This document shows, piece by piece, positions 1 through 63,394 of a stretch of 63,394 nucleotides of DNA; the stretch's first letter is position 1; every line of letters begins with the position of its first letter. Where the stretch lies: NCBI GenBank assembly GCA_038078715.1, contig JBBTSU010000003.1, positions 34,861 through 98,254 of the forward strand, written 5' to 3'. The notes beneath the pieces were generated by a model, which was given only the letters and a program-made list of their open reading frames with translations, ran no database searches and was not told where the DNA came from. This DNA is from Patescibacteria group bacterium. Lineage in GTDB: Bacteria > Patescibacteriota > Minisyncoccia > Phycocordibacterales > Phycocordibacteraceae. The position numbers and the translations under genes were made by a program.

Positions 1-2
1 GA

Positions 3-3000
3 CTTTCATACTCAGGCACATTCGGTGCACTTCTTGGCGGTGCGGCAGGAACACTCTCTCTGAATGCGACTGGCGATTGGACGGGGACCTTTGATGGTAT
101 TGAAGGAGCAAGCTTCCTGCGTTCAGATGCTTCAGATTCATATACGTCCGGTACGCTCACCTTTGATGCAGCAACATCGCTTGATCTTAATACCACCGGA
201 CTTTCTATTGCTGACACTGGTGTTGCGTTTGATGGTGCGTCCACCGACTTTGCGTTCACCGGAGACTTCACTGCCAACACAGACGATCTGATCATTGTTA
301 AATCGACAGGGAATGTGGGCATCGGCACGACGACGCCCGGGACGACACTTTCTGTGCAAGGCACCTCGGGACAATTAACACTCAATTCTACCGGAAGCAC
401 TTTCTCGAGGACTGTATATGCTCATGACGGCGCTTCTATCTGGACAACGGGAACGCGTTCGGGAGACGGTAACGACTATCATATATATAGAGAGAGTGGT
501 TCTGGCGATGTCATTGTTGATTCAGGCAACGTCGGTATCGGTACTACGACACCGCTTGCAAAACTTGATGTATATGGGTCATCAGTCGACGGAATAAGAA
601 GTATTTCTACCACCGCGCTTGGAGTTTCTTCCGGAGGTGGGATCTTTGCACAGAACAACGCCTCCTCAACTGCTGCAGATCAACGATTAGGGGGTTTCTT
701 TACTGGAACAAACATCGACGGTGTAAGCTATGCGACAGCTGGCGTGACTGGTTTTTCTGGTGAGTCGTGGACCCCCACAGCTCGTGGTTCGTACTTACGT
801 TTTGAGACAACAGGATTGGGAGGGACTTCTCGATCAGAACGTATGCGTATTACCGCCGATGGTAACGTCGGTATCGGGACGACGACGCCGAATACGAAAC
901 TTTCTCTCTATGGAGCGGGGGTTGGTCTTAATTACTTCAGTACCAGTTTTGCAGGTATTCAGCTTTATAACAGCGGCAACTCGTTCACGCAGATAGGGAC
1001 CGAGTCGACTTCGGGTGGCGCAATCATAACGGGCGGTCTTGCGAACGCATCTATATTCGGCAGCAATGGTGCAAACGCGACTCAGCTCGCAACTCAGAAC
1101 ACTGCACGGCTCACCATAGATTCTTCCGGTAACGTCGGCATCGGTACCACGACGCCATGGGGGCTTCTTTCCGTAAACCCTAATGCACTTGGAACTGGAG
1201 TCCCGTCATTTGTCATCGGCTCCTCGACGGCAACCAGCTTTATCGTTACCAATGCAGGTAACGTCGGTATCGGACAATTAGCACCCACGCAGAGATTGAA
1301 TGTTCGTTCAGCGGCTTCCGCGTCAAACGTTTTCGTGGTCAGTGGTGCAACAAGTAACGGGACGCTTGCGCGCATCTACGATGATTCAGGTGTCGGCATT
1401 CTGTCCGTCTATGCGACGAGTGAAAACGAGACTGTACGTCTGTACGGTAACGGCAGCAGTTATTTGAACGGCGGCAACGTTGGTATTGCGTCAACATCGC
1501 CATTTGGTCTCCTTTCAATCGAGCAGGGTACCGAGACTGCGTCACTGTGGGTTGGTAACACAGGAAGCACGACGCCATCACTCATGGTACGTGGTGTAAA
1601 CGGGAACGGATTCGTCGGTATAGGCAATGCTACCCCAAGCGAAGAATTGCATATCGGCACCAACACCGCTTCACCAACTGCTGATCCAGTTACTCTCTCA
1701 CTTGGTGCCACATACGGGAATAATACTGCGGGCAATGCAGGAAATCTTAAACTCAAATTATTTGATGATGGTACAAATCGTTACGGACTTGGTATGTCGG
1801 GGAGTATGCTGGAGTATCAAGCCGCAGGAGCGCATGCGTGGTTCCAAAGCGGAACCGAGCGGATGCGTATTGCGACAGGAGGCAATGTTGGCATCAGTAC
1901 TACCACTCCCGCCGGGCTACTTTCTATTGGTGGTAACGTCATTATTGGTGCCTCCACCGCAGGTGGCACGAACGGTACCTTGACCTATGGTGGCGTCACA
2001 CTTGCTAACTCTGTGACGGGCACCGGCTCTATGGTGCTTTCTACGTCCCCAGCCCTCACCACACCAAACCTCGGGACCCCATCCGCCGTTACACTTACCA
2101 ATGGTACGGGCCTCCCAATTTCCACGGGTGTCTCAGGTCTCGGCACAGGGGTCGCTACCTTCCTTGCAACACCATCTACCGCAAACTTTGCTGCCGCAGT
2201 AACGGGAGAGACGGGAAGTGGAGCGGTAGTATTTGGGACGGCACCTACACTCACCACCCTTACCGTTTCCTCAGGTGGTGTTGCGGTCACGGGTAACTCT
2301 ACTATCGTAGGAACCCTCGGCTCACTCACCGGCCTCACCTCATCAGGAACCATTACATTCTCCGGACTTACTGCTGCTCGCGCTGTCTGTACGACAACTG
2401 GTGGTGCACTCACTGTGACCTGTGCTTCATCGGATCTCGCATCATCGCTCTCAGATGAAACTGGTACCGGTTCGGTGGTCTTTAGCGCGAGCCCTCAACT
2501 CACGGGCGACGTGCTTCTTTCAACGACCACCAGTAGTGGCTGGCCGCTCACGGTCTTCTCTTCTACTGAGCCACAACTTTCCCTCTCTTCAGGTGCTGGA
2601 GTCTCTCAGTGGGTATTCCGTAATGCGGGAGGTACGCTCTATCTTGCCACGACCACTGTAGCAGGTACGGCAACCAGTACCGTTCCCGCATTCTCTATTG
2701 GTACCTCCAACACCTTCACCACTGGAGGAAACCTTTCAGTTGGTGGCGGTACTGGAAAGATTACCGTCGGTACTATTGACCCGGTCTACAGTATTGATGG
2801 TGTGAACTATGCGACCTATGTTGCGGGTATGATCGGACAGAAAGAAGAGACGACAGGAACAGCGGACATCACCACACCGACCATTGCAACGGACGGCAGT
2901 ACGGGATACTCTCACACGATTACGTTTGACGAAGAGGACGCAGGAAGTGATTTGTGGCTCTTTTCTCGTGCGACGAACATTCGTGAAAACATAGATCGTC

Positions 3001-3893
3001 TCGTCGTACTTCTTTCAGCGGAAGGAAATACCAAGGTGTGGTACACCGTTGACCGTGCAAACAGAGAGGTGCACCTCCTCTCTGATGTGCCGACTCGCGT
3101 GTCGTACCGCATGACAGCACCCCGCTTTGATTTTGTGAACTGGACGAACTACAACCATGATGCAGTGGATGGGTTCCATCCAACCTGGGACGAAGATGAA
3201 GAATACTTTACTGACTCTAACGTTATTTCATTTGGTACCTTTAACCTCATTTCAGGCACCACCACCCTTGCTACGCTCATAGACACAGCGAACGAAGACG
3301 AAGAGTCGCGTCCGTGGACCGCGTCATTAGCTACAGTGAGTCAGGGTCTCAAAGATGCAATGGAAGACCTTCAGAACTCTGTGGTGCATGCGTTTGAAGG
3401 TGTACAGTATTACGCGGATGGTATCTTTAAGCGCATTTTTGCGGGTGAAGTACATACCGACACACTTTGTATTTCTGACGAAGACGGAGAGACGTGCATC
3501 ACCCGGGAACAATTGAAAGCATTGCTTGCGGGAGCAGGAGCTGCACCTGCGGCAACCCCAACTACTGGAGGAAGTGAATCCGATTCTTCAGGCGGTGGGT
3601 CATCAGATGAGACGTCGGATTCCGACCCTGGAGACACGGGTGGCGATACAGATCAGAACACAAACGGAGAGGGGGGTGATACTGGAGACAGCAGCAGCGG
3701 TGAGGTCGGGGGAGATACATCGGGAAATCCTGGAGAAGATTCAAGCGGTGATAGTGGGGTCGGTGGGTCTTCGGGAGGTGATACGGGAGGATCAGACGGA
3801 GGCGGAGATAGCGGCGGAAATACGACCTCAGGCGACAGCTCCGGAGGTGACGCTGGTTCTTCAGGGGGAGATTCAAGTGGCGGTGGAGTGTAA
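3..3893 (+). CDS. Giant low-complexity surface / phage tail-fibre-like repeat protein, 5' partial
   Basis: The frame of ORF 315..3893 is open back to base 3 (LSYSGTFG...DGIEGASFLRSDASD...). It has many GNVGIGTT repeats, a TPNLGTPSAVTLTNGTGLPISTGVSGLGTGVATFLATPS block, a C-terminal IDPVYSIDG..YATY domain, an LCISDEDGETCITREQL motif and a G/S/D-rich tail. Confidence 0.85.
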   Translation, partial: LSYSGTFGALLGGAAGTLSLNATGDWTGTFDGIEGASFLRSDASDSYTSGTLTFDAATSLDLNTTGLSIADTGVAFDGASTDFAFTGDFTANTDDLIIVKSTGNVGIGTTTPGTTLSVQGTSGQLTLNSTGSTFSRTVYAHDGASIWTTGTRSGDGNDYHIYRESGSGDVIVDSGNVGIGTTTPLAKLDVYGSSVDGIRSISTTALGVSSGGGIFAQNNASSTAADQRLGGFFTGTNIDGVSYATAGVTGFSGESWTPTARGSYLRFETTGLGGTSRSERMRITADGNVGIGTTTPNTKLSLYGAGVGLNYFSTSFAGIQLYNSGNSFTQIGTESTSGGAIITGGLANASIFGSNGANATQLATQNTARLTIDSSGNVGIGTTTPWGLLSVNPNALGTGVPSFVIGSSTATSFIVTNAGNVGIGQLAPTQRLNVRSAASASNVFVVSGATSNGTLARIYDDSGVGILSVYATSENETVRLYGNGSSYLNGGNVGIASTSPFGLLSIEQGTETASLWVGNTGSTTPSLMVRGVNGNGFVGIGNATPSEELHIGTNTASPTADPVTLSLGATYGNNTAGNAGNLKLKLFDDGTNRYGLGMSGSMLEYQAAGAHAWFQSGTERMRIATGGNVGISTTTPAGLLSIGGNVIIGASTAGGTNGTLTYGGVTLANSVTGTGSMVLSTSPALTTPNLGTPSAVTLTNGTGLPISTGVSGLGTGVATFLATPSTANFAAAVTGETGSGAVVFGTAPTLTTLTVSSGGVAVTGNSTIVGTLGSLTGLTSSGTITFSGLTAARAVCTTTGGALTVTCASSDLASSLSDETGTGSVVFSASPQLTGDVLLSTTTSSGWPLTVFSSTEPQLSLSSGAGVSQWVFRNAGGTLYLATTTVAGTATSTVPAFSIGTSNTFTTGGNLSVGGGTGKITVGTIDPVYSIDGVNYATYVAGMIGQKEETTGTADITTPTIATDGSTGYSHTITFDEEDAGSDLWLFSRATNIRENIDRLVVLLSAEGNTKVWYTVDRANREVHLLSDVPTRVSYRMTAPRFDFVNWTNYNHDAVDGFHPTWDEDEEYFTDSNVISFGTFNLISGTTTLATLIDTANEDEESRPWTASLATVSQGLKDAMEDLQNSVVHAFEGVQYYADGIFKRIFAGEVHTDTLCISDEDGETCITREQLKALLAGAGAAPAATPTTGGSESDSSGGGSSDETSDSDPGDTGGDTDQNTNGEGGDTGDSSSGEVGGDTSGNPGEDSSGDSGVGGSSGGDTGGSDGGGDSGGNTTSGDSSGGDAGSSGGDSSGGGV

Positions 3894-3959
3894 GGTGGCT
3901 GCGATCACCACGGTGTATTTTTCTTTGATATACTAGAACATAAGTACTTGCGGACTACT

Positions 3960-6482
3960 ATGACATCTCGTGTCATCACCATTCTTTTACTATCACTGGT
4001 TTATGTTGTTTCTGTGCCGTCTGCGGTCGCACAGGAGGGATTTCTCTCAGAAACGCTCAAGCGTGGAGATACTGGTGAGCAGGTTCGCGTATTACAGACA
4101 TGGTTTGCACGTGATCCAGAGCTTTATCCGGAAGGGGTAATCAATGGAATATTTGGGCCCGCAACTGAAGCTGCAGTCAAACGTTATCAGGAACGGGCGG
4201 GGATGATTCTTATATTCCCGACGGGTGAGAGCACCTACGGCGTGGTCGGGCCGATGACCAGAGCAAATTTGAATGCTGAATTCTCTATGAATCGTGGTGG
4301 TGTCGCCGTCGTTGAAGGGGGATATGACAACGCGCGTATCTTTGATGGAGACACCTTCGTACCGCTCGCCCCAGCACTAGCAAGTGATGCGGGAGCGAGT
4401 TCGGAGGTTAACGTGTGGGTCTATCCTGTTGCACTTTCTGAGCGTCCCACGCTTCTGCTTAAGAATGAGAGCGGATATGCGGTGGGGTCTCAAGAATCAG
4501 GGAGGATCTATGTTGAAACTTCCACTCATCGCGCGATTACCCGACGCGCATATCTTATGCCGGGCACCTGGCAGCATCTCTCGGTTCGCATCACCGAAGA
4601 TCGTGCCTCCTTCCTCTATGACAACGAAATAGTAGAGACGGTTTCGCTCTCAAGAGTATATTCTTCTTTCTTCAGCATGTTCTTTGATCGACTTGGCAAC
4701 ATGTTTGGTGTGCCGGAGGTCCAGGAACAAAAGCGCAGCGTGTTCACTCTTTTCGGATCATTCTTTAGCACTATATTCGGTATTCCCCAGCAGTCAGAGT
4801 TGCCTGCGCCCACTGTATTTGTGCCCGAGACGACGACGCTCCCTCCTGTGGTCTCCACTACCACATCAGAGTCAGAGACCGTTCCTACGTCTGTGCCGGC
4901 TGTGCCACCTACTATTGGGGGGCCACTTCCTCCACTTGTGACTGCACCTCTCATAAGCACAAGTACCGAGACGACGGCAACCACTACTACCGCAACCACT
5001 ACTACCGCAACCTCTACTGTTCCAACGAAGACGACGTCCGTAACGACGGGGAGTACAGGCGCAAATACCAAACCAGTACTCACCCTTGAGGGCGGTGCCG
5101 CAGTCTCAATAGAGATTGGAAACCCCTATAATGATCCTGGAGTAATCGCACAGGATGCCGAGGAGGGAGATATCTCAAGTGAGGTTGTGGTTGGAGGGGA
5201 AGAAGTCGACCACACTACTCCGGGCGACTATACGATCATCTACAGTGTTGTAGATTCAGGCGGACTTGCGGCAACAGAGATCACACGGGTCGTGACCGTC
5301 TTACCGCCTGATGAAATATCCGAGGACGCACAGGAACCAGACTATCCTCTCACTGCTGCAGGCCAGAGTGTTGCATACAAAGTTTCTTCCGGGACAGGCG
5401 CCGATCCGACATTCGTTTCTATTACTATTGACCCCTTGCATGTGTATGTAGGGCAAACTCAGACCTTTACCGTTAAAGTGTCGTCTCCTGACGGCGTAGA
5501 GTCTGTCACTGCGGTGACGGAGCTCGACAGCACCACGTTAGAGCTTGAACTAGAGAAAATAAGTGAATCGGGCACGACCGCGACATTCGAGACGTCATGG
5601 GTAGTGTATGACACGCACGTGGATACGTACCGTACCGAGTTCACAGCGGTATCAAATTCAGGTTCAGGAAACTCTATGACCATGGCGTGGTCAGACCCAT
5701 GCTCAGGCATTACACAGGGGTCGGCCTCGTCACTCTCGGCCAATTGTACGGTTTCTAATGTGTATGGACTTGACGGGGGTAATCTCACTGTCCCGGGCGG
5801 TATCACCCTGACGATCAATTCGGGAGGCACGTGGGGATGGAACCCAGGTACCACTATTACCGTTGACGGTGCGATTTCAACTGGCACGGGCGGACAACTT
5901 AAGAAAGGGTATCTTTTCTATCAAGACTGTTCGGGGTGTGTGGATACCAATACTATGCACTGGTTCTCGTCGACTCCACAGACTGGGTACACTCGTGCGA
6001 GCACGTATTCCCAAGGGTCGTACTACAGCGAACCTTCGTACTACAGCGAACCTTCGTATTGTTTCGCACCAGAGACCCTCGTGCTCATGGCTGATGGTTC
6101 ACGCAAAGCTATCAGCGAGATCGTGCTCGGCGATCTCGTCATGGGACAAAGTGCAGATGGTACGCGCCGGCCCAATGTAGTCACGAAGCTCTTTGTCCAC
6201 GAGTCTACGGTGACAGGAGAACTATTTGATACTCTGCGTATTAATGACTTGATTACTGCGACACCTGAACATCCAATGATGACGACACGGGGTATCGTTT
6301 CTGCAGGCTCGCTTGTCGTGGGAGACACCCTTATCGGACGTATGGATGAGGTATCAGTGACGACGATAGAGCGTGGTCCTACGCTACCTACGGTCCACAA
6401 CCTAACGGTCTATCCTGATCATACGTATTTCGCCGAAGATTTATTGGTGCATAACAAAGGCATGCACGGATTGCCGCCATGA
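3960..6482 (+). CDS. Secreted multidomain protein: peptidoglycan-binding domain, LamG-like segment, Thr-rich linker, DUF5011/HYR-like Ig domain, C-terminal Hint domain
   Basis: Signal peptide; LKRGDTGEQVRVLQ..GIFGPATEAAVKRYQ (PG_binding_1-like); KPVLTLEG..YNDPGVIAQDAEEGDIS (DUF5011-like); CFAPETLV..TATPEHP..VHNLTV..LLVHNK (Hint). ATG at 3960 preferred over TTG at 3948. Confidence 0.85.
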   Translation: MTSRVITILLLSLVYVVSVPSAVAQEGFLSETLKRGDTGEQVRVLQTWFARDPELYPEGVINGIFGPATEAAVKRYQERAGMILIFPTGESTYGVVGPMTRANLNAEFSMNRGGVAVVEGGYDNARIFDGDTFVPLAPALASDAGASSEVNVWVYPVALSERPTLLLKNESGYAVGSQESGRIYVETSTHRAITRRAYLMPGTWQHLSVRITEDRASFLYDNEIVETVSLSRVYSSFFSMFFDRLGNMFGVPEVQEQKRSVFTLFGSFFSTIFGIPQQSELPAPTVFVPETTTLPPVVSTTTSESETVPTSVPAVPPTIGGPLPPLVTAPLISTSTETTATTTTATTTTATSTVPTKTTSVTTGSTGANTKPVLTLEGGAAVSIEIGNPYNDPGVIAQDAEEGDISSEVVVGGEEVDHTTPGDYTIIYSVVDSGGLAATEITRVVTVLPPDEISEDAQEPDYPLTAAGQSVAYKVSSGTGADPTFVSITIDPLHVYVGQTQTFTVKVSSPDGVESVTAVTELDSTTLELELEKISESGTTATFETSWVVYDTHVDTYRTEFTAVSNSGSGNSMTMAWSDPCSGITQGSASSLSANCTVSNVYGLDGGNLTVPGGITLTINSGGTWGWNPGTTITVDGAISTGTGGQLKKGYLFYQDCSGCVDTNTMHWFSSTPQTGYTRASTYSQGSYYSEPSYYSEPSYCFAPETLVLMADGSRKAISEIVLGDLVMGQSADGTRRPNVVTKLFVHESTVTGELFDTLRINDLITATPEHPMMTTRGIVSAGSLVVGDTLIGRMDEVSVTTIERGPTLPTVHNLTVYPDHTYFAEDLLVHNKGMHGLPP
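6021..6056 (+). repeat. Exact 18-bp tandem duplication encoding YYSEPS x2
   Basis: tactacagcgaaccttcg at 6021-6038 and 6039-6056, just before the Hint Cys codon (6060-6062). Confidence 0.95.
6060..6455 (+). other. Hint (intein-like / BIL-type) autoprocessing domain
   Basis: Block A C-F-A-P-E-T, block B T-P-E-H, block F VHNLTV..HTYF, block G V-H-N, followed by Lys rather than Cys/Ser/Thr. Confidence 0.85.
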
Positions 6483-7732
6483 TTTCGTTGGTTCGTCGGC
6501 TTGATTCTATACATAGATCTCGTCTTTTCCTTATTGTGCTGCTTGTCGTCGTGTGTGGGGTAGTGTCCCTTCTGATTCGATTTGGGGAGCCCCTCTTCTA
6601 TCCTGAGGTAACCGAGCTCTCTTCTTCGTCATGGAGCGCAGACGCATATGCTGGCTACCTTACCGATCTCGCAAAGCGCAAAGGAGCAGTGTATGCGTTC
6701 GCGGTGTTGTACAAAGCGTCGTTTCCATTTGGAATTGACACGCATGTGCTCGGGCATCGCATTGGGTATGTACTGTACGATGAGCGCGGCAGTGAGGCGA
6801 TTCGTTACTGTACAGAGACCTATCGTGATGATGCATGCGTGCATGCGGTCGTCATTCAAGAATACGTCACACAAGGACGTGCCGCGCTTACTACCCTTGC
6901 CGCCGCATGCGAAAGTATCCCGCGCGGCACCTCTGGATATGCCGATTGCTTCCACGGCATTGGGCACGGCATTCTTGCGTACCTTGAATATGATTATGAA
7001 ACGACGATTGTGGAGTGTAAGGCAGTTGGGGAGGCAGCGACGGGAGCGGACCCTATGACGGATCATCAGGCGCAGTTTGTATGGAAGCAGTGTGTAGACG
7101 GGGCGACCATGGAACTTATGCAAGGTCTTCATGACCAAGAGGCGTGGTCTAAGGCCATTCCTACTTATATGCCGGAGGATGATCTGCGGATGCCCTGTAA
7201 CGCATCGTATGTGCCCGCTGAGGTGCGTGGCTCCTGCTACATTTATGTACGACCTCGTATGCTCAGGGCCGCGGGGATTGCAGCAGACGAGTATACGTTT
7301 GATCAGAAGAAATATACGAAGGCACTCGCATACTGTGAGATGATTCCTGAGGAACTAGATCGGAAAACGTGCTACGGAGGATTCGGTATGCAGTTTGTGT
7401 ATTCAGTAAACGGGAATGACAATCGCACCTTTGGAGAACTTTCGCTTCCTGCGCTTACGACGGTCCATGAGCTTTGTGCACTCGCGTCTTTTGAAGGGAG
7501 GAGTGCCTGTATCGCTACTGCGGCAGAAACGATTCTTGGTAGGAGTAGAGATGTTGAGACTGTCAGCACATTTTGTGGTCTCACCGAGGATGCGGTGCTA
7601 CAAGACCGCTGCTACACCGCTGCCATCGGACTCATCAAGCAGTATGTGCCCAATGCCACTGTGTATCCTTTTTGTGCGATCGTTCCTCATACGTATTGGC
7701 TCCTCTGTCAGGAGGCGCTGAATAGTCCCTAA
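6479..7732 (+). CDS. Membrane-anchored His/Cys-rich helical-repeat protein, paralogue 1
   Basis: N-terminal TM; motifs THVLGHRIG, ACVH, CFHGIGHG, CVDGATME; ATGA overlap with the Hint gene. Confidence 0.8.
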   Translation: MISLVRRLDSIHRSRLFLIVLLVVVCGVVSLLIRFGEPLFYPEVTELSSSSWSADAYAGYLTDLAKRKGAVYAFAVLYKASFPFGIDTHVLGHRIGYVLYDERGSEAIRYCTETYRDDACVHAVVIQEYVTQGRAALTTLAAACESIPRGTSGYADCFHGIGHGILAYLEYDYETTIVECKAVGEAATGADPMTDHQAQFVWKQCVDGATMELMQGLHDQEAWSKAIPTYMPEDDLRMPCNASYVPAEVRGSCYIYVRPRMLRAAGIAADEYTFDQKKYTKALAYCEMIPEELDRKTCYGGFGMQFVYSVNGNDNRTFGELSLPALTTVHELCALASFEGRSACIATAAETILGRSRDVETVSTFCGLTEDAVLQDRCYTAAIGLIKQYVPNATVYPFCAIVPHTYWLLCQEALNSP

Positions 7733-7737
7733 GTCGT

Positions 7738-8838
7738 ATGTTGCGCGCTGTATTTTTGATGATTGGGGTGCTTATGATAGTTGGAGCCTTCATACTCCCG
7801 CCGCAGCCAGCGTATGGTCCTTATACGTGGGCTGACCTCATTTCATTCTCGGATTACAGATCACAAAGTGTGCCAGAGATTGTCGTAGACAATAAAGAGA
7901 CACTACGTATGCTCTATCAGCTGGGGATCAAGGAAACCATGCGCAAGGTTGCGCAGGATCCGGCATACGAGCGTGATGACTCCGCCTGTCATGGTGCAGC
8001 GCATGTGGTGGGGCGAATGGCATTTAATCTCATGGGAGTGGATGCACTTGCTGCCTGCACGACGCAGTGTTTTTCAGGCTGCATCCACGGTGCATTGCAA
8101 GGAATGGGTGTAAGAAGCAGCGGGAGTATTGACGCGCTGGTAGATGACATTCGTGTACTTTGTAGTGAACTTCCAACTGTATTCGAGCGCAGCGAGTGTA
8201 TTCACGGTGCAGGACATGGCTTACTACTCTTTGCAAACTATGAGCGTGATGATGCGCTTGCAGCGTGCCGACTTCTAAGGACGCGAGAGGATATCAACGA
8301 TTGTTACACCGGGGTGTTTATGGAGAACCTCATCGGAGACGGCAGTGAGGAGCGATTCACTGATGATTTGCACTACCCATGTAATGAGTATAAGGATCCA
8401 GCAGTGGTAGAGGCTTGTTATCGACTTCAGCCAAGTAGATTCATTGAGGCTCATGGCAACGTTACTGAGGCACGCGCAGAATGCATGCGTGCACCTGCAC
8501 AGGCTGCCTGCTTCATGCGTCTGGGACAGCTCTCGGGTGCAGATACCGAGAACCCGCCCGCTGCCACTGAAGCGTTTTGCGCGACAGTTCCTCTTCAATT
8601 CTATGACGACTGCATCCTTGGTGGGTTTCGCCAAGTCATTCGTGTCAACGGTATCGATACTACTGGCACGGCAGCTGGATTCTGTCGTGCACTTACCAAT
8701 CCAGAAGGGAAGCGTCTGTGCTATGAACAATATGCCGAAGAATTGCCAGATCTCTTCAACGATCGTGAGACACAGCATTCACTCTGTGCGCTCTTTGAAG
8801 CACCTTACGATGTATCCTGTCTCGCTCAGAATGACTAA
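7738..8838 (+). CDS. His/Cys-rich protein, paralogue 2
   Basis: N-terminal hydrophobic segment; CHGAAHVVG, CFSGCIHG, CIHGAGHG, CYTGVFME. Confidence 0.8.
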   Translation: MLRAVFLMIGVLMIVGAFILPPQPAYGPYTWADLISFSDYRSQSVPEIVVDNKETLRMLYQLGIKETMRKVAQDPAYERDDSACHGAAHVVGRMAFNLMGVDALAACTTQCFSGCIHGALQGMGVRSSGSIDALVDDIRVLCSELPTVFERSECIHGAGHGLLLFANYERDDALAACRLLRTREDINDCYTGVFMENLIGDGSEERFTDDLHYPCNEYKDPAVVEACYRLQPSRFIEAHGNVTEARAECMRAPAQAACFMRLGQLSGADTENPPAATEAFCATVPLQFYDDCILGGFRQVIRVNGIDTTGTAAGFCRALTNPEGKRLCYEQYAEELPDLFNDRETQHSLCALFEAPYDVSCLAQND

Positions 8839-8868
8839 GTGGCAACAATAGGTGCCTAAGGCTACAAT

Positions 8869-10053
8869 TTGACTATGCGCATCTTGCTCATTCTCGCTGG
8901 ACTCATGTTGGGGGTCGCGGTCCTCATGACCGTGAATTCCTCGTCAGTTTCATATCCAGAAGTGCGTGAACTTGCGCAACATGACACGGACTCTTTCCAA
9001 GAACTCTCTACGTATTTTCGGAAACTCGCAGAGCTAAAGGGTGCACCCTATGCATTTGAAGTGCTCATGCGTGCGCCGCTTCCTCCAGATACTGATCCGC
9101 ATCTGCTGGGACATATTATTGGTGATGTACTCTACGCGCAGAAGGGGATAGATGGCATTGCGTTGTGTACGGATGATTTTCGCAATGCCTGTTCGCACTC
9201 GGTAGTGATTGGGATCCTCACTGAGCATGGCGAAGGATCACTCCCTCTTGTCGCGGAAACCTGTCGTCAGGCACCTGGGGGAACAGGCGCGTACACGATG
9301 TGTTATCACGGTCTTGGACATGGGGTGCTTGCCTATGTCGGCTACGATCTTGAGCGCGCTGTCGCCATGTGCAAACTCACCGGGACGATAGAATACCGCG
9401 ACCAAGAATATACGGAATGTGTGGGCGGGACGATTATGGAGATGATTGCGGGCATTCACGATCCACTCGCATGGGAACAGCAAGTTACGAAGTATTTTAA
9501 GGATGATGATCCGCTGTATCCGTGTGATGCGTCATTCATGCCAGAGGTGGCTCGTGAACGATGTTATACCTATCTGACGCCCCATTTGTTTACGGCAGCA
9601 GACCTTACTCCTTCAGGTGCTGGTCCCCATGACTATCGGAACGCCTTTGCATTCTGTGATGCGATTCCTCTTCGTCGTACAGACTTGCGTGAGGCGTGCA
9701 ATGGCGGTTTTGGTAAGGAGTTTGTTGCACTTGTGAAAGATCGCGATATTCGCACCATCGGTACCATGGACGAGGCGAGCGTGAAAAACGTTCGTGCCTG
9801 GTGCGCGCATGCAGGGAGTGAAGAGGGAGAAGCAGCTTGCGCGCGCCATGCACTCGCGTCTCTTTTCTGGGGAGGGGAGAGTGAGCCCGACGCGGCGTTC
9901 CTTTTCTGTGAAGTGGCAGAGGGGACGTCACAGACGCGCTGCTATCAGGAACTTAGTGGACACATCGCCTACTATCTTTCCGGTACGCTCTATGGGCAAA
10001 CGCTCTGCGCGCGGCTGCCGGAGGCGTTCCAGAAACCGTGCGGTATCCTCTAG
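8869..10053 (+). CDS. His/Cys-rich protein, paralogue 3 (closest to paralogue 1)
   Basis: PHLLGHIIG, ACSH, CYHGLGHG, CVGGTIME; shares the YPEV.EL N-terminal segment with paralogue 1. Confidence 0.8.
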   Translation: MTMRILLILAGLMLGVAVLMTVNSSSVSYPEVRELAQHDTDSFQELSTYFRKLAELKGAPYAFEVLMRAPLPPDTDPHLLGHIIGDVLYAQKGIDGIALCTDDFRNACSHSVVIGILTEHGEGSLPLVAETCRQAPGGTGAYTMCYHGLGHGVLAYVGYDLERAVAMCKLTGTIEYRDQEYTECVGGTIMEMIAGIHDPLAWEQQVTKYFKDDDPLYPCDASFMPEVARERCYTYLTPHLFTAADLTPSGAGPHDYRNAFAFCDAIPLRRTDLREACNGGFGKEFVALVKDRDIRTIGTMDEASVKNVRAWCAHAGSEEGEAACARHALASLFWGGESEPDAAFLFCEVAEGTSQTRCYQELSGHIAYYLSGTLYGQTLCARLPEAFQKPCGIL

Positions 10054-10056
10054 AAT

Positions 10057-18277: not shown

Positions 18278-18934
18278 ATGATTGAGATAGTCCCGACGGT
18301 CGTTCCGGAGTCACTTCAGGACATCGTTGATACAGTGAATCGCTATACGTCATTTGCGACACGTATTCATGTGGACGTAGCAGATGGAGTCTTTGCACCA
18401 AACACCACCTGGATGCCGGGAGAGGGAGAGATGCTTCCTGAAGGAATGGAATACGAGATCCATATGATGGTTGCTGACCCGCATGCAATAGGTCTTCAGT
18501 ATGCAAAAGCAGGTGCGCATTCTTTAATTGGGCACGTAGAAGCATTTGATGGTGCAGAGAATGCCGCTCGTGCATATGAGGCATGGCGCACCGCAGGTAT
18601 TTCTGAGGTGCAGGCAGCGGCACTTTTTCAAACGAGAGTGGAAGATCTTGCGGCCTATGTGCCGATAAGTGACCTGATTCTTCTTATGACTATTGCCTCT
18701 ATTGGCGTACAAGGTATTCCGTTTGAGGAAGAGGGAATTACCCGCATACAGAAATTCCATGATATGTATCCGGACGCTCGCATTGCGGTCGATGGAGGAG
18801 TGTCTATGAAAAACATTGATCGTTTGGTAGAAGCGGGTGCACGACATTGCTGTGTGGGCTCTGCCATCTCTCGTACCGAAGACCCAGCAAAGGCCTATCA
18901 GGATCTACTCGCACTCGGGAACACTGCGCTATAA
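18278..18934 (+). CDS. rpe: Ribulose-phosphate 3-epimerase
   Basis: IHVDVADGVFAPN, EIHMMV, AVDGGV, VGSAI. Confidence 0.88.
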   Translation: MIEIVPTVVPESLQDIVDTVNRYTSFATRIHVDVADGVFAPNTTWMPGEGEMLPEGMEYEIHMMVADPHAIGLQYAKAGAHSLIGHVEAFDGAENAARAYEAWRTAGISEVQAAALFQTRVEDLAAYVPISDLILLMTIASIGVQGIPFEEEGITRIQKFHDMYPDARIAVDGGVSMKNIDRLVEAGARHCCVGSAISRTEDPAKAYQDLLALGNTAL

Positions 18935-18943
18935 TCCCTTTAT

Positions 18944-19783
18944 ATGGCTCTCACCGACGAAACGTTGCAGGCACTTGAAGATAAGGCACGCGAGATTCGC
19001 ATTACGGTTCTTCGGATGTTGAACGCCGCAAAGAGTGGACACACCTCAGGTCCTCTCGGCATGGCAGATATTTTTACTGCACTCTATTTTCATAGCGCCA
19101 AACATGATTCCAAGAACCCAGACTGGGCAGCGCGTGATCGCATTGTCCTTTCAAACGGACATATCACTCCGATTCGCTACGCTACTATGGCGCACGCAGG
19201 ATATTTTCCAATTGAGGAATGTTTGACGCTTCGTAAACTCGGCAGTCGTCTTCAGGGACACCCGGAGCGTGAGAAACTTCCTGGTCTTGAAAGCACCTCG
19301 GGTCCTCTCGGATCTGGGTTGTCACAGGCAGCTGGTATGGCCTATGCACTTCGCATGGATAAGAACAACGCACGCGTCTTTTGTTTGACCTCAGACGGAG
19401 AACAGCAGGAAGGGAACACATGGGAAGGTGCGATGTTTGCCGGGAAGTACCGTCTTTACAACCTCATTCAGATCATGGATCGTAACAACATCCAGATTGA
19501 GGGGAACACCGAAGACATCATGCCGCTTGAGCCACTTGCGGATAAGTACCGCGCATTTAATTGGCACGTGATTGAAATTGATGGACACAACATGCGCGAT
19601 ATTATTGACGCGATTGATGAAGCAAAAGCAGTACGAGAGAAGCCAACACTCATCCTTGCACGCACAATTCCAGGAAAGGGAGTGAAAGATATTGAGTACG
19701 ATTACAAATGGCATGGTAAGCCACCGTCTGATGAAGAGCTTGTGCGTTTCATTGAGCAGGTAGAAGCTACCAAGAACGTATGA
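18944..19783 (+). CDS. tktA: Transketolase N-terminal (TPP-binding) subunit
   Basis: SGHTSG, RDRIVLSNGH, LQGHP, GPLGSGLS, SDGEQQEG..WE. Confidence 0.95.
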   Translation: MALTDETLQALEDKAREIRITVLRMLNAAKSGHTSGPLGMADIFTALYFHSAKHDSKNPDWAARDRIVLSNGHITPIRYATMAHAGYFPIEECLTLRKLGSRLQGHPEREKLPGLESTSGPLGSGLSQAAGMAYALRMDKNNARVFCLTSDGEQQEGNTWEGAMFAGKYRLYNLIQIMDRNNIQIEGNTEDIMPLEPLADKYRAFNWHVIEIDGHNMRDIIDAIDEAKAVREKPTLILARTIPGKGVKDIEYDYKWHGKPPSDEELVRFIEQVEATKNV

Positions 19784-20766
19784 TTAACCCACTTGCAAAA
19801 CTTGTTCCAGGACTTCTTGAAGGGAAGCCAGAAAAGAAGCCAACCCGTGATGGGTTTGGGAACGGTACCGTTGAAGCCGGAAAAGAGAATCCGAATGTCG
19901 TCGTTCTCTCTGCGGACCTTGGTGACTCTACGCGTGCGGCATGGTTCCAGAAGGAATTTCCGGACCGTTATGTAGAGGTGGGAGTTGCAGAGCAGAATCT
20001 AGCAACGGTGGCTGCAGGAATGGCAAACGAAGGAAAGATTCCCTTCATCGCCTCTTACGCTGCCTTTTCTCCAGGACGTAACTGGGAACAGATCCGCACA
20101 ACGATTGCGCTTAACAACATGCCGGTGAAAGTATGTGGTATGCACGCAGGTATTCAGACCGGTCCTGACGGCGCAACGCATCAGATGCTTGAAGACATTG
20201 CTCTTATGCGTGCCATGCCAAACATGATGGTGATGGTGCCGGGAGATGCAGAGGAGGGCAAGAAGTGTGCGGTCGCTGCTGCTCGTTTGAATCATCCGGT
20301 CTATATCCGCTATGGTCGTGCAAGTGAGCCGGTGTTCACGACTCCTGAGACGCCATTTGAAATTGGGAAGGCGCTCAATCTCTGGGAGAGTAAGAATCCA
20401 AAAGTGGCCATTTTCACCACTGGCTCCATTGCGTATCAGGCACTTTCTGCCGCAAAGACTCTTGCAGAAGAGGGAATAGACGTGGTCGTCACCCACTTCC
20501 ATACGGTAAAGCCGATAGATCGCGAAGCGATTATCACTGCTGCAAAGGACATCGGGAAGATCATTACGCTTGAGGAGCATCAGACCATGGGAGGCTTTGG
20601 AAGCGCGGTTGCTGAAGTAGTAAGTGAAGAATATCCTGCACAGGTGATTCGTATGGGGATCCAAGATGAGTTCGGGCAATCAGGAGAAGCGGATGAACTC
20701 ATGGAGTACTACAAACTCACCGCTCCCCACATCGTGGCGAAAGTGAAGAGTGTGGCGGGCGTATAA
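19780..20766 (+). CDS. tktB: Transketolase C-terminal subunit
   Basis: LSADLGDST, GVAEQN, GPDGATHQ, EEHQTMGG.GSAV. Confidence 0.95.
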   Translation: MINPLAKLVPGLLEGKPEKKPTRDGFGNGTVEAGKENPNVVVLSADLGDSTRAAWFQKEFPDRYVEVGVAEQNLATVAAGMANEGKIPFIASYAAFSPGRNWEQIRTTIALNNMPVKVCGMHAGIQTGPDGATHQMLEDIALMRAMPNMMVMVPGDAEEGKKCAVAAARLNHPVYIRYGRASEPVFTTPETPFEIGKALNLWESKNPKVAIFTTGSIAYQALSAAKTLAEEGIDVVVTHFHTVKPIDREAIITAAKDIGKIITLEEHQTMGGFGSAVAEVVSEEYPAQVIRMGIQDEFGQSGEADELMEYYKLTAPHIVAKVKSVAGV

Positions 20767-20773
20767 TATTTGT

Positions 20774-20944
20774 ATGGGAAAACAGCGCGTTGATCCAGGA
20801 GTAGAGAAAGGATTCTCACTCTTACTCGTCGCATTTGTATCACTTGCAATCGGATATCTCATTTCACAGGCAATCACACACAACAAGTTTGAGCGCTCTG
20901 AGCAAACCGTAGAAGAGAGAATTAAGCAGAGCGATCAGGAATAG
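20774..20944 (+). CDS. Small single-pass membrane protein
   Basis: ATG 20774 lies 6 nt after TATAAT; hydrophobic FSLLLVAFVSLAIGYLIS; fills the gap between tkt and fbp. Confidence 0.55.
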   Translation: MGKQRVDPGVEKGFSLLLVAFVSLAIGYLISQAITHNKFERSEQTVEERIKQSDQE

Positions 20945-20945
20945 T

Positions 20946-21869
20946 ATGGCGACATTGAAAGAACATATCTTGGAACTCGGTGTTGATGCTGGGCTTACAT
21001 CTATTCTTCTTGACCTTGCACAGGTAGAGGTAGAGATCTATGACTCTATCCGCATGCGCGACATGGTGAAGAAGGGGGACACGAATGCGACTGGAGATAC
21101 GCAGTCTGCGCTTGATGTTGCGTCTGAGGAGCTCATTGCAAAGACACTTGATGCTAATAGTCATGTCTGCTCTCACTTGTCTGAGGAGTGTGTGGATCTA
21201 AAGACCTGTTCTGCCACCGGTACGTACTTTGTGTCCTATGACCCGTATGACGGGGGTTCCGTGGGAGATGCTGATATCACGGTCGGTTCTATATTTGGTA
21301 TCTGGAGTGAACCACCAGTGCTCGGGGGAGCGGCAGGAAAGAATATTATATGCGGTGCCTACACGCTCTGGGGACCAAATCTTGCGTTTGCATTTGCCAC
21401 TCATGAACATGGTGCGTTTTGGTATGAGTATGATGGAAGTGAGTATCAGCTTATCGGTCCACTGAACTTTGATATGGAGGGACTCCATAAGGGAATCTTC
21501 TGCCCAGGGGACAGTCCTGCGATGCTCGCGAGTCCTGCTTACGAAGGACTATTTAAATATGCAATGGAACAGAAGTTCCGCCTTCGGTACACTGGCTGTT
21601 GCATGACGGATACGCACCACGTACTTCATAAGAAAGGAATGTTTTGGTACCCACCAGGAAAGAAGGGAGGCCTTCGCCTTATGTATGAAGCCGTCCCGCT
21701 TGGTTTTATGGTCATTGCCGCAGGAGGCACCGCAATAGATCACACAGGGGCTAACCTTCTGGATGTGCCGGTGAACGAGTGGCACCAGCGTTCGTCGCTC
21801 ATGTTTGTATCTCCTGGATATGAAGAGGAAGCGACTCTACGCTTCCTCGAAGTAGGGAAAGGACACTAG
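20946..21869 (+). CDS. fbp: Fructose-1,6-bisphosphatase class I
   Basis: NATGDTQSALD, SEE, YDPYDGGS, VGSIFGI, LRYTG, LRLMYEAVP. Confidence 0.88.
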   Translation: MATLKEHILELGVDAGLTSILLDLAQVEVEIYDSIRMRDMVKKGDTNATGDTQSALDVASEELIAKTLDANSHVCSHLSEECVDLKTCSATGTYFVSYDPYDGGSVGDADITVGSIFGIWSEPPVLGGAAGKNIICGAYTLWGPNLAFAFATHEHGAFWYEYDGSEYQLIGPLNFDMEGLHKGIFCPGDSPAMLASPAYEGLFKYAMEQKFRLRYTGCCMTDTHHVLHKKGMFWYPPGKKGGLRLMYEAVPLGFMVIAAGGTAIDHTGANLLDVPVNEWHQRSSLMFVSPGYEEEATLRFLEVGKGH

Positions 21870-22855
21870 ATTTCCTTGATCGCGTACTCCGCAGGTGCTT
21901 TTGCAATGTAATCCTCCAGGACTTTTCGTGAGAGAAGTCCGCGCTGTGCACCGATATCCTGGACGACTGACATAGAGTTTACTGGACCCCAGAGGAGTGC
22001 TTCGTGAAGTGGTTTGCCGAGGGTGAGTGCGGCGGCCACAGTAGACGCAAATGCATCTCCTGCGCCAGTGCGTTCTTTCGGAGCGCGTACATCAGGATAC
22101 ATAGGAACGAAGTACGTCTTCGTACCATCATATGCGTATGCACCATTTCGTCCGTCCGTGATAAGTGCGGTCTTTGGACCAAGTGCTCGCATCTTCTGTA
22201 GGAGTTCTTTGATGTCCTGGGGTCCAGAGAGGCCAAGAATACGTTCTGCTTCTTCTTTGTTCACAACGACAAAGTCTGCACGCTTGTATATACGTGCGAA
22301 CTTCTCAATGCCAAGCTTCATCTGGAACGTGCCTGGTTGAAACGCAAAGAAGACGTTTGGATGTGCTTCGGCGTATGCGGCAACTGCATCATGGTATCCT
22401 TCCGTTCCTTCCCCAAGAGAAGAGAGGTAGATGGTTTTTGGTGCAGGAAGTTTCGGAAGTGCGTAGGGGTAGTGCTCGTGCTTCACGAGGATAGTGCGCT
22501 CACTCTCAAAAGAGAGCACGTAGTGGTGATTGGTGGGGATGCCCGCGTGGAGTTTTACGAACTTCGTATCAATCTTCTCTTTCTTAAACACGTTTAGGAT
22601 CTCTTTTCCATATGCATCCTTGCCGGTGTTGGTGACAAAGGCAGTCTTAAGCCCCAGACGTGCTGCGGAGACCGCGGCATTGGCCGCATTGCCCACGCCC
22701 GCGACCATAGTGGCGGACTTAAAAGGGATTTTATCGCCCCAACGCATGGAGATTTCACACTCTTCGTCATCAATCTTGCAATGCACACGCGCATCCTGTA
22801 GCTCAATAAATTCATCAACAACCGTATCACCAATGGAAATAAATTCTGTAGTCAT
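21866..22855 (-). CDS. PfkB-family carbohydrate kinase
   Basis: GNAANAAVSAARLG, VNKEEA, ERTGAGDAFAS. Confidence 0.9.
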   Translation of the reverse strand: MTTEFISIGDTVVDEFIELQDARVHCKIDDEECEISMRWGDKIPFKSATMVAGVGNAANAAVSAARLGLKTAFVTNTGKDAYGKEILNVFKKEKIDTKFVKLHAGIPTNHHYVLSFESERTILVKHEHYPYALPKLPAPKTIYLSSLGEGTEGYHDAVAAYAEAHPNVFFAFQPGTFQMKLGIEKFARIYKRADFVVVNKEEAERILGLSGPQDIKELLQKMRALGPKTALITDGRNGAYAYDGTKTYFVPMYPDVRAPKERTGAGDAFASTVAAALTLGKPLHEALLWGPVNSMSVVQDIGAQRGLLSRKVLEDYIAKAPAEYAIKEI

Positions 22856-22887
22856 AGTGAAAAGTGTAGCATGCTATCCTTTTGGTA

Positions 22888-23868
22888 ATGATTGATCTTG
22901 AAGCCTGCGCACGGTCTTTGGTCGCCGAAGGGAAGGGGCTTCTTGCACTTGATGAAAGTGACGAGGCGCTTGATGCGCGGTTCTCAGCTGCCGGCATCAC
23001 GCCGTCTCCCGCGACGCGGAAGGAGTATCGGGGCATGCTTCTTAATTCATCGGGTATTGAAGAATGTATATCGGGTGTTCTTCTTGCAAAGGGAAGCATG
23101 ACGACATTTGCAAAGATTCTTCATGATCGTGACATCGTTCCTGGCGTTCGTGCAGATGAAGGTGCAGAACCAATGGGAGAGAGTGAGGACGAATGTCTCA
23201 CCAAAGGACTTATTAGTCTTCCCGAGATGCTTCTTAAGTCACGGGAGAATCACCACACCGGTTTTGCGAAGTGGCGTGCGCTCATTCGTATCAATGGTGA
23301 TCACTTGCCGACGGCCAGTGCGCTCGTGGAGAATGCAAAACGACTGGCGATGTATGCGCGCCAGGTGCAGGAACACGGCATGGTGCCGATCGTAGAGATG
23401 GAAGTGAGTAGTGAAGGAAGCCATAGCCGACTTCGTGCAAAGGTAGTGACGGAAGAAGCATTGTCGGCGCTGGTGCACGCACTTAAAGATCAGGCGATTG
23501 ATCTTTCCGGTGTGCTCGTTGAAACTTCCATGGTGCGTTCGGGGAAGGAGAACGGACGAACGGATTCACCAGAAGAGGTGGCCACCGATACGCTTGAGGT
23601 GCTTCAAAAGGTTGTGCCACGTCATGTACTCGGTGTGGTCTTTCTTTCAGGGGGACAGACGCCTGATCAAGCCACCGACAATCTACGAGCGATCGTACAG
23701 GCCGGAAAGAAGGGAAATGTACCCTGGCCGCTTACGTTTTGTTATGCACGCGCCCTTCAGGAAGAGGCGCTCGCGATATGGGGAGGGAAGGAAGAGCACA
23801 TGGATGCCGCGCGGGAAGCCTTCCTCACACGCCTACGGAAAGTGGGGGCCGCCGCCCGAGGAGAGTAG
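22888..23868 (+). CDS. fba: Fructose-bisphosphate aldolase class I-like protein; Schiff-base Lys position is Glu
   Basis: GKGLLALDES, FAKWRA, VPIVE, FLSGGQ, WPLTFCYARALQ; GVLVETSMV aligns to canonical GTLLKPNMV. Confidence 0.85.
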   Translation: MIDLEACARSLVAEGKGLLALDESDEALDARFSAAGITPSPATRKEYRGMLLNSSGIEECISGVLLAKGSMTTFAKILHDRDIVPGVRADEGAEPMGESEDECLTKGLISLPEMLLKSRENHHTGFAKWRALIRINGDHLPTASALVENAKRLAMYARQVQEHGMVPIVEMEVSSEGSHSRLRAKVVTEEALSALVHALKDQAIDLSGVLVETSMVRSGKENGRTDSPEEVATDTLEVLQKVVPRHVLGVVFLSGGQTPDQATDNLRAIVQAGKKGNVPWPLTFCYARALQEEALAIWGGKEEHMDAAREAFLTRLRKVGAAARGE

Positions 23869-23914
23869 GGAGTGCTTGATTTTATGGGGTTGGTAGGGCA
23901 TACTCGCCCCTATC

Positions 23915-24556
23915 ATGCTTACGCTTACAGTTACGAAACGAGAGGAGACCGGAAAGCGCTCAAAGCGCCTTTTGAATGACGGATTCATGCCGGCAGTGGT
24001 CTACGGTCCAAAGCAGGAGGCGACGCCAATCAGCGTCCCACTTCCCGAGTTTGTGAAGATGCTTAAGAAGGCAGGAGAGTCCTCAGTGATTGAACTCTCT
24101 GGTCTTGGCGCATCAGTCCAGGTGCTTGTGCACGAGGTAGATCGCGATCCTATTACGGATGCTCCTCGTCACGCAGACTTTTATGCAATAGAGAAGGGTG
24201 CAAAAGTTGAAGTTGCCGTGCCATTTACCTTCGTTGGTGAGTCTCCAGCCGTGAAGGCAGGGGCAAACCTTGTGAAGGTGCTTCACGAGCTTGAGATCAA
24301 GGCAGACGCGGCGAACCTTCCACATGACATTGAGGTAGACATTTCTAGTCTTGCCGCTATTGGCGATCAGATTCTTGTGTCGGATCTTAAGATCCCTACA
24401 GGAGTAGAAGTAGAAGTAGAAGCAGACCAGGTCGTTGCCGTCATCCAGGAAGTGACTGTTGAAGAAGAGGCGCCGATTGCTGCTCCTGACATGGCATCTA
24501 TTGAAGTAGAGAAGAAGGGGAAGACTGAAGAAGAAGGGGACGCTCCTAAGGAATAG
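23915..24556 (+). CDS. rplY: 50S ribosomal protein L25 / Ctc
   Basis: MPAVVYGP, HADFY, VKAGANL, LPHDIEVDISSL, acidic tail. Confidence 0.95.
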   Translation: MLTLTVTKREETGKRSKRLLNDGFMPAVVYGPKQEATPISVPLPEFVKMLKKAGESSVIELSGLGASVQVLVHEVDRDPITDAPRHADFYAIEKGAKVEVAVPFTFVGESPAVKAGANLVKVLHELEIKADAANLPHDIEVDISSLAAIGDQILVSDLKIPTGVEVEVEADQVVAVIQEVTVEEEAPIAAPDMASIEVEKKGKTEEEGDAPKE

Positions 24557-25994
24557 GAATCTCTACCACGAGCACTGCATTGGCTCCCCAAGGAGTCTCT
24601 GCAATGATGGTTCCTCGCGGCGTTACCGCATAGGACGGAGACGCGTTTGCGGACACAAGGAAGTATCGTTGTGTATAGACGGCATGTACTTTTGCAAGCT
24701 GGGTAAGGCGTCTGTGGACGAGACGTGATCCGTGGAACCAGGCATTGTTTGCTACGTTGATAAGCACGTCTGCTCCCTGGTCACGTACCAGAGAATGATA
24801 CAGAGAGGGAGACAATATTTCTGAACAGAGGAGGGCAGCGATACGTGTGGTACCGAATGAAATGACTTCGGTTCTGGATCCTCGTCGCGTCACTCGTTCG
24901 TAGTGGTCTTTGAGATAGTCCGTGAGTTCGGTGCTATGGCTCAAGAAAAAGAGCGTACGAAGTACGGGTGGCAAATACTCACCAAGAGGGACGAGGAGTG
25001 TTTTCTGGTGCGTTCCCAGAAGGCCCTCTGTACTGCTCCAGTACGTGAGTGTTCCATATCCTGTCTGGTCGGTACTTGACGCGTAGTGTGATCCTATGAC
25101 TAAAAGCTCGCCTGGGTAGGTAAGTGGAGATCCGTTCAATCCATACCCCTCTGGGAATACCAACATATCAAGCGGCGTCGTTGGAGAAGCGAGGATGGTG
25201 TGTATAGAGGCGAAGGAGTCAGCAGTGGGTGCGACACCCGCGTGTATATCCGTGGCAACCAGTCCCACGCGAAGTGTATTCGTGTGTGTATTCATCGGTG
25301 CATACAAAAAGAATGGGAGGAGTAGCAAGGTGAGAAGTGCGATAATTCCAGTCTGACGCATGGCGCGATGAGGAATACAGAGGGCAGCGATACTACCGGC
25401 GCTAAGGCCAAAGGCAATATTGAGTGCATGGAATCCACCAAGACGTGCAAATTGAAGAAGGTGCGGTTGCTCGGTGAGCGCGTAACCAAGGGAAGTAATG
25501 GAGAAATATGAATTCAGTACCGATTCTGGAGCGAGTACCAAAAGTGCAAATGACCACGTGCGCACAACCTCCACTCCTCCCCAGAGGAGGGCAGCGCCGA
25601 GGGGTGCATAGGGGGAGGTCCGGAGGAGAGAAAGGACGTAGGCACCTACAGCATGGGGAAGTGCAAGTGCGAAGCTTGCTGCAACCCACGTGATACTGAC
25701 CAGGAGGTACTCAGTTCCTTCAGGGACTCCCATCCATGCAAGGGGGAGCGTGTCAAAGAACCATATAAGTCCTGCCGCACTTGTGAGCACACCGAACAAA
25801 AGTCCATATCCAAGAAGTGCAGCGAGCGAGTGTGGACGGGACCAGAGGATATAGAGATACGTGGCGGCACCAATAATGCTGAAGGGGAAGAGTGTGGGGA
25901 CGAGAAGGCCAGACGACGCAAGAATCCCCGCAGACACGACCTGAATCAGAGGAGAGGTGGCACATCGCCGTACAAAGGGGGTGTGTATAGACAT
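24546..25994 (-). CDS. lnt: Apolipoprotein N-acyltransferase
   Basis: Multi-TM N-terminus; nitrilase triad FPEG / QKTLLVPLGEY / LLCSE; NVANNAWF. Start taken at ATG 25994. Confidence 0.88.
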   Translation of the reverse strand: MSIHTPFVRRCATSPLIQVVSAGILASSGLLVPTLFPFSIIGAATYLYILWSRPHSLAALLGYGLLFGVLTSAAGLIWFFDTLPLAWMGVPEGTEYLLVSITWVAASFALALPHAVGAYVLSLLRTSPYAPLGAALLWGGVEVVRTWSFALLVLAPESVLNSYFSITSLGYALTEQPHLLQFARLGGFHALNIAFGLSAGSIAALCIPHRAMRQTGIIALLTLLLLPFFLYAPMNTHTNTLRVGLVATDIHAGVAPTADSFASIHTILASPTTPLDMLVFPEGYGLNGSPLTYPGELLVIGSHYASSTDQTGYGTLTYWSSTEGLLGTHQKTLLVPLGEYLPPVLRTLFFLSHSTELTDYLKDHYERVTRRGSRTEVISFGTTRIAALLCSEILSPSLYHSLVRDQGADVLINVANNAWFHGSRLVHRRLTQLAKVHAVYTQRYFLVSANASPSYAVTPRGTIIAETPWGANAVLVVEIPIP

Positions 25995-26032
25995 ACACCG
26001 AAAATGTCTCTCTAGTATACACTTTGTGGTAT

Positions 26033-27472
26033 ATGACCTTTTCTTCGTCACTACTCCGTGTAGGGATGCTTATGAGCGTTCTTATACTATCCGTGAGTAT
26101 TGCGGCACCCGCAGATGCAAACTGTTTTGGGGGTGGTGGCTCGTGTGGAATTAATCTTGAATTAAGTGGTGCGGTCATAGTGAATGTCTCGGACAACACC
26201 ATTACGGCAGGAGAACCAGTCTATATCACGTGGTATGGAATGATGGCGAATAGTTGTGAAGCAAACTTTACGTACGCTCCCATAGAAAACATTTATGGAG
26301 GAGAAGTGTGCGATGACGTAAACAATGTGTGTTACACACCAGACCCCGCTCAATATCCTGCGGGAGGTGCCACTACCTATCCGACTGCAACCGTCACGTA
26401 TACGGTGACCTGTCTTGATTCATACAGCCAATATGAAGCAGCACCTCAATATGTGACTGACAGCGAGACCGTGACCGTGAGTCCTGCAGTAGCCGCAGAC
26501 TTGATTGCGGGTGCCACCACCGTGTCTGCCAATCCTGCGCCAGGAGTAGCGGCGACCCTTACGTCATCGGTCACTAACTATGGTGGTACTGATGCGACGT
26601 CGTTCCCGAACATATTCCAGATAGAGAATGTGGGAGTCGTGGCGGCACAAACACTCACCCTTACCGCAAGTGGTGGTGCCAATGATTCTGATCCGCTTTC
26701 CGCATCGTATACGTTTGTCTCAAGTGGTGCATATCGCGTGCGTGCGTGTGCGGACAATAACACCAGCTGGATTGGGACCGTAAGCGAAACCAATGAAGGA
26801 AATAACTGTAGTGTGTGGACTGACGTGGCGGTGGCTCCTCCTGCGCCTGAGTGTTCTGATGGACAAGACAACAATAGTGCGGGTGGTTCCGATTATCCTA
26901 ATGATTCATCTTGTACAAGTGCAGACGATGATACAGAAGATGGCGTGGTTGCTTCAGTGTCGTGTACGGTTGATTCCGCGAATGTAACGGTGGGAGGTCA
27001 AACGACTTATCATGCGGTCCCCGCAAATGGTGCAGGCGCTCCGTACATCTGGACACCGTCTTCGCAAACGAATTGTACCGGTACTGTTGACCGCACCTGT
27101 ACCTTCCCAACCGCAGGACAGTACACCATGAGCGTACAGGCGACGGGTGCAACAAATCCCGCAACCTGTCCCACGGTTACCGCAGGCTGTAGCGGCCCAG
27201 TCTCAGTGTCTATCACTGCAGACGGAGAGAATGATGACGTGCGTGTTGAAGATGGTAGTAGCGTAAGCATTGCCTGGATCGTCTCGGGCACCTCTTCTGC
27301 CTGTACTGTGTCGGGTACTGATGGGTATAGTAGTAATTTTACGCCGACGACCTGCAATGTTTCAGATTCGGTGAGTCGCACGGTTACGACGCAGACTATC
27401 TATACACTCACTTGTGGAGGAACGAACGACACGGTAATTGTGAACGTAGGAACGAATTTGGAAGAATTTTAG
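26033..27472 (+). CDS. Secreted Cys-rich protein with CARDB-like domain, CSDGxDN Ca-binding-type repeat and PKD/Ig-like domains
   Basis: Signal peptide; ADLIAG..VTNYG..YRVRACAD....VSETNEGNNCS; CSDGQDNNSAGGSDYPNDSSC. Confidence 0.8.
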   Translation: MTFSSSLLRVGMLMSVLILSVSIAAPADANCFGGGGSCGINLELSGAVIVNVSDNTITAGEPVYITWYGMMANSCEANFTYAPIENIYGGEVCDDVNNVCYTPDPAQYPAGGATTYPTATVTYTVTCLDSYSQYEAAPQYVTDSETVTVSPAVAADLIAGATTVSANPAPGVAATLTSSVTNYGGTDATSFPNIFQIENVGVVAAQTLTLTASGGANDSDPLSASYTFVSSGAYRVRACADNNTSWIGTVSETNEGNNCSVWTDVAVAPPAPECSDGQDNNSAGGSDYPNDSSCTSADDDTEDGVVASVSCTVDSANVTVGGQTTYHAVPANGAGAPYIWTPSSQTNCTGTVDRTCTFPTAGQYTMSVQATGATNPATCPTVTAGCSGPVSVSITADGENDDVRVEDGSSVSIAWIVSGTSSACTVSGTDGYSSNFTPTTCNVSDSVSRTVTTQTIYTLTCGGTNDTVIVNVGTNLEEF

Positions 27473-27509
27473 TAAGGGTCGGTGCGGAGACTCGTCTGAT
27501 ATACTGAAA

Positions 27510-28862
27510 ATGTATATGGTGTTGCGCGCTCTTTTCGGTGGCTTCCTGATTGTATTTGTCTTTGTGACGAGCGGCATATTTGCCGTACCGACAAATGCAC
27601 AAGAACTTTCAGAGAGTGAACGTGAGGAGCTTGAAGAAGAGTATGACAAACTCCAAGAAGAAATTGCACAATGGGAGAAGATTCTCGCCGAGACCCGTGC
27701 GCAGAAGGGTACTCTCCAAGGGGATGTGACGGCACTGAACGCACAGATTCGGGAAGCGGAAACGCAGATCAAAGCAAAGAATAACGCTATCTCTCGTTTG
27801 GGTGGGGAGATTAAAAAGCGCAATGCGCGGATTGGAGAACTAGAAACAAAGATTGGGTCTGGACAGCAGTCCCTTGCGGCGATGCTCCGTCGTCAGAATC
27901 AAGTAGACGACCTCACGTTGTTTGAGATTGCGCTTGCCACTGAGAATGCCTTCTCTCTTTTTGAGGACGTGGATAATATGATTTCCGTACAAATTGGACT
28001 TCATGCAGAGTTTGCGGAACTTCGTGGTGTGAAGGCAGAGACAGAAGCGGAGCGTGAGGCGCTATCTGCACGACAGGATGCGGAGCTTGATGCGCGCTAC
28101 GTGGTAGAGACGAAGAAGGCACAGGTGGCCAAAAATGAAGCGGAGAAGCAGCGGTTGCTTGCAATTAAGGCAAATGAAGAAGCAGCCTACAATCAGGTGT
28201 TGCAGCAGCGTCAGGCACAGGCAGCAGAGATTCGTGCACGTCTCTTCCCGCTTCGTGACACGGAAGGTGTTGAATTCGGGGACGCGGTGACGTATGCAGA
28301 GCAAGCGTCTACCAAGACCGGTGTTCGTCCTGCGCTTATTCTTGCCATTCTTTCGCAAGAGTCTGATCTTGGAAAGAACGTGGGTAATTGTTACGTCACG
28401 GATCTTACGACGGGAGATGGAAAGGGGAAGAATACCGGCACGCCATTTCTTGGGGTGATGAAGGTACCGCGTGACACGGTGCCTTTTTAGCGCATCACGG
28501 CAGCACTTGCAAAGGATTGGTCCACGACTCCTGTGTCCTGCCCGCAGCCAGGAGGCTACGGAGGTGCAATGGGTCCGACGCAGTTTATTCCTTCCACTTG
28601 GGAACTATTCGAACCTCGTTTGAAGAGTGCGCTTGGGGTGTCTGCGACGAATCCATGGAATGCAGGACACGCCATTATGGCCACCGGTGTGTATCTTGCA
28701 GATGTCGGAGCGAGTGTAGGGGGGTACAGTGCAGAACATCGTGCCGCTGCGACCTATTACGCAGGATCAGGATGGGCAACACGCGGACAAACGTATGCAA
28801 ACTCGGTGATGGCAAAGGCGACGAAATTCCAGGAAGATATTGACTTCCTCGCGGATAACTAA
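27510..28862 (+). pseudogene. Coiled-coil + lytic murein transglycosylase (SLT/MltB-like) interrupted by in-frame TAG at 28488-28490
   Basis: ORF 27510..28490 (coiled coil, then ILAILSQESDLGKNVG) continues in the same frame past TAG: RITAALAKDWSTTPVSCPQPGGYGGAMGPTQFIPSTW..YYAG, ending at 28862. Confidence 0.8.
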
Positions 28863-28919
28863 TACTTATCCCCGTGAGAGAGGATGCATGCGGTGAATCA
28901 CGCGTAGAATAGAGAATAT

Positions 28920-29885
28920 ATGGAGAGTACAAAGCCGAATTCATTGGTAGTCGCTGCGGGCGTGATTATTGTAATCGTGCTTCTCGTCCTCGCGGTTGCC
29001 TATGTACCATTTTTGAGTGGAATCCGAAGTTGGTGGGATGTTGCCACAGCACCCGTTGAAGTAAAAGAGGTGGGGTATATTGGAATAGAACAGGGGAGGG
29101 GAGTGGTATACACCATTGGAATGTTCGGCCTCGAGACACTTTCGTTTGAAGAGTTTTCGGTTATAGACTATGTTGCACATGGTTCTGTCAAAATTGCGGT
29201 GCTTAAATCAGGAGAACGCTACGATGTATACGAAGTGTCTGCACCCGAGCCAGTACGTCTCACCACGGATGGACGACAGAAAGATTCTTTGGATATTTCA
29301 AAGGATGGCACAAAAGTAGTCTATGGAGTGAAGGTGCGTTCTACCGCATTCCCTGGCGCAAAACCAACTGATGTGATTTACAACCTTCCTGATTGGGAGG
29401 TTCACGAGCTTGATCTCGCCACTATAGAAGATCGTACGGTAGGTCCTGGCAATCACCCACGCTTCTATGGTGAAGGATTGCTGTATCCTGCACCTGCAGG
29501 ATTCGTATATCGTATTGCGGGGGAGAATGGTGTATTTGATTCGCTTGATACATGGAGCATCTACCCTGATGTAATGGCGTATAGAGTCATGCGTCTTCCC
29601 GTACTCACTGATGAAGGTCTCATGGCATTTCCAAGTATTACTGCATCTGCCTACGATGCGGTCTCCGTGACGTCAGTAAGCCCACTTGCATTTGTAGTGG
29701 CACCTGACGCACCCATTGACGTTCCTCCCGGTACCTACGATCTCATGGTAAAGGGTACTCATGAGTACGTGCTTCTTCCAGGAGCAGAGGGTGCAATCAT
29801 TGCGAAACTTACTGATGGTGCGATACGTCAGGTCTTCACCTTTCCTGCGTCCTATGCACCGCAACGTTTCGCTCAGATCCGTTAG
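28920..29885 (+). CDS. Membrane-anchored hypothetical protein with TolB/WD40-like segment
   Basis: N-terminal TM; VRLTTDGRQKDSLDISKDGTKVVY. Confidence 0.7.
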   Translation: MESTKPNSLVVAAGVIIVIVLLVLAVAYVPFLSGIRSWWDVATAPVEVKEVGYIGIEQGRGVVYTIGMFGLETLSFEEFSVIDYVAHGSVKIAVLKSGERYDVYEVSAPEPVRLTTDGRQKDSLDISKDGTKVVYGVKVRSTAFPGAKPTDVIYNLPDWEVHELDLATIEDRTVGPGNHPRFYGEGLLYPAPAGFVYRIAGENGVFDSLDTWSIYPDVMAYRVMRLPVLTDEGLMAFPSITASAYDAVSVTSVSPLAFVVAPDAPIDVPPGTYDLMVKGTHEYVLLPGAEGAIIAKLTDGAIRQVFTFPASYAPQRFAQIR

Positions 29886-29891
29886 TCGCTT

Positions 29892-31694
29892 ATGAACCTT
29901 ACTATGCACACTTCACACTTCTCAGTTGCCGGGCTCGTGTTTCTTGCAATTATCGCGGTAGTTCAATTCTCTCCGACACAGCTTGCGATGGCACAATGTG
30001 GAGGGGTTACCTATACCGGAGTCGCAGGTCCTTCGCAGATTGGTACCGGATTTGCAGGACAACCAGAGTACCAAAATCTTGGTGGGGGGACATGGGATCC
30101 AGTCATACAGGACGTCTTGAACAACAGCCTAGATTACGGTGACGAACCTGAAAAGAACTTCTACTCATTCATGTTTCCTGAAAATGTATTTGCCCAATGT
30201 GGTGGGAGTTCGGCAAGCAGTACCCCGTCGGTCACTCTGACGGCCACTCCAGGTGCAATTAGCACTCCAGGGTCTTCCACTCTCTCGTGGGCGGCTTCCA
30301 ATGTCGCTTCATGTGCTGGGGGAGGATTCTCTACTGGTGGTGCAACCTCAGGAGAGGTAGTAGTCTCTCCGACTGATACCACGGTATATACCATCACGTG
30401 TTCGGTGAGTGGAGGATCAGCAACATGGCAGTACAGTAGTTCTAATACCAACGACTATGCCTGTCCCGTGACGACTCGTCAGAATGAGTTATTCGGCAAC
30501 ATGCCAGACTGTCCGAACGCATCTCCAGAAGGACAGGCATGTAGTCCTGAAGGTGAACGATGTAAGGTGAATACGGTAAGTGGATGCAATGTGGACAGCA
30601 CCATTTATACCTGTAGCGCTGGTGAGTCGGTAAATGATGATGTAACCGTCACTGTTGCGGCATGTGTTCCAACCTACAATGCTTCTCTGTGGTACACCGG
30701 GGGGACACAGGTTGGGTCTGCATCAGACGGAAACAACAACCCTCTTAGTTGTGACTCCATTAGCCCAGGAGGAATCACGTATACCAATTGGAATAGAGAA
30801 GTACGGTATCAGAATAGCCCCGTGGTTGATCCAGTGGTGACTACTTGTTACTACTACACGGGCTCTACAGGCACGCAATCAAAACCTCCTGTGACGCAGG
30901 GCAACGATGACTATTATTACGACTCTGGCACCTCATGTGCGGTTCCACCAGTTTCAGAGTGTTCTGATGGCACGGACAATGACGGTGATGGTGACACAGA
31001 CTATCTGAATGACAACGGGTGTAGCGACGGCGCAGATGATGATGAATCCAATGATCCGCCCCCACAGTGTTCTGACAATGCGGACAATAATGCTGCAGGT
31101 GGATCAGACTATCCAGATGATCCTTCATGCAGCAGTCCAGATGATGACACTGAAGATGGAGTAGTGGCCGGCGTATCGTGTACCGTTGATTCCACCAGTG
31201 TGAACGCAGGTGGCACCACCACCTATCATGCCTCAGGAACCAATGGCGCAGGTGCACCATATACATGGACGCCTTCAGGACAGACGAATTGTACTGGAGG
31301 TACCAACAACACCTGTACCTTTACGAATCCTGGTCCGTACACTATGTCGGTACGTGGCACTGGTGGAGGGAATCCAAGTGCTTCCTGTCCGGTGGTGACG
31401 GTTGGTTGTGTGGGCGCGCCCGAAGTTTCTCTTACCGCAAACGGAGAGGTAGAAGATACTCGTGTAAACGCGGGAGAATCTGCAACGATTGCCTGGGAAG
31501 CGAATGGCATCTCAGCAAGCTCCTGTACGCTCTATGAGAACGAGGTGGCGATTCAGACGCTGACGCCAAACGCATGTAACGTGACGGGCTCGGTGGCACG
31601 TACCATTAATACCCAGAAGGTCTATACCCTCGACTGTGCAGGGGACACCTCTACGGTAATCGTGAACATAGATGCAGGTCCTCAGGAGTTCTAG
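29892..31694 (+). CDS. Secreted Cys-rich protein, paralogue of 26033..27472
   Basis: Signal peptide; two CSDxxDN repeats; C-terminal region (SCTVDS..GAGAPY.WTP..QTNCTG..CTF..YTMSV..CP.VT.GC..V..TA.GE..D.RV) shared with 26033..27472. Confidence 0.8.
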   Translation: MNLTMHTSHFSVAGLVFLAIIAVVQFSPTQLAMAQCGGVTYTGVAGPSQIGTGFAGQPEYQNLGGGTWDPVIQDVLNNSLDYGDEPEKNFYSFMFPENVFAQCGGSSASSTPSVTLTATPGAISTPGSSTLSWAASNVASCAGGGFSTGGATSGEVVVSPTDTTVYTITCSVSGGSATWQYSSSNTNDYACPVTTRQNELFGNMPDCPNASPEGQACSPEGERCKVNTVSGCNVDSTIYTCSAGESVNDDVTVTVAACVPTYNASLWYTGGTQVGSASDGNNNPLSCDSISPGGITYTNWNREVRYQNSPVVDPVVTTCYYYTGSTGTQSKPPVTQGNDDYYYDSGTSCAVPPVSECSDGTDNDGDGDTDYLNDNGCSDGADDDESNDPPPQCSDNADNNAAGGSDYPDDPSCSSPDDDTEDGVVAGVSCTVDSTSVNAGGTTTYHASGTNGAGAPYTWTPSGQTNCTGGTNNTCTFTNPGPYTMSVRGTGGGNPSASCPVVTVGCVGAPEVSLTANGEVEDTRVNAGESATIAWEANGISASSCTLYENEVAIQTLTPNACNVTGSVARTINTQKVYTLDCAGDTSTVIVNIDAGPQEF

Positions 31695-31736
31695 GTAATT
31701 GCATAGCCCCCTGGTGCGTGGTAAAGTGCCCGGATT

Positions 31737-31985
31737 ATGAAGGCAGACATTCATCCGGCAGACTACCGTACCGTCCTTTTTGAGGATATCTCCTCAGGTG
31801 CCCAGTTCCTTATCGGCTCCACAATCCGTACTGAGGAAACGGGTACCTACGAAGGGAAGGAATACCCAAAGGTACTGATTGAAATCTCCTCAAAGTCCCA
31901 TCCGTTCTACACTGGTGAGGACCGCACGCTTGATAAGACTGGCCGCGTGGAAAAGTTCAAGCAACGCGCACTCAAGAAGAAATAA
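31737..31985 (+). CDS. rpmE2: 50S ribosomal protein L31, type B (Zn-free)
   Basis: MKADIHP..YR.VLFED, EISSKSHPFYTG, GRVEKF. Confidence 0.95.
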   Translation: MKADIHPADYRTVLFEDISSGAQFLIGSTIRTEETGTYEGKEYPKVLIEISSKSHPFYTGEDRTLDKTGRVEKFKQRALKKK

Positions 31986-31996
31986 CGACGAGAATG

Positions 31997-32021
31997 AAAA
32001 GCCCCGCTCCGCGGGGTTTTT
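31997..32021. terminator. Intrinsic terminator-like hairpin after rpmE2
   Basis: aaaagccccgc-tcc-gcggggttttt. Confidence 0.7.
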
Positions 32022-32038
32022 CGCGTTATCATTGACCC

Positions 32039-32989
32039 ATGGAATATTCATCCGAATTTAAAAAGAACTTTGCCACCGCGTATCTTGCGGAGGAGTATGA
32101 ACGCCTTGAAGAAGAGCGTACGTCTGCTATTGATGCCGCTGGTATGGATCCTGATCTCATTGCCATGGCCAAGGAGGACGAGACGCGGATACATGCACGG
32201 CAGGAGGAGATTCTTCGTGATATAGAACGTATTTTGAATAAAGAGAAGGAAGAGGAAGCAAAACCCAAGGCGGTGGTGCTTGAATTTCGTGCCGCGGCAG
32301 GAGGGGACGAGGCTACGCTCTTTGCGAGCGAGCTTAAGGACATGTACCTCAAGTATGCCGAGAGTAAAGGATGGAGGGTTCGCATCATAGACGAGCTCAC
32401 GATTGAGATTGCGGGGGAGGAAGCATACGAGGCGCTTCGGTATGAGACTGGTGTGCACCGTGTCCAGCGGGTTCCTCTCACCGAGAAGTCTGGTCGTATC
32501 CATACCTCTACGGCGTCTGTTGCGGTGCTTCCGATACGCACCAAACCGAAATTTGAAATCAATCCTGCAGATATTGAAATGGAGTTCTCTCGTTCAGGCG
32601 GAGCAGGGGGGCAGAACGTGAACAAGGTGGAGTCTGCGGTTCGTCTTATTCACAAGCCGACAGGAATAGATGTGCGGTCTACGAGCGAGCGAAGTCAGAT
32701 TGCGAACCGCGAGAAAGCCATGCAGATTCTCTCGGCAAAGCTTGATAGCTTGTATGAAGAAGAGGAGGCAAAGAAGCATGCTGCAGAACGTAAGGATCAG
32801 ATTGGAACGGGGAGTCGGTCTGAGAAAATACGCACCTATAACTATCTCCAGGACCGTATTACCGATCATCGCATCAAGGAGTCCTGGCACAATCTCCCTA
32901 AAATCCTGCTTGGGGGCTTGGACCCTATCGTAGAGACTCTTCAGGAACGGGCAGCGGCGGGAGGGATAGGGGCAGCCGAGGAGGATTGA
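32039..32989 (+). CDS. prfA: Peptide chain release factor 1 (N-terminally shortened)
   Basis: [20 protein letters not shown] (PxT motif of RF1), [21 protein letters not shown]. Confidence 0.95.
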
Positions 32990-33030
32990 ACCCCAGAACA
33001 AGGCATGGTAGACTCCTCCCTAATTGATAT

Positions 33031-33732
33031 ATGGTAGTTAATGACCTCAAAGGCCCGGGTGTGGACCGTCTGTTTTCTACAGGCGCTCATTTTGCGCAGC
33101 TCAAGAGCCGCCGCCATCCATCTATGAAGAAGTTCATTGTGGGCATGAAGTCCCGCGTAGAGATCTTTGACCTCGCAAAGACGGACGAGCAGCTTGCTGC
33201 TGCAAAGGAGGCAATTGCCGCTATGGCTCGTGATGGCAAGGTGGTTATGTTTGTGGGAGGGAAGCGTGAGGTATCTGACGCCGTTCGCCGTGTCGGAGAG
33301 CGTCTTAACGTTCCGTACGTAGATGGCCGCTGGCTTGGAGGTACCATATCTAACTTCGTAGAGATCAAGAAACGTATTGAGCGTCTTGCAGATCTTCTTG
33401 GAAAGCGTGAGAGCGGTGAACTTGCAAAGCTCCACACGAAGCTTGAGCGCGTGTTCATTGACCGCGAGATTGCACGCCTTGATGAGCGCCTTCACGGCAT
33501 TGCGGAGCTTCAGAAGCGTCCTGACGCTATGGTGGTTGTTGATACTCGCCAGGAGGCATACGCAGTAAAGGAGGCACGTGCCGTTGGCATCCCCGTCATC
33601 GGTATCATGAGCTCTGATTGTGATTTGACGGACGCAACGTTCCCAATCGTCACCAACGATGCCTCCCGCGCAACCGTTGGCCTCGTGCTTGATGAACTTG
33701 CCGCTGCATACGAGGCAGGCAAGAAGGCGTAA
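33031..33732 (+). CDS. rpsB: 30S ribosomal protein S2
   Basis: GAHFAQ..HPSM, MFVGGK, RWLGGTISNF, AVKEA. Confidence 0.95.
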   Translation: MVVNDLKGPGVDRLFSTGAHFAQLKSRRHPSMKKFIVGMKSRVEIFDLAKTDEQLAAAKEAIAAMARDGKVVMFVGGKREVSDAVRRVGERLNVPYVDGRWLGGTISNFVEIKKRIERLADLLGKRESGELAKLHTKLERVFIDREIARLDERLHGIAELQKRPDAMVVVDTRQEAYAVKEARAVGIPVIGIMSSDCDLTDATFPIVTNDASRATVGLVLDELAAAYEAGKKA

Positions 33733-33771
33733 CTAGGCCTTTCGTTCTGTTCGCCCTAACCTTTTCTTTTT

Positions 33772-34353
33772 ATGGATATATCTACTGACGTACTCAAGAC
33801 TCTCCGTGATAAGACCGGTGTTTCGGTCATGCAGTGCAAGAAAGCACTTGAAGAGGCAGGAGGGGATGTAGATAAGGCAGAAGTGATTCTTCGCAAGAAG
33901 AGTGGTGCAGCGGCTGAGAAGAAGGGAGATCGCGAACTCGGTGCTGGCTGGATCGGTTCCTACGTCCATGATGGAACCATCGGTGCGATGGTGCTTCTTT
34001 CTTCAGAGACTGATTTCGTTGCAAAGAACGAAGAGTTTGGCGCACTCGCACGAGAGATCGCGATGCAGGTTGCTGCAGGGAATCCTACCTATCTTTCCGA
34101 TAGCGAGATCCCACAGGATGCCAAGGACGCAGCCAATGCTGTCTTTGCCGCTGAGGTAGAAGGAAAGCCAGAAGAGATGAAGGCAAAGATTCTTGAAGGA
34201 AAGCTTGCCGCATACTTCCAGAGCCAGGTACTTTTGAATCAGCTCTACATCAAGGACGACAGCAAGACCATTAAGGATCTTTTGTCTGAGGCCACACAGA
34301 AGTTTGGAGAGCGTATTGAGATTTCTAAGTTTGCGCGCTTCTCCGCTCGCTAA
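33772..34353 (+). CDS. tsf: Elongation factor Ts (short form)
   Basis: LRDKTGVSVMQCKKAL, SETDFVAKN, MQVAA.NP. Confidence 0.95.
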   Translation: MDISTDVLKTLRDKTGVSVMQCKKALEEAGGDVDKAEVILRKKSGAAAEKKGDRELGAGWIGSYVHDGTIGAMVLLSSETDFVAKNEEFGALAREIAMQVAAGNPTYLSDSEIPQDAKDAANAVFAAEVEGKPEEMKAKILEGKLAAYFQSQVLLNQLYIKDDSKTIKDLLSEATQKFGERIEISKFARFSAR

Positions 34354-34357
34354 CTAC

Positions 34358-34774
34358 ATGATCTACCTCGCGATATTCGTCGTCGCGCTCGTGCTGTTCT
34401 TTGGGTTTCTTTTCTTGAACAGCGTAGAGCAGAAGAAGGGGGCTCGTATCTTGTCAGGAATGCGCAGTGCACTTGACGCACGTGTGGCTCGTGCGACCGG
34501 AGTGGTCGCACACGTAGACTTCAGTGCGTTCCTTTGGAATCTCTCTAAGGATGTTACAGGACGTCTTGTGCACGACATCGCCCACGTCTCGCTCATTGCG
34601 GTCCGTTCGCTTGAGCGCCTGCTCACTCGTCTGGTGCGTTTTATTCGCAGCCGCGTGCATGCACCTCAGGTTGTGGAAGGGAAGCGCTCTGCGTTCGTAG
34701 AAACCATCACCTATTTCAAGAAAACACTTCGTCGTTCCAAGGAGACGACAGAACCGGAAGAACGTGTAAAATAG
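34358..34774 (+). CDS. Hypothetical membrane protein
   Basis: ATG 34358; N-terminal TM; fills the tsf-tRNA gap. Confidence 0.65.
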   Translation: MIYLAIFVVALVLFFGFLFLNSVEQKKGARILSGMRSALDARVARATGVVAHVDFSAFLWNLSKDVTGRLVHDIAHVSLIAVRSLERLLTRLVRFIRSRVHAPQVVEGKRSAFVETITYFKKTLRRSKETTEPEERVK

Positions 34775-34782
34775 GGCACATT

Positions 34783-34858
34783 GCCGCCTTAGCTCAGTTG
34801 GTAGAGCAACACTTTTGTAAAGTGAAGGTCCCCGGTTCAAGCCCGGGAGGCGGCTCCA
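34783..34858 (+). tRNA. trnT: tRNA-Thr(UGU)
   Basis: Cloverleaf: acceptor GCCGCCT/AGGCGGC, D arm GCTC-AGTTGGTA-GAGC, anticodon loop TT-TGT-AA, T arm CCCGG-TTCAAGC-CCGGG, encoded CCA. Confidence 0.97.
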
Positions 34859-34861
34859 AAG

Positions 34862-35545
34862 TTAGTTTGTAGTGGTCGTTGCGGTAGAGGTCGCAGGAAT
34901 GAGGAGTCCTTCAGGGAAGGAATCTTCAAGGTCTTCAAGAGTCGTGAAGCCATAGGCACGCGTGCCCTGTATCACAAATGCGGGGAGTTCTGCCTTTACC
35001 TTCTCTACCGCGATAAGGGTCTTCAGTGCCGCAAGGTCTAGGTTGTAGTCAAAGGAGTACACGCGGAGGTCAGGATACGTCTGGCGGAGGTAGGAGAGGG
35101 CGTAGCCGGCACGATCGCAATCCTCACACTGTCCTGGCACGTTGCTGTAGAAGTAGAGAGCGACGACGGGCTCAAGGTCACAGGTGCGTGCGAGACGCTT
35201 GGTCAAAAGATAGTCACGGATCTGGAGAAGGGTGTAGCGTTCCTTGAGGCGAAGCACTTCTGGGTCAGTGGCACCGAGGCGTTCCTCCGCAAAAGCGAGA
35301 CGATCACCAAGACCTCCAAGCTCAGTCGTGAATGCGTTATTTCCTTCAAGACCTTCACAAGGAGCCTCTGCAAGAAGCGCATACTGTGTTTCTATAGAAA
35401 GGGTGTCGGTGGCAAGTTGATCTTCAATAGCGCGAAGTTCAGCGACACGCTGTTCGTTGAGGAAGTTCACGGCGTACAAGACAGTCGCAATAATAGCGAC
35501 GGTAATGGCGAGAGCGATAAGCGCATTACGAAGGTAGAAAGGCAT
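34862..35545 (-). CDS. Membrane-anchored thioredoxin-like-fold protein (CxxC)
   Basis: N-terminal TM; LYFYSNVPGQCEDC, RVYSFDYNLD, LPAFVI. Confidence 0.65.
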   Translation of the reverse strand: MPFYLRNALIALAITVAIIATVLYAVNFLNEQRVAELRAIEDQLATDTLSIETQYALLAEAPCEGLEGNNAFTTELGGLGDRLAFAEERLGATDPEVLRLKERYTLLQIRDYLLTKRLARTCDLEPVVALYFYSNVPGQCEDCDRAGYALSYLRQTYPDLRVYSFDYNLDLAALKTLIAVEKVKAELPAFVIQGTRAYGFTTLEDLEDSFPEGLLIPATSTATTTTN

Positions 35546-35551
35546 GAAAGA

Positions 35552-36802
35552 TTAACGCCAGGAACGACGGGTAGAGGTAGCCACATCTGCAACTGAGCGT
35601 ACGAGCCAGAGTGGGGCAATGAGGCCATACACGAACATGTACCCAAGGATACCGACGCCAAGGTTTGCAGGAGTGTGAGAGATCTTACGACCGACGAGTA
35701 CGAAGAGGATACTGCCCACGACGGCAACGACTGCAAGAAGGGTGAAGAGGGTGAGTGGGAAGTAGAACCACTCAATGGCGCCGAGCTTCGGGACGATGGT
35801 GCTTACTGTGTAGTCAAATGGGACCCCTGACGCAATCAAGAAGGTGTTTATTCCTTCTTTCACGAGCTGGTAGATCACAATACCAAACATGAGAATACCG
35901 CCGATAATCGCAAAGAAACCGAGCGGAAGAACGATGAGACCGAGCGCGCCGTAGCGAGGGTTACCAACCAACCCACGATATTCGTAGAGCATGTTGCGGA
36001 GGAACCCGGTAGTCCAGCGAGTGCGCTGCTTTACGAGAGAGGGAACTGATCGTGGGGTTGCGGTCTCTACGCGTGCTTTCGGTGCGCTATCAATCTTGTA
36101 GCCTTGCTGCTGCATACGGAGCGCCATTTCCATATCTTCGGTGTGGTGTCCGTGACGGAAACCGCCAATCTTCTCAATGATGTCGCGGCGATAGAGGGAG
36201 AAGGGTCCTGGAGTGACGTAGATACCGTTTACTGCGGCAAGAATGTGACGAAGCGCAATACCCATGATGTATTCGGCATTCTGCATGCGCTCAAGGAGGT
36301 TCGTTGGCTTGTGTACCGACATGGCTGCAGTGGTTGCACCTACCTCAGGATCATCAAAACAAGAGATCATCTCGCGGAGTGCGTCTTTGTGGACGAAAGA
36401 ATCTGCATCAAGACAACCCACAATCTCTGCATCTTTTGCGGCGTCTATACCAGCATTAAGCGCAACATGCTTTCCACCGTTTTTCTGATGAATGACGGAG
36501 ACCTGGGCATGATGCGCGAAGCCGTCCATGACTTTTCCGGTAGCGTCGGTAGAGCCATCGTTCACCAGAATGATCTGGAGTTTTTCCTTTGGATATTCAA
36601 GTGCGAGAAGGGACTCCACAGTAGCACCAACTGTCTTTTCTTCGTTGAAGCAAGGGACAATCATGGCGACCATTGGAGTTTTTGGAGAGACCACACGAGC
36701 GCGTGCATCTTTTGCAGGCTGGGATAGGAAGGTCACTAGCAAAAAGGCCTCAAAGTAGATGGCCGCAAAGAGAAAAGGATACGCAAGTACCGTAAGATCC
36801 AT
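35552..36802 (-). CDS. Processive GT2 glycosyltransferase (PgaC/cellulose-synthase-like)
   Basis: VPCFNEE, DGSTD, LDADS, TED, QRTRW (QxxRW), flanking TM segments. Confidence 0.92.
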   Translation of the reverse strand: MDLTVLAYPFLFAAIYFEAFLLVTFLSQPAKDARARVVSPKTPMVAMIVPCFNEEKTVGATVESLLALEYPKEKLQIILVNDGSTDATGKVMDGFAHHAQVSVIHQKNGGKHVALNAGIDAAKDAEIVGCLDADSFVHKDALREMISCFDDPEVGATTAAMSVHKPTNLLERMQNAEYIMGIALRHILAAVNGIYVTPGPFSLYRRDIIEKIGGFRHGHHTEDMEMALRMQQQGYKIDSAPKARVETATPRSVPSLVKQRTRWTTGFLRNMLYEYRGLVGNPRYGALGLIVLPLGFFAIIGGILMFGIVIYQLVKEGINTFLIASGVPFDYTVSTIVPKLGAIEWFYFPLTLFTLLAVVAVVGSILFVLVGRKISHTPANLGVGILGYMFVYGLIAPLWLVRSVADVATSTRRSWR

Positions 36803-36860
36803 ATGCCTTAATTTACCTTGGAGTATAGCAAATTTGGCCTATTTTCTCTATACTGGGCGG

Positions 36861-37580
36861 ATGCATGAGGGGAAAATCCATCCTATTACTGCGGCGACCC
36901 GTGATATCGCCGATATCTTTGGCCGTATGGGCTTTTCCATAGAATATGGTCCTGAGCTTGAGGATGACTGGCATAATTTCACCGCACTTAACATTCCTGT
37001 CGATCATCCGGCCCGTGACATGCAGGACACCTTCTGGACCAAAGAGGATACTCCACGTGTGCCGCGCACCCACACGACGGCGGTGTCTATTCGCTGTCTT
37101 GAAAAGATGGCGAAGGAAGGACTCACCTCATATCGTGCTATTTCTCCTGCAAAAGTATTTCGTAATGAGCGCACGGATCTTACGCACGAGGCGCAGTTCT
37201 ATCAGCTTGATGGATTTGCGGTAGGTCCTGATGTCACACTTGCACATTTGAAGGGCACCTTTGAAACATTCTTCCGAGAGTTCCTTGGTCCTGAAGCAAA
37301 GGTTCGTTTTCGTCCAAGCTTCTTCGGATTCACCGAGCCATCGGTAGAAGTAGATCTTTGGTTTCAGCCAGAGGGGAAGGAAGGCCGTTGGCTTGAGTAT
37401 TGTGGTGCTGGCATGCTTCATCCGAACGTGATTCGCAACGCAGGACTAGATCCTGAGAAGGTACAGGGATTTGCATGGGGTGGGGGACTTGAGCGCCTCA
37501 TCATGATTAAGTCAGGCGTGCCTGATGTCCGTATGTTCCATAACGGCGACATACGCTTCGTCCACGGATTCTCTGAATAA
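36861..37580 (+). CDS. pheS: Phenylalanyl-tRNA synthetase alpha subunit (no N-terminal coiled coil)
   Basis: HPIT, HPARDMQDTF, RTHT, FRNE..D.THE.QF.Q, RFRPSFF.FTEPS, GFAWG.GLERL. Confidence 0.97.
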   Translation: MHEGKIHPITAATRDIADIFGRMGFSIEYGPELEDDWHNFTALNIPVDHPARDMQDTFWTKEDTPRVPRTHTTAVSIRCLEKMAKEGLTSYRAISPAKVFRNERTDLTHEAQFYQLDGFAVGPDVTLAHLKGTFETFFREFLGPEAKVRFRPSFFGFTEPSVEVDLWFQPEGKEGRWLEYCGAGMLHPNVIRNAGLDPEKVQGFAWGGGLERLIMIKSGVPDVRMFHNGDIRFVHGFSE

Positions 37581-37582
37581 GT

Positions 37583-39457
37583 ATGAAAGTCTCACGCACC
37601 TGGCTGCAGAAATATTTTGACACTGAACTTCCTTCCGCGGAGGAGCTTGCACATGCGCTTACCTTCCATGCCTTTGAAATAGAGGAGATAGAAGGGAACA
37701 TGCTTGATGTGAAGGTACTTCCTGATCGTGCCTGTTATGCGCTCTCGCATCGCGGTATCGCAAAAGAGATTGCTGCGATTCTGAATATTCCGATGAAGGC
37801 AGATCCGCTTCGTGAGGCGGTGCCTTCGGTCTCAACAACTGAGAATCTTGTAGTTACAGCAGACCCTGAGTATGTGCGCCGCCACACAGGAGCATTGGTA
37901 CGAGGTGTAAAAGTAGGTCCCTCACCAGAATGGCTCCGGAGCGCACTTGAGGCGGTGGGGCAGCGTTCTATCAATAACGTCGTAGATATTTCTAACTACG
38001 TCATGCTTGATATTGGTCAGCCATCTGGTGCCTTTGATCTTGCGAAACTGAAGCCGGAGAATGGCGTCTACAAGATTGATATTCGTCGTGCGGCACAGGG
38101 TGAGAAGTTTCTTGCGCTCACCGGAGAAACATACGAACTATCAGACACCATGTTTGTGTTCTCTGATGCGGTCGGTGGATTGGTGATGGACGTAGCGGGT
38201 GTTAAGGGAGGAAAAGAATCCGGAGTCACAGAAGCGACCACCGATCTTTTTCTCTCAGTAGGAAACTACGACGGCACACTGATTCGTCGTACCGCACAGA
38301 AGCTCCATCTCTTCACGGACGCCAGCTCACGTTTCCAGAATCGTCCGTCACCAGAACTCACCGCGTATGGTATGCGTGATATTCTTGCGCTCCTAGCTGA
38401 GGTTACGGGAGGAACGGTAGAAGGTGTCGTTGATTTCTATCCGTCACCAGTATCCATGCCGGCGGTGTCGTCCACTCCTGAGTTCGTTAACAAGAAACTC
38501 GGTACGTCTTTCAATGCACTCGACATACTCGGCGCGCTTACTCGTCTCGGGCTTTCTCACACCAAAGAAGGAGAGTCAGTCGTCGTTATGCCACCGTTTG
38601 AGCGAGGAGATGTGGTGATTCCTGAAGATCTTGTAGAAGAAGTGGGTCGTATCATTGGCTACGAAGAGGTGACACCAGTCCCACTACCAGGGATTCCTGC
38701 GCCTGCGCAGCTGAAATACCGTGGCATTGAGCGTGTGCGTGATCTTCTTGTTGCACGTGGCTTTACCGAAATCTCTACTCCTTCATTTGCGGTGAACGGT
38801 GACATTCTTTTGTCCAACCCACTTCAGGAAGATAAACCATATCTTCGTCCGAATCTTCGCGTGAATATGGAAGTGGCGCTTGCGCGGGCGGTGAACGTGG
38901 CACCGCGAGTTCTCGGCCCTGTATCTGAAGTGAAGCTTTTTGAAGTCGGTACTATCTTCACCAAAGAAGGAGAGAAGATGGCTCTTGCGGTAGGAAGAAA
39001 AGCAATTTCCAGGAAGAAGAGCCCTGTTATTGTTGATAACGTAGATGAGTTTATGGGGCTATTTGCTTCTAACGTCGCAGGCACTGACGAAGTACAAGAG
39101 GTTCTTTTTGCTGACGCAGATCTAGAGTCATTCGGTGCAGGATACGAACCAAAGAATCCAGGACTCGGAAAGTTTGAGGCGTTCTCCGTCTATCCATTCG
39201 CACTTCGCGACGTGGCGGTATGGACTCCTGAGGGAACGACGGAAGATACAGTTGCGGGAATGATCCGGGAGGCTTCCGGTTCACTTCTCGTACGTCTTGA
39301 TTGCTTTGATAGTTTCGCAAAGGAAGGACGTGTGTCCTATGCCTTCCGTTTGGTATTGGAAGCCAATGATCACACCCTTACCGACACCGAACTTACCGAC
39401 GTGATGGGGAAGGTGACCAAGGCACTTCAGGAAACCTCAGGCTACGAGGTGCGGTAG
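37583..39457 (+). CDS. pheT: Phenylalanyl-tRNA synthetase beta subunit
   Basis: MKVSRTWL, PDRACYALSHRG, SINNVVDISNYVM, DLVEEVGRIIGY, C-terminal anticodon-binding domain. Confidence 0.95.
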   Translation: MKVSRTWLQKYFDTELPSAEELAHALTFHAFEIEEIEGNMLDVKVLPDRACYALSHRGIAKEIAAILNIPMKADPLREAVPSVSTTENLVVTADPEYVRRHTGALVRGVKVGPSPEWLRSALEAVGQRSINNVVDISNYVMLDIGQPSGAFDLAKLKPENGVYKIDIRRAAQGEKFLALTGETYELSDTMFVFSDAVGGLVMDVAGVKGGKESGVTEATTDLFLSVGNYDGTLIRRTAQKLHLFTDASSRFQNRPSPELTAYGMRDILALLAEVTGGTVEGVVDFYPSPVSMPAVSSTPEFVNKKLGTSFNALDILGALTRLGLSHTKEGESVVVMPPFERGDVVIPEDLVEEVGRIIGYEEVTPVPLPGIPAPAQLKYRGIERVRDLLVARGFTEISTPSFAVNGDILLSNPLQEDKPYLRPNLRVNMEVALARAVNVAPRVLGPVSEVKLFEVGTIFTKEGEKMALAVGRKAISRKKSPVIVDNVDEFMGLFASNVAGTDEVQEVLFADADLESFGAGYEPKNPGLGKFEAFSVYPFALRDVAVWTPEGTTEDTVAGMIREASGSLLVRLDCFDSFAKEGRVSYAFRLVLEANDHTLTDTELTDVMGKVTKALQETSGYEVR

Positions 39458-39470
39458 TATAGGGAAGACA

Positions 39471-40493
39471 ATGGAACCTGCTCCCGAACTTCGTATCGCC
39501 ATCGTGACTGATGCCTATTTCCCGCATATAAGCGGGGTAGCAACGACGTTGAAGGCTACCTGCGAGGAACTTGAGAAGCAGGGCAATATCGTAAAGATCA
39601 TCGCACCACGCGATTTCCCTCTAGTGATTCCTGCACCGACGTACCCAGAGATTAAGCTCACCCTATTTCCGTACAAACATCTAGAGAAGATGCTTGACGA
39701 GTTCAAACCTGATTCTATTCATGTGGCGGTAGAAGGGCCTCTTGGTCTTGCCGCACGTAAGTACGCGAAGAAGCACAAGATGTGTTACACCACCGCGTAT
39801 CACACACGCTTCCCAGAATATGTGCATTGTCGTACCGGTATCCCAACCTCATGGGTATATGCCTTTGCACGCTGGTTCCATAACGGGGGATCAGGCGTGA
39901 TGGTGGCTGCCCACTCGCTCATCAAAGAGCTTGAGGGGCATGGCTTTAAGAATCTCCGCTACTGGCCACGTGGCGTAGACAGTGAGTTGTTTAGTCCTGA
40001 GAATCCAGTCACTCTCACTGGAGAGCACCCCATCTTTATGTACATGGGCCGTGTGTCGGTAGAGAAGAACCTTGATGCCTTTCTATCTCTTGATCTTCCT
40101 GGCACTAAATACATTGTCGGCGATGGTCCTGCACGAAAGGTGCTTGAGAAGAAATATCCGAACGCGGTCTTTACCGGATACAAGTTCGGTAAGGAACTTG
40201 CACAGCATGTTGCGGCTGCGGACGTATTTGTCTTCCCATCACTCACCGACACGCTTGGGCTCGTGATGCTTGAGGCGAATGCGTGCGGGGTGCCGGTGGC
40301 CGCACTTCCATCTCAAGCCTCTTCTACAGTGATTAAAGATGGCGAGAACGGCATCGTGTCTGCCGATCTTAAGGATGCCTGTCTTCGCGCACTCAAGCTT
40401 TCTCGCGAGCGCGCTCGTACCATTGCGATTGAGGCAGGATGGAAAGAACCGACCGAGCTCTTTTTGAAGAATCTCGTATGCGCGGTAGAGTAG
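39471..40493 (+). CDS. GT4 family glycosyltransferase
   Basis: VTDAYFPHISGV, YHTRFPEY, GRVSVEKN, FVFPSLTDTLGLVMLEANACG.PV. Confidence 0.92.
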   Translation: MEPAPELRIAIVTDAYFPHISGVATTLKATCEELEKQGNIVKIIAPRDFPLVIPAPTYPEIKLTLFPYKHLEKMLDEFKPDSIHVAVEGPLGLAARKYAKKHKMCYTTAYHTRFPEYVHCRTGIPTSWVYAFARWFHNGGSGVMVAAHSLIKELEGHGFKNLRYWPRGVDSELFSPENPVTLTGEHPIFMYMGRVSVEKNLDAFLSLDLPGTKYIVGDGPARKVLEKKYPNAVFTGYKFGKELAQHVAAADVFVFPSLTDTLGLVMLEANACGVPVAALPSQASSTVIKDGENGIVSADLKDACLRALKLSRERARTIAIEAGWKEPTELFLKNLVCAVE

Positions 40494-40497
40494 GGAT

Positions 40498-40896
40498 ATG
40501 GCTGAGAACGTTACACACGCACCGGAGCGAGGACCGCAGTGGGAAAAGATCACCGCACAAGAATTCCTTCTTGAAGTAGAACGCTGTGCAAATAATGCGC
40601 ACCAGCAAAAACTGAATCCGATGGACGCAGAGCAGTTCTCGTATGGCTTTGATGAAATACGCCTCAAACCTCTTAATGGTGCAGAGCTCGTGTTTACGAA
40701 TGCGGCGTACACCATGGATCCAGAAAAGAGATTTGTGATTATTGGAAATCGTGGGCACGGTATGAAAGGTGCTCGTCAGCAGTCGCTTGTGGGTGGAGCC
40801 ATCCTTAAAGATATCTCTGTATACACGCACAGTGTTGAAGATCCTTCTACTCTTATTGAAGTAAAACGTGCACCAGTGAAGAGAACGGGGTGGTAG
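40498..40896 (+). CDS. Hypothetical protein
   Basis: 132-aa ORF filling the gap between the GT4 gene and gyrB; no recognised motif. Confidence 0.6.
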   Translation: MAENVTHAPERGPQWEKITAQEFLLEVERCANNAHQQKLNPMDAEQFSYGFDEIRLKPLNGAELVFTNAAYTMDPEKRFVIIGNRGHGMKGARQQSLVGGAILKDISVYTHSVEDPSTLIEVKRAPVKRTGW

Positions 40897-40980
40897 ATTT
40901 TGAGGCGTAGCTAAGCCGTAGATTTCCACTTCCTGACGCGCAAAATAGGGTCTTCCGTGCTATACTTCTGGTAACAATAC

Positions 40981-43074
40981 ATGGCAAAGAAGGCAGAGAA
41001 AGAGGTGAAAGCACGCGGCGCCAAGAGCGCCGGCGCTGCTAATAAGGGGTATGACGCCTCTTCTATTACCGTCCTTGAAGGACTAGATCCGGTACGCAAG
41101 CGCCCGGGTATGTACATCGGTACTACTGGTCCCGATGGTCTCCATCACCTTATCTGGGAAGTATTTGATAACTCACGCGACGAAGCGATGGGCGGGTTTG
41201 CAGATGATATTGAAGTGGCACTTCTTCCAGGAAATCGTATTCGTGTCGTTGATAACGGTCGCGGTATTCCGGTTGATAAGCATCCTGCCACCAAAGTCTC
41301 TGCGCTTGAGACGATCATGACCACCCTTCACGCCGGCGGTAAGTTCGGTGGGGAAGCATCGGGGTACAAAATCTCAGGAGGGCTGCACGGCGTGGGTGTA
41401 TCAGTGGTAAATGCACTTTCCGTATGGACCCGTGCAGAAGTACATCGTGATGGAGCCGCTCATGTCCAGGAGTACAAGATCGGAAAACCAACGAACGCAG
41501 TAAAGAAGGTCGCCACATCAGACCATAACGGCACTATCATCACCTTTGAAGCAGATGCAACGATCTTCAACGAAGTGAAGTATGACTGGAACCGCATTGT
41601 CTCGCACCTTCGCCAGCAGGCATATCTCGTAAAGGGCACTCGCATCTCCGTCATTGATGCGCGTGGTCTTGAGAAGATAGAAGATCAGGAGGTGTTTTAT
41701 CTACGTGAGCTCGGGTTAGAGACTCCATCCATGACCTTCTACTTTGAAGGCGGTCTTCGCTCTCTCGTGTCTTTCTATAACCAGCACCAGATCGTAGGGC
41801 ACAAGAATATTTTCTATACAGAGGCAGAGAAGGACGGGGTTGCAGTAGAAGTCGCTCTTCAGTACACCGACGACATCACACCGCGCTTGATGGCGTTTGC
41901 CAACAATATCTACAACCCAGAGCACGGTACCCATGTGACTGGCTTTAAGACTGCGCTCACACGTACGCTTAACTCCTACGGTCGCTCTGCAGGTATTCTC
42001 AAAGAAAGCGAAGAGAACTTCACTGGAGACGATGTGCTTGAAGGCATTACCGCAGTCATCTCCGTCAAGATGCCAGAGATTCAGTTTGAAGGGCAGACCA
42101 AAGGAAAGCTGGGATCGGTGGAGGCACGTGGCGCGGTAGAGGCAGTATTTGGTGAACAGTTCTCTTCCTTCCTTGAAGAGAATCCAGATGATGGACGTTC
42201 CATTGTGAACAAAGTGCTTCTTGCCCTTAAGGCTCGCAAGGCAGCAAAGGCAGCAAAGGATTCCGTGCTTCGTAAGGGTGCACTTGAGGGCATGACCCTT
42301 CCAGGTAAGCTTGCAGATTGTCAGACCAAAGACGCATCAGAGTCTGAACTCTTCATCGTAGAGGGAGACTCTGCAGGTGGTACCGCAAAGACTGGACGCG
42401 ATCGCCGCACTCAGGCTATCCTTCCGCTTCGTGGAAAAATCTTGAACATTGAGCGCGCACGTCTAGATAAGATGCTTGCCTCTGAGCAGATTAAGAACCT
42501 GGTGATTGCACTGGGGACTGCGATTGGTGACGTCTTTGATATCTCCAAGCTCCGCTATCACAAGGTGATTATTGCAACCGACGCTGATGTGGACGGGGCA
42601 CACATTCGTACGCTTATTTTGACGCTTTTGTATCGTCACTTCCGTCCGGTGATTGATGGAGGATTTATCTATATTGCCCAGCCACCCTTGTATAAGATTA
42701 AACGTGGCAAAGAAGTGCATTACGCATACACCGACGAAGAGAAGTTCAAGATAGTTGGTAAAGATGCTGAGATTGAAGAGCCACAGGCAGGAGCGGAAGA
42801 GGAACCTGAGGAAGAAGGCGAAGAGGAGGAGACAAAGGCAAAGAGTAAGAAGCCTGCGAAGTTCTCACTTCAGCGCTACAAAGGCCTCGGAGAGATGAAT
42901 GCGTCTGAGCTCTGGGAAACCACTATGGATCCTGCACGCCGTATTTTGAAACGCGTCACCGTAGAAGACGCATCAGAAGCAGATCGTATCTTTGATGTGC
43001 TCATGGGTAATGATGTCGCCAGCCGTAAGTCCTTTATTCAGAGCAACGCCAAGCTCGCCAACATTGATGTCTAA
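40981..43074 (+). CDS. gyrB: DNA gyrase subunit B
   Basis: VRKRPGMYIG, DNGRGIP, GGLHGVG, EGDSAGG, PLRGKILN, DADVDGAHI, QRYKGLGEMN. Confidence 0.98.
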   Translation: MAKKAEKEVKARGAKSAGAANKGYDASSITVLEGLDPVRKRPGMYIGTTGPDGLHHLIWEVFDNSRDEAMGGFADDIEVALLPGNRIRVVDNGRGIPVDKHPATKVSALETIMTTLHAGGKFGGEASGYKISGGLHGVGVSVVNALSVWTRAEVHRDGAAHVQEYKIGKPTNAVKKVATSDHNGTIITFEADATIFNEVKYDWNRIVSHLRQQAYLVKGTRISVIDARGLEKIEDQEVFYLRELGLETPSMTFYFEGGLRSLVSFYNQHQIVGHKNIFYTEAEKDGVAVEVALQYTDDITPRLMAFANNIYNPEHGTHVTGFKTALTRTLNSYGRSAGILKESEENFTGDDVLEGITAVISVKMPEIQFEGQTKGKLGSVEARGAVEAVFGEQFSSFLEENPDDGRSIVNKVLLALKARKAAKAAKDSVLRKGALEGMTLPGKLADCQTKDASESELFIVEGDSAGGTAKTGRDRRTQAILPLRGKILNIERARLDKMLASEQIKNLVIALGTAIGDVFDISKLRYHKVIIATDADVDGAHIRTLILTLLYRHFRPVIDGGFIYIAQPPLYKIKRGKEVHYAYTDEEKFKIVGKDAEIEEPQAGAEEEPEEEGEEEETKAKSKKPAKFSLQRYKGLGEMNASELWETTMDPARRILKRVTVEDASEADRIFDVLMGNDVASRKSFIQSNAKLANIDV

Positions 43075-43837
43075 TCTAGACGCGCATCGGCCACCACGAA
43101 TGATAGGAGGAGGGAATCTTCTTGAAATGCCCGCCGCCTATAAGACGGCTCTTACGTCCATGTTTCCGTATGGAGTAGAAGATTATGATGGTCGTCGCGG
43201 ACGTTCACTTGAACGGTATCTTGAACGTGCCGGCCTTACTCTTGAGGAGCTTTTCACTGCAGATATTATTCTTGATCTTGGCGCAGGACCTGAAGCACGT
43301 TTTCGCGATGAGCTTGCGGAGGCGGCAAAAAAGGCCGGAGTGAGTCCGCTTCCTCACGTTATTTCAGTGAGTCTTGGATATGCTGATCCTGAGATACGAA
43401 AAAACCTTATAGAAAAGACTGGAAGTGCGGAAGGAGTGGTTGCCGCGGATGTAGAAAAGCTACCATTTAGAGACGGTACATTTACAAAAATTGTTGCGGT
43501 GCACCTTTTCACTCACTTGACAGAAGAAAAACTTAGAGGGGCAGTGGCAGAAGTAGAGCGTATTCTCGCACCAAACGGTACATTGGTAATTGTTCCTGTT
43601 CTAGTTCCAAAGGAAAAAGGAGACTATACGTTTGATCTTACTCAGGCAGAGGCAGACAACCTAAAGATACGTGCAATGGAGGATACGTGGGTGCGTCGGT
43701 CAGTACACCTCTCAGGACTTATCAGTCAGCAGTTTGCGGGGAAGGGAAAAGTGACAATGAGTGATCTCACCCCCGAAATTGGTTCAGAAACACAGCTATA
43801 TAAGCTTCGCCGTATTACGGCTGAGAAAGGAGAATAA
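43067..43837 (+). CDS. Class I SAM-dependent methyltransferase
   Basis: ILDLGAG, ADVEKLPFRDGTF, EVERILAPNG; start at ATG 43067 overlaps the gyrB end. Confidence 0.8.
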   Translation: MSNLDAHRPPRMIGGGNLLEMPAAYKTALTSMFPYGVEDYDGRRGRSLERYLERAGLTLEELFTADIILDLGAGPEARFRDELAEAAKKAGVSPLPHVISVSLGYADPEIRKNLIEKTGSAEGVVAADVEKLPFRDGTFTKIVAVHLFTHLTEEKLRGAVAEVERILAPNGTLVIVPVLVPKEKGDYTFDLTQAEADNLKIRAMEDTWVRRSVHLSGLISQQFAGKGKVTMSDLTPEIGSETQLYKLRRITAEKGE

Positions 43838-43863
43838 AAACACCCGCTTCAGGCGGGTGTTTG
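43838..43863. terminator. Bidirectional terminator hairpin between convergent genes
   Basis: aaacacccgc-ttcag-gcgggtgttt. Confidence 0.8.
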
Positions 43864-43864
43864 T

Positions 43865-44638
43865 TTAGTTCTCTACGTCAATCGTTGCGGAGTCGTCGTT
43901 GTTTCGTTCGTTTGATTCAGAGACGGCGTCGTTGTAGTCCACTTCAATCTCTATGCGACGGTTGCGGCCTTCATCTGGATCATCAAAGCCGATGGTGAAA
44001 ATCTTTGAGGAACCGGGTACAAGGGAAGACTGCCATGCGGAAGTGTAGACATCGTCGTCGTTATCCTCTGTAGGAAGCTCTGCGCGGAAGCGCCAGAGAC
44101 CAGAGACGTTCGTACCGGTGTTACGTACAGTAAAGCGGAAGGCACCACGCTCACCCTTAGGCACCTCATCATCCTCGCGGAATGAAGACGCAGAAGAGGT
44201 GCGGAGGTAACCGACCTCAATGATCTCTACGGTCAGATCAGGAAGTCCGTAGTAGGAAGGGATACGAGGATAGTTGTAGTAGTACGTAGGGTACTGCACG
44301 ATGTTTGGCCCACCCGTTGATGGGGGAGGAATCGTTGGCGTGGTGGTTGCGGTTGGAGTTGTGGTTGCAGGCACTGGAACAAACACCGTTACGGTCGTGG
44401 TCGCAGGGCGCGTGGCGGTGATTGTAGGTTCAGTGTTTGGCTCAGACGAAAGATACACCGTAGAGGTGAGACGGGAGATGGTGTCAGGCACAAAACGTGC
44501 GCCATAAATAGCCAGCAAGATGCCAAGGAAGACAAGCGCAAGAAAGCCAACGACTGCAAGGCCGTTTACCGCAGCACGCTTCGCTGCTTCTTTTGTAGTG
44601 TGCTCTTCTGTGTGTACTTCTTCGTGTGACGCGTTCAT
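43865..44638 (-). CDS. Membrane-anchored CARDB/Ig-like domain protein with Thr/Pro linker
   Basis: TM segment, TP-rich linker, PDLTVE..FTVRNTGT..VDYNDAVSESNERNN. Confidence 0.75.
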   Translation of the reverse strand: MNASHEEVHTEEHTTKEAAKRAAVNGLAVVGFLALVFLGILLAIYGARFVPDTISRLTSTVYLSSEPNTEPTITATRPATTTVTVFVPVPATTTPTATTTPTIPPPSTGGPNIVQYPTYYYNYPRIPSYYGLPDLTVEIIEVGYLRTSSASSFREDDEVPKGERGAFRFTVRNTGTNVSGLWRFRAELPTEDNDDDVYTSAWQSSLVPGSSKIFTIGFDDPDEGRNRRIEIEVDYNDAVSESNERNNDDSATIDVEN

Positions 44639-44712
44639 TGATTACCAGGCTACCACATGAAGTCGATTTGTCAAGAGCATGGCAGAATTCTCTAAACTGT
44701 CCCCAGACAAGC

Positions 44713-44741
44713 TTGACAATACTATGTTTTATGCGTATAAT
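44713..44741 (+). promoter_or_regulatory. Consensus sigma70 promoter of the sortase gene
   Basis: TTGACA (44713-44718), 17 nt, TATAAT (44736-44741); ATG at 44753. Confidence 0.85.
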
Positions 44742-44752
44742 TATTTTTACTT

Positions 44753-45406
44753 ATGGCCACCCTTACAAAACAGGTGATCAAGGCCGCACGTCGCTCATAC
44801 GCGAAGAAGTATCTCTTTCTTGGTGTGTACTCATTCGTACTCTTTCTTGCACTCGTAATGCTCCAGGAACTTGGTGTCGCACCGTATCAGCTCGTAGATG
44901 CACGAAACATGACTCCGATCGTCATAGATCGCAGTGAAGAAATTCGCGTGCCTGTTGAAGCAGTGGGGCAGAGTCCACTTCGTATTGAGATTCCAAAGGT
45001 AGGCATTGAGGCTTCAGTTGGGAACCCTGAGTCCACCGATATCGCGATACTTGATGAGGCACTTCTTTCCGGCACGGTGCGCTATCCTACGTCTGCAACC
45101 CTTGGTGAAGAGGGAAATGTCGTAATCTTCGGTCACTCAAGCCACCTTCCAGTCGTGCACAACCAGGCGTTTAAGGCCTTTAACGACATTGAGAAGCTCG
45201 TAGAAGGGGACACGATTATCGTCTATGGCGACACCTATCGCTATATCTACGCGGTAGAAAAGGTGGAGCAGGCAGATGCCAACTCTGATCTCATTCCTCT
45301 TGCGGTAGAGGGCTCAAAACTGACCCTTTCTACCTGTGATACCTTCCGGGCGAAGAGTGCCCGGTTTGTGGTCACTGCCACACTCGTCCTCACCGAGGCC
45401 GTTTGA
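44753..45406 (+). CDS. Sortase
   Basis: N-terminal TM; LRIEIPKVGI, GNVVIFGH (His), LTLSTC (Cys), RFVV (Arg). Confidence 0.9.
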   Translation: MATLTKQVIKAARRSYAKKYLFLGVYSFVLFLALVMLQELGVAPYQLVDARNMTPIVIDRSEEIRVPVEAVGQSPLRIEIPKVGIEASVGNPESTDIAILDEALLSGTVRYPTSATLGEEGNVVIFGHSSHLPVVHNQAFKAFNDIEKLVEGDTIIVYGDTYRYIYAVEKVEQADANSDLIPLAVEGSKLTLSTCDTFRAKSARFVVTATLVLTEAV

Positions 45407-45456
45407 CGGAGCGGAGGAAGAGGTATACTTACTAAACAAGCCTAAAATTTATACTT

Positions 45457-46209
45457 ATGTCATCAGGACACGGAGGAGATCGAGTGCCACGCGAATGGAC
45501 AAATACGAACATTAATCACCGCGAAGGTGAAGGTGGTAGCTACAATACCAACATCTCGTATGAACGTGGAGGAGGTGATGGGGGACATGGAGCAGGTCAC
45601 CACAACGGAAAACGTTGGGGTTGGGGCAAGACGCTTCTCCTTATTGGTGCCATGGCCGGCGTAGGTGCTGCAGCATATTACGGTGGTCGTGCAGTAGAGG
45701 CAGGCAATGCTGAGAACGCTGGTGAACCTTCTCGTGGGGAAGGTCCAGAGGACGGAGGTTCTGCAGCTCCAGCAGCCGCACCCGCAGAAACTCCACGGAA
45801 CAATGGCGTGGAGACTGTTACTGAGCAGCACGAAGGTGCAATTACGGTAGATGGAAATATCGGCCAGCTTGAAATGGAGCTTCCTGGTACGTATACAGAA
45901 AACCAGGAGGTCATGGTCACTCTTCTTTTGGAGAACCAGGCCGAGTTCCGCGCCTGTGAAGGAGATCTTGGTTGTGCAGACGCGCTTGATGGAATTCCAA
46001 ATACTACGAACCTAGGAGTACTCACCGGGGTCTTTGCAGTAGTGGTTCCTGAGGGTGAGCCAAACAAGCGCATGATTAGTCGTTCTGTTCCTGCACAGGT
46101 TACCTGGAGGGGTCGTACGATTACGATTAATCCCGACACCACCCGTGTACGGGTAGGGGACGGAGAGATTGTGCCACTTCGCGAGGTACTCGGAGAGCCT
46201 CGAACCTAA
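45457..46209 (+). CDS. Hypothetical single-pass membrane protein with G/H-rich N-terminus
   Basis: 250-aa ORF, one TM (LLLIGAMAGVGAAAYYG), followed by a terminator. Confidence 0.65.
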   Translation: MSSGHGGDRVPREWTNTNINHREGEGGSYNTNISYERGGGDGGHGAGHHNGKRWGWGKTLLLIGAMAGVGAAAYYGGRAVEAGNAENAGEPSRGEGPEDGGSAAPAAAPAETPRNNGVETVTEQHEGAITVDGNIGQLEMELPGTYTENQEVMVTLLLENQAEFRACEGDLGCADALDGIPNTTNLGVLTGVFAVVVPEGEPNKRMISRSVPAQVTWRGRTITINPDTTRVRVGDGEIVPLREVLGEPRT

Positions 46210-46230
46210 AGAAGCGTACATAGGACACCA

Positions 46231-46261
46231 AAAACCACCTGGGACACGCCCGGGTGGTTTT
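46231..46261. terminator. Intrinsic terminator-like hairpin
   Basis: aaaaccacctggg-acacg-cccgggtggtttt. Confidence 0.7.
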
Positions 46262-46273
46262 GTCTATACCCCC

Positions 46274-46302
46274 TTGACAAATATTATGCTGTGTGCTAGT
46301 AT
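46274..46302 (+). promoter_or_regulatory. sigma70 promoter with extended -10
   Basis: TTGACA (46274-46279), 17 nt, TAGTAT (46297-46302), preceded by TGc. Confidence 0.7.
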
Positions 46303-46370
46303 GGCCATAACTTATGGAGGAATCTGTAGGGGGAGCAAAAACTATTAATTACACACTTATTCACCACATT

Positions 46371-47828
46371 ATGGAAACCAACAAGAATCGTTTTCTTTCC
46401 GGTGTCGCCGCACTTCTCGTGCCCGTCATCGTTGCGACGACCATTGCAGTTTCGTTTGCTGTGCCTTCGTTTGCGCTTGCAGATGGGGTAAGTTCTACGG
46501 GAAGCTGGAGTTCATCCGCGCCGTACACTACGACCAGCTCTAAGCCACAGAGCATTGGTAACTGGAGCTCTTCTGCACCGTACTCTTCCTACTCGTATAA
46601 GAAGAAGCCAAGCTATTCTTCCTACTGTTACACCTGTGGTGGTAGTTACAGCAACTATGGTTCCCTCTCTTCTACGCGCTCCCTCTACCTCTCCCTCGAC
46701 TTCTCTGACAACGATATTGATCAGAGCGTTGACAACAGCATCACGAACAACGTGAATGTGAACGGTAACAACAACAACGTTGGTATCAACAACAGCCAGG
46801 AGACCAATCAGAACGCTGGTATTACCACCAGCCGTGGATACTATGAGCATCGTGATCGCAGTTCGTACTACGACTACTTCCGTCGCTTCAATAGCTCTTC
46901 AAGCTACAACAGCAACTCAAGTGGGGACGCAGGACAGAGCAACAATACCCACCAGTCAAACATCTTCAACAGCAACAGGGACAATGATGACGATGACGAC
47001 GATGATGATAACGACAACAATAACGACGACCTCTGGTGTGAAATTGATGCCTCTGATACCTCAGTAGACGAAGGCGATCGCATCACTCTTGAATGGGATA
47101 CTCGCGGTGCAGAAGACGCTCGCATCAACCAGGGTATCGGTGCAGTAGACGAGGATGGTGGTACCGAACGTGTTGAGATTGACGGCACCACGACCTTCCG
47201 CCTTACGGTTGAAGACGAGGATGGTGATGAAGAGGATTGTTCAGTCACGGTGCGTGTGAACGACGAGAATGAATTCTCTAGCATTGTCATTGACGAGGAG
47301 CCTACCTACGTTCCTCCCCAGTATTACTCCGGTGTGTACCTCTCAGACATTCCGTACACGGGTCTTGATATGGGTCCATACGCATGGGCATACTGGGCAG
47401 CGCTTGCCGCTCTCGGTGCCGCAGGAACCTACGTGTTCTTCTTCATGGGCCTTCCTTTTGTCCTCCGCCGTGCAGGTGCACTCAGCGAGGAAGTAGAGGC
47501 AGAGCTCTCCGAAGAGAACGCCTCTCCGATCCAGGAGTCAACGATGACCATGCCGGTCGCAGTGACTTCAACAGGAACCGCCATCATTGCTTCTCAGTCA
47601 GATATCACGAAGTTTGTTGGGGCACTTCTTTCCGCCGACAATGATACTGCCTCTGATATCCTTGAGGACGCAACGAAGGATGGTGCAAGTGCGTCAGTGT
47701 TCCTTAACCGCGCAAGCGCAATGCTTCGCTCTGAGGTTGCAACACCTACGATTGCTCTCGGTATTGACGTTTCAGTTCTTGAAGCTCTTGTAGAGTCTCT
47801 TGAGGCAGCGGCAAAGGCTCGCGCCTAA
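46371..47828 (+). CDS. Surface protein: S/N/D-rich low-complexity region, Ig-like domain, IPYTG motif + TM, cytoplasmic tail
   Basis: Signal/TM; WSSSAPY x2; LWCEIDAS..TLEW (Ig/PKD-like); YLSDIPYTG followed by a TM helix; start at ATG 46371. Confidence 0.75.
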   Translation: METNKNRFLSGVAALLVPVIVATTIAVSFAVPSFALADGVSSTGSWSSSAPYTTTSSKPQSIGNWSSSAPYSSYSYKKKPSYSSYCYTCGGSYSNYGSLSSTRSLYLSLDFSDNDIDQSVDNSITNNVNVNGNNNNVGINNSQETNQNAGITTSRGYYEHRDRSSYYDYFRRFNSSSSYNSNSSGDAGQSNNTHQSNIFNSNRDNDDDDDDDDNDNNNDDLWCEIDASDTSVDEGDRITLEWDTRGAEDARINQGIGAVDEDGGTERVEIDGTTTFRLTVEDEDGDEEDCSVTVRVNDENEFSSIVIDEEPTYVPPQYYSGVYLSDIPYTGLDMGPYAWAYWAALAALGAAGTYVFFFMGLPFVLRRAGALSEEVEAELSEENASPIQESTMTMPVAVTSTGTAIIASQSDITKFVGALLSADNDTASDILEDATKDGASASVFLNRASAMLRSEVATPTIALGIDVSVLEALVESLEAAAKARA

Positions 47829-47843
47829 GCCAGCGCTCACAGA

Positions 47844-47878
47844 AGAAAACGCTCCCGCACAGGGGGCGTTTTCTTTTT
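47844..47878 (+). terminator. Intrinsic terminator
   Basis: agaaaacgctccc-gcaca-gggggcgttttct-tttt. Confidence 0.75.
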
Positions 47879-47905
47879 GCCTATGCCAAGTACAATAGAC
47901 GCATC

Positions 47906-48175
47906 ATGAGTGCTGTGATTCTCTACTGGATACTTCTTCTCGTCTGGGTTGCTGTTGTTGCCTACTTCATCATCTTTGACCTCTTTCCGCTTCTCTTTGG
48001 TCATGGGCACGGGAAGAAGGAGCATGGGGGAGGGCATGGGCATGACGACCATGCGCCTGAAGTTCCGAGTGGGTACTCGGTCTATAGTGGCTTCAAGTCC
48101 TTTGCGGATAAGGATGGGAAGCTTACCCCAAACGATATTGTGAAAGGATTGTCTCGGGAAGAAAAGGATCTATGA
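47906..48175 (+). CDS. Small membrane protein with His-rich segment
   Basis: TM followed by GHGHGKKEHGGGHGHDDH; TACAAT shortly upstream. Confidence 0.6.
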   Translation: MSAVILYWILLLVWVAVVAYFIIFDLFPLLFGHGHGKKEHGGGHGHDDHAPEVPSGYSVYSGFKSFADKDGKLTPNDIVKGLSREEKDL

Positions 48176-48852
48176 GTGATGTAGTAAGAACAGTTGAGTT
48201 TCCTGGATCAGGACGGTCAAAAGAAGAGAGAGTGTCAGATGCAGAAAAGGACCCTCGTCTTGAGCGTCAGCGATTTGTACTTTCACGAGTGCCCGAACTT
48301 CGCGAACGTATATTTCGTCTACAGAAAGTATTCATGGATCTGCAGAAGGAACATTCTGAACTTGTTGGTCTCTCGCTTTACGGTTCGCATACGAAAGGGT
48401 ACGCAGATTTCGTCTCCGACATAGATGGAGTTGTGTTTATTGATTTTGAAGAAGCTCAGAGACTGGGAACTAATAAGCAAGAGCTCCGGCGCATAGTGCA
48501 GGAAACTGTTATGAAAGAACTTGACGTAGGTCTTGAACACCTGTCTCTGGATGCGGTGAGTATTTCTCTTGAGAGTATCAGTGCCCTCAAGACGCCACGA
48601 CTTTTTCATCTCGCGATAGGTGACAAATTGCGCCCATATAGAGAAGCAGTCATTCGCTCATACGAAGAAAAAGGAGAGGATGGAGAGAAGGAATGGCAGC
48701 GACTTGTGTTTGAGCTTGTTCTTCACGAGAACCACACCTTCTCTGATGACTTTGTGGAGAAAAGGGTGCATTTGTATCCATGGTCGCTCAAGAAAGCGCG
48801 TGCGTATTACGCGCCGGAGCGAAGGAAAGAATACGAGAGACTTTCTCCATAG
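48172..48852 (+). CDS. Pol-beta-like nucleotidyltransferase domain protein, paralogue A
   Basis: LYGSHTKGYADFVSDIDG (GS..DxD); C-terminal LYPWSLKKARAYY. Confidence 0.75.
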   Translation: MSDVVRTVEFPGSGRSKEERVSDAEKDPRLERQRFVLSRVPELRERIFRLQKVFMDLQKEHSELVGLSLYGSHTKGYADFVSDIDGVVFIDFEEAQRLGTNKQELRRIVQETVMKELDVGLEHLSLDAVSISLESISALKTPRLFHLAIGDKLRPYREAVIRSYEEKGEDGEKEWQRLVFELVLHENHTFSDDFVEKRVHLYPWSLKKARAYYAPERRKEYERLSP

Positions 48853-48867
48853 GAGTCGCACTAATAT

Positions 48868-49494
48868 ATGACCGACGAAGGGTTAGGCAAGTTTGAACGA
48901 ATAGATGCTATAGAGAAAGACACTCGTCTTGCGCATCACCGGTTTCTTCTTTCCGAAGACCCTGCGCTGAGAGAGAAACTTCACATGCTTCAAGATTCAT
49001 TCAAACAGCTACAAGTTCAATTTCCTGAGATTATTAGTATTCAAATCCTTGGGTCACACACGAAGGGATATGCCAGTCCGAACTCGGATTTTGATCTGGG
49101 GCTCGCTCTTGATACTGCAAAGCTTGAGGCGGTCCAGCGTACGAGCGCTGAAGTCGTTGATCAGGTACAGAGCTATCTACAAAAGGTGCTTAACGTTACT
49201 AAGAAAGATATTGCGCTTGAATACTACGAATTAGGAGGATCAGATAGCTATGCACGGTATGAACCATTTCTCCTCTCACTGGGTAACGACATGCGCTCGT
49301 ATCGTGAGGCAATTATCCGGAAGTTAGAACAACAAGAAGATGGTGAGCGAGTATGGATGCACATCGTAGGGCAGCTATGGGAACGAGAGAATTTGTACTT
49401 CGGTGCGTCGCTCTTACGTGAACGAAAGAAACTATACCCACAGACACTCGCTGAGGCGCGTGCATACTTCCTCCCCGAACCAAAGGTAGGCTAG
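48868..49494 (+). CDS. Pol-beta-like nucleotidyltransferase domain protein, paralogue B
   Basis: ILGSHTKGYASPNSDFDL; LYPQTLAEARAYF. Confidence 0.75.
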   Translation: MTDEGLGKFERIDAIEKDTRLAHHRFLLSEDPALREKLHMLQDSFKQLQVQFPEIISIQILGSHTKGYASPNSDFDLGLALDTAKLEAVQRTSAEVVDQVQSYLQKVLNVTKKDIALEYYELGGSDSYARYEPFLLSLGNDMRSYREAIIRKLEQQEDGERVWMHIVGQLWERENLYFGASLLRERKKLYPQTLAEARAYFLPEPKVG

Positions 49495-51236
49495 GAGCGA
49501 TTCCTAATCTCGTCTGTAAGGCGTGCCGCAAATGCGCCCACTGCTTCTGCAGCTTCTGACTTTCCATGGTCACGGCTCTCTATAGAGACCGTACCATCCG
49601 TCGTCTCCTTTTCTCCTACCACAAGCAGATACGGAATCTTTTTCTCCTTGGCGGCACGGATTTTCTTTCCGAGGGATTCGTTTGCGGCGTCTACTTCCAC
49701 ACGAATACCTCCTGTCTTAAGAATCTTCTCAACTTCAGATGCGTACTGATTGAATTTTTCTGACACTGGGAGAATGCGGGCCTGAACAGGAGAGAGCCAG
49801 GTCGGGAAGGCGCCCGCATAGTGCTCCATGAGAATACCCATGAAGCGATCGGGTGAGCCCACAAGCGCACGATGAATCATGCTTGGTGTCTTCTTATTCC
49901 CATCCTCAGCGACATAGGAGAGTTCAAAGCGTGCAGGCTGGTTGAAGTCAAGCTGGATAGTAGAGATCTGCCACTCACGCTTGAGCGCATCCACTGCCAT
50001 GATGTCTATCTTCGGGCCATAGAAGGCTGCTTCACCAAGTGCTTCTTTGTGTGGAATCTTCTGTGATACCAGGAGGTTGCGCATAATACCCTCTGCCTTC
50101 TCCCACGTAGCATCTTCGCCAAGATACTTATCTTTCTTTGCGGGATCACGAAGGGATAGGCGCATCCAGTAATCAATCTTGTATACGGCAAGTGCTTTTT
50201 GGATTGCCTTCAAGACGTTTGAGATCTCTGACTCTATTTGGTCTTCACGGCAGAAGATGTGGCCATCGTCCTGAGAGAACGCGCGAAGTCGGGTAAGTCC
50301 TGATAGTTCACCTGGGCGCTCATCACGGTAGAGGACGGCAAAGTCTGAATAGCGAATCGGAAGGTCGCGATAACTACGGAGCTCACTGTCATAGATCTGC
50401 GTGTGCTGCGGGCAGTTCATGGGCTTCAAGAACATCTCGTCATCTACGTACTGGCTCTTCGCCTGGAGCATATCTTCCTTGTACTGGTCGTAGTGTCCGG
50501 AGATCTTAAAGAGCTCTCCTTTGTTGATGTTTGGGGTATGGACTTCACCAAAGCCAAGCTCAGTATTGAGTTCACGGGAGAACTTGATGATCTCTGAACG
50601 GATGATATTGCCTTTAGGAGTAAACAAAGGCATGCCGGAGCCGACAAGATCTGAGAAGACGAGAAGGCCCTGTTCTCGTGCGATTTTGCGGTGGTCACGC
50701 TTCTTTGCTTCCTCACGATTTGCGAGATACTCGTCTAGCTCTGCCTTGGTATCAAAGGCAAGACCATAGATACGGGTCAACATAGTGTTCTTCTCATCTC
50801 CACGCCAGTACGCACCTGCAATGCGGTCTATCTTGAAAGAATCAGGAGTTATTTCATGCGCAGGATTCTCACAGTGTCCACCACGACAGAGATCCCAATA
50901 GTCACCAGACTTGTAGAAGGAGAGCGTGCCACCATCCTTGGAGAATTCATCAATGAGCTCATGCTTGTAGGGGTTTTCTGGGTATTCCGCTTTCGCGTCC
51001 TCAGGAGAGAGTTCGTGACGATCCATGGAGGTCCAGGACGGAAGGATGCGGCGCATCTCTGTTTCAATCTTTTCGAGATCTTTTTCGTTGATTGGGGTGG
51101 GGAACTCAAAGTCAAAGTAGAAACCATCGTCAATGGCAGGACCGATGGTGCGCTTGGCATCGGGGCGAAGCTTCAGTACCGCAGCGGCAAGAAGGTGGGC
51201 GAGCGTATGGCGTTTGTGTTCTAGGTCCTGGTTCAT
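49491..51236 (-). CDS. thrS: Threonyl-tRNA synthetase
   Basis: HTLAHLLA, DLCRGGH, RDHRKI, KPMNCP.H, GLTRLRAFSQDD.H, FYGPKID, STIQLDF, HRAL.GS. Confidence 0.98.
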   Translation of the reverse strand: MNQDLEHKRHTLAHLLAAAVLKLRPDAKRTIGPAIDDGFYFDFEFPTPINEKDLEKIETEMRRILPSWTSMDRHELSPEDAKAEYPENPYKHELIDEFSKDGGTLSFYKSGDYWDLCRGGHCENPAHEITPDSFKIDRIAGAYWRGDEKNTMLTRIYGLAFDTKAELDEYLANREEAKKRDHRKIAREQGLLVFSDLVGSGMPLFTPKGNIIRSEIIKFSRELNTELGFGEVHTPNINKGELFKISGHYDQYKEDMLQAKSQYVDDEMFLKPMNCPQHTQIYDSELRSYRDLPIRYSDFAVLYRDERPGELSGLTRLRAFSQDDGHIFCREDQIESEISNVLKAIQKALAVYKIDYWMRLSLRDPAKKDKYLGEDATWEKAEGIMRNLLVSQKIPHKEALGEAAFYGPKIDIMAVDALKREWQISTIQLDFNQPARFELSYVAEDGNKKTPSMIHRALVGSPDRFMGILMEHYAGAFPTWLSPVQARILPVSEKFNQYASEVEKILKTGGIRVEVDAANESLGKKIRAAKEKKIPYLLVVGEKETTDGTVSIESRDHGKSEAAEAVGAFAARLTDEIRNRS

Positions 51237-51263
51237 AGTGTGTGTAAGTATACCGTTTGAAAT

Positions 51264-51288
51264 AAAAAACCCCGCAGGTGGCGGGGGT
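51264..51288 (-). terminator. Attenuator terminator in the thrS leader
   Basis: Minus strand: CCCCGC-cacct-GCGGGG-TTTTTT. Confidence 0.85.
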
Positions 51289-51323
51289 AATAGTGTGTGA
51301 GGCTAGGACCACCGCCATGGGCG

Positions 51324-51362
51324 CTACGAGGTAGTAGTGGTGGTCGTGGTCACGAATACCAT
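51324..51362 (-). promoter_or_regulatory. Thr-rich leader peptide MVFVTTTTTTTS (attenuator uORF of thrS)
   Basis: ATG GTA TTC GTG ACC ACG ACC ACC ACT ACT ACC TCG TAG; -10 TATACT at 51370-51375 (minus strand). Confidence 0.85.
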
Positions 51363-51389
51363 AGGGAGAAGTATAGGACGCCCCATTAC

Positions 51390-54300
51390 TTATGCAAGTG
51401 CCTTGAGGTTATCCACGGCAAGCGTGGTCTCCCCGTTTCTAATAGATACCTTGGCCTTGAGAAGGACGCAGGAACCCTCTACCAGTGCAGGATTCTGTTC
51501 CTTATAGAGCTTTGGGAAGACTACTCCTTCAATGGAATCAGTCTTGTCCTCAAAGCGCACAAAGGACATCTTCTCTCCGTTTTTTGTAAGAAGAGTACGG
51601 ACACTTGCAACAAGCGCAGGGAGGATAACGGGAAGATTCTGCTGGGGCTCTTCCTTGATCTTCCCGATTGTCATGGTGGCTTTACTCATCACCGTACCGT
51701 GCGAATCAAGCGGATGTCCGGAGATATAAATACCAAGGAGCTCCTTTTCCCATCTGAGCTTGTCGCGAAGGGTGGTCTTAAGATCACTCTCCGGAAGAAT
51801 CAAGCTCGGTGCCACAGAGGCAAAGAGAGAGTCCTGGGTGGTGGGGGCGGTCGCGTCTCGGTGGAAGGTAAGAAGTGTTTCAATGTAAGTAAGAAGATGT
51901 GCACGCTCACCAAAACGATCAAGCGCACCACACTTAATGAGTGACTCAAGTGACTTTCGATTTAGATTTCTGTTCCCAATTCGACAAAGGAAATCAGAAA
52001 GGGAAGCGAAAGGTTCCGCCTTTTCGCGCTCAACGATGATGGCTTCTGAGATTCCTTCTCCGAAGTTCTTTATGGAAGAAAGTCCGAAACGGATAGTATT
52101 TTTGTTCTCACCGGCCACCGTAAACACAGAGCGGGATTCGTTCACGTCAGGCGGAAGCACAGGAACTTTGAGTCGCTCACATTCGGCGACCATGACCGCA
52201 ATCTGATCTACGTTTCCAGAGTCGGCGGTCAGTACGGCGGCCATGTACTCCACGGGGTAGTGAGCCTTCATGTACGCAGTCTGGTACGCCACTTTTCCGT
52301 AGGATGCGGCATGTGCTTTGTTGAATCCGTAGGCAGCGAACGGCTCAATCAACTTCCAGAGTGCTTCAGCGTTCGATTTAGAAAGCTTTGCATGATCCAT
52401 GAAGCCTGCGATGAGCTTTTCTTTCTGTGCCTCCATCTGTTCTGGGATCTTCTTACCCATAGCCTTACGAAGGGCGTCTGCCTCAAGCCATGAGTAGCCA
52501 CCAAGGCGCACCGCAATCAAAAGCACATCGTCCTGATATGTCACCACGCCATAGGAACGATCTAGGATCTCTTCTAGGCGAGGGTCAAGATACTTCACCA
52601 GCTTCGGATTTCGCTTTCGTTCAATGTAGGAAGGGATAGATTCAAGCGGACCTGGGCGATACAAGGCCACCATGGCGTTAATGTCGTGGATGGTGGTAGG
52701 ACGGAGCTCCTTTAAGTATCGGGTCATACCACTTCCTGCAAGCTGGAAGAGCCCTTCGGTTTCTCCACGCGCAAGCATCGCAAAGGTCTCTGCGTCATCA
52801 ATAGGAATCTTCTCAATATCAATCCAGGTATCGCGCGTGTCTTTTACGCGCTCCACGGAGTCAGCGAGAATGGCGAGGTTTTTAATACCGAGGAAGTCAA
52901 ACTTGAGAAGTCCCACACCACCATATTCATCAGTGATGGAGTACATGTCGTACTGGGTGATGAGCGCGCCATTCTCGTCTTCACTCTTCGGATCGTACTG
53001 AAGCGGTGCCCACTCAATGAGCGGGGAAGGAGCGATCACCACGCCGGCCGCGTGCACACCTACGTGACGCACACAGCCTTCAATGCGCTTAGCCAGATCT
53101 ATTACTTCGCGCACGTCATCATCCTCGTCGTAGAGTTTCTTTAGATCCTCCTCAAGCGTCATAGCGCGGTCAATGGTCATGGGAAACCCTTGTGAGCCGA
53201 TAGGAATGAGTTTGGCGATACGGTCTCCGGTGCCATAGGAATGTCCAAGGGCACGTGCGACATCGCGCACGGCGGCACGAGCAAGCATGGTACCGAAGGT
53301 ACCGATCTGTGCGACACGATCTTCACCGTACTTACGCTTTGCATACGCGATCACTTCACCACGCCGATTATCAGCAAAGTCCATATCAATATCCGGTGCT
53401 TTCGGACGCTCAGGGTTCAAGAAGCGTTCAAAGGGAAGTTTGTAGAAAATAGGATCCACGTTCGTCACACCGGTGAGGTAAGAAACGAGGGATCCTCCTG
53501 CAGAACCACGAGTGGTGGTGAGGATGCCTTCCTTACGCGCAAAGGTAAGGAGGTCGGAGACAATGAGGAAATACGGAGCAAAGCCTTTGTCCTTAATGAC
53601 TTGTAACTCATACTCTATGCGCTCTTCTACTTCCTTCGCCTTTTCCATTCCACGCATAGAAAGGCCGGCATAGGCACGATCTTTCAATTCTTCGTCGTGG
53701 GTCTTACCGCTTTCCACTTTAAACTCAGGGAACACCCACTCGCCAAGTGTGAACGAGAGGTTGCAGCGTTCTGCAATCTCACCACTGCGATCTACCGCAT
53801 CTTCCATGCCCGTAAACCACTTCCGCATATCCTTCTCGGAGGTGAAGGAGAAGTCTTCGTCTTCGTTAAATCCTTTCTCCCCATGCTGGATGCGACGAAG
53901 GACCGCACAGGCTTCACGATCTTCTGGTGCAAGAAAGTACACATCGTGCTGGGCAACGAGTGGCACACCCGAAGACTTTGAAAGAGTGATCAGTGCCTCC
54001 ATGCGTTTCTCGTGCCCCTCTACTTTCGGGTGATGGGTAATCTCAAGAAACACATTATCTTTCCCAAAAGTGCTCACGTATTCCTCTAGAAGAGCAGCCG
54101 CAGCTTTAAGATCTCCTGCTGCAACCGCTTGCACGACTTCTCCAGAGAAAGAAGGGATGAGGGCGATGACTCCTTCTTTGTGTTCGCGAAGTAACTCCTT
54201 ATCCATCCTCGGCCTCTCATTCAATCCTTCGGTGAACGACTTCGTGACAAGTGCAAGAAGGTTTTTGTATCCTTTTTCATTTTCTGCAAGAAGCACGAGA

Positions 54301-54557
54301 CGCGCGCGTTTCTCGTCACGATTCTTTTCGTGTCGTGAACGTGGTGCGAGATACGCATCCACTCCAAGAATTGGTTTGATGCCCGCCTTCATAGCGGATT
54401 TATAGAAATCAATGGCGCCATGAAGGTTCCCGGCGTCGGTAAGGGCGACTGCCGGCATCCCTGCTTTCTTTGCAGCCTCTACCAGCTCATCTGCCTTCGG
54501 GAGTGCCTGAAGGAAGGAATAGTGGCTATGGGTATGGAGGTGCACAAACTTGCTCAT
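51390..54557 (-). CDS. dnaE: DNA polymerase III alpha subunit
   Basis: HLHTHSHYS, RGSAGGSL, FERFLNPER..PDIDMDF, KFDFLG, FNKAHA; start at ATG 54557. Confidence 0.98.
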   Translation of the reverse strand: MSKFVHLHTHSHYSFLQALPKADELVEAAKKAGMPAVALTDAGNLHGAIDFYKSAMKAGIKPILGVDAYLAPRSRHEKNRDEKRARLVLLAENEKGYKNLLALVTKSFTEGLNERPRMDKELLREHKEGVIALIPSFSGEVVQAVAAGDLKAAAALLEEYVSTFGKDNVFLEITHHPKVEGHEKRMEALITLSKSSGVPLVAQHDVYFLAPEDREACAVLRRIQHGEKGFNEDEDFSFTSEKDMRKWFTGMEDAVDRSGEIAERCNLSFTLGEWVFPEFKVESGKTHDEELKDRAYAGLSMRGMEKAKEVEERIEYELQVIKDKGFAPYFLIVSDLLTFARKEGILTTTRGSAGGSLVSYLTGVTNVDPIFYKLPFERFLNPERPKAPDIDMDFADNRRGEVIAYAKRKYGEDRVAQIGTFGTMLARAAVRDVARALGHSYGTGDRIAKLIPIGSQGFPMTIDRAMTLEEDLKKLYDEDDDVREVIDLAKRIEGCVRHVGVHAAGVVIAPSPLIEWAPLQYDPKSEDENGALITQYDMYSITDEYGGVGLLKFDFLGIKNLAILADSVERVKDTRDTWIDIEKIPIDDAETFAMLARGETEGLFQLAGSGMTRYLKELRPTTIHDINAMVALYRPGPLESIPSYIERKRNPKLVKYLDPRLEEILDRSYGVVTYQDDVLLIAVRLGGYSWLEADALRKAMGKKIPEQMEAQKEKLIAGFMDHAKLSKSNAEALWKLIEPFAAYGFNKAHAASYGKVAYQTAYMKAHYPVEYMAAVLTADSGNVDQIAVMVAECERLKVPVLPPDVNESRSVFTVAGENKNTIRFGLSSIKNFGEGISEAIIVEREKAEPFASLSDFLCRIGNRNLNRKSLESLIKCGALDRFGERAHLLTYIETLLTFHRDATAPTTQDSLFASVAPSLILPESDLKTTLRDKLRWEKELLGIYISGHPLDSHGTVMSKATMTIGKIKEEPQQNLPVILPALVASVRTLLTKNGEKMSFVRFEDKTDSIEGVVFPKLYKEQNPALVEGSCVLLKAKVSIRNGETTLAVDNLKALA

Positions 54558-54633
54558 AGACACAGAATAGCAAGCCAACGAGGCATGCGCCTAATGTTGG
54601 TATACTGTCCCTATATTCATATCTTCATAGACT

Positions 54634-54816
54634 ATGTCTGATGCAATGGAATCAGGTGCAGGGCCTCTTAAGCTTAACGAAACTCCTGAGGCAGCGTTGA
54701 GGCGCCTCCAGGGAGCTGAACGGTTGATGCGAATGAACCCATTTAAGAACAAGAATAAATTGGCCACACTTCAGGCAGAGATTGCACGCCTTGGCGCACA
54801 GCTCCGAGGAGAGTAA
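54634..54816 (+). CDS. Small hypothetical protein
   Basis: 60-aa ORF ending 2 nt before rnhB; TATACT upstream. Confidence 0.45.
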   Translation: MSDAMESGAGPLKLNETPEAALRRLQGAERLMRMNPFKNKNKLATLQAEIARLGAQLRGE

Positions 54817-54818
54817 TC

Positions 54819-55406
54819 ATGCCGCGCCTCATACTCGGCGTTGATGAGGCAGGGCGCGGACCACTCGCGGGTCCCGTCGCAGTAGGTGTCGTTCTCGTAG
54901 AAGAGGGATTTGATCTCCTTGCAACATTCCCACACCTCAATGATTCCAAGAAGCTTTCCGAGAAAAAACGCGAAGCAATATTTGAGCAGCTTCTCGTCTG
55001 TGAGAAAGAGGGGAGTGTGTCATTTTGCGTGAAGTCAGTGGATGCGGGGACTATTGATAAGGCAGGGATTAGTCCTTCAGTACGCAGTGCCGTACATGCC
55101 GGCGTTCGTACACTTGCACCAGAACCTACGGGAGTGAAGGTGTATCTAGACGGACTTCTACATGCGCCCGATGAGTACGAGCAGGAGACGGTGGTGGGAG
55201 GAGATGCGCTCATCCCCGCGATCATGCTTGCATCCATTGCCGCGAAGGTCTCTCGGGACCGGCTCATGGTCCGTTTGGCCTCTGAATACCCTCAGTATGG
55301 GTTTGAGGCGCATAAAGGGTATGGCACCAAGGCACACCAGGCAGCCATCCGTACCCACGGCCTTTCACCACTCCATCGCAGGAGCTTTTGCCGGTCGTTT
55401 ACGTAG
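54819..55406 (+). CDS. rnhB: Ribonuclease HII
   Basis: GVDEAGRGPLAGPV, NDSKKL, GDALIP.IMLASIAAKVSRD, HKGYGT. Confidence 0.97.
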   Translation: MPRLILGVDEAGRGPLAGPVAVGVVLVEEGFDLLATFPHLNDSKKLSEKKREAIFEQLLVCEKEGSVSFCVKSVDAGTIDKAGISPSVRSAVHAGVRTLAPEPTGVKVYLDGLLHAPDEYEQETVVGGDALIPAIMLASIAAKVSRDRLMVRLASEYPQYGFEAHKGYGTKAHQAAIRTHGLSPLHRRSFCRSFT

Positions 55407-55447
55407 CCCCGTTGCGAGAAACGCCTATATACGGTAAGGTAGCGCCT

Positions 55448-55786
55448 ATGTCTGTACGAATGCGCCACACGAGCTCCCACACGAAGAATCGTCGGAGTCA
55501 TCATGCTCTTAAGAACAAGAAAATAGTGACGGATAAGGAGACCGGAAATCTTCGTCTTCCGCACCGGCTTGATGAAAAGACCGGTATGTATAGAGGTAAG
55601 CTTATCGTCCCTCCAAAGGTAAAGAAGGCAAAGAAGGACTATGCCAAGGCAGATAAGGTAGGCCCTGCAGAAGGAAAGGTGCATCTTGAGAAGGTAGATG
55701 AACCAAAGGTAGAGAAGAAGGGTCTTCTCGGCCGTATGACTCAGGGACGAGCAAAAGCACGTTCAGGAATGGGAGGAGGAGTATAA
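55448..55786 (+). CDS. rpmF: 50S ribosomal protein L32 with C-terminal extension
   Basis: MSVRMRHT..HTKNRRSHHAL, LRLPHR..TGMYRGK; start at ATG 55448; about 60 extra C-terminal residues. Confidence 0.85.
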   Translation: MSVRMRHTSSHTKNRRSHHALKNKKIVTDKETGNLRLPHRLDEKTGMYRGKLIVPPKVKKAKKDYAKADKVGPAEGKVHLEKVDEPKVEKKGLLGRMTQGRAKARSGMGGGV

Positions 55787-55866
55787 ATCCTATCCCCACT
55801 GTACACAGGCCCACGCGATTGCGTGGGTCTTGTCGTTTGTTACTCTCAAGAGAGTTCTTTCTATAT

Positions 55867-56766
55867 ATGGCCAATCGGCATCTCGCGCGTTCCCTTGTGC
55901 TCCAGTCCCTCTTTGAATGGGATACGGCTGGTGTTCCTGCTGAAGAGGTGAAGAACATCCTTGCACGTAACACTCGTGAGTTTGGTGGAGATGACACCGA
56001 AGGGCCATTTATGGAATCTCTCCTTGAGGGTGTGCTCGCCAAGCATGACGATCTAGATTTGATTATTCAAAAAGCTGCACCCGATTGGCCCTTGGATCGC
56101 ATTGCACCAGTAGATAGAAACATTCTTCGTTTGGGGCTCTATGAGCTTTTGTTTGCGGACCGTGATCAGGTGCCGCCGAAGGTGGCGATTAACGAAGCGA
56201 TTGAACTGGCGAAGATCTTTGGAGGAGAGTCCTCAGGACGTTTTATTAACGGTGTGCTTGGTGCCGTGTACAAGGAGATGGGGGAGCCAGGAAAAGAGGA
56301 TGGGACAAAGAAGAAGGAGCGCATAGATCCACGCACCCTTCCGGTGGAAGAACTGGCAGGTGCAATTGTCTACGCACCACATGAGGGACAGTGCTATGTC
56401 GCGCTCGTGCATGACGTGTTTGGGCGTTGGACGCTGTCTAAGGGGCACATCAATGAAGAAGAGACCCCACAGCAAGGAGTGGCTCGTGTGATTCAGGAGG
56501 AGCTTGGACTTACGGGCACGGTAGAGGAAGTAGTTGGAGAGAACGAATACATTGCGTCACATCCTGAGAAAGGGAAGGTTCGTAAGCATGTGTACTTCTT
56601 CTTGGTGAAGACAGAGTTTTCAAAACTCTCTTTGAAGCAGAGTGGGGGACTGGACGATGCGCGGTGGTTTAGGCTTGCCGATATTCGCGCCCTTAACTTC
56701 TATGACGACATGCTTCCGATCGTCACCTCGGCCGTTCAAAAGCTCCTTGATAAGGCTTTGAAATAG
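55867..56766 (+). CDS. nusB: Transcription antitermination factor NusB fused to a NUDIX domain
   Basis: RHLAR..LQSLFEW, DRNILRLG.YE, VAINEAIELAK.FG..S..FINGVLG; then LSKGHINEEETPQQGVARVIQEELG; start at ATG 55867. Confidence 0.93.
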   Translation: MANRHLARSLVLQSLFEWDTAGVPAEEVKNILARNTREFGGDDTEGPFMESLLEGVLAKHDDLDLIIQKAAPDWPLDRIAPVDRNILRLGLYELLFADRDQVPPKVAINEAIELAKIFGGESSGRFINGVLGAVYKEMGEPGKEDGTKKKERIDPRTLPVEELAGAIVYAPHEGQCYVALVHDVFGRWTLSKGHINEEETPQQGVARVIQEELGLTGTVEEVVGENEYIASHPEKGKVRKHVYFFLVKTEFSKLSLKQSGGLDDARWFRLADIRALNFYDDMLPIVTSAVQKLLDKALK

Positions 56767-56787
56767 TTGGGGTATACTCCCTGATAT

Positions 56788-57471
56788 ATGGAGTTTACTG
56801 ACGCCGCAGAGAAGCTAGGACTTCCGTTTCGTGATCTCGCCCTTCTTGAAGAGGCGCTCACGCACCGTTCCTATCTTAATGAGAATAGAAGTTCTAAGGC
56901 GCATAATGAGCGTCTGGAGTTTCTTGGGGATGCAGTGCTTGAGCTTGCCACAACTCGTTTCCTCTTTGATAAGTTTCCAAAGAAACCAGAAGGGGAATTG
57001 ACTGCATACCGTGCTGCACTCGTGAATACGTATTCTATTGCTGCCGTTGCACAGGAACTTGGGGTGAACGATATGCTTCTTCTTTCTAAAGGGGAGAAGC
57101 GTGACACAGGGCGTGCACGCCAGATCATCCTTGCGAATGCCTTTGAAGCAATTGTGGGTGCGGTCTATCTTGATCAGGGATATGACGCCGCAGAAGCATT
57201 TCTCGCCAAACATCTCTATCCAAAACTAGAGAGTGTGCTTGAAGAGCGCAGCTACCAGGATGCCAAGAGTCGTTTTCAGGAACTCGCACAGGAACATGAT
57301 GGGGTGACGCCGAAGTACAAGACGTTAGAAGAGACTGGGCCCGATCATGACCGCCAGTTCACCGTCGGTGTATTTATAGGAGACGAGGAGATTGCGCAGG
57401 GAGAAGGGAAAAGCAAGCAGGAAGCAGAGCAGGATGCAGCCAAGAAGGGACTAGAGAAGAAGGGGTGGTAG
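56788..57471 (+). CDS. rnc: Ribonuclease III
   Basis: ALTHRS, HNERLEFLGDAVLEL, FEAIVGA.YLD, dsRBD GPDHDR.F..GKSKQEAEQ.AA. Confidence 0.98.
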   Translation: MEFTDAAEKLGLPFRDLALLEEALTHRSYLNENRSSKAHNERLEFLGDAVLELATTRFLFDKFPKKPEGELTAYRAALVNTYSIAAVAQELGVNDMLLLSKGEKRDTGRARQIILANAFEAIVGAVYLDQGYDAAEAFLAKHLYPKLESVLEERSYQDAKSRFQELAQEHDGVTPKYKTLEETGPDHDRQFTVGVFIGDEEIAQGEGKSKQEAEQDAAKKGLEKKGW

Positions 57472-57493
57472 GTTCGAGTCCTGGACCGCCAGC
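57470..57493 (+). repeat. Cassette-boundary repeat copy A (tRNA 3'-end-like)
   Basis: aggttcgagtcctggaccgccagc; the last 16 nt match copy B at 13/16. Confidence 0.65.
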
Positions 57494-57511
57494 AAAAGGT
57501 ATACTTCTGAC

Positions 57512-58195
57512 ATGCCCGAAGGTATTAGCCTATTCCGCAGAAAGACCCCTGAAGAACAGGAGAAGAACAAACGTCGAAAGGAAACGCTTAAGGATGCGCG
57601 CCTAGAACGACATCGCATCGTTTTTGGTTCTCAATTTCGTGAGAAACTCCCCGTCATCCGCAAGGCCGTCCAAGAACTACAGGAAAAATATCCCGCGATA
57701 GTTGCCGTCTCATTTTTCGGGTCACACATGAAAGCGTATGCAAACGACGCGTCAGATCTAGACGTGCTTGTTTCTATAGATATATCAAAATCTAAAGTTG
57801 ATTTAGACGATGCACATGACTATCGAGAATGGCTTGGTGGCCAGGTGCGGATCGCGCTTGATTCCGTAATGGGCAGTGTCTACAAGGTAGACGTCACCCC
57901 AGACCTACTTTCCAGCCCCCAAGAAGAATATTCTCATTACCTCTTCCTTCCATCGTTAGGAACTGAGGTGCAGTCGTACAGGGAGGCTTCTATTGCTGAA
58001 ATGGAGAAATACGGTCAAAGAGGAGAGCGCAAGTGGCGCGAACTCATGAAGCGTCTCTGGGCGTATGAAAACGAAGGGATGCCGAAATCTCTCGCTAGCA
58101 AACGAAAGAATCTATACCCGCAGAGTCTTTCTGCCGCCCGGAGTTACTTTCTACGAAAAGGCCGTAAGAATGACGATTTAGGCGAAGAGGGCTAA
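57512..58195 (+). CDS. Pol-beta-like nucleotidyltransferase domain protein, paralogue C (cassette 1)
   Basis: FFGSHMKAYANDASDLDV; LYPQSLSAARSYF. Confidence 0.75.
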   Translation: MPEGISLFRRKTPEEQEKNKRRKETLKDARLERHRIVFGSQFREKLPVIRKAVQELQEKYPAIVAVSFFGSHMKAYANDASDLDVLVSIDISKSKVDLDDAHDYREWLGGQVRIALDSVMGSVYKVDVTPDLLSSPQEEYSHYLFLPSLGTEVQSYREASIAEMEKYGQRGERKWRELMKRLWAYENEGMPKSLASKRKNLYPQSLSAARSYFLRKGRKNDDLGEEG

Positions 58196-58226
58196 AAAGG
58201 TTCCAACATCGTCCCAGACAGCCAGC
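58196..58226 (+). repeat. Cassette-boundary repeat copy B
   Basis: aaaggttccaacatcgtcccagacagccagc, directly after the TAA. Confidence 0.95.
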
Positions 58227-58268
58227 TACAAGTGCTACAATCTATCCACAGCAATCGGACATACCTCC

Positions 58269-58607
58269 ATGAGTCTTTCTGAACAGGCCGCGCGCTTACT
58301 GCTTATCTTGGCGGTTGCCTGCGCCATTCCTGCAGGACTAGCTGGCGCACTAAGTATATTCGTCGGGCTGCTCGCATCAGTGGCTCCGTATGCTAATCCC
58401 CTGTACGCCTTACTAGGATGGGTAGTGCCTGTACTTATCTGCGCTGTGCTTCTCGCTCTATTGATCTTAGCGGTAGCGAGCTATCGGTCTAAAAACCTGG
58501 GTCGCTCAATGATTCTCTCGATTATCTCTATAAGCATCAATCTTGCTATCTCCCTACTCCTTTTCACTGAAAGCGGGAGGGACATTCTTCGCCATCTGAT
58601 GACCTAA
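58269..58607 (+). CDS. Small multi-pass membrane protein (cassette 2)
   Basis: 112 aa, about 3 hydrophobic segments; TGcTACAAT upstream. Confidence 0.65.
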   Translation: MSLSEQAARLLLILAVACAIPAGLAGALSIFVGLLASVAPYANPLYALLGWVVPVLICAVLLALLILAVASYRSKNLGRSMILSIISISINLAISLLLFTESGRDILRHLMT

Positions 58608-58624
58608 CACATTAAGAAGGCGAC

Positions 58625-58656
58625 AAAGGTTCCAACATCGTCCAGAGACAGCCAGC
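58625..58656 (+). repeat. Cassette-boundary repeat copy C
   Basis: aaaggttccaacatcgtccagagacagccagc. Confidence 0.95.
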
Positions 58657-58676
58657 TAGAGGTATACTGAGCATAC

Positions 58677-59423
58677 ATGCCGTATCGTCCGGAACAAGGA
58701 CCAGAATTTCCAGATGTTGCCAAAGAAATAGGAAAGAATATAGAAGTGCTGCGAAAGGCGGGAAAATTGAAGTACCGGGGAGAATATGTTCTCAATGCTT
58801 CACCAATTATTTGTGAAGTACACCCACGTCAAATAAAAGAAGGAGTTCTTGGGGTGAACATAAATGCATACCAAGAAACGGAAAAGGACACGCACCCACC
58901 AGCACGTCTTGTACTCAAGGAAGGAATGGCAGATTCTCAAGACGTCAACAGCTTTCTTTCAGGAGTTGATTTTAATAAGTTTGTATTAAGCGTTATTGCA
59001 AGTCAGCGCGAACAACTTCATACAACCGAGCAGGAAATACGACTACGACAGGTGAAAATAGCTCGTGCCAAAGCGGTTCCCGATAGGCTCAATTTATACA
59101 AGCCCAGTGCGGAAGAATATATCGATGGAATTCTTGAAGATTTTCCGGCTGGTAGCAATCCAACTGAGGATCAGCTGAAAGAAATCGGCGTAACCGCTGA
59201 TAGATATAATCGAATTGTTCATGACCGAGCAGCAACAATTGAAGACGTTGCTAAAGAGATTATGGAAGGCGAAGAACAAGATAATGGCGTGGGCCTCCGA
59301 ATGGTGCAACAAGAACTTGAATGGCTTGAGGATATGGAGGCTAAAGTAATGCAGGAACAATATAAAATAATCCTTTCCTCTATTCCTTCTGCTGTCTTGC
59401 TTTCAGTAGATATTGGGTTTTAG
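58677..59423 (+). CDS. Hypothetical protein (cassette 3), visibly A/T-rich
   Basis: 248-aa ORF, 8 nt after TATACT; no recognised motif. Confidence 0.7.
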   Translation: MPYRPEQGPEFPDVAKEIGKNIEVLRKAGKLKYRGEYVLNASPIICEVHPRQIKEGVLGVNINAYQETEKDTHPPARLVLKEGMADSQDVNSFLSGVDFNKFVLSVIASQREQLHTTEQEIRLRQVKIARAKAVPDRLNLYKPSAEEYIDGILEDFPAGSNPTEDQLKEIGVTADRYNRIVHDRAATIEDVAKEIMEGEEQDNGVGLRMVQQELEWLEDMEAKVMQEQYKIILSSIPSAVLLSVDIGF

Positions 59424-59455
59424 AAAGGTCCCAACATCGTCCAGAGACAGCCAGC
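59424..59455 (+). repeat. Cassette-boundary repeat copy D
   Basis: aaaggtcccaacatcgtccagagacagccagc, directly after the TAG. Confidence 0.95.
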
Positions 59456-59477
59456 AAGAAATGATAGTATTTGAGCC

Positions 59478-60125
59478 ATGACACTCGTTAAATTTGAAGA
59501 CATACCTATCCGCGAATGCGGTGAGGAACTTGTAGATTTAGCACAATACGATTTCTTTCTTGAGCGTGCGTACTACAACCAAGGTCTTTCTTCAGAGCCT
59601 CGCATGTTCCTTCGCAAATCTGTTGCAGATAAACTCGCCGAAATCCAAAAAGGCCTCGGTGGCTACAAGTTCAAGATATGGGATGGTTTCCGCCCTCGAT
59701 CTGTACAGCAGGCAATCTATGAGAAATTCTGGAAGGAACTGAGCGAAGCGCACTCAGAATGGGATGAAGAAAGACTCAAAATGGAAGTTGGCGTATTTGT
59801 TACAGCTCCAAACAATCCAAACCGTATTCCGCCGCATGCAACCGGTTCTACCATTGATCTCACACTAGTTGATACGGAAGGAAACGAATTAGATATGGGC
59901 ACCGTGTTCGACTTCTTTGGCGCAGAAGCAGCACCTCTTTATTTTGAAGAAAATCCTGGAAACGAGGAAGCAGCGAAAAATAGAAAGATACTGCGCGAAG
60001 CAATGTTCTCCGCAGGCTTCGGAGGGGACAAGAACGAATGGTGGCACTTCGACTACCACAACCAGAAGTGGGCGGCAGAATTAGGGCACCCTGAGGCTAT
60101 CTACGGAGAAGCCCCTACGCCTTAA
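59478..60125 (+). CDS. D-Ala-D-Ala dipeptidase, M15D (VanX/DdpX family) (cassette 4)
   Basis: WDGFRP, PPHATGSTIDLTL, DMGT.FD, EWWHF. Confidence 0.9.
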   Translation: MTLVKFEDIPIRECGEELVDLAQYDFFLERAYYNQGLSSEPRMFLRKSVADKLAEIQKGLGGYKFKIWDGFRPRSVQQAIYEKFWKELSEAHSEWDEERLKMEVGVFVTAPNNPNRIPPHATGSTIDLTLVDTEGNELDMGTVFDFFGAEAAPLYFEENPGNEEAAKNRKILREAMFSAGFGGDKNEWWHFDYHNQKWAAELGHPEAIYGEAPTP

Positions 60126-60150
60126 AAAGGTTCCAACACCATCCCAGACA
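60126..60150 (+). repeat. Cassette-boundary repeat copy E (diverged at the 3' end)
   Basis: aaaggttccaacaccatcccagaca, directly after the TAA. Confidence 0.85.
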
Positions 60151-60173
60151 AGCGAAGAGTGTATACTATCCCT

Positions 60174-60491
60174 ATGTCAGAAGACCTAAAACAACCTGGA
60201 GAAGCACTTCCAAAGGAGCTTCAGACTTTTATTACTACGTACGAGGGAGCGTCAGAAGACCGTTGGATAGAGTGGTCTAAAGAATTAAGTGTAGAAAATA
60301 TCCGCCTCCTCCGGAACATGGCGGTTGCGCTCCTGCAACTTGGATCAGAGAATACGAATAGACGTGCAGAAGGTCTCCAGCTCTATAAAAATGGACAGGG
60401 CAGTACCGATGCACTCGTCGCTCCTCTTTTCTTTCTTTCCGAAGCAGCATTGAAGCGTATTGAAAGCGGACTCAATCAAGTCACCACCTAA
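60174..60491 (+). CDS. Hypothetical protein (cassette 5)
   Basis: ATG 60174 lies 6 nt after TATACT; 105 aa. Confidence 0.6.
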   Translation: MSEDLKQPGEALPKELQTFITTYEGASEDRWIEWSKELSVENIRLLRNMAVALLQLGSENTNRRAEGLQLYKNGQGSTDALVAPLFFLSEAALKRIESGLNQVTT

Positions 60492-60522
60492 TGCGCCTTC
60501 AGTGCGGTATACTTTTGGATAA

Positions 60523-62712
60523 ATGTTGAAGCGACTAGAAATCGCAGGATTCAAATCATTCGCGAAGAAGACTTCGCTTGATTTCTCATCGTCGGTCACT
60601 GCGGTTGTGGGTCCCAACGGGTCGGGTAAGTCCAATGTGGCTGAAGCCTTCCGCTTTGCACTCGGCGAGCAGTCTATGAAGAGTATGCGCGGGAAGCGTA
60701 GCGAAGATCTTATCTGGAGCGGTTCTAACACATCTCCTCGTTCTAACCGCGCCTCAGTGGCCGTTGTGTTTGATAACCGGAAGAAGACCTTCCCGAAGAT
60801 GGAGTTTGATGAGGTGTCTATTGAGCGCGCAGTGTATCGCGATGGTGCAAGCGAATACTCAGTGAACGGGTCTAAGGTGCGCCTCCGTGATGTGCAGGAG
60901 CTTCTTGCGAGCGCCAACATCGGTAACACGGGGCACCACATCATTTCCCAAGGAGAAGCGGACCGTATTCTTCTCTCCGCACCCCGTGAACGCCGCGCCA
61001 TGCTTGAGGACGCGCTTGGTCTTCGGATCTTTGAATTCAAGAAACAGGAGGCAGAGAAGAAGCTTGAGAAGACTGAAGAGAATGTAAAGCAGGTAGAGGC
61101 GCTTCGTCGGGAGATCCTTCCACACATTAAATTTCTTTCAAAGCAGGTAGAGAAGCTTGAGCGTGCAGAAGAACTCATCAAGGAACTCACCGCCGCAGTG
61201 CGTGAATATTTCGCAATAGAGGAACTCTACATTCGTAGAGAGAAAGCAACCTCTTCTACTCGTCTCAAGGACGCGAAGGAGCGTCTTGCCACCGTCTCTG
61301 CAGAGCTCGCACCACTCCAAGATCGTGCAGCAATGGATTCTGAGGGAATGAAGCGTGCAGAGGCAGTACGAAACGCAGAGCGAGAGCTTGATCGTGCGCT
61401 TGCGGACCATGCCATCTTGTCTCGTGAGATGGGACGAGTAGAGGGTGCACTTGAAGCCGCACGTAAGCGTGCCGAAGTGGCGACGCAGGAACCATACGTG
61501 AAAGTATCTCGCGAAGATTTGTCTGCCCTTAAGCACGAAGTGGAGGCGCAGGCGCGTATTGGAGACGGAAGCCCTGAAGCAATTCGTGCAGCCTTCATGG
61601 CCATCAAGTCTGCGATCACCGCGTTCTTTGAGCGTTTTGCAGGGGGAGGTGAACGGATGGCAGAAGAAGAACGTGAAGTGTATGTGCTAGAGGAAGAGCG
61701 TAAGGGTCTCGTCGCACGTGAAGAAGAACTTGCGGCCGCTTCAGAAAAGGCTCGCCATGCGCTCGTGCGCGCCCGTGAAGAGTCTGCCGCACATGAGGAG
61801 ACGGGGCGTGAGAATCAGTACCGTGTGCTTGATATGGCAGAGGCGAAGGCACGCGAAGAGGCGACTGTGGTTCGTGAAGAGAACCGTCAGCATGAGATTT
61901 CTATGCTTGCCGAGGAGCTTGAGCGCGATCGTGCAGAAGTTATGGCACTTGCCGGTACTGCGGCACTTTCATACGCACCACTCTCTGCGCTTCCAGAAGA
62001 GGAGCGTCGGGTGCAGGAAGATCGCAAGCGCAGCATGGAGCGCCTTAAGATTCGTGTAGAGGAAGCAGGAGGAACTGGAGAGGATGTACGCGCCGAATAC
62101 AACGATGCGACTGAGCGTGAGCAGTTCCTTACCCGCGAGCTTGAGGATCTTGCGAAGTCTGCAGAAGGACTCCGTGCCCTTATTCGTGATCTTGATGAGG
62201 AGCTTGGGAAGACCTTTGCCGAAGGACTCGCGAAAGTGAATGCATCCTTCACTGAGTTCTTTGCGATTATGTTCGGTGGCGGGAGTGCACGGTTGATACT
62301 TGAAGAATCCGAGGAACCTGACGAGGAAGATGAAGAAGGAGAGGTACATGAATGGAAGCCAGGTATTGAGATCTTGGTCAATCTTCCGAAGAAGCGTGTG
62401 CAGGCACTCATGCAGCTTTCAGGAGGAGAGCGCGCTCTTACGTCTATCGCTCTTATCTTTGCGATGAGCCAGGTGAACCCACCACCGTTCCTTATTCTGG
62501 ATGAGACGGATGCGGCGCTTGATGAAGCGAACTCTCGCCGTTACGGTGACATGATTGAAGGACTCGCGAAGAAATCACAGCTTATCGTCATTACCCACAA
62601 CCGCGAGACCATGAGTCGTGCAGGTATACTCTACGGAGTCACCATGGGAAATGATGGTATTAGTAAATTGTTATCCGTTAAATTTGAAGAAGCGATGATG
62701 GTCGCGAAATAG
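60523..62712 (+). CDS. smc: SMC-family ATPase, short (729 aa), no recognisable hinge
   Basis: Walker A GPNGSGKSN, Q-loop ISQGE, coiled coil, LSGGE, Walker B LILDETDAALD, ITHN. Confidence 0.9.
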   Translation: MLKRLEIAGFKSFAKKTSLDFSSSVTAVVGPNGSGKSNVAEAFRFALGEQSMKSMRGKRSEDLIWSGSNTSPRSNRASVAVVFDNRKKTFPKMEFDEVSIERAVYRDGASEYSVNGSKVRLRDVQELLASANIGNTGHHIISQGEADRILLSAPRERRAMLEDALGLRIFEFKKQEAEKKLEKTEENVKQVEALRREILPHIKFLSKQVEKLERAEELIKELTAAVREYFAIEELYIRREKATSSTRLKDAKERLATVSAELAPLQDRAAMDSEGMKRAEAVRNAERELDRALADHAILSREMGRVEGALEAARKRAEVATQEPYVKVSREDLSALKHEVEAQARIGDGSPEAIRAAFMAIKSAITAFFERFAGGGERMAEEEREVYVLEEERKGLVAREEELAAASEKARHALVRAREESAAHEETGRENQYRVLDMAEAKAREEATVVREENRQHEISMLAEELERDRAEVMALAGTAALSYAPLSALPEEERRVQEDRKRSMERLKIRVEEAGGTGEDVRAEYNDATEREQFLTRELEDLAKSAEGLRALIRDLDEELGKTFAEGLAKVNASFTEFFAIMFGGGSARLILEESEEPDEEDEEGEVHEWKPGIEILVNLPKKRVQALMQLSGGERALTSIALIFAMSQVNPPPFLILDETDAALDEANSRRYGDMIEGLAKKSQLIVITHNRETMSRAGILYGVTMGNDGISKLLSVKFEEAMMVAK

Positions 62713-62714
62713 GT

Positions 62715-63062
62715 ATGGCTCTACATATAGGAAGTTGTCATTGTCAGAGTGTGCGATATGAGGTGGATATAGATCTCTCCGCACCAGTGATTGAATGCAA
62801 TTGTTCACACTGCGAACCAAAAGGCTTTCTTCTTTCATTTGTGCCTGCGTCTTTATTTACTGCACAGGGAGAGGAGAACCTTACCGAATACCACTTCAAC
62901 ACGGAGAAGATTCAGCATCTCTTTTGTAAGACCTGCGGCGTGCAGGCCTTTGGCCGTGGCGAAGGGAAGGACGGTCCTACGGTTGCAGTAAACGTCCGGA
63001 CCATTAATGGCATTGAGCTTGGGAATCTGACCCGACTCCCGTTTGATGGGCGCAGTGCCTAG
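62715..63062 (+). CDS. GFA / CENP-V family protein
   Basis: GSCHCQSVRY, CNCSHC, HLFCKTCGV. Confidence 0.9.
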   Translation: MALHIGSCHCQSVRYEVDIDLSAPVIECNCSHCEPKGFLLSFVPASLFTAQGEENLTEYHFNTEKIQHLFCKTCGVQAFGRGEGKDGPTVAVNVRTINGIELGNLTRLPFDGRSA

Positions 63063-63109
63063 ATATCCCCAGGTCAGAATGGAATAAGAGGCGTATGCTA
63101 TACCCAACC

Positions 63110-63394
63110 ATGGGAGCGTTTGATTACTACAAGTACTACACGGGCAAAGCGGCGGACCTTCTTGATTTGTCAGAAGGAGAGCGCGTGAAGCTCACGACAC
63201 CGGACCGTGTGCTTAAGGCAGATCTCACTATTCCACTTGATGCGGGAGGTACCGCAACTTTTCCTGCATATCGCGTGCAGTTTAATAACGCACGAGGTCC
63301 ATACAAGGGTGGTATTCGCTTCCATACAAGTGCAGACGAGGATGAAGTGATGGCACTGTCTGCCATGATGGCGATTAAGTGTGCCGTCGTTGAT
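63110..63394 (+). CDS. gdh: Glu/Leu/Phe/Val dehydrogenase (probably glutamate dehydrogenase), 3' partial
   Basis: My translation from ATG 63110: ...AYRVQFNNARGPYKGGIRFH..EVMALSAMMAIKCAVVD, running off the window. Confidence 0.92.
   Translation, partial: MGAFDYYKYYTGKAADLLDLSEGERVKLTTPDRVLKADLTIPLDAGGTATFPAYRVQFNNARGPYKGGIRFHTSADEDEVMALSAMMAIKCAVVD

Follow-up and report, generated by a model that had tools for sequence, protein, structure and literature searches.

The window, by which we mean the whole 63,394-nucleotide stretch of DNA analysed, carries on its plus strand a gene (3960..6482, stop codon included) whose single open frame translates into a secreted surface protein of 840 aa (P0001), with full-length orthologues at 46-54% identity (alignment A1). 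The translation starts with a Sec-type signal peptide, MTSRVITILLLSLVYVVSVPSAVA (3960..4031, +), for which a cut after A-V-A is predicted, and the orthologues have equivalent hydrophobic N-termini. Next comes a PG_binding_1 domain at residues 38-82 (4071..4205, +; Pfam PF01471, E 5e-7), which together with the signal peptide bears out the preliminary description of a peptidoglycan-binding secreted protein. A LamG/concanavalin-like region with approximate bounds (4290..4670, +) is recognized through matches of PF13385 (Laminin_G_3) to the orthologues P0003, P0004, and P0006; on the window protein itself this model gave no significant match. A linker rich in Thr and Pro, in which Tandem Repeats Finder located a 15-bp tandem repeat (4977-5018), lies upstream of a Bact_surface_Ig-like (DUF5011) domain at residues 374-447 (5079..5300, +; Pfam PF16403, E 1.9e-17). 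Residues 455-655 (5322..5924, +) make up a conserved, family-specific module, delimited by the invariant columns of alignment A2 and by AlphaFold2 secondary structure; in the model, an Ig-like sandwich is followed by short beta strands in series up to KKGYLFY. This module was the query with which family membership was collected. Behind it, a linker and a Tyr-rich repeat, SYYSEPSYYSEPSY (5925..6059, +), form the start of a variable C-terminal cassette. The repeat region is disordered in the AlphaFold2 model and has from 2 to about 18 units in orthologues; at the DNA level, Tandem Repeats Finder detected an exact 18-bp tandem repeat (6018-6058) ending at the codon for Cys1 of the Hint domain described below.

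Direct reading of the sequence confirms the ATGA overlap (6479..6482, +) previously taken to couple this gene to a His/Cys cluster: the stop codon TGA (6480-6482) overlaps the next ATG (6479-6481), which starts the first His/Cys-rich gene (6479-7732). Overlaps of 4 nt with the corresponding gene are also found in loci L003 and L019, and of 1 nt in L006, L007, and L018. The His/Cys-rich gene belongs to a set of five tandem paralogues (6479..12227, +) for membrane-anchored, Cys/His-rich, all-alpha proteins of 326-417 aa. These are conserved downstream partners of the family at Hint-bearing and Hint-less loci alike, and the link is kept in every homologous locus with sufficient downstream sequence. 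The partners had no Pfam or NCBIfam match, and a confident partner model (pLDDT 91.4) had no significant fold match in the PDB (best E 0.01, TM 0.25 or less). A promoter and terminator scan around the surface-protein gene gave nothing beyond shuffled expectation and no terminator between it and the first His/Cys gene. The protein is specific to a subset of Saccharibacteria, and the locus defines a lineage-specific Saccharibacteria surface module, in which a PG-binding protein whose Tyr-rich end recombines is accompanied by five Cys/His-rich membrane proteins.

Residues 701-832 (6060..6455, +) constitute a Hint/BIL-like domain of 132 aa that is complete, has invariant catalytic residues, and shows an agreement in fold and residues far beyond chance. 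Cys1 (Cys701, TGT, 6060-6062, +), the block-B motif T-P-E-H (residues 768-771, 6261-6272, +), and the terminal His-Asn (residues 831-832, CAT AAC, 6450-6455, +) were read directly and stand exactly where the preliminary description of an intact Hint had placed them. The Pfam PT-HINT model (PF07591) matches residues 707-833 with E 4.4e-8 and 33.9 bits against a cut-off of 27.7, and Hom_end_hint, Hint, Vint, and Intein_splicing match the same stretch more weakly. PDB matches found with phmmer were PT-HINT 8w20 (2.6e-7), the C. thermocellum BIL 2lwy (2.9e-5), hedgehog 6tyy, and inteins. An AlphaFold2 model of residues 455-840 shows the Hint fold at pLDDT 72-88. In Foldseek it matched Tetrahymena BIL2 6y75 best (E 1.6e-9, 26% identity, target TM 0.73-0.75), and BIL2, DnaB inteins, and hedgehog are all matched at TM 0.70-0.75. 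The fold, the N-terminal nucleophile (block A), the block-B His, and blocks F and G are thus those of the Hint superfamily. Pfam detected no homing endonuclease domain in the protein, and the Hint is the sole one in the 658-kb genome. Cys1, the block-B His, and His-Asn do not vary among 13 family Hints of 41-94% identity; several orthologues have Arg in place of the block-B Thr. The domain is under purifying selection, with dN/dS values of 0.10 at dS 0.31 (L018 vs L006) and 0.04 (L019 vs L002). Purifying selection and invariant Cys, His, and Asn would also fit one-sided cleavage by a domain whose C-terminal strand is needed structurally.

The C-extein is the octapeptide KGMHGLPP (6456..6479, +), beginning with Lys833 (AAA, 6456-6458) at +1; the translation confirms the earlier reading of both, and there is no nucleophile at +1. 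The tail is disordered in the model (pLDDT about 30), so that the model lends no geometric support to an attack by the lysine. The tail is at least as well conserved as the Hint: it is kept in P0003, P0004, and P0005, and between the window protein and P0004 it is identical at 8 of 8 positions, whereas the Hints are 64% identical. In all 16 Hint-bearing relatives, every one from Saccharibacteria/Patescibacteria, 6-11 residues follow His-Asn, and the +1 residues of the family are K, F, M, I, or A. A terminal Hint is therefore not peculiar to the window gene. Nor is the tail a mere vestige, given that it is conserved and resembles the C-termini of Hint-less orthologues. None of the 16 carries a long C-terminal domain, and with just 8 residues after the Hint, the toxin domain said to be missing from the window protein is indeed absent.

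Among the orthologues the Hint is optional, is always at one site, and comes with a Lys of its own (+1 or +2). It is missing from at least 10 relatives that share the Tyr-rich end; members L009, L010/P0192, L012, L013a, L015, P0189, P0195, P0196, P0205, and P0206 stop right behind the Tyr repeat. The likenesses between their ends and post-Hint tails, which are motifs of 5-10 residues in related, non-independent sequences, include the pairs ...YFEASY-HCSIC (Hint-less) vs ...YETMYL^MKG-HCTFC (post-Hint) and ...FESGY-GGFQIFEFIP (Hint-less) vs ...YAEGGY^KS-GFFFSQAIP (post-Hint), and a terminal CxxC(P) motif is common to both kinds of end family-wide. In the genome background, 0.8% of ORFs have CxxC or CxxxC within the last 9 aa and 1.6% have an [IL]P(P) end. 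Because the Hint-less ends resemble post-Hint tails, the Hint together with its Lys is an insertion that separates the Tyr repeat from an ancestral tail. Several tails (KGMHGLPP and the ...HQNVNPP tails) have no counterpart among the Hint-less ends.

The Hint has come or gone repeatedly: P0006 (with Hint) and L010 (without) are sisters at 100/100 support, and the family tree forces at least 3 changes of presence or absence. It travels with the C-terminal cassette through recombination inside the family, as seen when P0005 is compared with P0007 (N-part 82% identical, Hint 45%) and with P0003 (N-part 62%, Hint 84%). Recent horizontal import of the Hint DNA was rejected, because G+C across 6000-6500 (0.50-0.52) is the same as in neighbouring DNA and because the family Hints form one clade (87/87 support) apart from the Hints of other proteins. 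In a search of 301 genomes across the order with the whole protein, matches were almost exclusively to PG_binding or Ig domains, and the only true family members were in the window's genome and one other; the distribution of the family is therefore patchy. The window's genome has, besides the gene described here, a Hint-less paralogue on contig C1.

Several other accounts of the terminal Hint were considered and discarded. Decayed Hint remnants downstream of Hint-less genes have no room at the loci checked, or the space holds unrelated genes: the downstream gaps are 27-62 nt in L009, L010, and L013a, genes overlap in L015, and the gap in L012 is occupied by two minus-strand genes. Frameshifting or read-through into the next gene would create a long C-extein, but depending on the locus, the two genes overlap by 4 nt or by 1 nt or are separated by 20-55 nt, and the next protein has its own N-terminal membrane anchor. 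A Hint that substitutes for a missing sortase was likewise dismissed, since the genome encodes a sortase.

Beyond the family, the Hint belongs to a large subclade marked by His-Asn-Lys, in which a short-tailed terminal position is common. The survey covered the best 150 of 6832 Hint matches. In the related Hints scored, Cys is at position 1 in 336 of 340, His-Asn is present at 286 of 303 complete ends, and +1 is Lys at 216 of 286 C-ends (76%; C/S/T, 6%). Of 132 proteins scored, 31, or about a quarter, have no more than 12 aa behind their final Hint, and the subclade also includes terminal Hints with tails of 0-4 residues (...VHN followed by K or KLI, or ...VHN alone). Our literature search found no paper on a conserved Lys directly behind His-Asn, and none joining Saccharibacteria, or Patescibacteria/CPR, with a Hint domain; a cluster look-up yielded no informative names for the wider His-Asn-Lys Hint proteins. 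In this very large and so far undescribed subclade, the conserved Lys is a candidate for a catalytic or acceptor role.

We propose, with a probability of about one half, that this is a BIL-type domain that self-excises after export and probably reconnects the tail when an amine attacks the Cys1 thioester. We infer all of the processing steps. After Sec export the Hint would fold, and an N-S acyl shift would convert the Tyr700-Cys701 bond to a thioester; cyclisation of Asn832 would then cut the Asn832-Lys833 bond, and the Hint would leave. The most likely product would be the Tyr-rich end joined to the tail, formed by attack on the thioester by the new alpha-amine or by the epsilon-amine of Lys, with N- and C-cleavage without ligation as side products. 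The Hint would then act as a passenger that removes itself, or make maturation conditional, rather than serving to release a toxin. The rejoined form seems the likeliest product because the tail is conserved and matches the end of Hint-less orthologues. The conserved tail, its likeness to Hint-less ends, and the invariant His-Asn fit a self-removing, intein-like insert that probably restores the tail, whereas one-sided, Hedgehog-like activation fits less well. The Hint-less orthologues provide a natural with/without comparison that shows the finished C-terminus, so that the excision and tail-restoring hypothesis predicts one product mass and one junction peptide (...SYYSEPSY + KGMHGLPP). According to two papers (PMC7664689, PMC7765530, citing Amitai 2003, Dassa 2004, and Aranko 2013), BIL domains lack a +1 nucleophile and mostly cleave, and one mutation can make them efficient splicers; products with a rejoined tail may accordingly be a minor fraction.

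The same in vitro record, with its predominance of N- and C-cleaved products (PMC7664689; PMC7765530), speaks for a rather unlikely alternative in which the domain only cleaves: it would cut at Tyr700-Cys701 and possibly at Asn832-Lys833, water would resolve the thioester, the Hint and octapeptide would be discarded, and the mature end would be the Tyr repeat. The Hint would in that case serve as a removable C-terminal cap that might, for example, mask a sticky Tyr-rich end during export. The subclade Hints with 0-4-residue tails, where a rejoined tail can hardly matter, agree with such an outcome, as do Hint-less orthologues that end almost directly behind the repeat (L009 ...YYSQVMYK, P0195 ...QTSYK). 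However, a tail that outdoes the Hint in conservation and mirrors Hint-less ends, CxxC(P) included, is hard to explain if it is thrown away. Moreover, His-Asn is needed only for cleavage at the C-terminal junction; N-cleavage alone does not require it, yet it is invariant. The preliminary description had instead favoured activation of the C-terminus for release or covalent attachment. In this Hedgehog-like reading, an external nucleophile (a peptidoglycan stem-peptide amine, an envelope polymer, a host-protein lysine, or a small molecule) would attack the Cys1 thioester to give enzyme-free C-terminal anchoring. Its premise of an intact Hint without a +1 nucleophile stands, and the setting is suggestive: the protein appears to be secreted and to bind peptidoglycan via PG_binding_1, Saccharibacteria live attached to host bacteria (PMC12206443), and the best structural match, BIL2, transfers its N-extein to lysines of other proteins without ATP (PMC8616854). 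We nonetheless consider this activation unlikely. Hint-less orthologues retain the architecture and the operon, so that any attachment via the Hint is dispensable for the core role of the protein; Hints that act on the N-junction only (Hedgehog-type and B-type BIL) have lost the His-Asn that is invariant in this family; no adduct-recognition region lies behind the Hint; and for wall anchoring the genome already encodes a sortase.

A catalytically silent Hint is very unlikely. On this view the domain would be retained for structure or binding, and the protein would work as the precursor; because a Hint has its two termini next to each other, the tail would still be beside the Tyr-rich end. Purifying selection is by itself no proof of catalysis, and the block-B Thr does vary (T/R), but Cys1, the block-B His, and His-Asn remain invariant in the 13 family Hints down to 41% identity, and both Cys1 (336/340) and His-Asn (286/303) are nearly universal among the Hints scored in the wider subclade, a pattern expected of catalysis, not of binding. 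We give almost no credence to a remnant of a polymorphic toxin, in which a PT-HINT once preceded a C-terminal toxin domain that has since been deleted from this copy, even though no Pfam model fits better than PT-HINT and lineages exchange the C-terminal cassette by recombination, as happens in polymorphic toxin loci. Of the 16 Hint-bearing members, which diverge to about 42% identity, 0 have more than 11 residues behind His-Asn, the tail is conserved, and the downstream His/Cys paralogues are the same at Hint-bearing and Hint-less loci, with no immunity genes or orphan toxin cassettes. The homologue survey and the downstream gene content were thus the grounds on which a truncated toxin was rejected.

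A broader and quite speculative idea, to which we assign a low likelihood, is that His-Asn-Lys Hints, which number in the thousands in uncultured bacteria and occur in many secreted proteins, are enzyme-free extracellular isopeptide ligases with a built-in Lys acceptor. Attack on the Cys1 thioester would come from the epsilon-amine of the Lys (+1 or +2), and the Hint would subsequently be released by cyclisation of Asn, leaving the C-terminus of the N-extein joined to the tail via the Lys side chain, i.e., a branched splice. The occurrence of the Lys at either +1 or +2 is easier to reconcile with a role of its side chain than with one of an alpha-amine. In the window protein, a tail resembling a metal ligand (M-H; H-C-x-x-C in relatives) would be hung on the Tyr-rich end, beside the five His/Cys partners; alternatively, a lysine or a stem-peptide amine of the host cell might take over the thioester. 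Were the Lys the nucleophile, such Hints would be small, self-contained ligation modules working outside the cell and of interest for protein engineering.

Among known Hint systems, PT-HINT of polymorphic toxins (UmbC 8W20, Rhs, MafB) gives the top match both in Pfam and, by sequence, in the PDB, and there too the Hint is part of a variable C-terminal cassette on a secreted protein; unlike these toxins, however, the family has tails of 6-11 aa and neither toxin domain, immunity gene, nor orphan cassettes. As in Hedgehog/Hog, a secreted protein carries a Hint at its C-terminal end and a Cys1 thioester is involved, and both 6tyy and 1at0 are matched in sequence and fold searches, but Hog has no terminal His-Asn and has a sterol- or adduct-recognition region, whereas the window protein has His-Asn and only 8 further residues. 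Like class 1 mini-inteins, the window Hint occupies a fixed site, with insert-free orthologues, a conserved C-extein, and blocks A, B, F, and G. Mini-inteins need Cys, Ser, or Thr at +1 for trans-esterification, where the window protein has Lys833; their hosts are replication and repair enzymes rather than a fast-evolving surface protein, and they insert at active sites rather than at a low-complexity end. Nor does the window Hint contain an endonuclease or a trace of one.

BIL2, from the BUBL1 polyubiquitin-like locus of Tetrahymena thermophila (6Y75/6TMM; Chiarini, Ilari et al.), also has no +1 nucleophile and joins the C-terminus of its N-extein to a lysine epsilon-amine in an isopeptide bond (PMC8616854), which sets a precedent for the conserved Lys having a role here. 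It differs in being eukaryotic and cytoplasmic with ubiquitin-like flanks, and in having its acceptor lysine in a folded C-extein or another protein, whereas the window protein has an 8-residue tail. BIL2 is activated by Zn through two His residues. The natural role of BIL domains is poorly understood, although their in vitro chemistry dates back about two decades. The window Hint is close to an A-type BIL, with the proviso that the sole one compared was 2LWY from C. thermocellum (E 2.9e-5), that PT-HINT 8w20 scores better, and that BIL2 is the best fold match. Like A-type BILs (Amitai et al. 2003; Dassa et al. 2004; Aranko et al. 2013), it is a mini-Hint of ~130 aa with Cys1, block-B His, and His-Asn, is without a +1 nucleophile (Lys833) or homing endonuclease, and is found where a secreted bacterial protein is variable. 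It differs from them in belonging to a conserved-Lys subclade, in lying 8 residues from the C-terminus, and in its presence or absence at a fixed site with a conserved C-extein, which is typical of true inteins and which our literature search did not find documented for BILs. Amine attack on the thioester (aminolysis) was reportedly shown experimentally for 2LWY by Aranko et al. in 2013. The known chemistry of A-type BILs, namely N- and C-cleavage and nucleophile-free splicing by aminolysis, is thus the chemistry that we propose for the window protein.

Translation of the ORF at 3960-6482 (+ strand) is uninterrupted and yields an 840-residue protein that starts with a hydrophobic signal peptide ending in A-V-A, followed by a PG_binding_1 domain (residues 38-82, E 5e-7), a LamG-like region (PF13385 is on record for orthologues), a Thr/Pro-rich linker, a Bact_surface_Ig-like domain (residues 374-447, E 1.9e-17) and a family-specific β-rich module terminating in KKGYLFY. 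A short linker and a Tyr-rich repeat, SYYSEPSYYSEPSY, then lead to the C-terminal Hint domain (PT-HINT, PF07591, 33.9 bits versus a cut-off of 27.7, E 4.4e-8). The preliminary description had located the Hint landmarks accurately: Cys1 (Cys701) is the TGT at 6060, TPEH is encoded at 6261-6272 and His-Asn at 6450-6455, +1 is Lys, the tail is KGMHGLPP, and the TGA at 6480 overlaps the ATG of the next gene at 6479. An 18-bp tandem repeat (window 6018-6058, 2.3 copies, 100% match) codes for the SYYSEP of the Tyr repeat and abuts the Cys1 codon. Among orthologues the number of (G/S)xYY(x)(Q/E) units, such as GYYYGQ or SAYYAQ, ranges from 2 to about 18; the Tyr/Gly/Gln low-complexity end of the family proteins expands and contracts fast. 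A further tandem repeat, of 15 bp (window 4977-5018, 2.8 copies, 96% match), accounts for TTATT within the Thr-rich linker. No second Hint was found in the window's genome (658 kb, 17 contigs). The named relatives are all Candidatus Saccharibacteria or Patescibacteria MAGs.

[quoted passage not shown] Residues 455-840 were modelled by AlphaFold2 with 12 orthologues (mean pLDDT 70.5). The model shows an Ig-like sandwich followed by several short strands, and then the Hint (pLDDT 72-88) between a Tyr linker and a tail that are both disordered; its top Foldseek matches were Tetrahymena BIL2 structures 6y75 and 6tmm (E 1.6e-9, TM 0.73-0.75 on target, 26% identity), with DnaB inteins and hedgehog ranked next. 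None of 13 family Hints, which share 41-94% identity, has a substitution at Cys1, at the block-B His or in His-Asn; the block-B Thr position holds either T or R. Hint dN/dS is 0.10 at dS 0.31 for loci L018 and L006 (0.17 for the N-terminal part) and 0.04 for L019 and L002. The Hint is genuine and looks active, and it very probably functions as an autoprocessing module of one kind or another; a silent structural domain is improbable next to such constancy of the Cys1, His and His-Asn positions.

A Hint word-index search, a genome scan and a middle-module search gave 16 distinct Hint-bearing family members. The preliminary description had allowed that homologues might carry a long C-terminal domain, making this copy a truncation; 0 of the 16 do so, only 6-11 residues following His-Asn in each, which rules out a truncated copy. 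The tails are KG[MW]HG[LV]PP; KGGDIP and AKG[DE]IP; [FM]KGHCTFC; IKQQCDFC, AKIQCDFC and IKTQCDFC; KSGFFFSQAIP; KQCTSCPLP; and KLHQNVNPP and KSGHQNVNPP. The window protein and its relative P0004 are identical at 8/8 positions of KGMHGLPP with Hints 64% identical, and L006 and L007 share 7/8 positions of [FM]KGHCTFC with Hints 62% identical; the tails are at least as conserved as the Hints.

At least 10 family members have the same body and the same Tyr-rich repeat but no Hint (L009, L010/P0192, L012, L013a, L015, P0189, P0195, P0196, P0205 and P0206), and a search downstream of the Hint-less genes found no decayed Hint. When the Hint was deleted in silico and C-terminal ends were right-justified, Hint-less L015 (...YFEASY-HCSIC) aligned with L007 (...YETMYL^MKG-HCTFC), and Hint-less L010 (...FESGY-GGFQIFEFIP) with L008 (...YAEGGY^KS-GFFFSQAIP). 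Such endings are rare: among the ORFs of the window's genome, CxxC/CxxxC occurs within the last nine residues in 5/635 and a final [IL]P(P) in 10/635. Hint-less ends contain nothing equivalent to the Lys or x-Lys that follows His-Asn, and this element therefore belongs to the inserted module. The Hint accordingly reads as an optional insert ahead of an ancestral tail. In a third C-terminal variant (L014, a contig C1 paralogue, and metagenome proteins P0194, P0198, P0199 and P0201-P0203), a β domain replaces the repeat after KKGYLFY and the protein ends in C-x(2-6)-C, often plus P (CEFNCP, CGDIPCP, CEYECP, CDPVCS). The contig C1 paralogue, which is Hint-less, belongs to the window's own genome, lies at the contig edge (L017:196-1560) and ends in GGGGCEFNCP.

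In a tree built from the N-terminal 650-790 residues, Hint-less rows are scattered, and at least three changes are needed to account for the well-supported branches; P0006 (with Hint) and L010 (without) are sisters with 100/100 support. The family Hints form a single clade (87/87; 84% of bootstrap trees) separate from those of other protein families, so that a single acquisition suffices, and Hint-coding DNA has no G+C anomaly. The N-part and Hint trees are discordant: P0005 is 82% identical to P0007 in the N-part and 45% in the Hint, and to P0003 62% and 84%, respectively, with the breakpoint at KGYLFY. The entire C-terminal cassette (linker, Tyr repeat, Hint and tail) is swapped among lineages via recombination, which can transfer or delete the Hint as well.

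Wherever the sequence of a family locus extends far enough downstream, the locus has 2-7 paralogues of a membrane-anchored His/Cys-rich protein on its 3' side, often with overlapping stop and start codons; the window has five in tandem (6479-12227). The operon link proposed earlier is thus genuine and kept in all checkable loci, but it is independent of the Hint, being present in Hint-less loci too. Invariant positions in these partners are 14 Cys, H93, H122, H159, H163 and M211 (first paralogue's numbering). They had no match in Pfam or NCBIfam, and a confident, all-α AlphaFold2 model (pLDDT 91.4) had no significant match among solved folds in the PDB (best E 0.01, TM ≤0.25). Beyond the cluster, within window 12221-15044 on the minus strand, lie two genes, one for a sulfatase-family protein (PF00884, E 1.8e-35), the other for a multi-pass membrane protein of 491 aa whose orthologues have a spermine-synthase-like Pfam match; both keep this position, on the opposite strand, in close relatives L002 and L003. 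The window's genome also encodes a sortase. One Saccharibacteria MAG contig (L013) carries a Hint-less family gene twice (4043-6673 and 8863-11493), near-identical, 2 kb apart and with two His/Cys genes between, which looks like a recent module duplication. Upstream, window 3-3893 encodes a protein longer than 1296 aa that contains numerous GNVGIGTTTP-like repeats, ends in a long, acidic Gly/Ser/Asp stretch and has no Pfam match; comparable giant proteins lie 5' of the family gene in L005, L007, L008, L009 and L010.

Residues 690-840 were compared by phmmer with 1.84 billion representatives, and 6832 matches were obtained at E up to 1e-3. Re-scanning the best 150 of these plus the first set gave 286 Hint C-ends with His-Asn, followed by Lys in 216 (76%) and by Cys/Ser/Thr in 17, and 153 occurrences of HNKG; in 31 of 132 proteins from the same sample, ≤12 residues extend beyond the last Hint (e.g., KQQQ, KLI, KKP, KIPN, K or nothing). 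The +1 Lys and near-terminal position are therefore traits of a large subclade, apparently not previously described, rather than peculiarities of the window gene. Among the matches listed, many proteins are tandem Hint arrays with HN-KG(G)(G)-CF joints, and the N-terminal partners of terminal Hints are diverse (PKD, TadE-like, MopE-like motifs) and mostly unrecognised. Metagenome proteins P0024, P0027, P0028, P0037, P0038 and others have 3-5 tandem Hints with joints of this form and then a Gly-rich region of ~400-450 aa.

Selection to keep the tail, its match to Hint-less ends and the retention of His-Asn together suggest a tail destined to stay on the mature protein, which would require attack on the thioester by an amine. 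After export, the Hint would form a thioester at Tyr700-Cys701, Asn832 would cyclise, the Hint would depart, and either the new α-amine or the Lys side chain would attack the thioester to rejoin the tail; the Lys can occupy either +1 or +2, which points tentatively to its side chain. An aminolysis mechanism for BIL domains was reportedly described by Dassa in 2004. We put the probability that Hint self-excision with tail rejoining is the main biological outcome at about 0.5.

According to PMC7664689 and PMC7765530, which credit the chemistry to Amitai 2003, Dassa 2004 and Aranko 2013, A-type BILs combine an N-terminal thioester with terminal Asn cyclisation without a +1 nucleophile; their products are mainly cleaved, flank ligation is possible, and one mutation can give an efficient splicer. 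Cleavage only, the usual BIL outcome, is rather unlikely for a tail that matches Hint-less ends. In Tetrahymena BIL2, the N-extein C-terminus becomes linked to a lysine ε-amine (PMC8616854); transfer to an external nucleophile, as the preliminary description proposed, would likewise use the thioester and, given the same tail evidence, is a slightly more doubtful outcome than cleavage only. That the Hint is a toxin remnant is scarcely credible, and a polymorphic toxin is ruled out by the lack of a toxin domain and of an immunity gene.

A canonical intein is likewise ruled out, by the Lys at +1, as is a Hog domain, since His-Asn is present and the adduct-recognition region absent. Our literature search turned up no description of a Hint domain in a surface protein of Saccharibacteria or CPR bacteria. 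What BIL domains produce in vivo is a long-standing question, which the naturally Hint-less orthologues allow to be tested directly. With A-type BILs the window Hint shares the retained His-Asn, a +1 residue other than Cys/Ser/Thr, a small size with no homing-endonuclease domain and a place in a variable region of a secreted protein, and it is predicted to work alike; in sequence, PT-HINT 8w20 scores ahead of the A-type 2lwy. It differs from described BILs in the conserved Lys after His-Asn, in its near-terminal position, and in its presence or absence at one site ahead of a conserved C-extein, which is intein-like.

Follow-up and report, generated by a model that had tools for sequence, protein, structure and literature searches.

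Organization of the dnaE–thrS interval

In this Patescibacteria genome of 658,598 bp, thrS lies on the minus strand of the window (the whole stretch of DNA that was analysed, 63,394 nt) and follows the co-directional gene dnaE. Read in the direction of transcription, the interval between the two genes contains a TATACT hexamer, 7 nt, a short ORF (ATG-MVFVTTTTTTTS-TAG), a segment termed segment 2 (TGGCGGTGGTC), the hairpin CCCCGC-cacct-GCGGGG followed by six U residues, a second TATACT and then thrS. The features of the locus are as follows.

51390..54578, minus strand: dnaE, 1062 aa (from the ORF list), for DNA polymerase III alpha; upstream of thrS and co-directional with it; stop codon TAA at 51392–51390
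51392..51397, minus strand: −35-like hexamer TTGCAT of promoter P1, weak, separated from the −10 box by 16 nt; overlaps the stop codon of dnaE
51370..51375, minus strand: −10 box TATACT of P1, 7 nt (TCTCCCT) before the ATG of the leader ORF; invariant in alignment A1
51324..51362, minus strand: leader ORF MVFVTTTTTTTS, 12 codons plus TAG; ATG at 51362, TAG at 51326–51324
51330..51350, minus strand: segment 1, candidate stalling site, seven Thr codons in a row (ACC ACG ACC ACC ACT ACT ACC), read from the sequence
51307..51317, minus strand: segment 2, TGGCGGTGGTC, beginning 7 nt (CGCCCAT) past the stop codon; complementary to segments 1 and 3
51280..51288, minus strand: segment 3, ACCCCCGCC, the terminator 5′ arm with flanking bases; alternative partner of segment 2 (candidate antiterminator)
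51264..51286, minus strand: intrinsic terminator CCCCGC-CACCT-GCGGGG (3:4) plus U6; hairpin at 51286–51270, T6 at 51269–51264; independently called by a terminator scan
51247..51252, minus strand: −10 box TATACT of promoter P2, context GGTATACT; between the terminator and thrS, 10 nt from the ATG
49491..51236, minus strand: thrS, threonyl-tRNA synthetase, 581 aa (Pfam matches), the predicted regulated gene

The thrS product matched the Pfam families tRNA-synt_2b (2e-44), HGTP_anticodon (5e-22) and tRNA_SAD (2.5e-6), and no other strong match to ThrS was found in the genome. The leader ORF lies 87 nt before thrS, and the U-tract of the terminator ends 27 nt before the thrS ATG (51236). By inspection, no Shine–Dalgarno (SD) sequence precedes thrS, the sole hairpin adjoining its start being the terminator, with the loop CACCU. 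The order dnaE–thrS also occurs in four relatives (L007, L029, L111 and L193). When the minus strand was re-read, the TATACT box, its 7 nt spacing, the ORF with its seven Thr codons, the pairings, the terminator and the 27 nt distance given in a preliminary description of the locus all proved correct to the base.

Promoters and leaderless starts

Genes of this genome as a standard have a −10 box (TAnnnT/TATACT) whose end lies 6–10 nt from the ATG, 6 nt being the commonest spacing: for 90 of the 191 genes with an upstream gap of ≥ 50 nt, TAnnnT starts at −15 to −11. SD motifs, by comparison, showed no enrichment upstream of genes in this genome. The −35-like element of P1 matches the consensus at only three of six positions, with a 16 nt spacer, and a promoter scan made no call here; TTGCAT nevertheless aligns with the TTGACA of relatives, in which the TTG is invariant (alignment A1). 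In these relatives the ATG of the leader ORF stands 6–7 nt after a full TTGACA-17-TATACT promoter. Both the genome-wide pattern and the relatives thus agree with the earlier proposal that the ORF is leaderless.

The preliminary description had also suggested that the second TATACT provides basal expression, and the comparative data fit. Counting as a leader one doubtful locus (L084), 17 of 22 leader loci (77 %) carry a P2-type −10 box 5–12 nt before the thrS ATG; the same is true of 75 of 112 thrS loci that have no leader (67 %), against 29 % of T-box loci. P2 is therefore probably a basal, attenuator-independent thrS promoter. Because P2 persists downstream of the terminator, the transcripts induced through the attenuator probably come on top of a basal level; as P2 is no rarer in leader loci than in unregulated ones, much or even most thrS mRNA may escape the attenuator. 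On transcripts that read through the terminator, the thrS AUG is internal and lacks an SD sequence, in a genome that favours leaderless starts. By analogy with the T-box-led thrS mRNAs of relatives, we assume that such readthrough mRNA would be translated.

The threonine-codon leader ORF

Across all six frames of the genome, a run of ≥ 6 Thr residues occurs in this leader and nowhere else, and the seven Thr residues together with the seven Val residues on the antisense strand are the only homopolymeric runs of ≥ 6 residues outside coding sequence. Within this genome we found no other leader ORF with cognate codons, nor any other intergenic short ORF resembling the Thr leader. Across leaders the third position of the Thr codons varies freely (ACA, ACC, ACG or ACT), whilst the first two bases, AC, are fixed, which is a signature of constraint at the codon level. 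This third-position-only variation, together with the leaderless promoter geometry and the conservation of frame, suggests that the leader ORF is translated. A gene for tRNA-Thr(GGU) was not found in this genome. A longer, 20-codon version of the ORF, starting from an ATG at 51386, 3 nt past the dnaE stop codon, was considered and rejected, as L111, with 96 % ThrS identity, lacks that ATG.

Alternative pairings of the leader RNA

Checked by hand, segment 2 forms 10 of 11 pairs with GACCACCACUA in the Thr codons, including one G-U and with one A.C mismatch, and 8 of 9 pairs with ACCCCCGCC. In the window the first of these helices (1:2) has an energy of −19.0 kcal/mol (p = 0.0003 vs shuffles) and the second (2:3) −9.9 kcal/mol (p = 0.03 vs shuffles); 1:2 is the best-supported helix. 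Folding had been proposed at the outset as a check, and the leader RNA indeed folds better than shuffled sequences (z = −2.69), only one of 200 shuffles being as good. A consensus fold retains the terminator in all eight aligned leaders, and seven of these have GGCGGTGGTC unchanged.

A search for covarying stems, likewise suggested beforehand, gave a divided answer. Among close relatives compensatory changes are few, and 2:3 complementarity is modest inside the close clade (p = 0.03–0.2). As covariation there is too sparse, we used design-level shuffle tests across lineages instead. Over 11 independent lineages, segment 2 tracks both the third positions of the Thr codons and the terminator arm, with Fisher p-values of 4e-12 and 2e-12, respectively, for the two complementarities; in every lineage of this test it begins 0–10 nt past the stop codon.

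With the footprint of a ribosome masking the stop codon, the constrained fold of the window's leader contains the terminator, and with the mask at the last Thr codon it contains 2:3 and no terminator. The folds of four other leaders (L057, L074, L107 and L108) switch in the same expected manner, whilst for L093 the terminator stays the minimum free energy (MFE) structure even with a stalled ribosome, so the switch is less clear there. In the window, a ribosome stalled early, at Thr2, leaves a long hairpin intact, and the folds predict that termination is relieved by stalls in the later Thr codons only. This long hairpin is the MFE structure of the untranslated leader; it contains 2:3, still abuts the U-tract, and has segment 4 paired with the last Thr, Ser and stop codons while 2:3 is formed. 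Consequently, the mutually exclusive 1:2, 2:3 and 3:4 helices of the preliminary description are borne out by the constrained folds, the shuffle values and the 11-lineage test, but as a simple four-segment picture they are slightly idealized.

Conservation in the close clade

A first sample of 29 relatives contained no ORF with a Thr run; that sample did not include the subclade of the window, which turned up in later searches. The same type of leader is present in seven of 222 genomes of the genus, in one copy each and always before thrS, and a reversed control pattern gave no match in the same search. Ranked by ThrS identity, the carriers are L111 (96 %), L112 and L057 (81 %), L117 and L093 (76 %) and L113 (74 %), as well as L115 and L193; L112, L115 and L117 have the same module from P1 to thrS. 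The leader peptide of L111 is identical to the window's MVFVTTTTTTTS, and other members of the clade specify MAFVTTTTTTP, MILTTTTTTH/R or MILTTTTTAR; beyond the Thr run the peptides are not conserved. The stop codon always follows the Thr cluster within 0–3 codons. In L057 and L093 the upstream neighbour of the leader is a divergent gene, and the terminator there cannot therefore belong to a co-directional gene.

Recurrence upstream of thrS across Patescibacteria

Outside this clade we found leaders of other sequence but of the same design, with a Thr cluster, in L151, L160, L155, L163/L047, L178 and L074, and further in L102, L107, L108, L161/L164, L184 and L061. In every lineage with a leader, an ATG opens the frame of the Thr cluster; this ATG is preceded by a −10 box at 6–7 nt (at 12 nt in three distant lineages) or directly adjoins the 3′ end of a tRNA. 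In two loci (L061 and L050) the leader heads a multi-gene unit that ends in thrS, with no promoter required in between. Four candidates are doubtful (L088, L150, L165 and L084); the counts from the census and the tree nevertheless include L084 among the leaders. An apparent ORF with four Tyr codons before thrS in L047 and L048 was discarded, since it is an overlap in another frame: translation from the ATG nearest the promoter yields MEKSRCIITTKSTA, which resembles the MEIVRCITTTKTTA of L163, located 7 nt after TTGACA-17-TAGAAT.

The recurrence is specific for threonine. In a census of 152 non-identical regions upstream of thrS, Thr leaders numbered 21 (L084 included), Leu leaders four, and those for every other amino acid at most two. 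Furthermore, of the nine short ORFs with a Thr run and a terminator in 1.04 Mb of loci, six fall within the 4.3 % of sequence upstream of thrS, and the remaining three head operons that end in thrS. Absence from relatives had been named beforehand as an observation that would speak against the proposal; instead, its clade keeps the leader down to ThrS identities of 74–81 %, and leaders of this kind are found again in many further Patescibacteria. Relatives that are free of a leader (e.g. L004–L007, L011 and L114) show, in order, the upstream gene, a terminator, a −10 box, ∼9 nt and the thrS ATG.

T-boxes and other RNA families

Rfam searches of positions 50900–51700 at E ≤ 10 and of the whole window at the gathering score returned neither the Thr_leader family (RF00506) nor a T-box (RF00230), but only a tRNA and chance matches. 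The leader would work like Thr_leader RF00506 but is not its homologue. The window's leader lacks the T-box motif GGTGG[AT]ACC[GA]CG, which precedes thrS in 14 of the 148 distinct ThrS loci on the tree. In some sister lineages, T-box-like leaders whose specifier is ACC take this place before thrS, from which it appears that sensing of tRNA-Thr charging at thrS is selected for in the group.

Proposed mechanism and alternative explanations

The anatomy of the locus, its statistical rarity, the alternative pairings and the recurrence before thrS in many lineages are direct observations. Taken together, they make it likely that thrS is under ribosome-mediated (leader-peptide) attenuation of transcription, in which the level of charged tRNA-Thr is sensed and decides on readthrough into the gene. 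A Thr-codon leader joined to a switchable terminator, recurring in ∼20 related lineages, most likely raises thrS transcription when charged tRNA-Thr is short. From the sequence we would place the transcription start of P1 (51375–51370) at or next to the AUG of the 12-codon leaderless ORF. With plentiful Thr-tRNA, the ribosome would reach the UAG and its footprint would cover segment 2, so that 3:4 could form and transcription would stop 27 nt before thrS. With scarce Thr-tRNA, it would stall in the Thr run and mask segment 1, leaving segment 2 free to take segment 3 as it emerges; with 2:3 formed there would be no terminator, and RNA polymerase would continue into thrS. If the leader were not translated, 1:2 or the long hairpin would form and termination would be expected. 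P2, of the leaderless type, would supply basal thrS mRNA, with the inducible transcripts of the attenuator on top, although the size of this effect relative to P2, like the Thr-dependence of readthrough, is here a matter of deduction. In the window this terminator would also end dnaE transcription, and transcripts reading through from dnaE would fall under the same control.

Several other explanations have to be weighed against attenuation. The interval could be an ordinary gene boundary, in which the hairpin and U6 are the dnaE terminator, thrS is transcribed from P2 alone and the ORF with seven Thr codons is due to chance or low complexity. This is exactly the layout of the leader-free relatives, and P2 is present and fits the promoter type of the genome. 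It would leave to coincidence, however, that the genome's only Thr run of ≥ 6 falls before thrS, that the module is kept in seven genomes of the genus (including L057 and L093, where the divergent upstream gene means that no gene needs the terminator), that the census excess is confined to Thr (21 against ≤ 4) and that segment 2 has its dual complementarity (Fisher p ∼1e-12); on these comparative grounds we regard an ordinary boundary as very unlikely. Somewhat less remote, but still improbable, is a switch made of RNA only, in which the untranslated ACC/ACN repeat pairs with tRNA-Thr anticodons in the manner of a T-box specifier, or binds ThrRS as does the Escherichia coli thrS operator, and thereby sets 1:2 against 2:3. 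Such a switch would account for 1:2 being the best-supported helix; moreover, a Thr codon by definition pairs with the anticodon of a tRNA-Thr, and T-box-like leaders do exist in sister lineages. It does not predict that the Thr cluster should always be in frame with an ATG placed after a −10 box or abutting a tRNA 3′ end, that variation should have a period of three and affect third positions only, or that in the close clade a stop should follow within 0–3 codons and segment 2 0–10 nt further on, which is the geometry of a ribosome footprint; nor does the window match a T-box or any other RNA family in Rfam.

A further possibility concerns the output rather than the sensor. Readthrough from P1 might occlude P2, or the ∼100 nt leader RNA or its Thr-rich peptide might act in trans, so that the net effect on ThrRS under Thr limitation would be neutral or negative. 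P2 is, after all, kept below the terminator in 77 % of leader loci (L084 counted among them), the genome prefers leaderless starts, such that an internal, SD-less thrS AUG might be translated poorly, and a trans-acting attenuator RNA and peptide are known in Sinorhizobium (rnTrpL/peTrpL; PMC6614838, PMC7298713). Against this, T-box-led thrS mRNAs of the same clade also have internal SD-less starts, mostly without P2, and so leadered thrS mRNAs must be translatable. In addition, the leaders of L061 and L050 head multi-gene units ending in thrS, and the leader peptides are not conserved outside the Thr run. Induction of aminoacyl-tRNA synthetases (aaRSs) by low charging is, as a rule, the outcome of T-box and pheST-type control. 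We therefore consider such a different output unlikely, if the least so of these alternatives.

Beyond attenuation at this one locus, a broader reading can be put forward tentatively, and we hold it to be possible rather than probable. Patescibacteria, unable to make threonine, may have arrived at leaderless Thr-leader attenuators for thrS again and again, at least 10 times on the ThrS tree, and interchanged them with T-boxes. The cassette of P1, ORF and terminator might then be an add-on booster upstream of an intact leaderless thrS promoter, one that often co-opted the terminator of the preceding gene, here dnaE. In L161, L164 and L178 the 5′-AUG of the leader might be made by 3′ processing of the abutting tRNA and not by a promoter. 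In the present genome, where no tRNA-Thr(GGU) was found, ACC and ACU are perhaps read by wobble only, which might sharpen the sensor.

Comparison with known systems

The arrangement resembles the enterobacterial attenuators (trpL, hisL, leuL, thrL of RF00506 and pheM) in having a short ORF in which codons for the sensed amino acid stand in tandem, a segment 2 just past the stop codon, mutually exclusive 1:2, 2:3 and 3:4 helices, and a terminator with a U-tract before the target; pheM, the leader of pheST, is a precedent for an aaRS as the target. It differs in that the ORF is leaderless whereas theirs are SD-led, in that no similarity to RF00506 in sequence or structure is seen (no Rfam match), and in that a second promoter lies between terminator and gene while the terminator also serves the upstream dnaE. 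Unlike enterobacterial thrL, it precedes thrS and not Thr biosynthesis, and does so in a 658 kb genome.

The preliminary description had set the locus against autorepression and the T-box as the modes of thrS control known elsewhere, which was too narrow. In Streptomyces lividans, leaderless alaL, trpL2 and leuL2 have been proposed, along with a thrL before thrS (PMC8079986), and in Deinococcus deserti 14 leaderless leader peptides are predicted before aaRS genes, e.g. cysS (PMC4007540). As here, a small ORF rich in the cognate amino acid precedes an aaRS gene. In those species transcription start site data place the start at the AUG of the small ORF, whereas the leaderless start in our case is read from the DNA, and the phylum here is Patescibacteria. 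The Streptomyces thrL has two Thr codons only and, according to its authors, no clear Rho-independent terminator (PMC8079986); in the leaders described here, four to nine Thr codons follow one another, the terminator is canonical, complementarity for an antiterminator is explicit and comparative support is broad.

The thrS T-box of the Bacillus type (RF00230) acts on the same gene, responds to the same signal (tRNA-Thr charging) and has the same terminator/antiterminator output as proposed here, but it binds the tRNA directly, whereas our proposed sensor is the translating ribosome. The T-box loci of the clade also mostly lack the proximal promoter P2 (29 % carry it, against 77 % of leader loci with L084 included). 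A parallel for exchange between the two is found in bacilli, where hisZ and hisS* (hisS paralogues) have histidine leader peptides, for which repeated de novo emergence was suggested (Naville and Gautheret 2010; PMC2965389). There, too, within a single clade, the T-box before a gene of the aaRS family has given way to a leader peptide, although those short ORFs are SD-led, and the amino acid and the phylum differ.

Implications

We found no published description of leader-peptide attenuation in CPR/Patescibacteria in the open-access papers searched. These bacteria are usually described as having minimal regulation, and to our knowledge few cis-regulatory RNAs have been reported for them. Gene callers miss ORFs as short as this one; our census, which looks for a cluster of cognate codons and a terminator in front of an aaRS gene, provides a recipe that can be applied again. 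In a single genus, thrS is found under a leader peptide, a T-box-like element or neither, and these three states of control make it a compact natural system for studying regulatory turnover and the birth of an attenuator from an existing terminator. If the proposed mechanism is true, a textbook mechanism of ribosome stalling would have been adapted to leaderless translation, and the locus with its ∼20 counterparts would mean that ultra-small, amino-acid-auxotrophic cells monitor the charging of tRNA-Thr and adjust their supply of ThrRS.

Thr7 leader ORF and terminator upstream of thrS

The dnaE–thrS spacer probably holds a leader-peptide attenuator that senses Thr-tRNA. The preliminary description had claimed a Thr7 leader peptide and an attenuator controlling thrS. 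On re-reading the minus strand we found every element in place and both pairings of segment 2 correct, with the Thr codons (segment 1; 10 of 11 positions) and with the terminator 5' arm (segment 3; 8 of 9), and a terminator scan independently recovered the hairpin formed by segments 3 and 4.

Features of the dnaE–thrS region in the window
54578-51390, minus: dnaE, upstream neighbour of thrS
153 nt, minus: dnaE–thrS spacer
51375-51370, minus: P1, -10 box TATACT
51369-51363, minus: 7-nt spacer, P1 box to uORF
51362-51324, minus: uORF, ATG GTA TTC GTG ACC ACG ACC ACC ACT ACT ACC TCG TAG
51317-51307, minus: segment 2, TGGCGGTGGTC
51286-51270, minus: terminator CCCCGC-CACCT-GCGGGG
51269-51264, minus: U-tract, T6
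51252-51247, minus: P2, second TATACT
51236, minus: thrS ATG, 10 nt from P2
51236-49491, minus: thrS (Pfam: class II core, anticodon-binding domain, tRNA_SAD)

When the 658,598-bp genome was read in six frames, Thr7 was the sole Thr run of at least six residues; together with its antisense Val7 it made up the only homopolymeric runs of that length outside coding sequence, and no other intergenic region contained a comparable short ORF. The leader RNA folded 2.7 sd better than dinucleotide shuffles. Genome-wide, 56 % of Thr codons are ACC or ACU, as are six of the seven in the leader. Aragorn identified 40 tRNAs, with only two tRNA-Thr, CGU and UGU (C2:32284-32357 and C3:69643-69718, the latter at window 34783-34855), and no GGU isoacceptor in the 17-contig assembly; either the assembly lacks a tRNA gene that the cell has, or wobble serves the ACY codons, with a possible gain in leader sensitivity. 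A run of ∼100 N directly precedes window position 1 (C3:34759-34861) and represents either a scaffold gap or withheld sequence.

Leaderless starts

Genome-wide, TAnnnT boxes were concentrated at -15 to -11 from the start codon (90 of the 191 genes preceded by a gap of ≥ 50 nt), most often with 6 nt between box end and ATG, and SD-like motifs showed no enrichment. A TATACT box (often GGTATACT) followed 6–10 nt later by ATG is thus the normal gene start. Among genes with an upstream gap, about half have the box, mostly [G]GTATACT, ending 6–10 nt ahead of the ATG, and it is common in front of genes with gaps of < 20 nt, too. Both the uORF (7 nt) and thrS (10 nt) match this pattern and, since six relatives (L112, L113, L115, L117, L151 and L193) carry a full TTGACA-17-TATACT promoter 6–7 nt before the uORF ATG, the earlier proposal of a leaderless uORF gains support. 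The window's own P1 has only TTGCAT as its -35 element, at 16-nt spacing and overlapping the dnaE stop.

An in-frame ATG (51384-51386), 3 nt past the dnaE stop, would lengthen the leader peptide to 20 aa (MGRPILLPMVFVTTTTTTTS) and could serve reinitiation by ribosomes leaving dnaE; it is probably incidental, because it is missing from L111, a locus with 96 % ThrS identity. In three other lineages the Thr leader ORF begins right where a tRNA gene ends (L161:1288-1364, L164:170-246 and L178:27-101): in L161 and L164 the uORF ATG and the encoded CCA of tRNA-Val(GAC) share their A, whilst in L178 tRNA-Asp ends 3 nt before the ATG. There, tRNA 3' processing, and not a promoter, might give the leader mRNA its 5'-AUG.

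Close relatives share the leader

Among 29 thrS loci initially sampled within the genus and order, none had a Thr-run uORF; by default, a terminator follows the upstream gene and a -10 box stands some 9 nt before the thrS ATG. The window's own subclade was located through scans of metagenomes and named genomes.

Leaders of the close relatives (ThrS identity)
L111 (96 %): MVFVTTTTTTTS, identical to the window's
L112, L057 (81 %): MILTTTTTTH
L115 (76 %): MILTTTTTTR
L117, L093 (76 %): MILTTTTTAR
L113 (74 %): MAFVTTTTTTP

Aligned, these loci have in common GGCGGTGGTC, a CCCC(C)GC/GCGGGG(G) terminator and a second TATACT 8–10 nt before thrS. The segment 2 and terminator pattern matched seven of 222 genus genomes, once in each, and the reversed control pattern matched none; in the seventh genome (L193), dnaE again lies directly upstream. 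Lack of conservation in relatives, named earlier as grounds against the proposal, was therefore not what we found, either here or in distant Patescibacteria.

The hairpin might be merely the dnaE terminator. In L057 and L093, however, a 278-aa ORF transcribed divergently lies next upstream and dnaE ends 1 kb away, so that the terminator can end only the P1 transcript, which rules this out as a general explanation. The same P1-to-thrS module is present in L112, L115 and L117.

Independent lineages

Leaders of the same design and unrelated sequence were found before thrS in more distant Patescibacteria (44–60 % ThrS identity).

Leaders of distant lineages (uORF peptide, up to the stop)
L074: MSILSTTTTTSE; segment 2 and terminator GGGAGGGTGTTGTG...CACAACAGCCTCCC-cgaac-GGGAGG-U6
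L102: MKLYKYFTTTTAS
L107: MKLNHCVVATTTIS
L108: ...LLTITTTTCVS
L151: MQLVTTTTTAF
L155: MKLNLNNQTTTTSS
L160: MVTRVCTTTTTTENR
L163, L047: MEIVRCITTTKTTA, MEKSRCIITTKSTA
L178: MFNSIITTTTTFS
L161, L164: MKIRNINSTTATDS, MKIQNINSTTATGS
L184: MEKQQITTITTTTQPFVGRCVSG
L061 (∼1375-2472): Thr9 leader and terminator, DIT1_PvcA-family gene (Pfam 5e-49), thrS

A multi-gene unit ending in thrS was also found in L050 (∼320-2001), where a Thr4 leader and terminator come before an unknown 245-aa protein, a creatininase-family protein (1e-54) and thrS.

A census of ATG-started short ORFs with at least three of one residue in five codons plus a terminator, across 152 non-identical thrS upstream regions, returned 21 for Thr, four for Leu and at most two for any other residue; the search for poly-Thr uORFs suggested in the preliminary description thus bore it out. 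As a control we counted short ORFs with a homopolymeric run of ≥ 4 residues and a terminator on both strands of 1.04 Mb of loci: Thr gave nine and every other amino acid 0–4. Six of the nine lay within the 4.3 % of sequence upstream of thrS, and the other three head operons ending in thrS.

A Tyr4 leader in L047/L048 was rejected as an out-of-frame overlap of the Thr-rich leader. Such overlapping ORFs, mimicking a Tyr leader ∼90 nt before thrS, read MYYYYQKHRMRRGVV in L047 and MHYYYQNNRMIGGVV in L163; in these loci the promoter-proximal ATG picks out the Thr frame. SD and anti-SD-like words (GGGAGG/CCUCCC) make up segment 2 and the terminator arms in L074, L102, L107, L108, L161 and L178. They sit directly past the uORF stop; SD use is otherwise scant in these organisms.

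Alternative RNA structures

By RNAfold, the free window leader forms a long hairpin in which GGCGGUGGU pairs with ACCCCCGCC (the 2:3 antiterminator) and CUGCGGGGU with the last Thr-Ser-stop codons. With a ribosome footprint masked at the stop codon, the terminator was the only remaining structure; masked at the last Thr codon, 2:3 formed and the terminator was absent; masked at Thr2, the long hairpin remained. These constrained folds predict that stalls in the later Thr codons would relieve termination. L057, L074, L107 and L108 behaved similarly, and in L093 a stronger terminator stayed in the MFE.

Segment 2 starts 0–10 nt past the uORF stop in all lineages. Comparing each post-stop spacer with its own shuffles (one representative for each of 11 independent lineages), we found excess complementarity both to the Thr-codon zone (Fisher p = 4e-12; window p = 0.0003) and to the terminator 5' arm (Fisher p = 2e-12; window p = 0.03). 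Thr codon third positions are free to vary across lineages and segment 2 varies in step, as for ACAACAACAACU with GUUGUUGU in L178 and ACCACGACGACG with CGUGGUG in L160, a pattern that points to constraint at the codon level. Covarying stems had been proposed as a check: for the close clade RNAalifold gave a consensus of 1:2 plus terminator, and so shallow a clade showed little covariation.

T-boxes and phylogenetic distribution

Five of the first 29 loci carried a T-box-like leader (GGTGGAACCGCGG and an ACC specifier). Overall, such leaders preceded thrS in L008, L016, L024, L025, L028, L032, L041, L044, L053, L068, L119, L137 and L140–L143, all sister lineages within the genus and order; they have a stem I with ACC specifier and a GGTGG[AT]ACC[GA]CG core. 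Against the Rfam T-box they scored 30–33 bits (E = 4e-4 to 4e-3), far under the gathering score of 93, and patescibacterial T-boxes may therefore escape standard annotation.

In a tree of 148 distinct ThrS sequences (22 leader loci, 14 with a T-box core, 112 with neither), the window falls inside a clade of six that all have the leader, with L113 branching beside it. The remaining leaders are dispersed, the tree calling for 13 changes or more, yet the labels cluster more than shuffled ones. As the sequences are so dissimilar, repeated gain and loss is indicated, as proposed for other leader peptides (Naville and Gautheret, PMC2965389).

Probable second promoter and output

Of 22 leader loci, 17 (77 %) had a -10 box ending 5–12 nt before the thrS ATG, as did 75 of 112 with neither leader (67 %) but only four of 14 T-box loci (29 %); this favours the earlier suggestion that the second TATACT is a basal promoter. 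The leader cassette thus lies ahead of what is in other respects a standard leaderless promoter for thrS. An additive model would be the most economical, with basal thrS mRNA from P2 and readthrough from P1 induced by Thr limitation; in the window, dnaE readthrough would also contribute. Alternatively, output might possibly come about by promoter interference or in trans. In the additive model, readthrough transcripts present an internal thrS AUG without SD. The T-box-led thrS mRNAs of sister lineages do likewise, which means that this group must be able to translate mRNAs of this kind.

Relation to known systems

Overall, coordinates, pairings and terminator scan confirm what was originally observed, and relatives, census and pairing tests support its reading as an attenuator; we infer the transcription starts, uORF translation, U-tract termination and Thr-dependence. 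The mechanism would be that of the classical leader-peptide attenuators (trp, his, leu, thr and pheST), and neither the locus nor the whole window showed Rfam Thr_leader or T-box homology for this leader. Leaderless leader peptides before aminoacyl-tRNA synthetase genes have been proposed in Deinococcus deserti from transcription-start data (PMC4007540) and in Streptomyces lividans, including a 'thrL' before thrS that, by its authors' account, contains just two Thr and lacks a clear terminator (PMC8079986). In bacilli, His leader peptides stand in place of T-boxes before hisS paralogues (PMC2965389). We found no description of leader-peptide attenuation in Patescibacteria among the open-access papers searched. 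The present case joins a leaderless uORF to a probable bypass promoter and a terminator apparently co-opted from the gene upstream, and descriptions of regulation of this type are all but lacking for the phylum.

Follow-up and report, generated by a model that had tools for sequence, protein, structure and literature searches.

Anatomy of an accessory gene block between rnc and smc

In an ultra-small groundwater Patescibacteria bacterium, foreign single genes stand in a row between two housekeeping genes. The accessory array is a 3-kb block (57471-60491) in the 63-kb window (the whole stretch of DNA analysed, 63,394 nucleotides), with rnc on its 5' side and smc on its 3' side. Its features are as follows:

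56788-57471, forward strand: rnc (RNase III), the upstream core flank, with Pfam Ribonucleas_3_3 (E = 3e-39) and a dsrm domain
57469-57471, forward strand: TAG stop codon of rnc, overlapping the array head
57471-57495, forward strand: head GGTTCGAGTCCTGGACCGCCAGCAA, a 25-nt mimic of the T-loop, T-stem and 3' acceptor strand of tRNA-Gln
57496-58226, forward strand: cassette 1, with -10 box TATACT (57500-57505), ORF 57512-58195 (227 aa; weak nucleotidyltransferase match, PF01909, E = 1e-4) and 3' site AAAGGTTCCAACATCGTCCCAGACAGCCAGC (58196-58226)
58227-58656, forward strand: cassette 2, with -10 box TACAAT (58236-58241), ORF 58269-58607 (112-aa membrane protein) and site 58625-58656, 17 nt past the stop
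58657-59455, forward strand: cassette 3, with -10 box TATACT (58663-58668), ORF 58677-59423 (248-aa ORFan) and site 59424-59455, abutting the stop
59456-60159, forward strand: cassette 4, with extended -10 TGATAGTAT (59462-59470; -10 box TAGTAT at 59465-59470), ORF 59478-60125 (215-aa VanX/DdpX-type D-Ala-D-Ala dipeptidase; Peptidase_M15, E = 6e-27) and a decayed site AAAGGTTCCAACACCATCCCAGACAAGCGAAGAG from 60126
60160-60491, forward strand: terminal accessory gene without a site of its own, with -10 box TATACT (60162-60167) and ORF 60174-60491 (105 aa, no family match)
60492-62712, forward strand: native smc promoter region GTGCGGTATACTTTT (-10 at 60508-60513) and smc (60523-62712; SMC_N, E = 2e-69)

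A -10 box was located before each of the five genes, as the first-pass annotation had stated, and by sequence inspection the ATG lies mostly 6-9 nt downstream of it; no -35/-10 pair came up to the sigma-70 consensus. Profile and protein searches agree with the same annotation that the cargo consists of unrelated accessory genes (a nucleotidyltransferase, a membrane protein, a hypothetical protein, a VanX-type dipeptidase and a second hypothetical protein). Two of cassettes 1-3 encode ORFans or nearly so: a search of 5.8 billion clustered proteins with the cassette 1 protein gave as sole match a 155-aa fragment at 99% identity, and for the cassette 3 protein the protein collection returned only the self-match. 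The fifth-gene protein had no match in any of the relatives' rnc loci fetched. Per-gene composition, a check that had been proposed, revealed foreign codon usage in three of the five array genes (cassettes 1-3, z = -2.7, -3.8 and -2.4), the values of rnc and smc being +0.3 and +1.4. The suspected A/T-richness was borne out for cassette 3, with a GC content of 42.6% and a GC3 of 32.5% against 50.6 ± 2.2% and 49.4 ± 4.7% for the genome.

Across the genus and order, more than 20 genomes have smc immediately 3' of rnc, among them G018 and G020, which do bear the repeat; the 3-kb block is therefore a lineage-specific gain. The smc promoter motif stands directly 3' of rnc in relatives (e.g., L034). 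In a close relative (RNase III 81% identical at the amino acid level) the rnc-smc junction is likewise empty, and a head, one cassette and a terminal site are found one gene upstream.

A conserved site at the 3' end of each cassette

Searching the window for AAAGGTTCCAACATCGTCC with at most three mismatches gave exactly four matches, all on the forward strand, at 58196 and 58625 (0 mismatches each), 59424 (1 mismatch) and 60126 (2 mismatches), against 0.02 expected by chance from shuffles. The copies read AAAGGTTCCAACATCGTCC(C)AGACAGCCAGC, and an independent repeat search recovered the same four-copy family with spacings of 429, 799 and 702 nt. Every one of them is located between a stop codon and a -10 box, at 0, 17, 0 and 0 nt from the preceding stop, and no site was found between the stop of the fifth gene and the smc promoter. 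The conserved repeat, its position at stop codons and its absence before smc had all been described in the first-pass annotation. Its statement that the repeat does not occur elsewhere holds for the window; the genome has it at four further places. A fifth copy, placed at 57470, turned out to be a different element, namely the tRNA-Gln look-alike heading the array. Seven of eight site folds were no better than those of shuffled sequences (z from -0.2 to +1.3), and the hairpin of one minus-strand site (z = -2.6) is absent from the other copies; no Rfam match to the site was obtained, and no attC-type fold was seen, in keeping with the original description.

The 658-kb genome contains about ten copies in all, exclusively in accessory clusters and never at core operons, a distribution unlike that of a generic genome-wide element; those outside the window (three on contig C10, two on C5, one on C6) are clustered between accessory genes. 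The locus, at first pictured singly, is one instance of a family widespread in Patescibacteria. An order-wide search, in which sites were ascertained by similarity to a 20-mer, found the site in 34 of 401 genomes and 27 of 223 genera (reversed control: 0 matches), its left half GTTCCAACATCGTCC being nearly invariant over the 27 genera while the flanks vary. More than 100 Patescibacteria contigs carry it. Family-wide, the site measures ~31-36 nt, with a consensus of an A-rich tract, a G and GTTCCAACATCGTCCCAGACnGCCAGCAA, and exists in genome-specific variants (GACAGCC in this genome, G000; GACTGCC in G020 and G021; GACCCCC in G188 and G204); the median spacing is 551 nt (interquartile range 412-708 nt, 191 spacings). 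We found no published description of such tRNA-Gln-anchored gene-cassette arrays.

Cassettes shared between arrays reveal the register of the unit. Their homology begins at the cassette start, extends across the downstream site and breaks off just past CAGCAAT, and the right half of the upstream site differs. Cassette 4 is a case in point: another genome has a 79%-identical dipeptidase among the cassettes of a tRNA-Gln array, and the homology spans the ATG and the stop, runs into the site and then ends. Moreover, GTTCC follows a same-strand stop by 0-10 nt at 92 of 261 sites, compared with 12 of 261 random positions. The unit initially read as repeat-promoter-ORF is on these two grounds promoter-ORF-site, and the site belongs to the 3' end of the preceding gene rather than to the gene that follows; in this register the fifth gene is left without a site of its own. 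Genes occur in both orientations relative to the site, which argues for a site acting at the level of DNA and not of the transcript, and downstream of some copies stands a convergent gene's terminator instead of a promoter.

Anchoring at tRNA-Gln and polarity of the arrays

By our own count the head shares 20 of 25 positions with the 3' end of this genome's tRNA-Gln(UUG) and 19 of 25 with that of tRNA-Gln(CUG), and neither ARAGORN nor Rfam detected a tRNA gene there. Sister heads lie at C10:40244, C2:65386, C7:23899 and C5:78027 of the same genome. Arrays of other genomes start at a tRNA-Gln 3'-end mimic or, usually, at a real tRNA-Gln gene, and such a gene stands upstream of sites in 29 non-redundant loci among those fetched. 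The 3' half of the site and the whole of the 57471-57495 element derive from the tRNA-Gln 3' end, a link that the first-pass annotation had not made, and the head is presumed to be a landing pad, the counterpart of attI or attB.

The bases of the resident tRNA-Gln acceptor and discriminator covary with those of the sites, with 149 matches against 132.8 ± 3.3 in permuted data (uncorrected for kinship; reached in 0 of 10,000 permutations). At positions A6, A7, D and +1 tRNA and site agree in 90-100% of loci and change in concert (CAGC, CAAC, TAGC, GAGC), and A1 of tRNA-Gln almost never matches the array site. Since it is the last bases of the site (CAGC, CAAC, TAGC) that covary with the resident tRNA-Gln, this pattern points to them as the probable crossover core.

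Divergence of the last site exceeds that of the first in 18 arrays and falls short of it in 6 (Wilcoxon p = 0.007, uncorrected for kinship), and the last site is also the most decayed one in the window. This polarity suggests that arrays grow from the head. Species differ in content at syntenic loci: a hot spot after murG-gltX holds ten sites in G020 and six in G021 with different cargo, a second one of variable content follows dus-holB-tRNA-Gln in G020, G021 and G022, and individual cassettes recur in different arrays.

Probable serial insertion, alternative explanations and known systems

The array is best explained, with a probability of roughly 0.65, by serial site-specific insertion through a putative trans-acting recombinase. 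Such an enzyme, encoded elsewhere, would recombine a free cassette, probably circular, at its site with either the head or a site already in the array. The crossover would fall in a short shared core at the extreme 3' end of the site, CAGC(AA), corresponding to the last acceptor bases of tRNA-Gln, its discriminator and the first downstream bases. With each insertion the head would stay where it is and gain a new neighbouring cassette, older cassettes would be displaced distally, where they and their sites would decay, and every cassette would be expressed from its own promoter. Of the undescribed cassette-accretion system at a short att site that had originally been proposed, the accretion of self-expressed single genes is upheld by empty junctions, variable content and shared cassettes; the recombinase is what we infer.

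Several observations count against insertion. Insertion does not account for the arrival of heads at new places, and no head is present at the rnc-smc junction of relatives in which this junction is empty. In the population of this bacterium (Hainich well H41) gene order is the same in all assemblies, with no sign of current activity of the array. The site lacks dyad symmetry, and no conservation extends 3' of the proposed core, a shape unusual for sites of tyrosine or serine recombinases. Each genome checked encodes one tyrosine recombinase; that of G000 is XerD/XerA-like and reaches 143 bits, the cut-off of the integron-integrase model being 265. Recombinases of this kind are present in genomes with and without arrays and are not near the arrays in G000, G020 and G021. 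G020, the genome richest in sites among the first 40 relatives searched, lacks a large serine recombinase, and G000 and G020-G022 encode no Y1 HUH transposase. In ~75 loci no recombinase family was seen repeatedly next to arrays, no phage contig carrying a full site was found, and the recombinases examined yielded no candidate for the trans-acting enzyme. The first-pass annotation had likewise seen no integrase, and the serine or tyrosine recombinase linked to the repeat for which it proposed a search was not encountered.

That no linked or co-occurring recombinase was found would be expected if there were no dedicated enzyme and the ~35-nt sites were short homology anchors only, their tRNA-Gln-like part being kept as cross-species homology. 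Cassettes would then be exchanged, dropped or acquired through recombination, RecA-dependent or homology-facilitated, that follows natural uptake of DNA, for which Patescibacteria commonly have genes, and gene conversion would yield direct repeats of high identity with genome-specific variants, as seen within genomes. We nevertheless consider this unlikely: ~33 nt is very short for efficient RecA exchange, and the stop-codon-exact sites on unrelated genes, the near-invariant left half between variable flanks, the sharp CAGC(AA) boundary and the head-to-tail decay are all left unexplained.

The position of the window copies between stop codon and -10 box would also suit a repeat that is chiefly an expression element (an insulator, a terminator/promoter module or a tRNA-like RNA-processing signal, as tRNA-like elements serve in organelles), duplicated within ordinary variable islands, and at ~8% of sites an opposite-strand TTGGAAC lies 17 nt from a conserved extended -10 (TGnTAGGTTCT). 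The confinement of the few copies to accessory clusters, the lack of a stable or conserved fold or Rfam match and the copies that precede a convergent gene's terminator make this highly improbable; variable gene orientation excludes a single transcript-level signal, and a promoter or terminator has no cause to covary with tRNA-Gln or to start at it. Least credible is an eroded remnant of successive tRNA-targeting islands or prophages, each leaving one gene and an attR scar: tandem integration at tRNA genes does leave direct repeats of the tRNA 3' end, and in one genome part of tRNA-Gln (positions 18-70) is duplicated just 3' of the gene, but the units are uniformly small and largely single-gene, integrase remnants are absent within and beside arrays, and the site is no tRNA copy, its highly conserved left half being unrelated and its acceptor-like part differing from the resident tRNA save for the last ~four bases.

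Returning to insertion by a recombinase, integrons (including sedentary chromosomal integrons and CALINs) are among the known systems nearest to the arrays. Shared traits are polar arrays of small, mostly single-gene cassettes with unrelated, largely unknown functions, a recombination site at the cassette 3' end by the stop codon, a distinct primary site heading the array, content that varies among close relatives and cassettes common to several genomes. In contrast to integrons, there is no IntI here, the sole tyrosine recombinase being Xer-like and unlinked; attC sites are folded and 57-141 nt long, whereas these are 31-36 nt, conserved in sequence and unstructured; the head is a tRNA-Gln gene or its 3'-end mimic instead of attI; cassettes bring their own promoters, ~40% of them are reversed, and several arrays occur per 0.6-Mb genome. 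With no attC-type fold, integron integrase or linked recombinase, the array is not an integron.

Integrative elements in tandem at tRNA genes (tyrosine-integrase islands and prophages) are likewise anchored at a tRNA 3' end with the tRNA left intact, their units are separated by direct repeats related to that end, and the internal junctions resemble a reconstituted attP, the last being a hybrid with the original downstream DNA. Array units, however, are single genes of ~0.3-1.4 kb without integrase, their sites match the resident tRNA in the last ~4-6 bases only, and portable tRNA-end mimics fused to housekeeping stop codons also serve as anchors. Xer-dependent elements (IMEX at dif, pdif modules of Acinetobacter plasmids) offer integrase-less modules bounded by ~28-33 bp sites and a host-encoded, unlinked recombinase acting in trans, as would be the case here. 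On inspection of the consensus, the array site lacks the two-arm dyad symmetry of dif; array sites are all in direct orientation, whereas pdif sites alternate; genomes without matches have no single dif-like copy of the site; and dif elements lie at the replication terminus, the arrays at tRNA-Gln. CRISPR arrays are similar in architecture alone (~30-nt direct repeats, polar layout, degenerate terminal repeat), with spacers of 30-40 nt where these arrays hold expressed genes. Their first element, unlike that of CRISPR arrays, differs from the internal repeats, and attB x attP recombination therefore fits better than repeat duplication. Gene collecting of this integron-like kind recurs across Patescibacteria.

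Repeat copies and cargo of the array between rnc and smc

A search of the 63-kb window with AAAGGTTCCAACATCGTCC, allowing up to three mismatches, returned four copies of the ~33-nt repeat (hereafter the site), all on the + strand, where 0.02 would be expected by chance from shuffled sequence. A repeat finder recovered the same family, so that the repeat reported in the first-pass annotation is real. The array is composed as follows:

57471-57495, head, resembling the 3' end of tRNA-Gln
cassette 1, weak nucleotidyltransferase match
58196 (+), site
cassette 2, small membrane protein
58625 (+), site
cassette 3, ORFan
59424 (+), site
cassette 4, Peptidase_M15 (VanX-type) dipeptidase
60126 (+), site
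60174-60491, fifth gene, no family match

As first described, every copy is flanked by the stop codon of the preceding ORF and the -10-like box of the following one, with a stop-to-site gap of 0 nt for three copies and 17 nt for one. No full -35/-10 promoter was found in the window array. Since -10 boxes lie 6-9 nt 5' of most start codons, those of rnc and smc included, such a distance is usual for this genome. Boxes of the form GGTATACT stand at this distance from an ATG at 56770-56790, 57500-57514 and 60508-60525 and at most cassette starts, and the starts of rnc, smc and most cassettes have no Shine-Dalgarno sequence. These starts suggest that leaderless or near-leaderless mRNAs could be the norm in this genome.

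The predicted cargo (nucleotidyltransferase, membrane protein, hypothetical protein, VanX-type dipeptidase, hypothetical protein) was borne out by family searches, and arrays in the window and the rest of its genome carry mostly ORFans or membrane proteins, plus enzymes such as the dipeptidase. Homologues of cassettes 1 and 3 were sought in other arrays and not found, both genes being ORFans or nearly so. Codon usage is atypical in cassettes 1-3 (z = -2.4 to -3.8); of the two cassettes first seen as A/T-rich, 3 and 4, cassette 3 has a GC content of 42.6% (vs 50.6 ± 2.2% for the long ORFs of the genome). Homologues of the window dipeptidase (70-80% identity) also occur in other Patescibacteria directly downstream of tRNA-Ile or tRNA-Ala (fetched loci L263:3898-4651 and L266:1211-1952), with no recognisable site beside them.

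Two features lie outside the array. A NUDIX hydrolase domain is fused to the C-terminus of NusB (315 aa, 55819-56766), a fusion also present in a close relative (82% identity), and the window's one Rfam hit, weak and below threshold, to the Leu operon leader (55764-55834, between the L32 gene and nusB; 29 bits vs a gathering score of 50, E = 0.008) is probably spurious.

Gene gain at rnc-smc and a family of arrays anchored at tRNA-Gln

Empty rnc-smc junctions, named in the first-pass annotation as a check on its reading, were found in more than 20 relatives, including species with the repeat elsewhere in their genomes, in which smc follows rnc after 20-60 nt. In relatives the smc promoter motif GTGCGGTATACTTTT lies directly 3' of rnc; in the window it comes after the fifth gene, so that all 3 kb of the gain are bounded by the rnc stop and the promoter native to smc. 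No match to any of the five array proteins was found in the rnc loci fetched from relatives. The junction is also empty in a close relative (81% amino-acid identity in RNase III, 80% in SMC), in which nusB-NUDIX and rnc are separated by a head, a single membrane-protein cassette and a terminal site (L119:945-1500, JAGOSU010000018.1). As in the window, the TAG stop of the gene upstream is exactly where this head begins. With head and cassette lying one gene upstream of an empty rnc-smc junction, heads and arrays therefore relocate from one junction to a neighbouring one over short evolutionary times. Within the population (Hainich well H41) no alternative gene order was found, all assemblies with an identical RNase III or dipeptidase protein sharing one arrangement.

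The element at 57470, first taken for a related copy of the repeat, is instead the head of the array: GGTTCGAGTCCTGGACCGCCAGCAA (57471-57495) is identical at 19-20 of 25 positions to the T-loop, T-stem and acceptor 3' strand of the two tRNA-Gln genes of the genome. Neither ARAGORN nor Rfam finds a tRNA there, and the last base of the rnc TAG stop is the first G of the head. At least four further heads of this kind are present in the genome of the window (contig:position):

C10:40244, followed by three cassettes and three sites, upstream of a core metallo-hydrolase gene
C2:65386, followed by one small cassette and a decayed site, upstream of msrA
C7:23899, at a contig end
C5:78027

In two related genomes (G020 and G021) the head is likewise a mimic directly 3' of the stop codon of a conserved gene, and in 4 of the 7 heads examined the mimic begins where a housekeeping gene ends, at its TAG or TAA stop. 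Among the fetched loci, 29 that are non-redundant have a genuine tRNA-Gln gene (ARAGORN) upstream of the sites; the tRNA-Gln, whose 3' end is the insertion point in these other arrays, remains intact, and the window array has the mimic in its place. A tRNA 3' end as the source of the entire repeat was rejected, as no tRNA of the genome matches the repeat and only its right half is tRNA-Gln-like.

Other tRNA loci show related arrangements. Two tRNA-Arg genes flank a single cassette of 245 aa that has one diverged site at its stop codon (L003:3150-4250, - strand, contig C6 of the window's genome), and the 3' ends of tRNAs other than tRNA-Gln may occasionally serve as entry points. In another genome (L066/L222, G370 contig C3, ~51818-51984) a partial self-copy of tRNA-Gln (positions 18-70) lies 43 nt 3' of the gene and resembles the scar that a classical integrase would leave on insertion at this tRNA.

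The window array belongs to a large family. An initial search of 41 genomes (that of the window and 40 relatives) with up to three mismatches found the site in 6 of them, and a search across the order found it in 34 of 401 genomes, representing 27 of 223 genera, with no matches to the reversed control. More than 100 contigs with labels such as Patescibacteria, Parcubacteria and Paceibacterota contain the exact 20-mer by which sites were ascertained. Sites within arrays are spaced by a median of 551 nt (interquartile range 412-708 nt), and cassette genes are found in both orientations relative to the site. At two syntenic hot spots with arrays downstream, murG-gltX and dus-holB-tRNA-Gln, the number and kind of cassettes differ between species; the identical gene order that would have spoken against gene gain was thus not seen. 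The consensus of 263 distinct sites is an A-rich tract and a G, then GTTCCAACATCGTCCCAGACnGCCAGCAA, a conserved block of ~36 nt with zero information content on both flanks, in which positions within the 20-mer are biased by ascertainment and the flanking positions are unbiased. Full-text literature searches covering Patescibacteria, CPR, Parcubacteria and Saccharibacteria returned no published description of such arrays.

Two further observations concern individual units and their surroundings. The first unit after one head (L024:11713-11784, - strand, G020 contig C5) has no ORF; it holds a 72-nt piece matching positions 2135-2206 of bacterial 23S rRNA (L1-stalk region; 45 bits, E = 2e-10), followed by a strong terminator hairpin, and may be a non-coding cassette. 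Directly 5' of ~8% of sites (for example in L024, L025, L026, L102 and L140) lies a conserved 32-nt module, TCTAGACAGAACCTAnCAynnnTTGCAnAAAG, whose opposite strand has the form of an extended -10 box (TGnTAGGTTCT), the TTGGAAC of the site lying 17 nt upstream of it. The module is commoner beside reverse-oriented cassettes (9 vs 5) and is found at none of the site copies in the window.

Register of the unit and position of the crossover

The first-pass annotation had drawn the unit as repeat, promoter and ORF. Shared cassettes place the site instead with the preceding ORF. In a cassette common to two genomes (87% identity), homology runs from ~4 nt past the upstream site through the ORF to CAGCAAT, with divergence immediately past the downstream site and a differing right half of the upstream site. 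A second case is the window dipeptidase, of which a 79%-identical relative is a cassette in the tRNA-Gln array of another genome; here nucleotide homology (77%) begins at the ATG, continues past the stop and comes to an end in the site. At 92 of 261 sites GTTCC is preceded, at a distance of 0-10 nt, by the end of a same-strand stop codon, compared with 12 of 261 random positions. The cassette boundaries, the dipeptidase homology and the linkage to stop codons together define the unit as promoter, ORF and site, and the fifth gene of the window is therefore without a site of its own.

When the resident tRNA-Gln was compared with its downstream sites (29 loci), agreement was 90-100% at the final two bases of the acceptor, at the discriminator and at the base after it, these bases switching together in tRNA and site (CAGC, CAAC, TAGC, GAGC), and the first acceptor position agreed almost never. 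The total of 149 matches, against 132.8 ± 3.3, exceeds all 10,000 permutations, a comparison uncorrected for the relatedness of the genomes. The pattern points to the 3' end of the site as the likely place of the crossover. Divergence from the consensus was compared between the two ends of 27 arrays: it is greater at the last site than at the first in 18 and smaller in 6 (Wilcoxon p = 0.007), and in the window too the most decayed site is the last one (60126), which fits an entry of new cassettes at the head.

Candidate mechanism and comparison with known systems

We consider it about two-thirds probable that the cassettes were gained by serial site-specific recombination at a CAGC(AA) core through an enzyme encoded elsewhere. 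Free cassettes would be inserted one after another at the head or at resident sites, with the crossover falling within the CAGC(AA) core, new cassettes entering at the head and the putative enzyme being encoded away from the arrays. As judged from its consensus, the site is one-sided: it lacks a dyad, and conservation does not extend 3' of the core. This is unusual for classical tyrosine or serine recombinases and leaves room for a nicking (HUH-like) enzyme or for an unusual use of the sole Xer-type enzyme. With conservation only 5' of the crossover, the enzyme may act like a single-strand nicking enzyme of the HUH type, or the Xer-type enzyme may be used in an unusual way, in preference to a classical integrase.

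Ser/Tyr recombinases linked to the repeat, as the first annotation envisaged, did not turn up in or beside the arrays: across ~75 loci no recombinase recurs, and the recurring neighbours are core genes (holB, dus, a FAD protein). No IntI lies beside an array; each genome checked has one PF00589 gene, which in the window's genome is on contig C16 (20258-21268), away from all arrays. Its protein matches XerD, XerA and XerC best (~250-256 bits) and scores 143 bits against TIGR02249 (cut-off 265), and an integron was rejected on this sole, Xer-like and unlinked tyrosine recombinase. The initial view that the repeats have no attC architecture and no integrase in view was upheld by folding as well as by the family searches: for copies folded as + and - strands, 7 of 8 energies were no better than those of shuffled sequence, and the exception (z = -2.6) forms a hairpin not common to the other copies, leaving no shared attC-type structure. 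A large-serine-recombinase element was rejected because PF00239 is absent from the site-rich G020 (16 sites, 94% complete), as also from G016 and G018, and present in three of four site-free genomes checked (G001, G004, G005); the window's genome has a serine recombinase on contig C2. The Y1 HUH transposase (PF01797) is absent from G000 (the genome of the window), G020, G021 and G022 and present in several site-free genomes; its absence from the array-bearing genomes of the genus, together with the absence of a shared hairpin, eliminates REP/BIME elements with RAYT and IS200/IS605-type HUH elements. A CRISPR array is excluded by the median spacing of 551 nt, against spacers of ~26-72 nt in CRISPR.

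No phage contig with a full site was found in IMG/VR. Single copies per contig of the exact 20-mer GTTCCAACATCGTCCCAGAC were found in GC-rich genomes of Rhodobacterales type and in contigs resembling prophages (L097, L125, L136, L224-L256 and others). All share one flanking sequence, and in none does the right half of the site match; the 33 IMG/VR matches (L224-L256) all have a GC content of 60-70%, and their common flanks are consistent with one conserved gene. A phage or plasmid carrier was rejected on these grounds, and from their sequence the IMG/VR and Rhodobacterales matches are read as coincidence.

Among other explanations, homology-driven exchange without a dedicated enzyme survives best and is unlikely. 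That the repeat is an expression or processing element, as its place before a -10-like box might recall, is very unlikely. The generic genome-wide promoter or terminator element that the first reading had set against itself was not seen, the ~10 copies in the genome all lying in accessory clusters, and a known RNA family was rejected since the window and three arrays have no relevant Rfam match. Eroded classical tRNA-targeting islands are the least probable source.

The genomes of Patescibacteria (CPR) are very small (0.5-1 Mb), and to our knowledge few mobile elements are described from them. That these bacteria possess a gene-capture platform of their own, with an origin independent of integrons, in which self-expressed single-gene cassettes bear a one-sided, unstructured ~33-nt site at the stop codon and are inserted at the 3' end of tRNA-Gln or at a portable 25-nt mimic by an unlinked enzyme acting in trans, is a proposition we hold to be evenly balanced. 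If true, a phylum-wide, integrase-unlinked cassette system would explain the renewal of accessory genes in Patescibacteria and would represent a second, independently evolved answer to the problem solved by integrons. Because the site is short and sequence-defined, a simple pattern search is enough to locate arrays; the cassette pool would be open to cataloguing and the recombinase to search by phylogenetic profiling or biochemical pull-down, and an enzyme recognising a short linear site could serve as a tool.

Among known systems, Xer/dif modules (IMEX, pdif) use a 28-31-bp site of two partly palindromic arms around a 6-8-bp spacer, whereas the consensus AAAAGGTTCCAACATCGTCCCAGACnGCCAGCAA has no dyad, its arms matching at 4-5 of 11 positions by eye. 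Tandem tRNA-targeting elements also insert at the 3' end of an intact tRNA gene, as in the 29 loci, but bring their own integrase and an attP copying the tRNA 3' segment, neither of which is a feature of the arrays; what the site has in common with the resident tRNA is confined to the terminal ~4-6 bases. Integron attC sites are imperfect inverted repeats of 57-141 nt (R''-L''/L'-R') that fold single-stranded, unlike the ~36-nt site described here, and integrons combine attI and a common promoter Pc with promoterless cassettes, in contrast to a tRNA-Gln gene or mimic as head and a -10 box for each window cassette. The arrays nevertheless resemble integrons in their small cassettes, each an ORF with a 3' recombination site, and in a content that varies between relatives.
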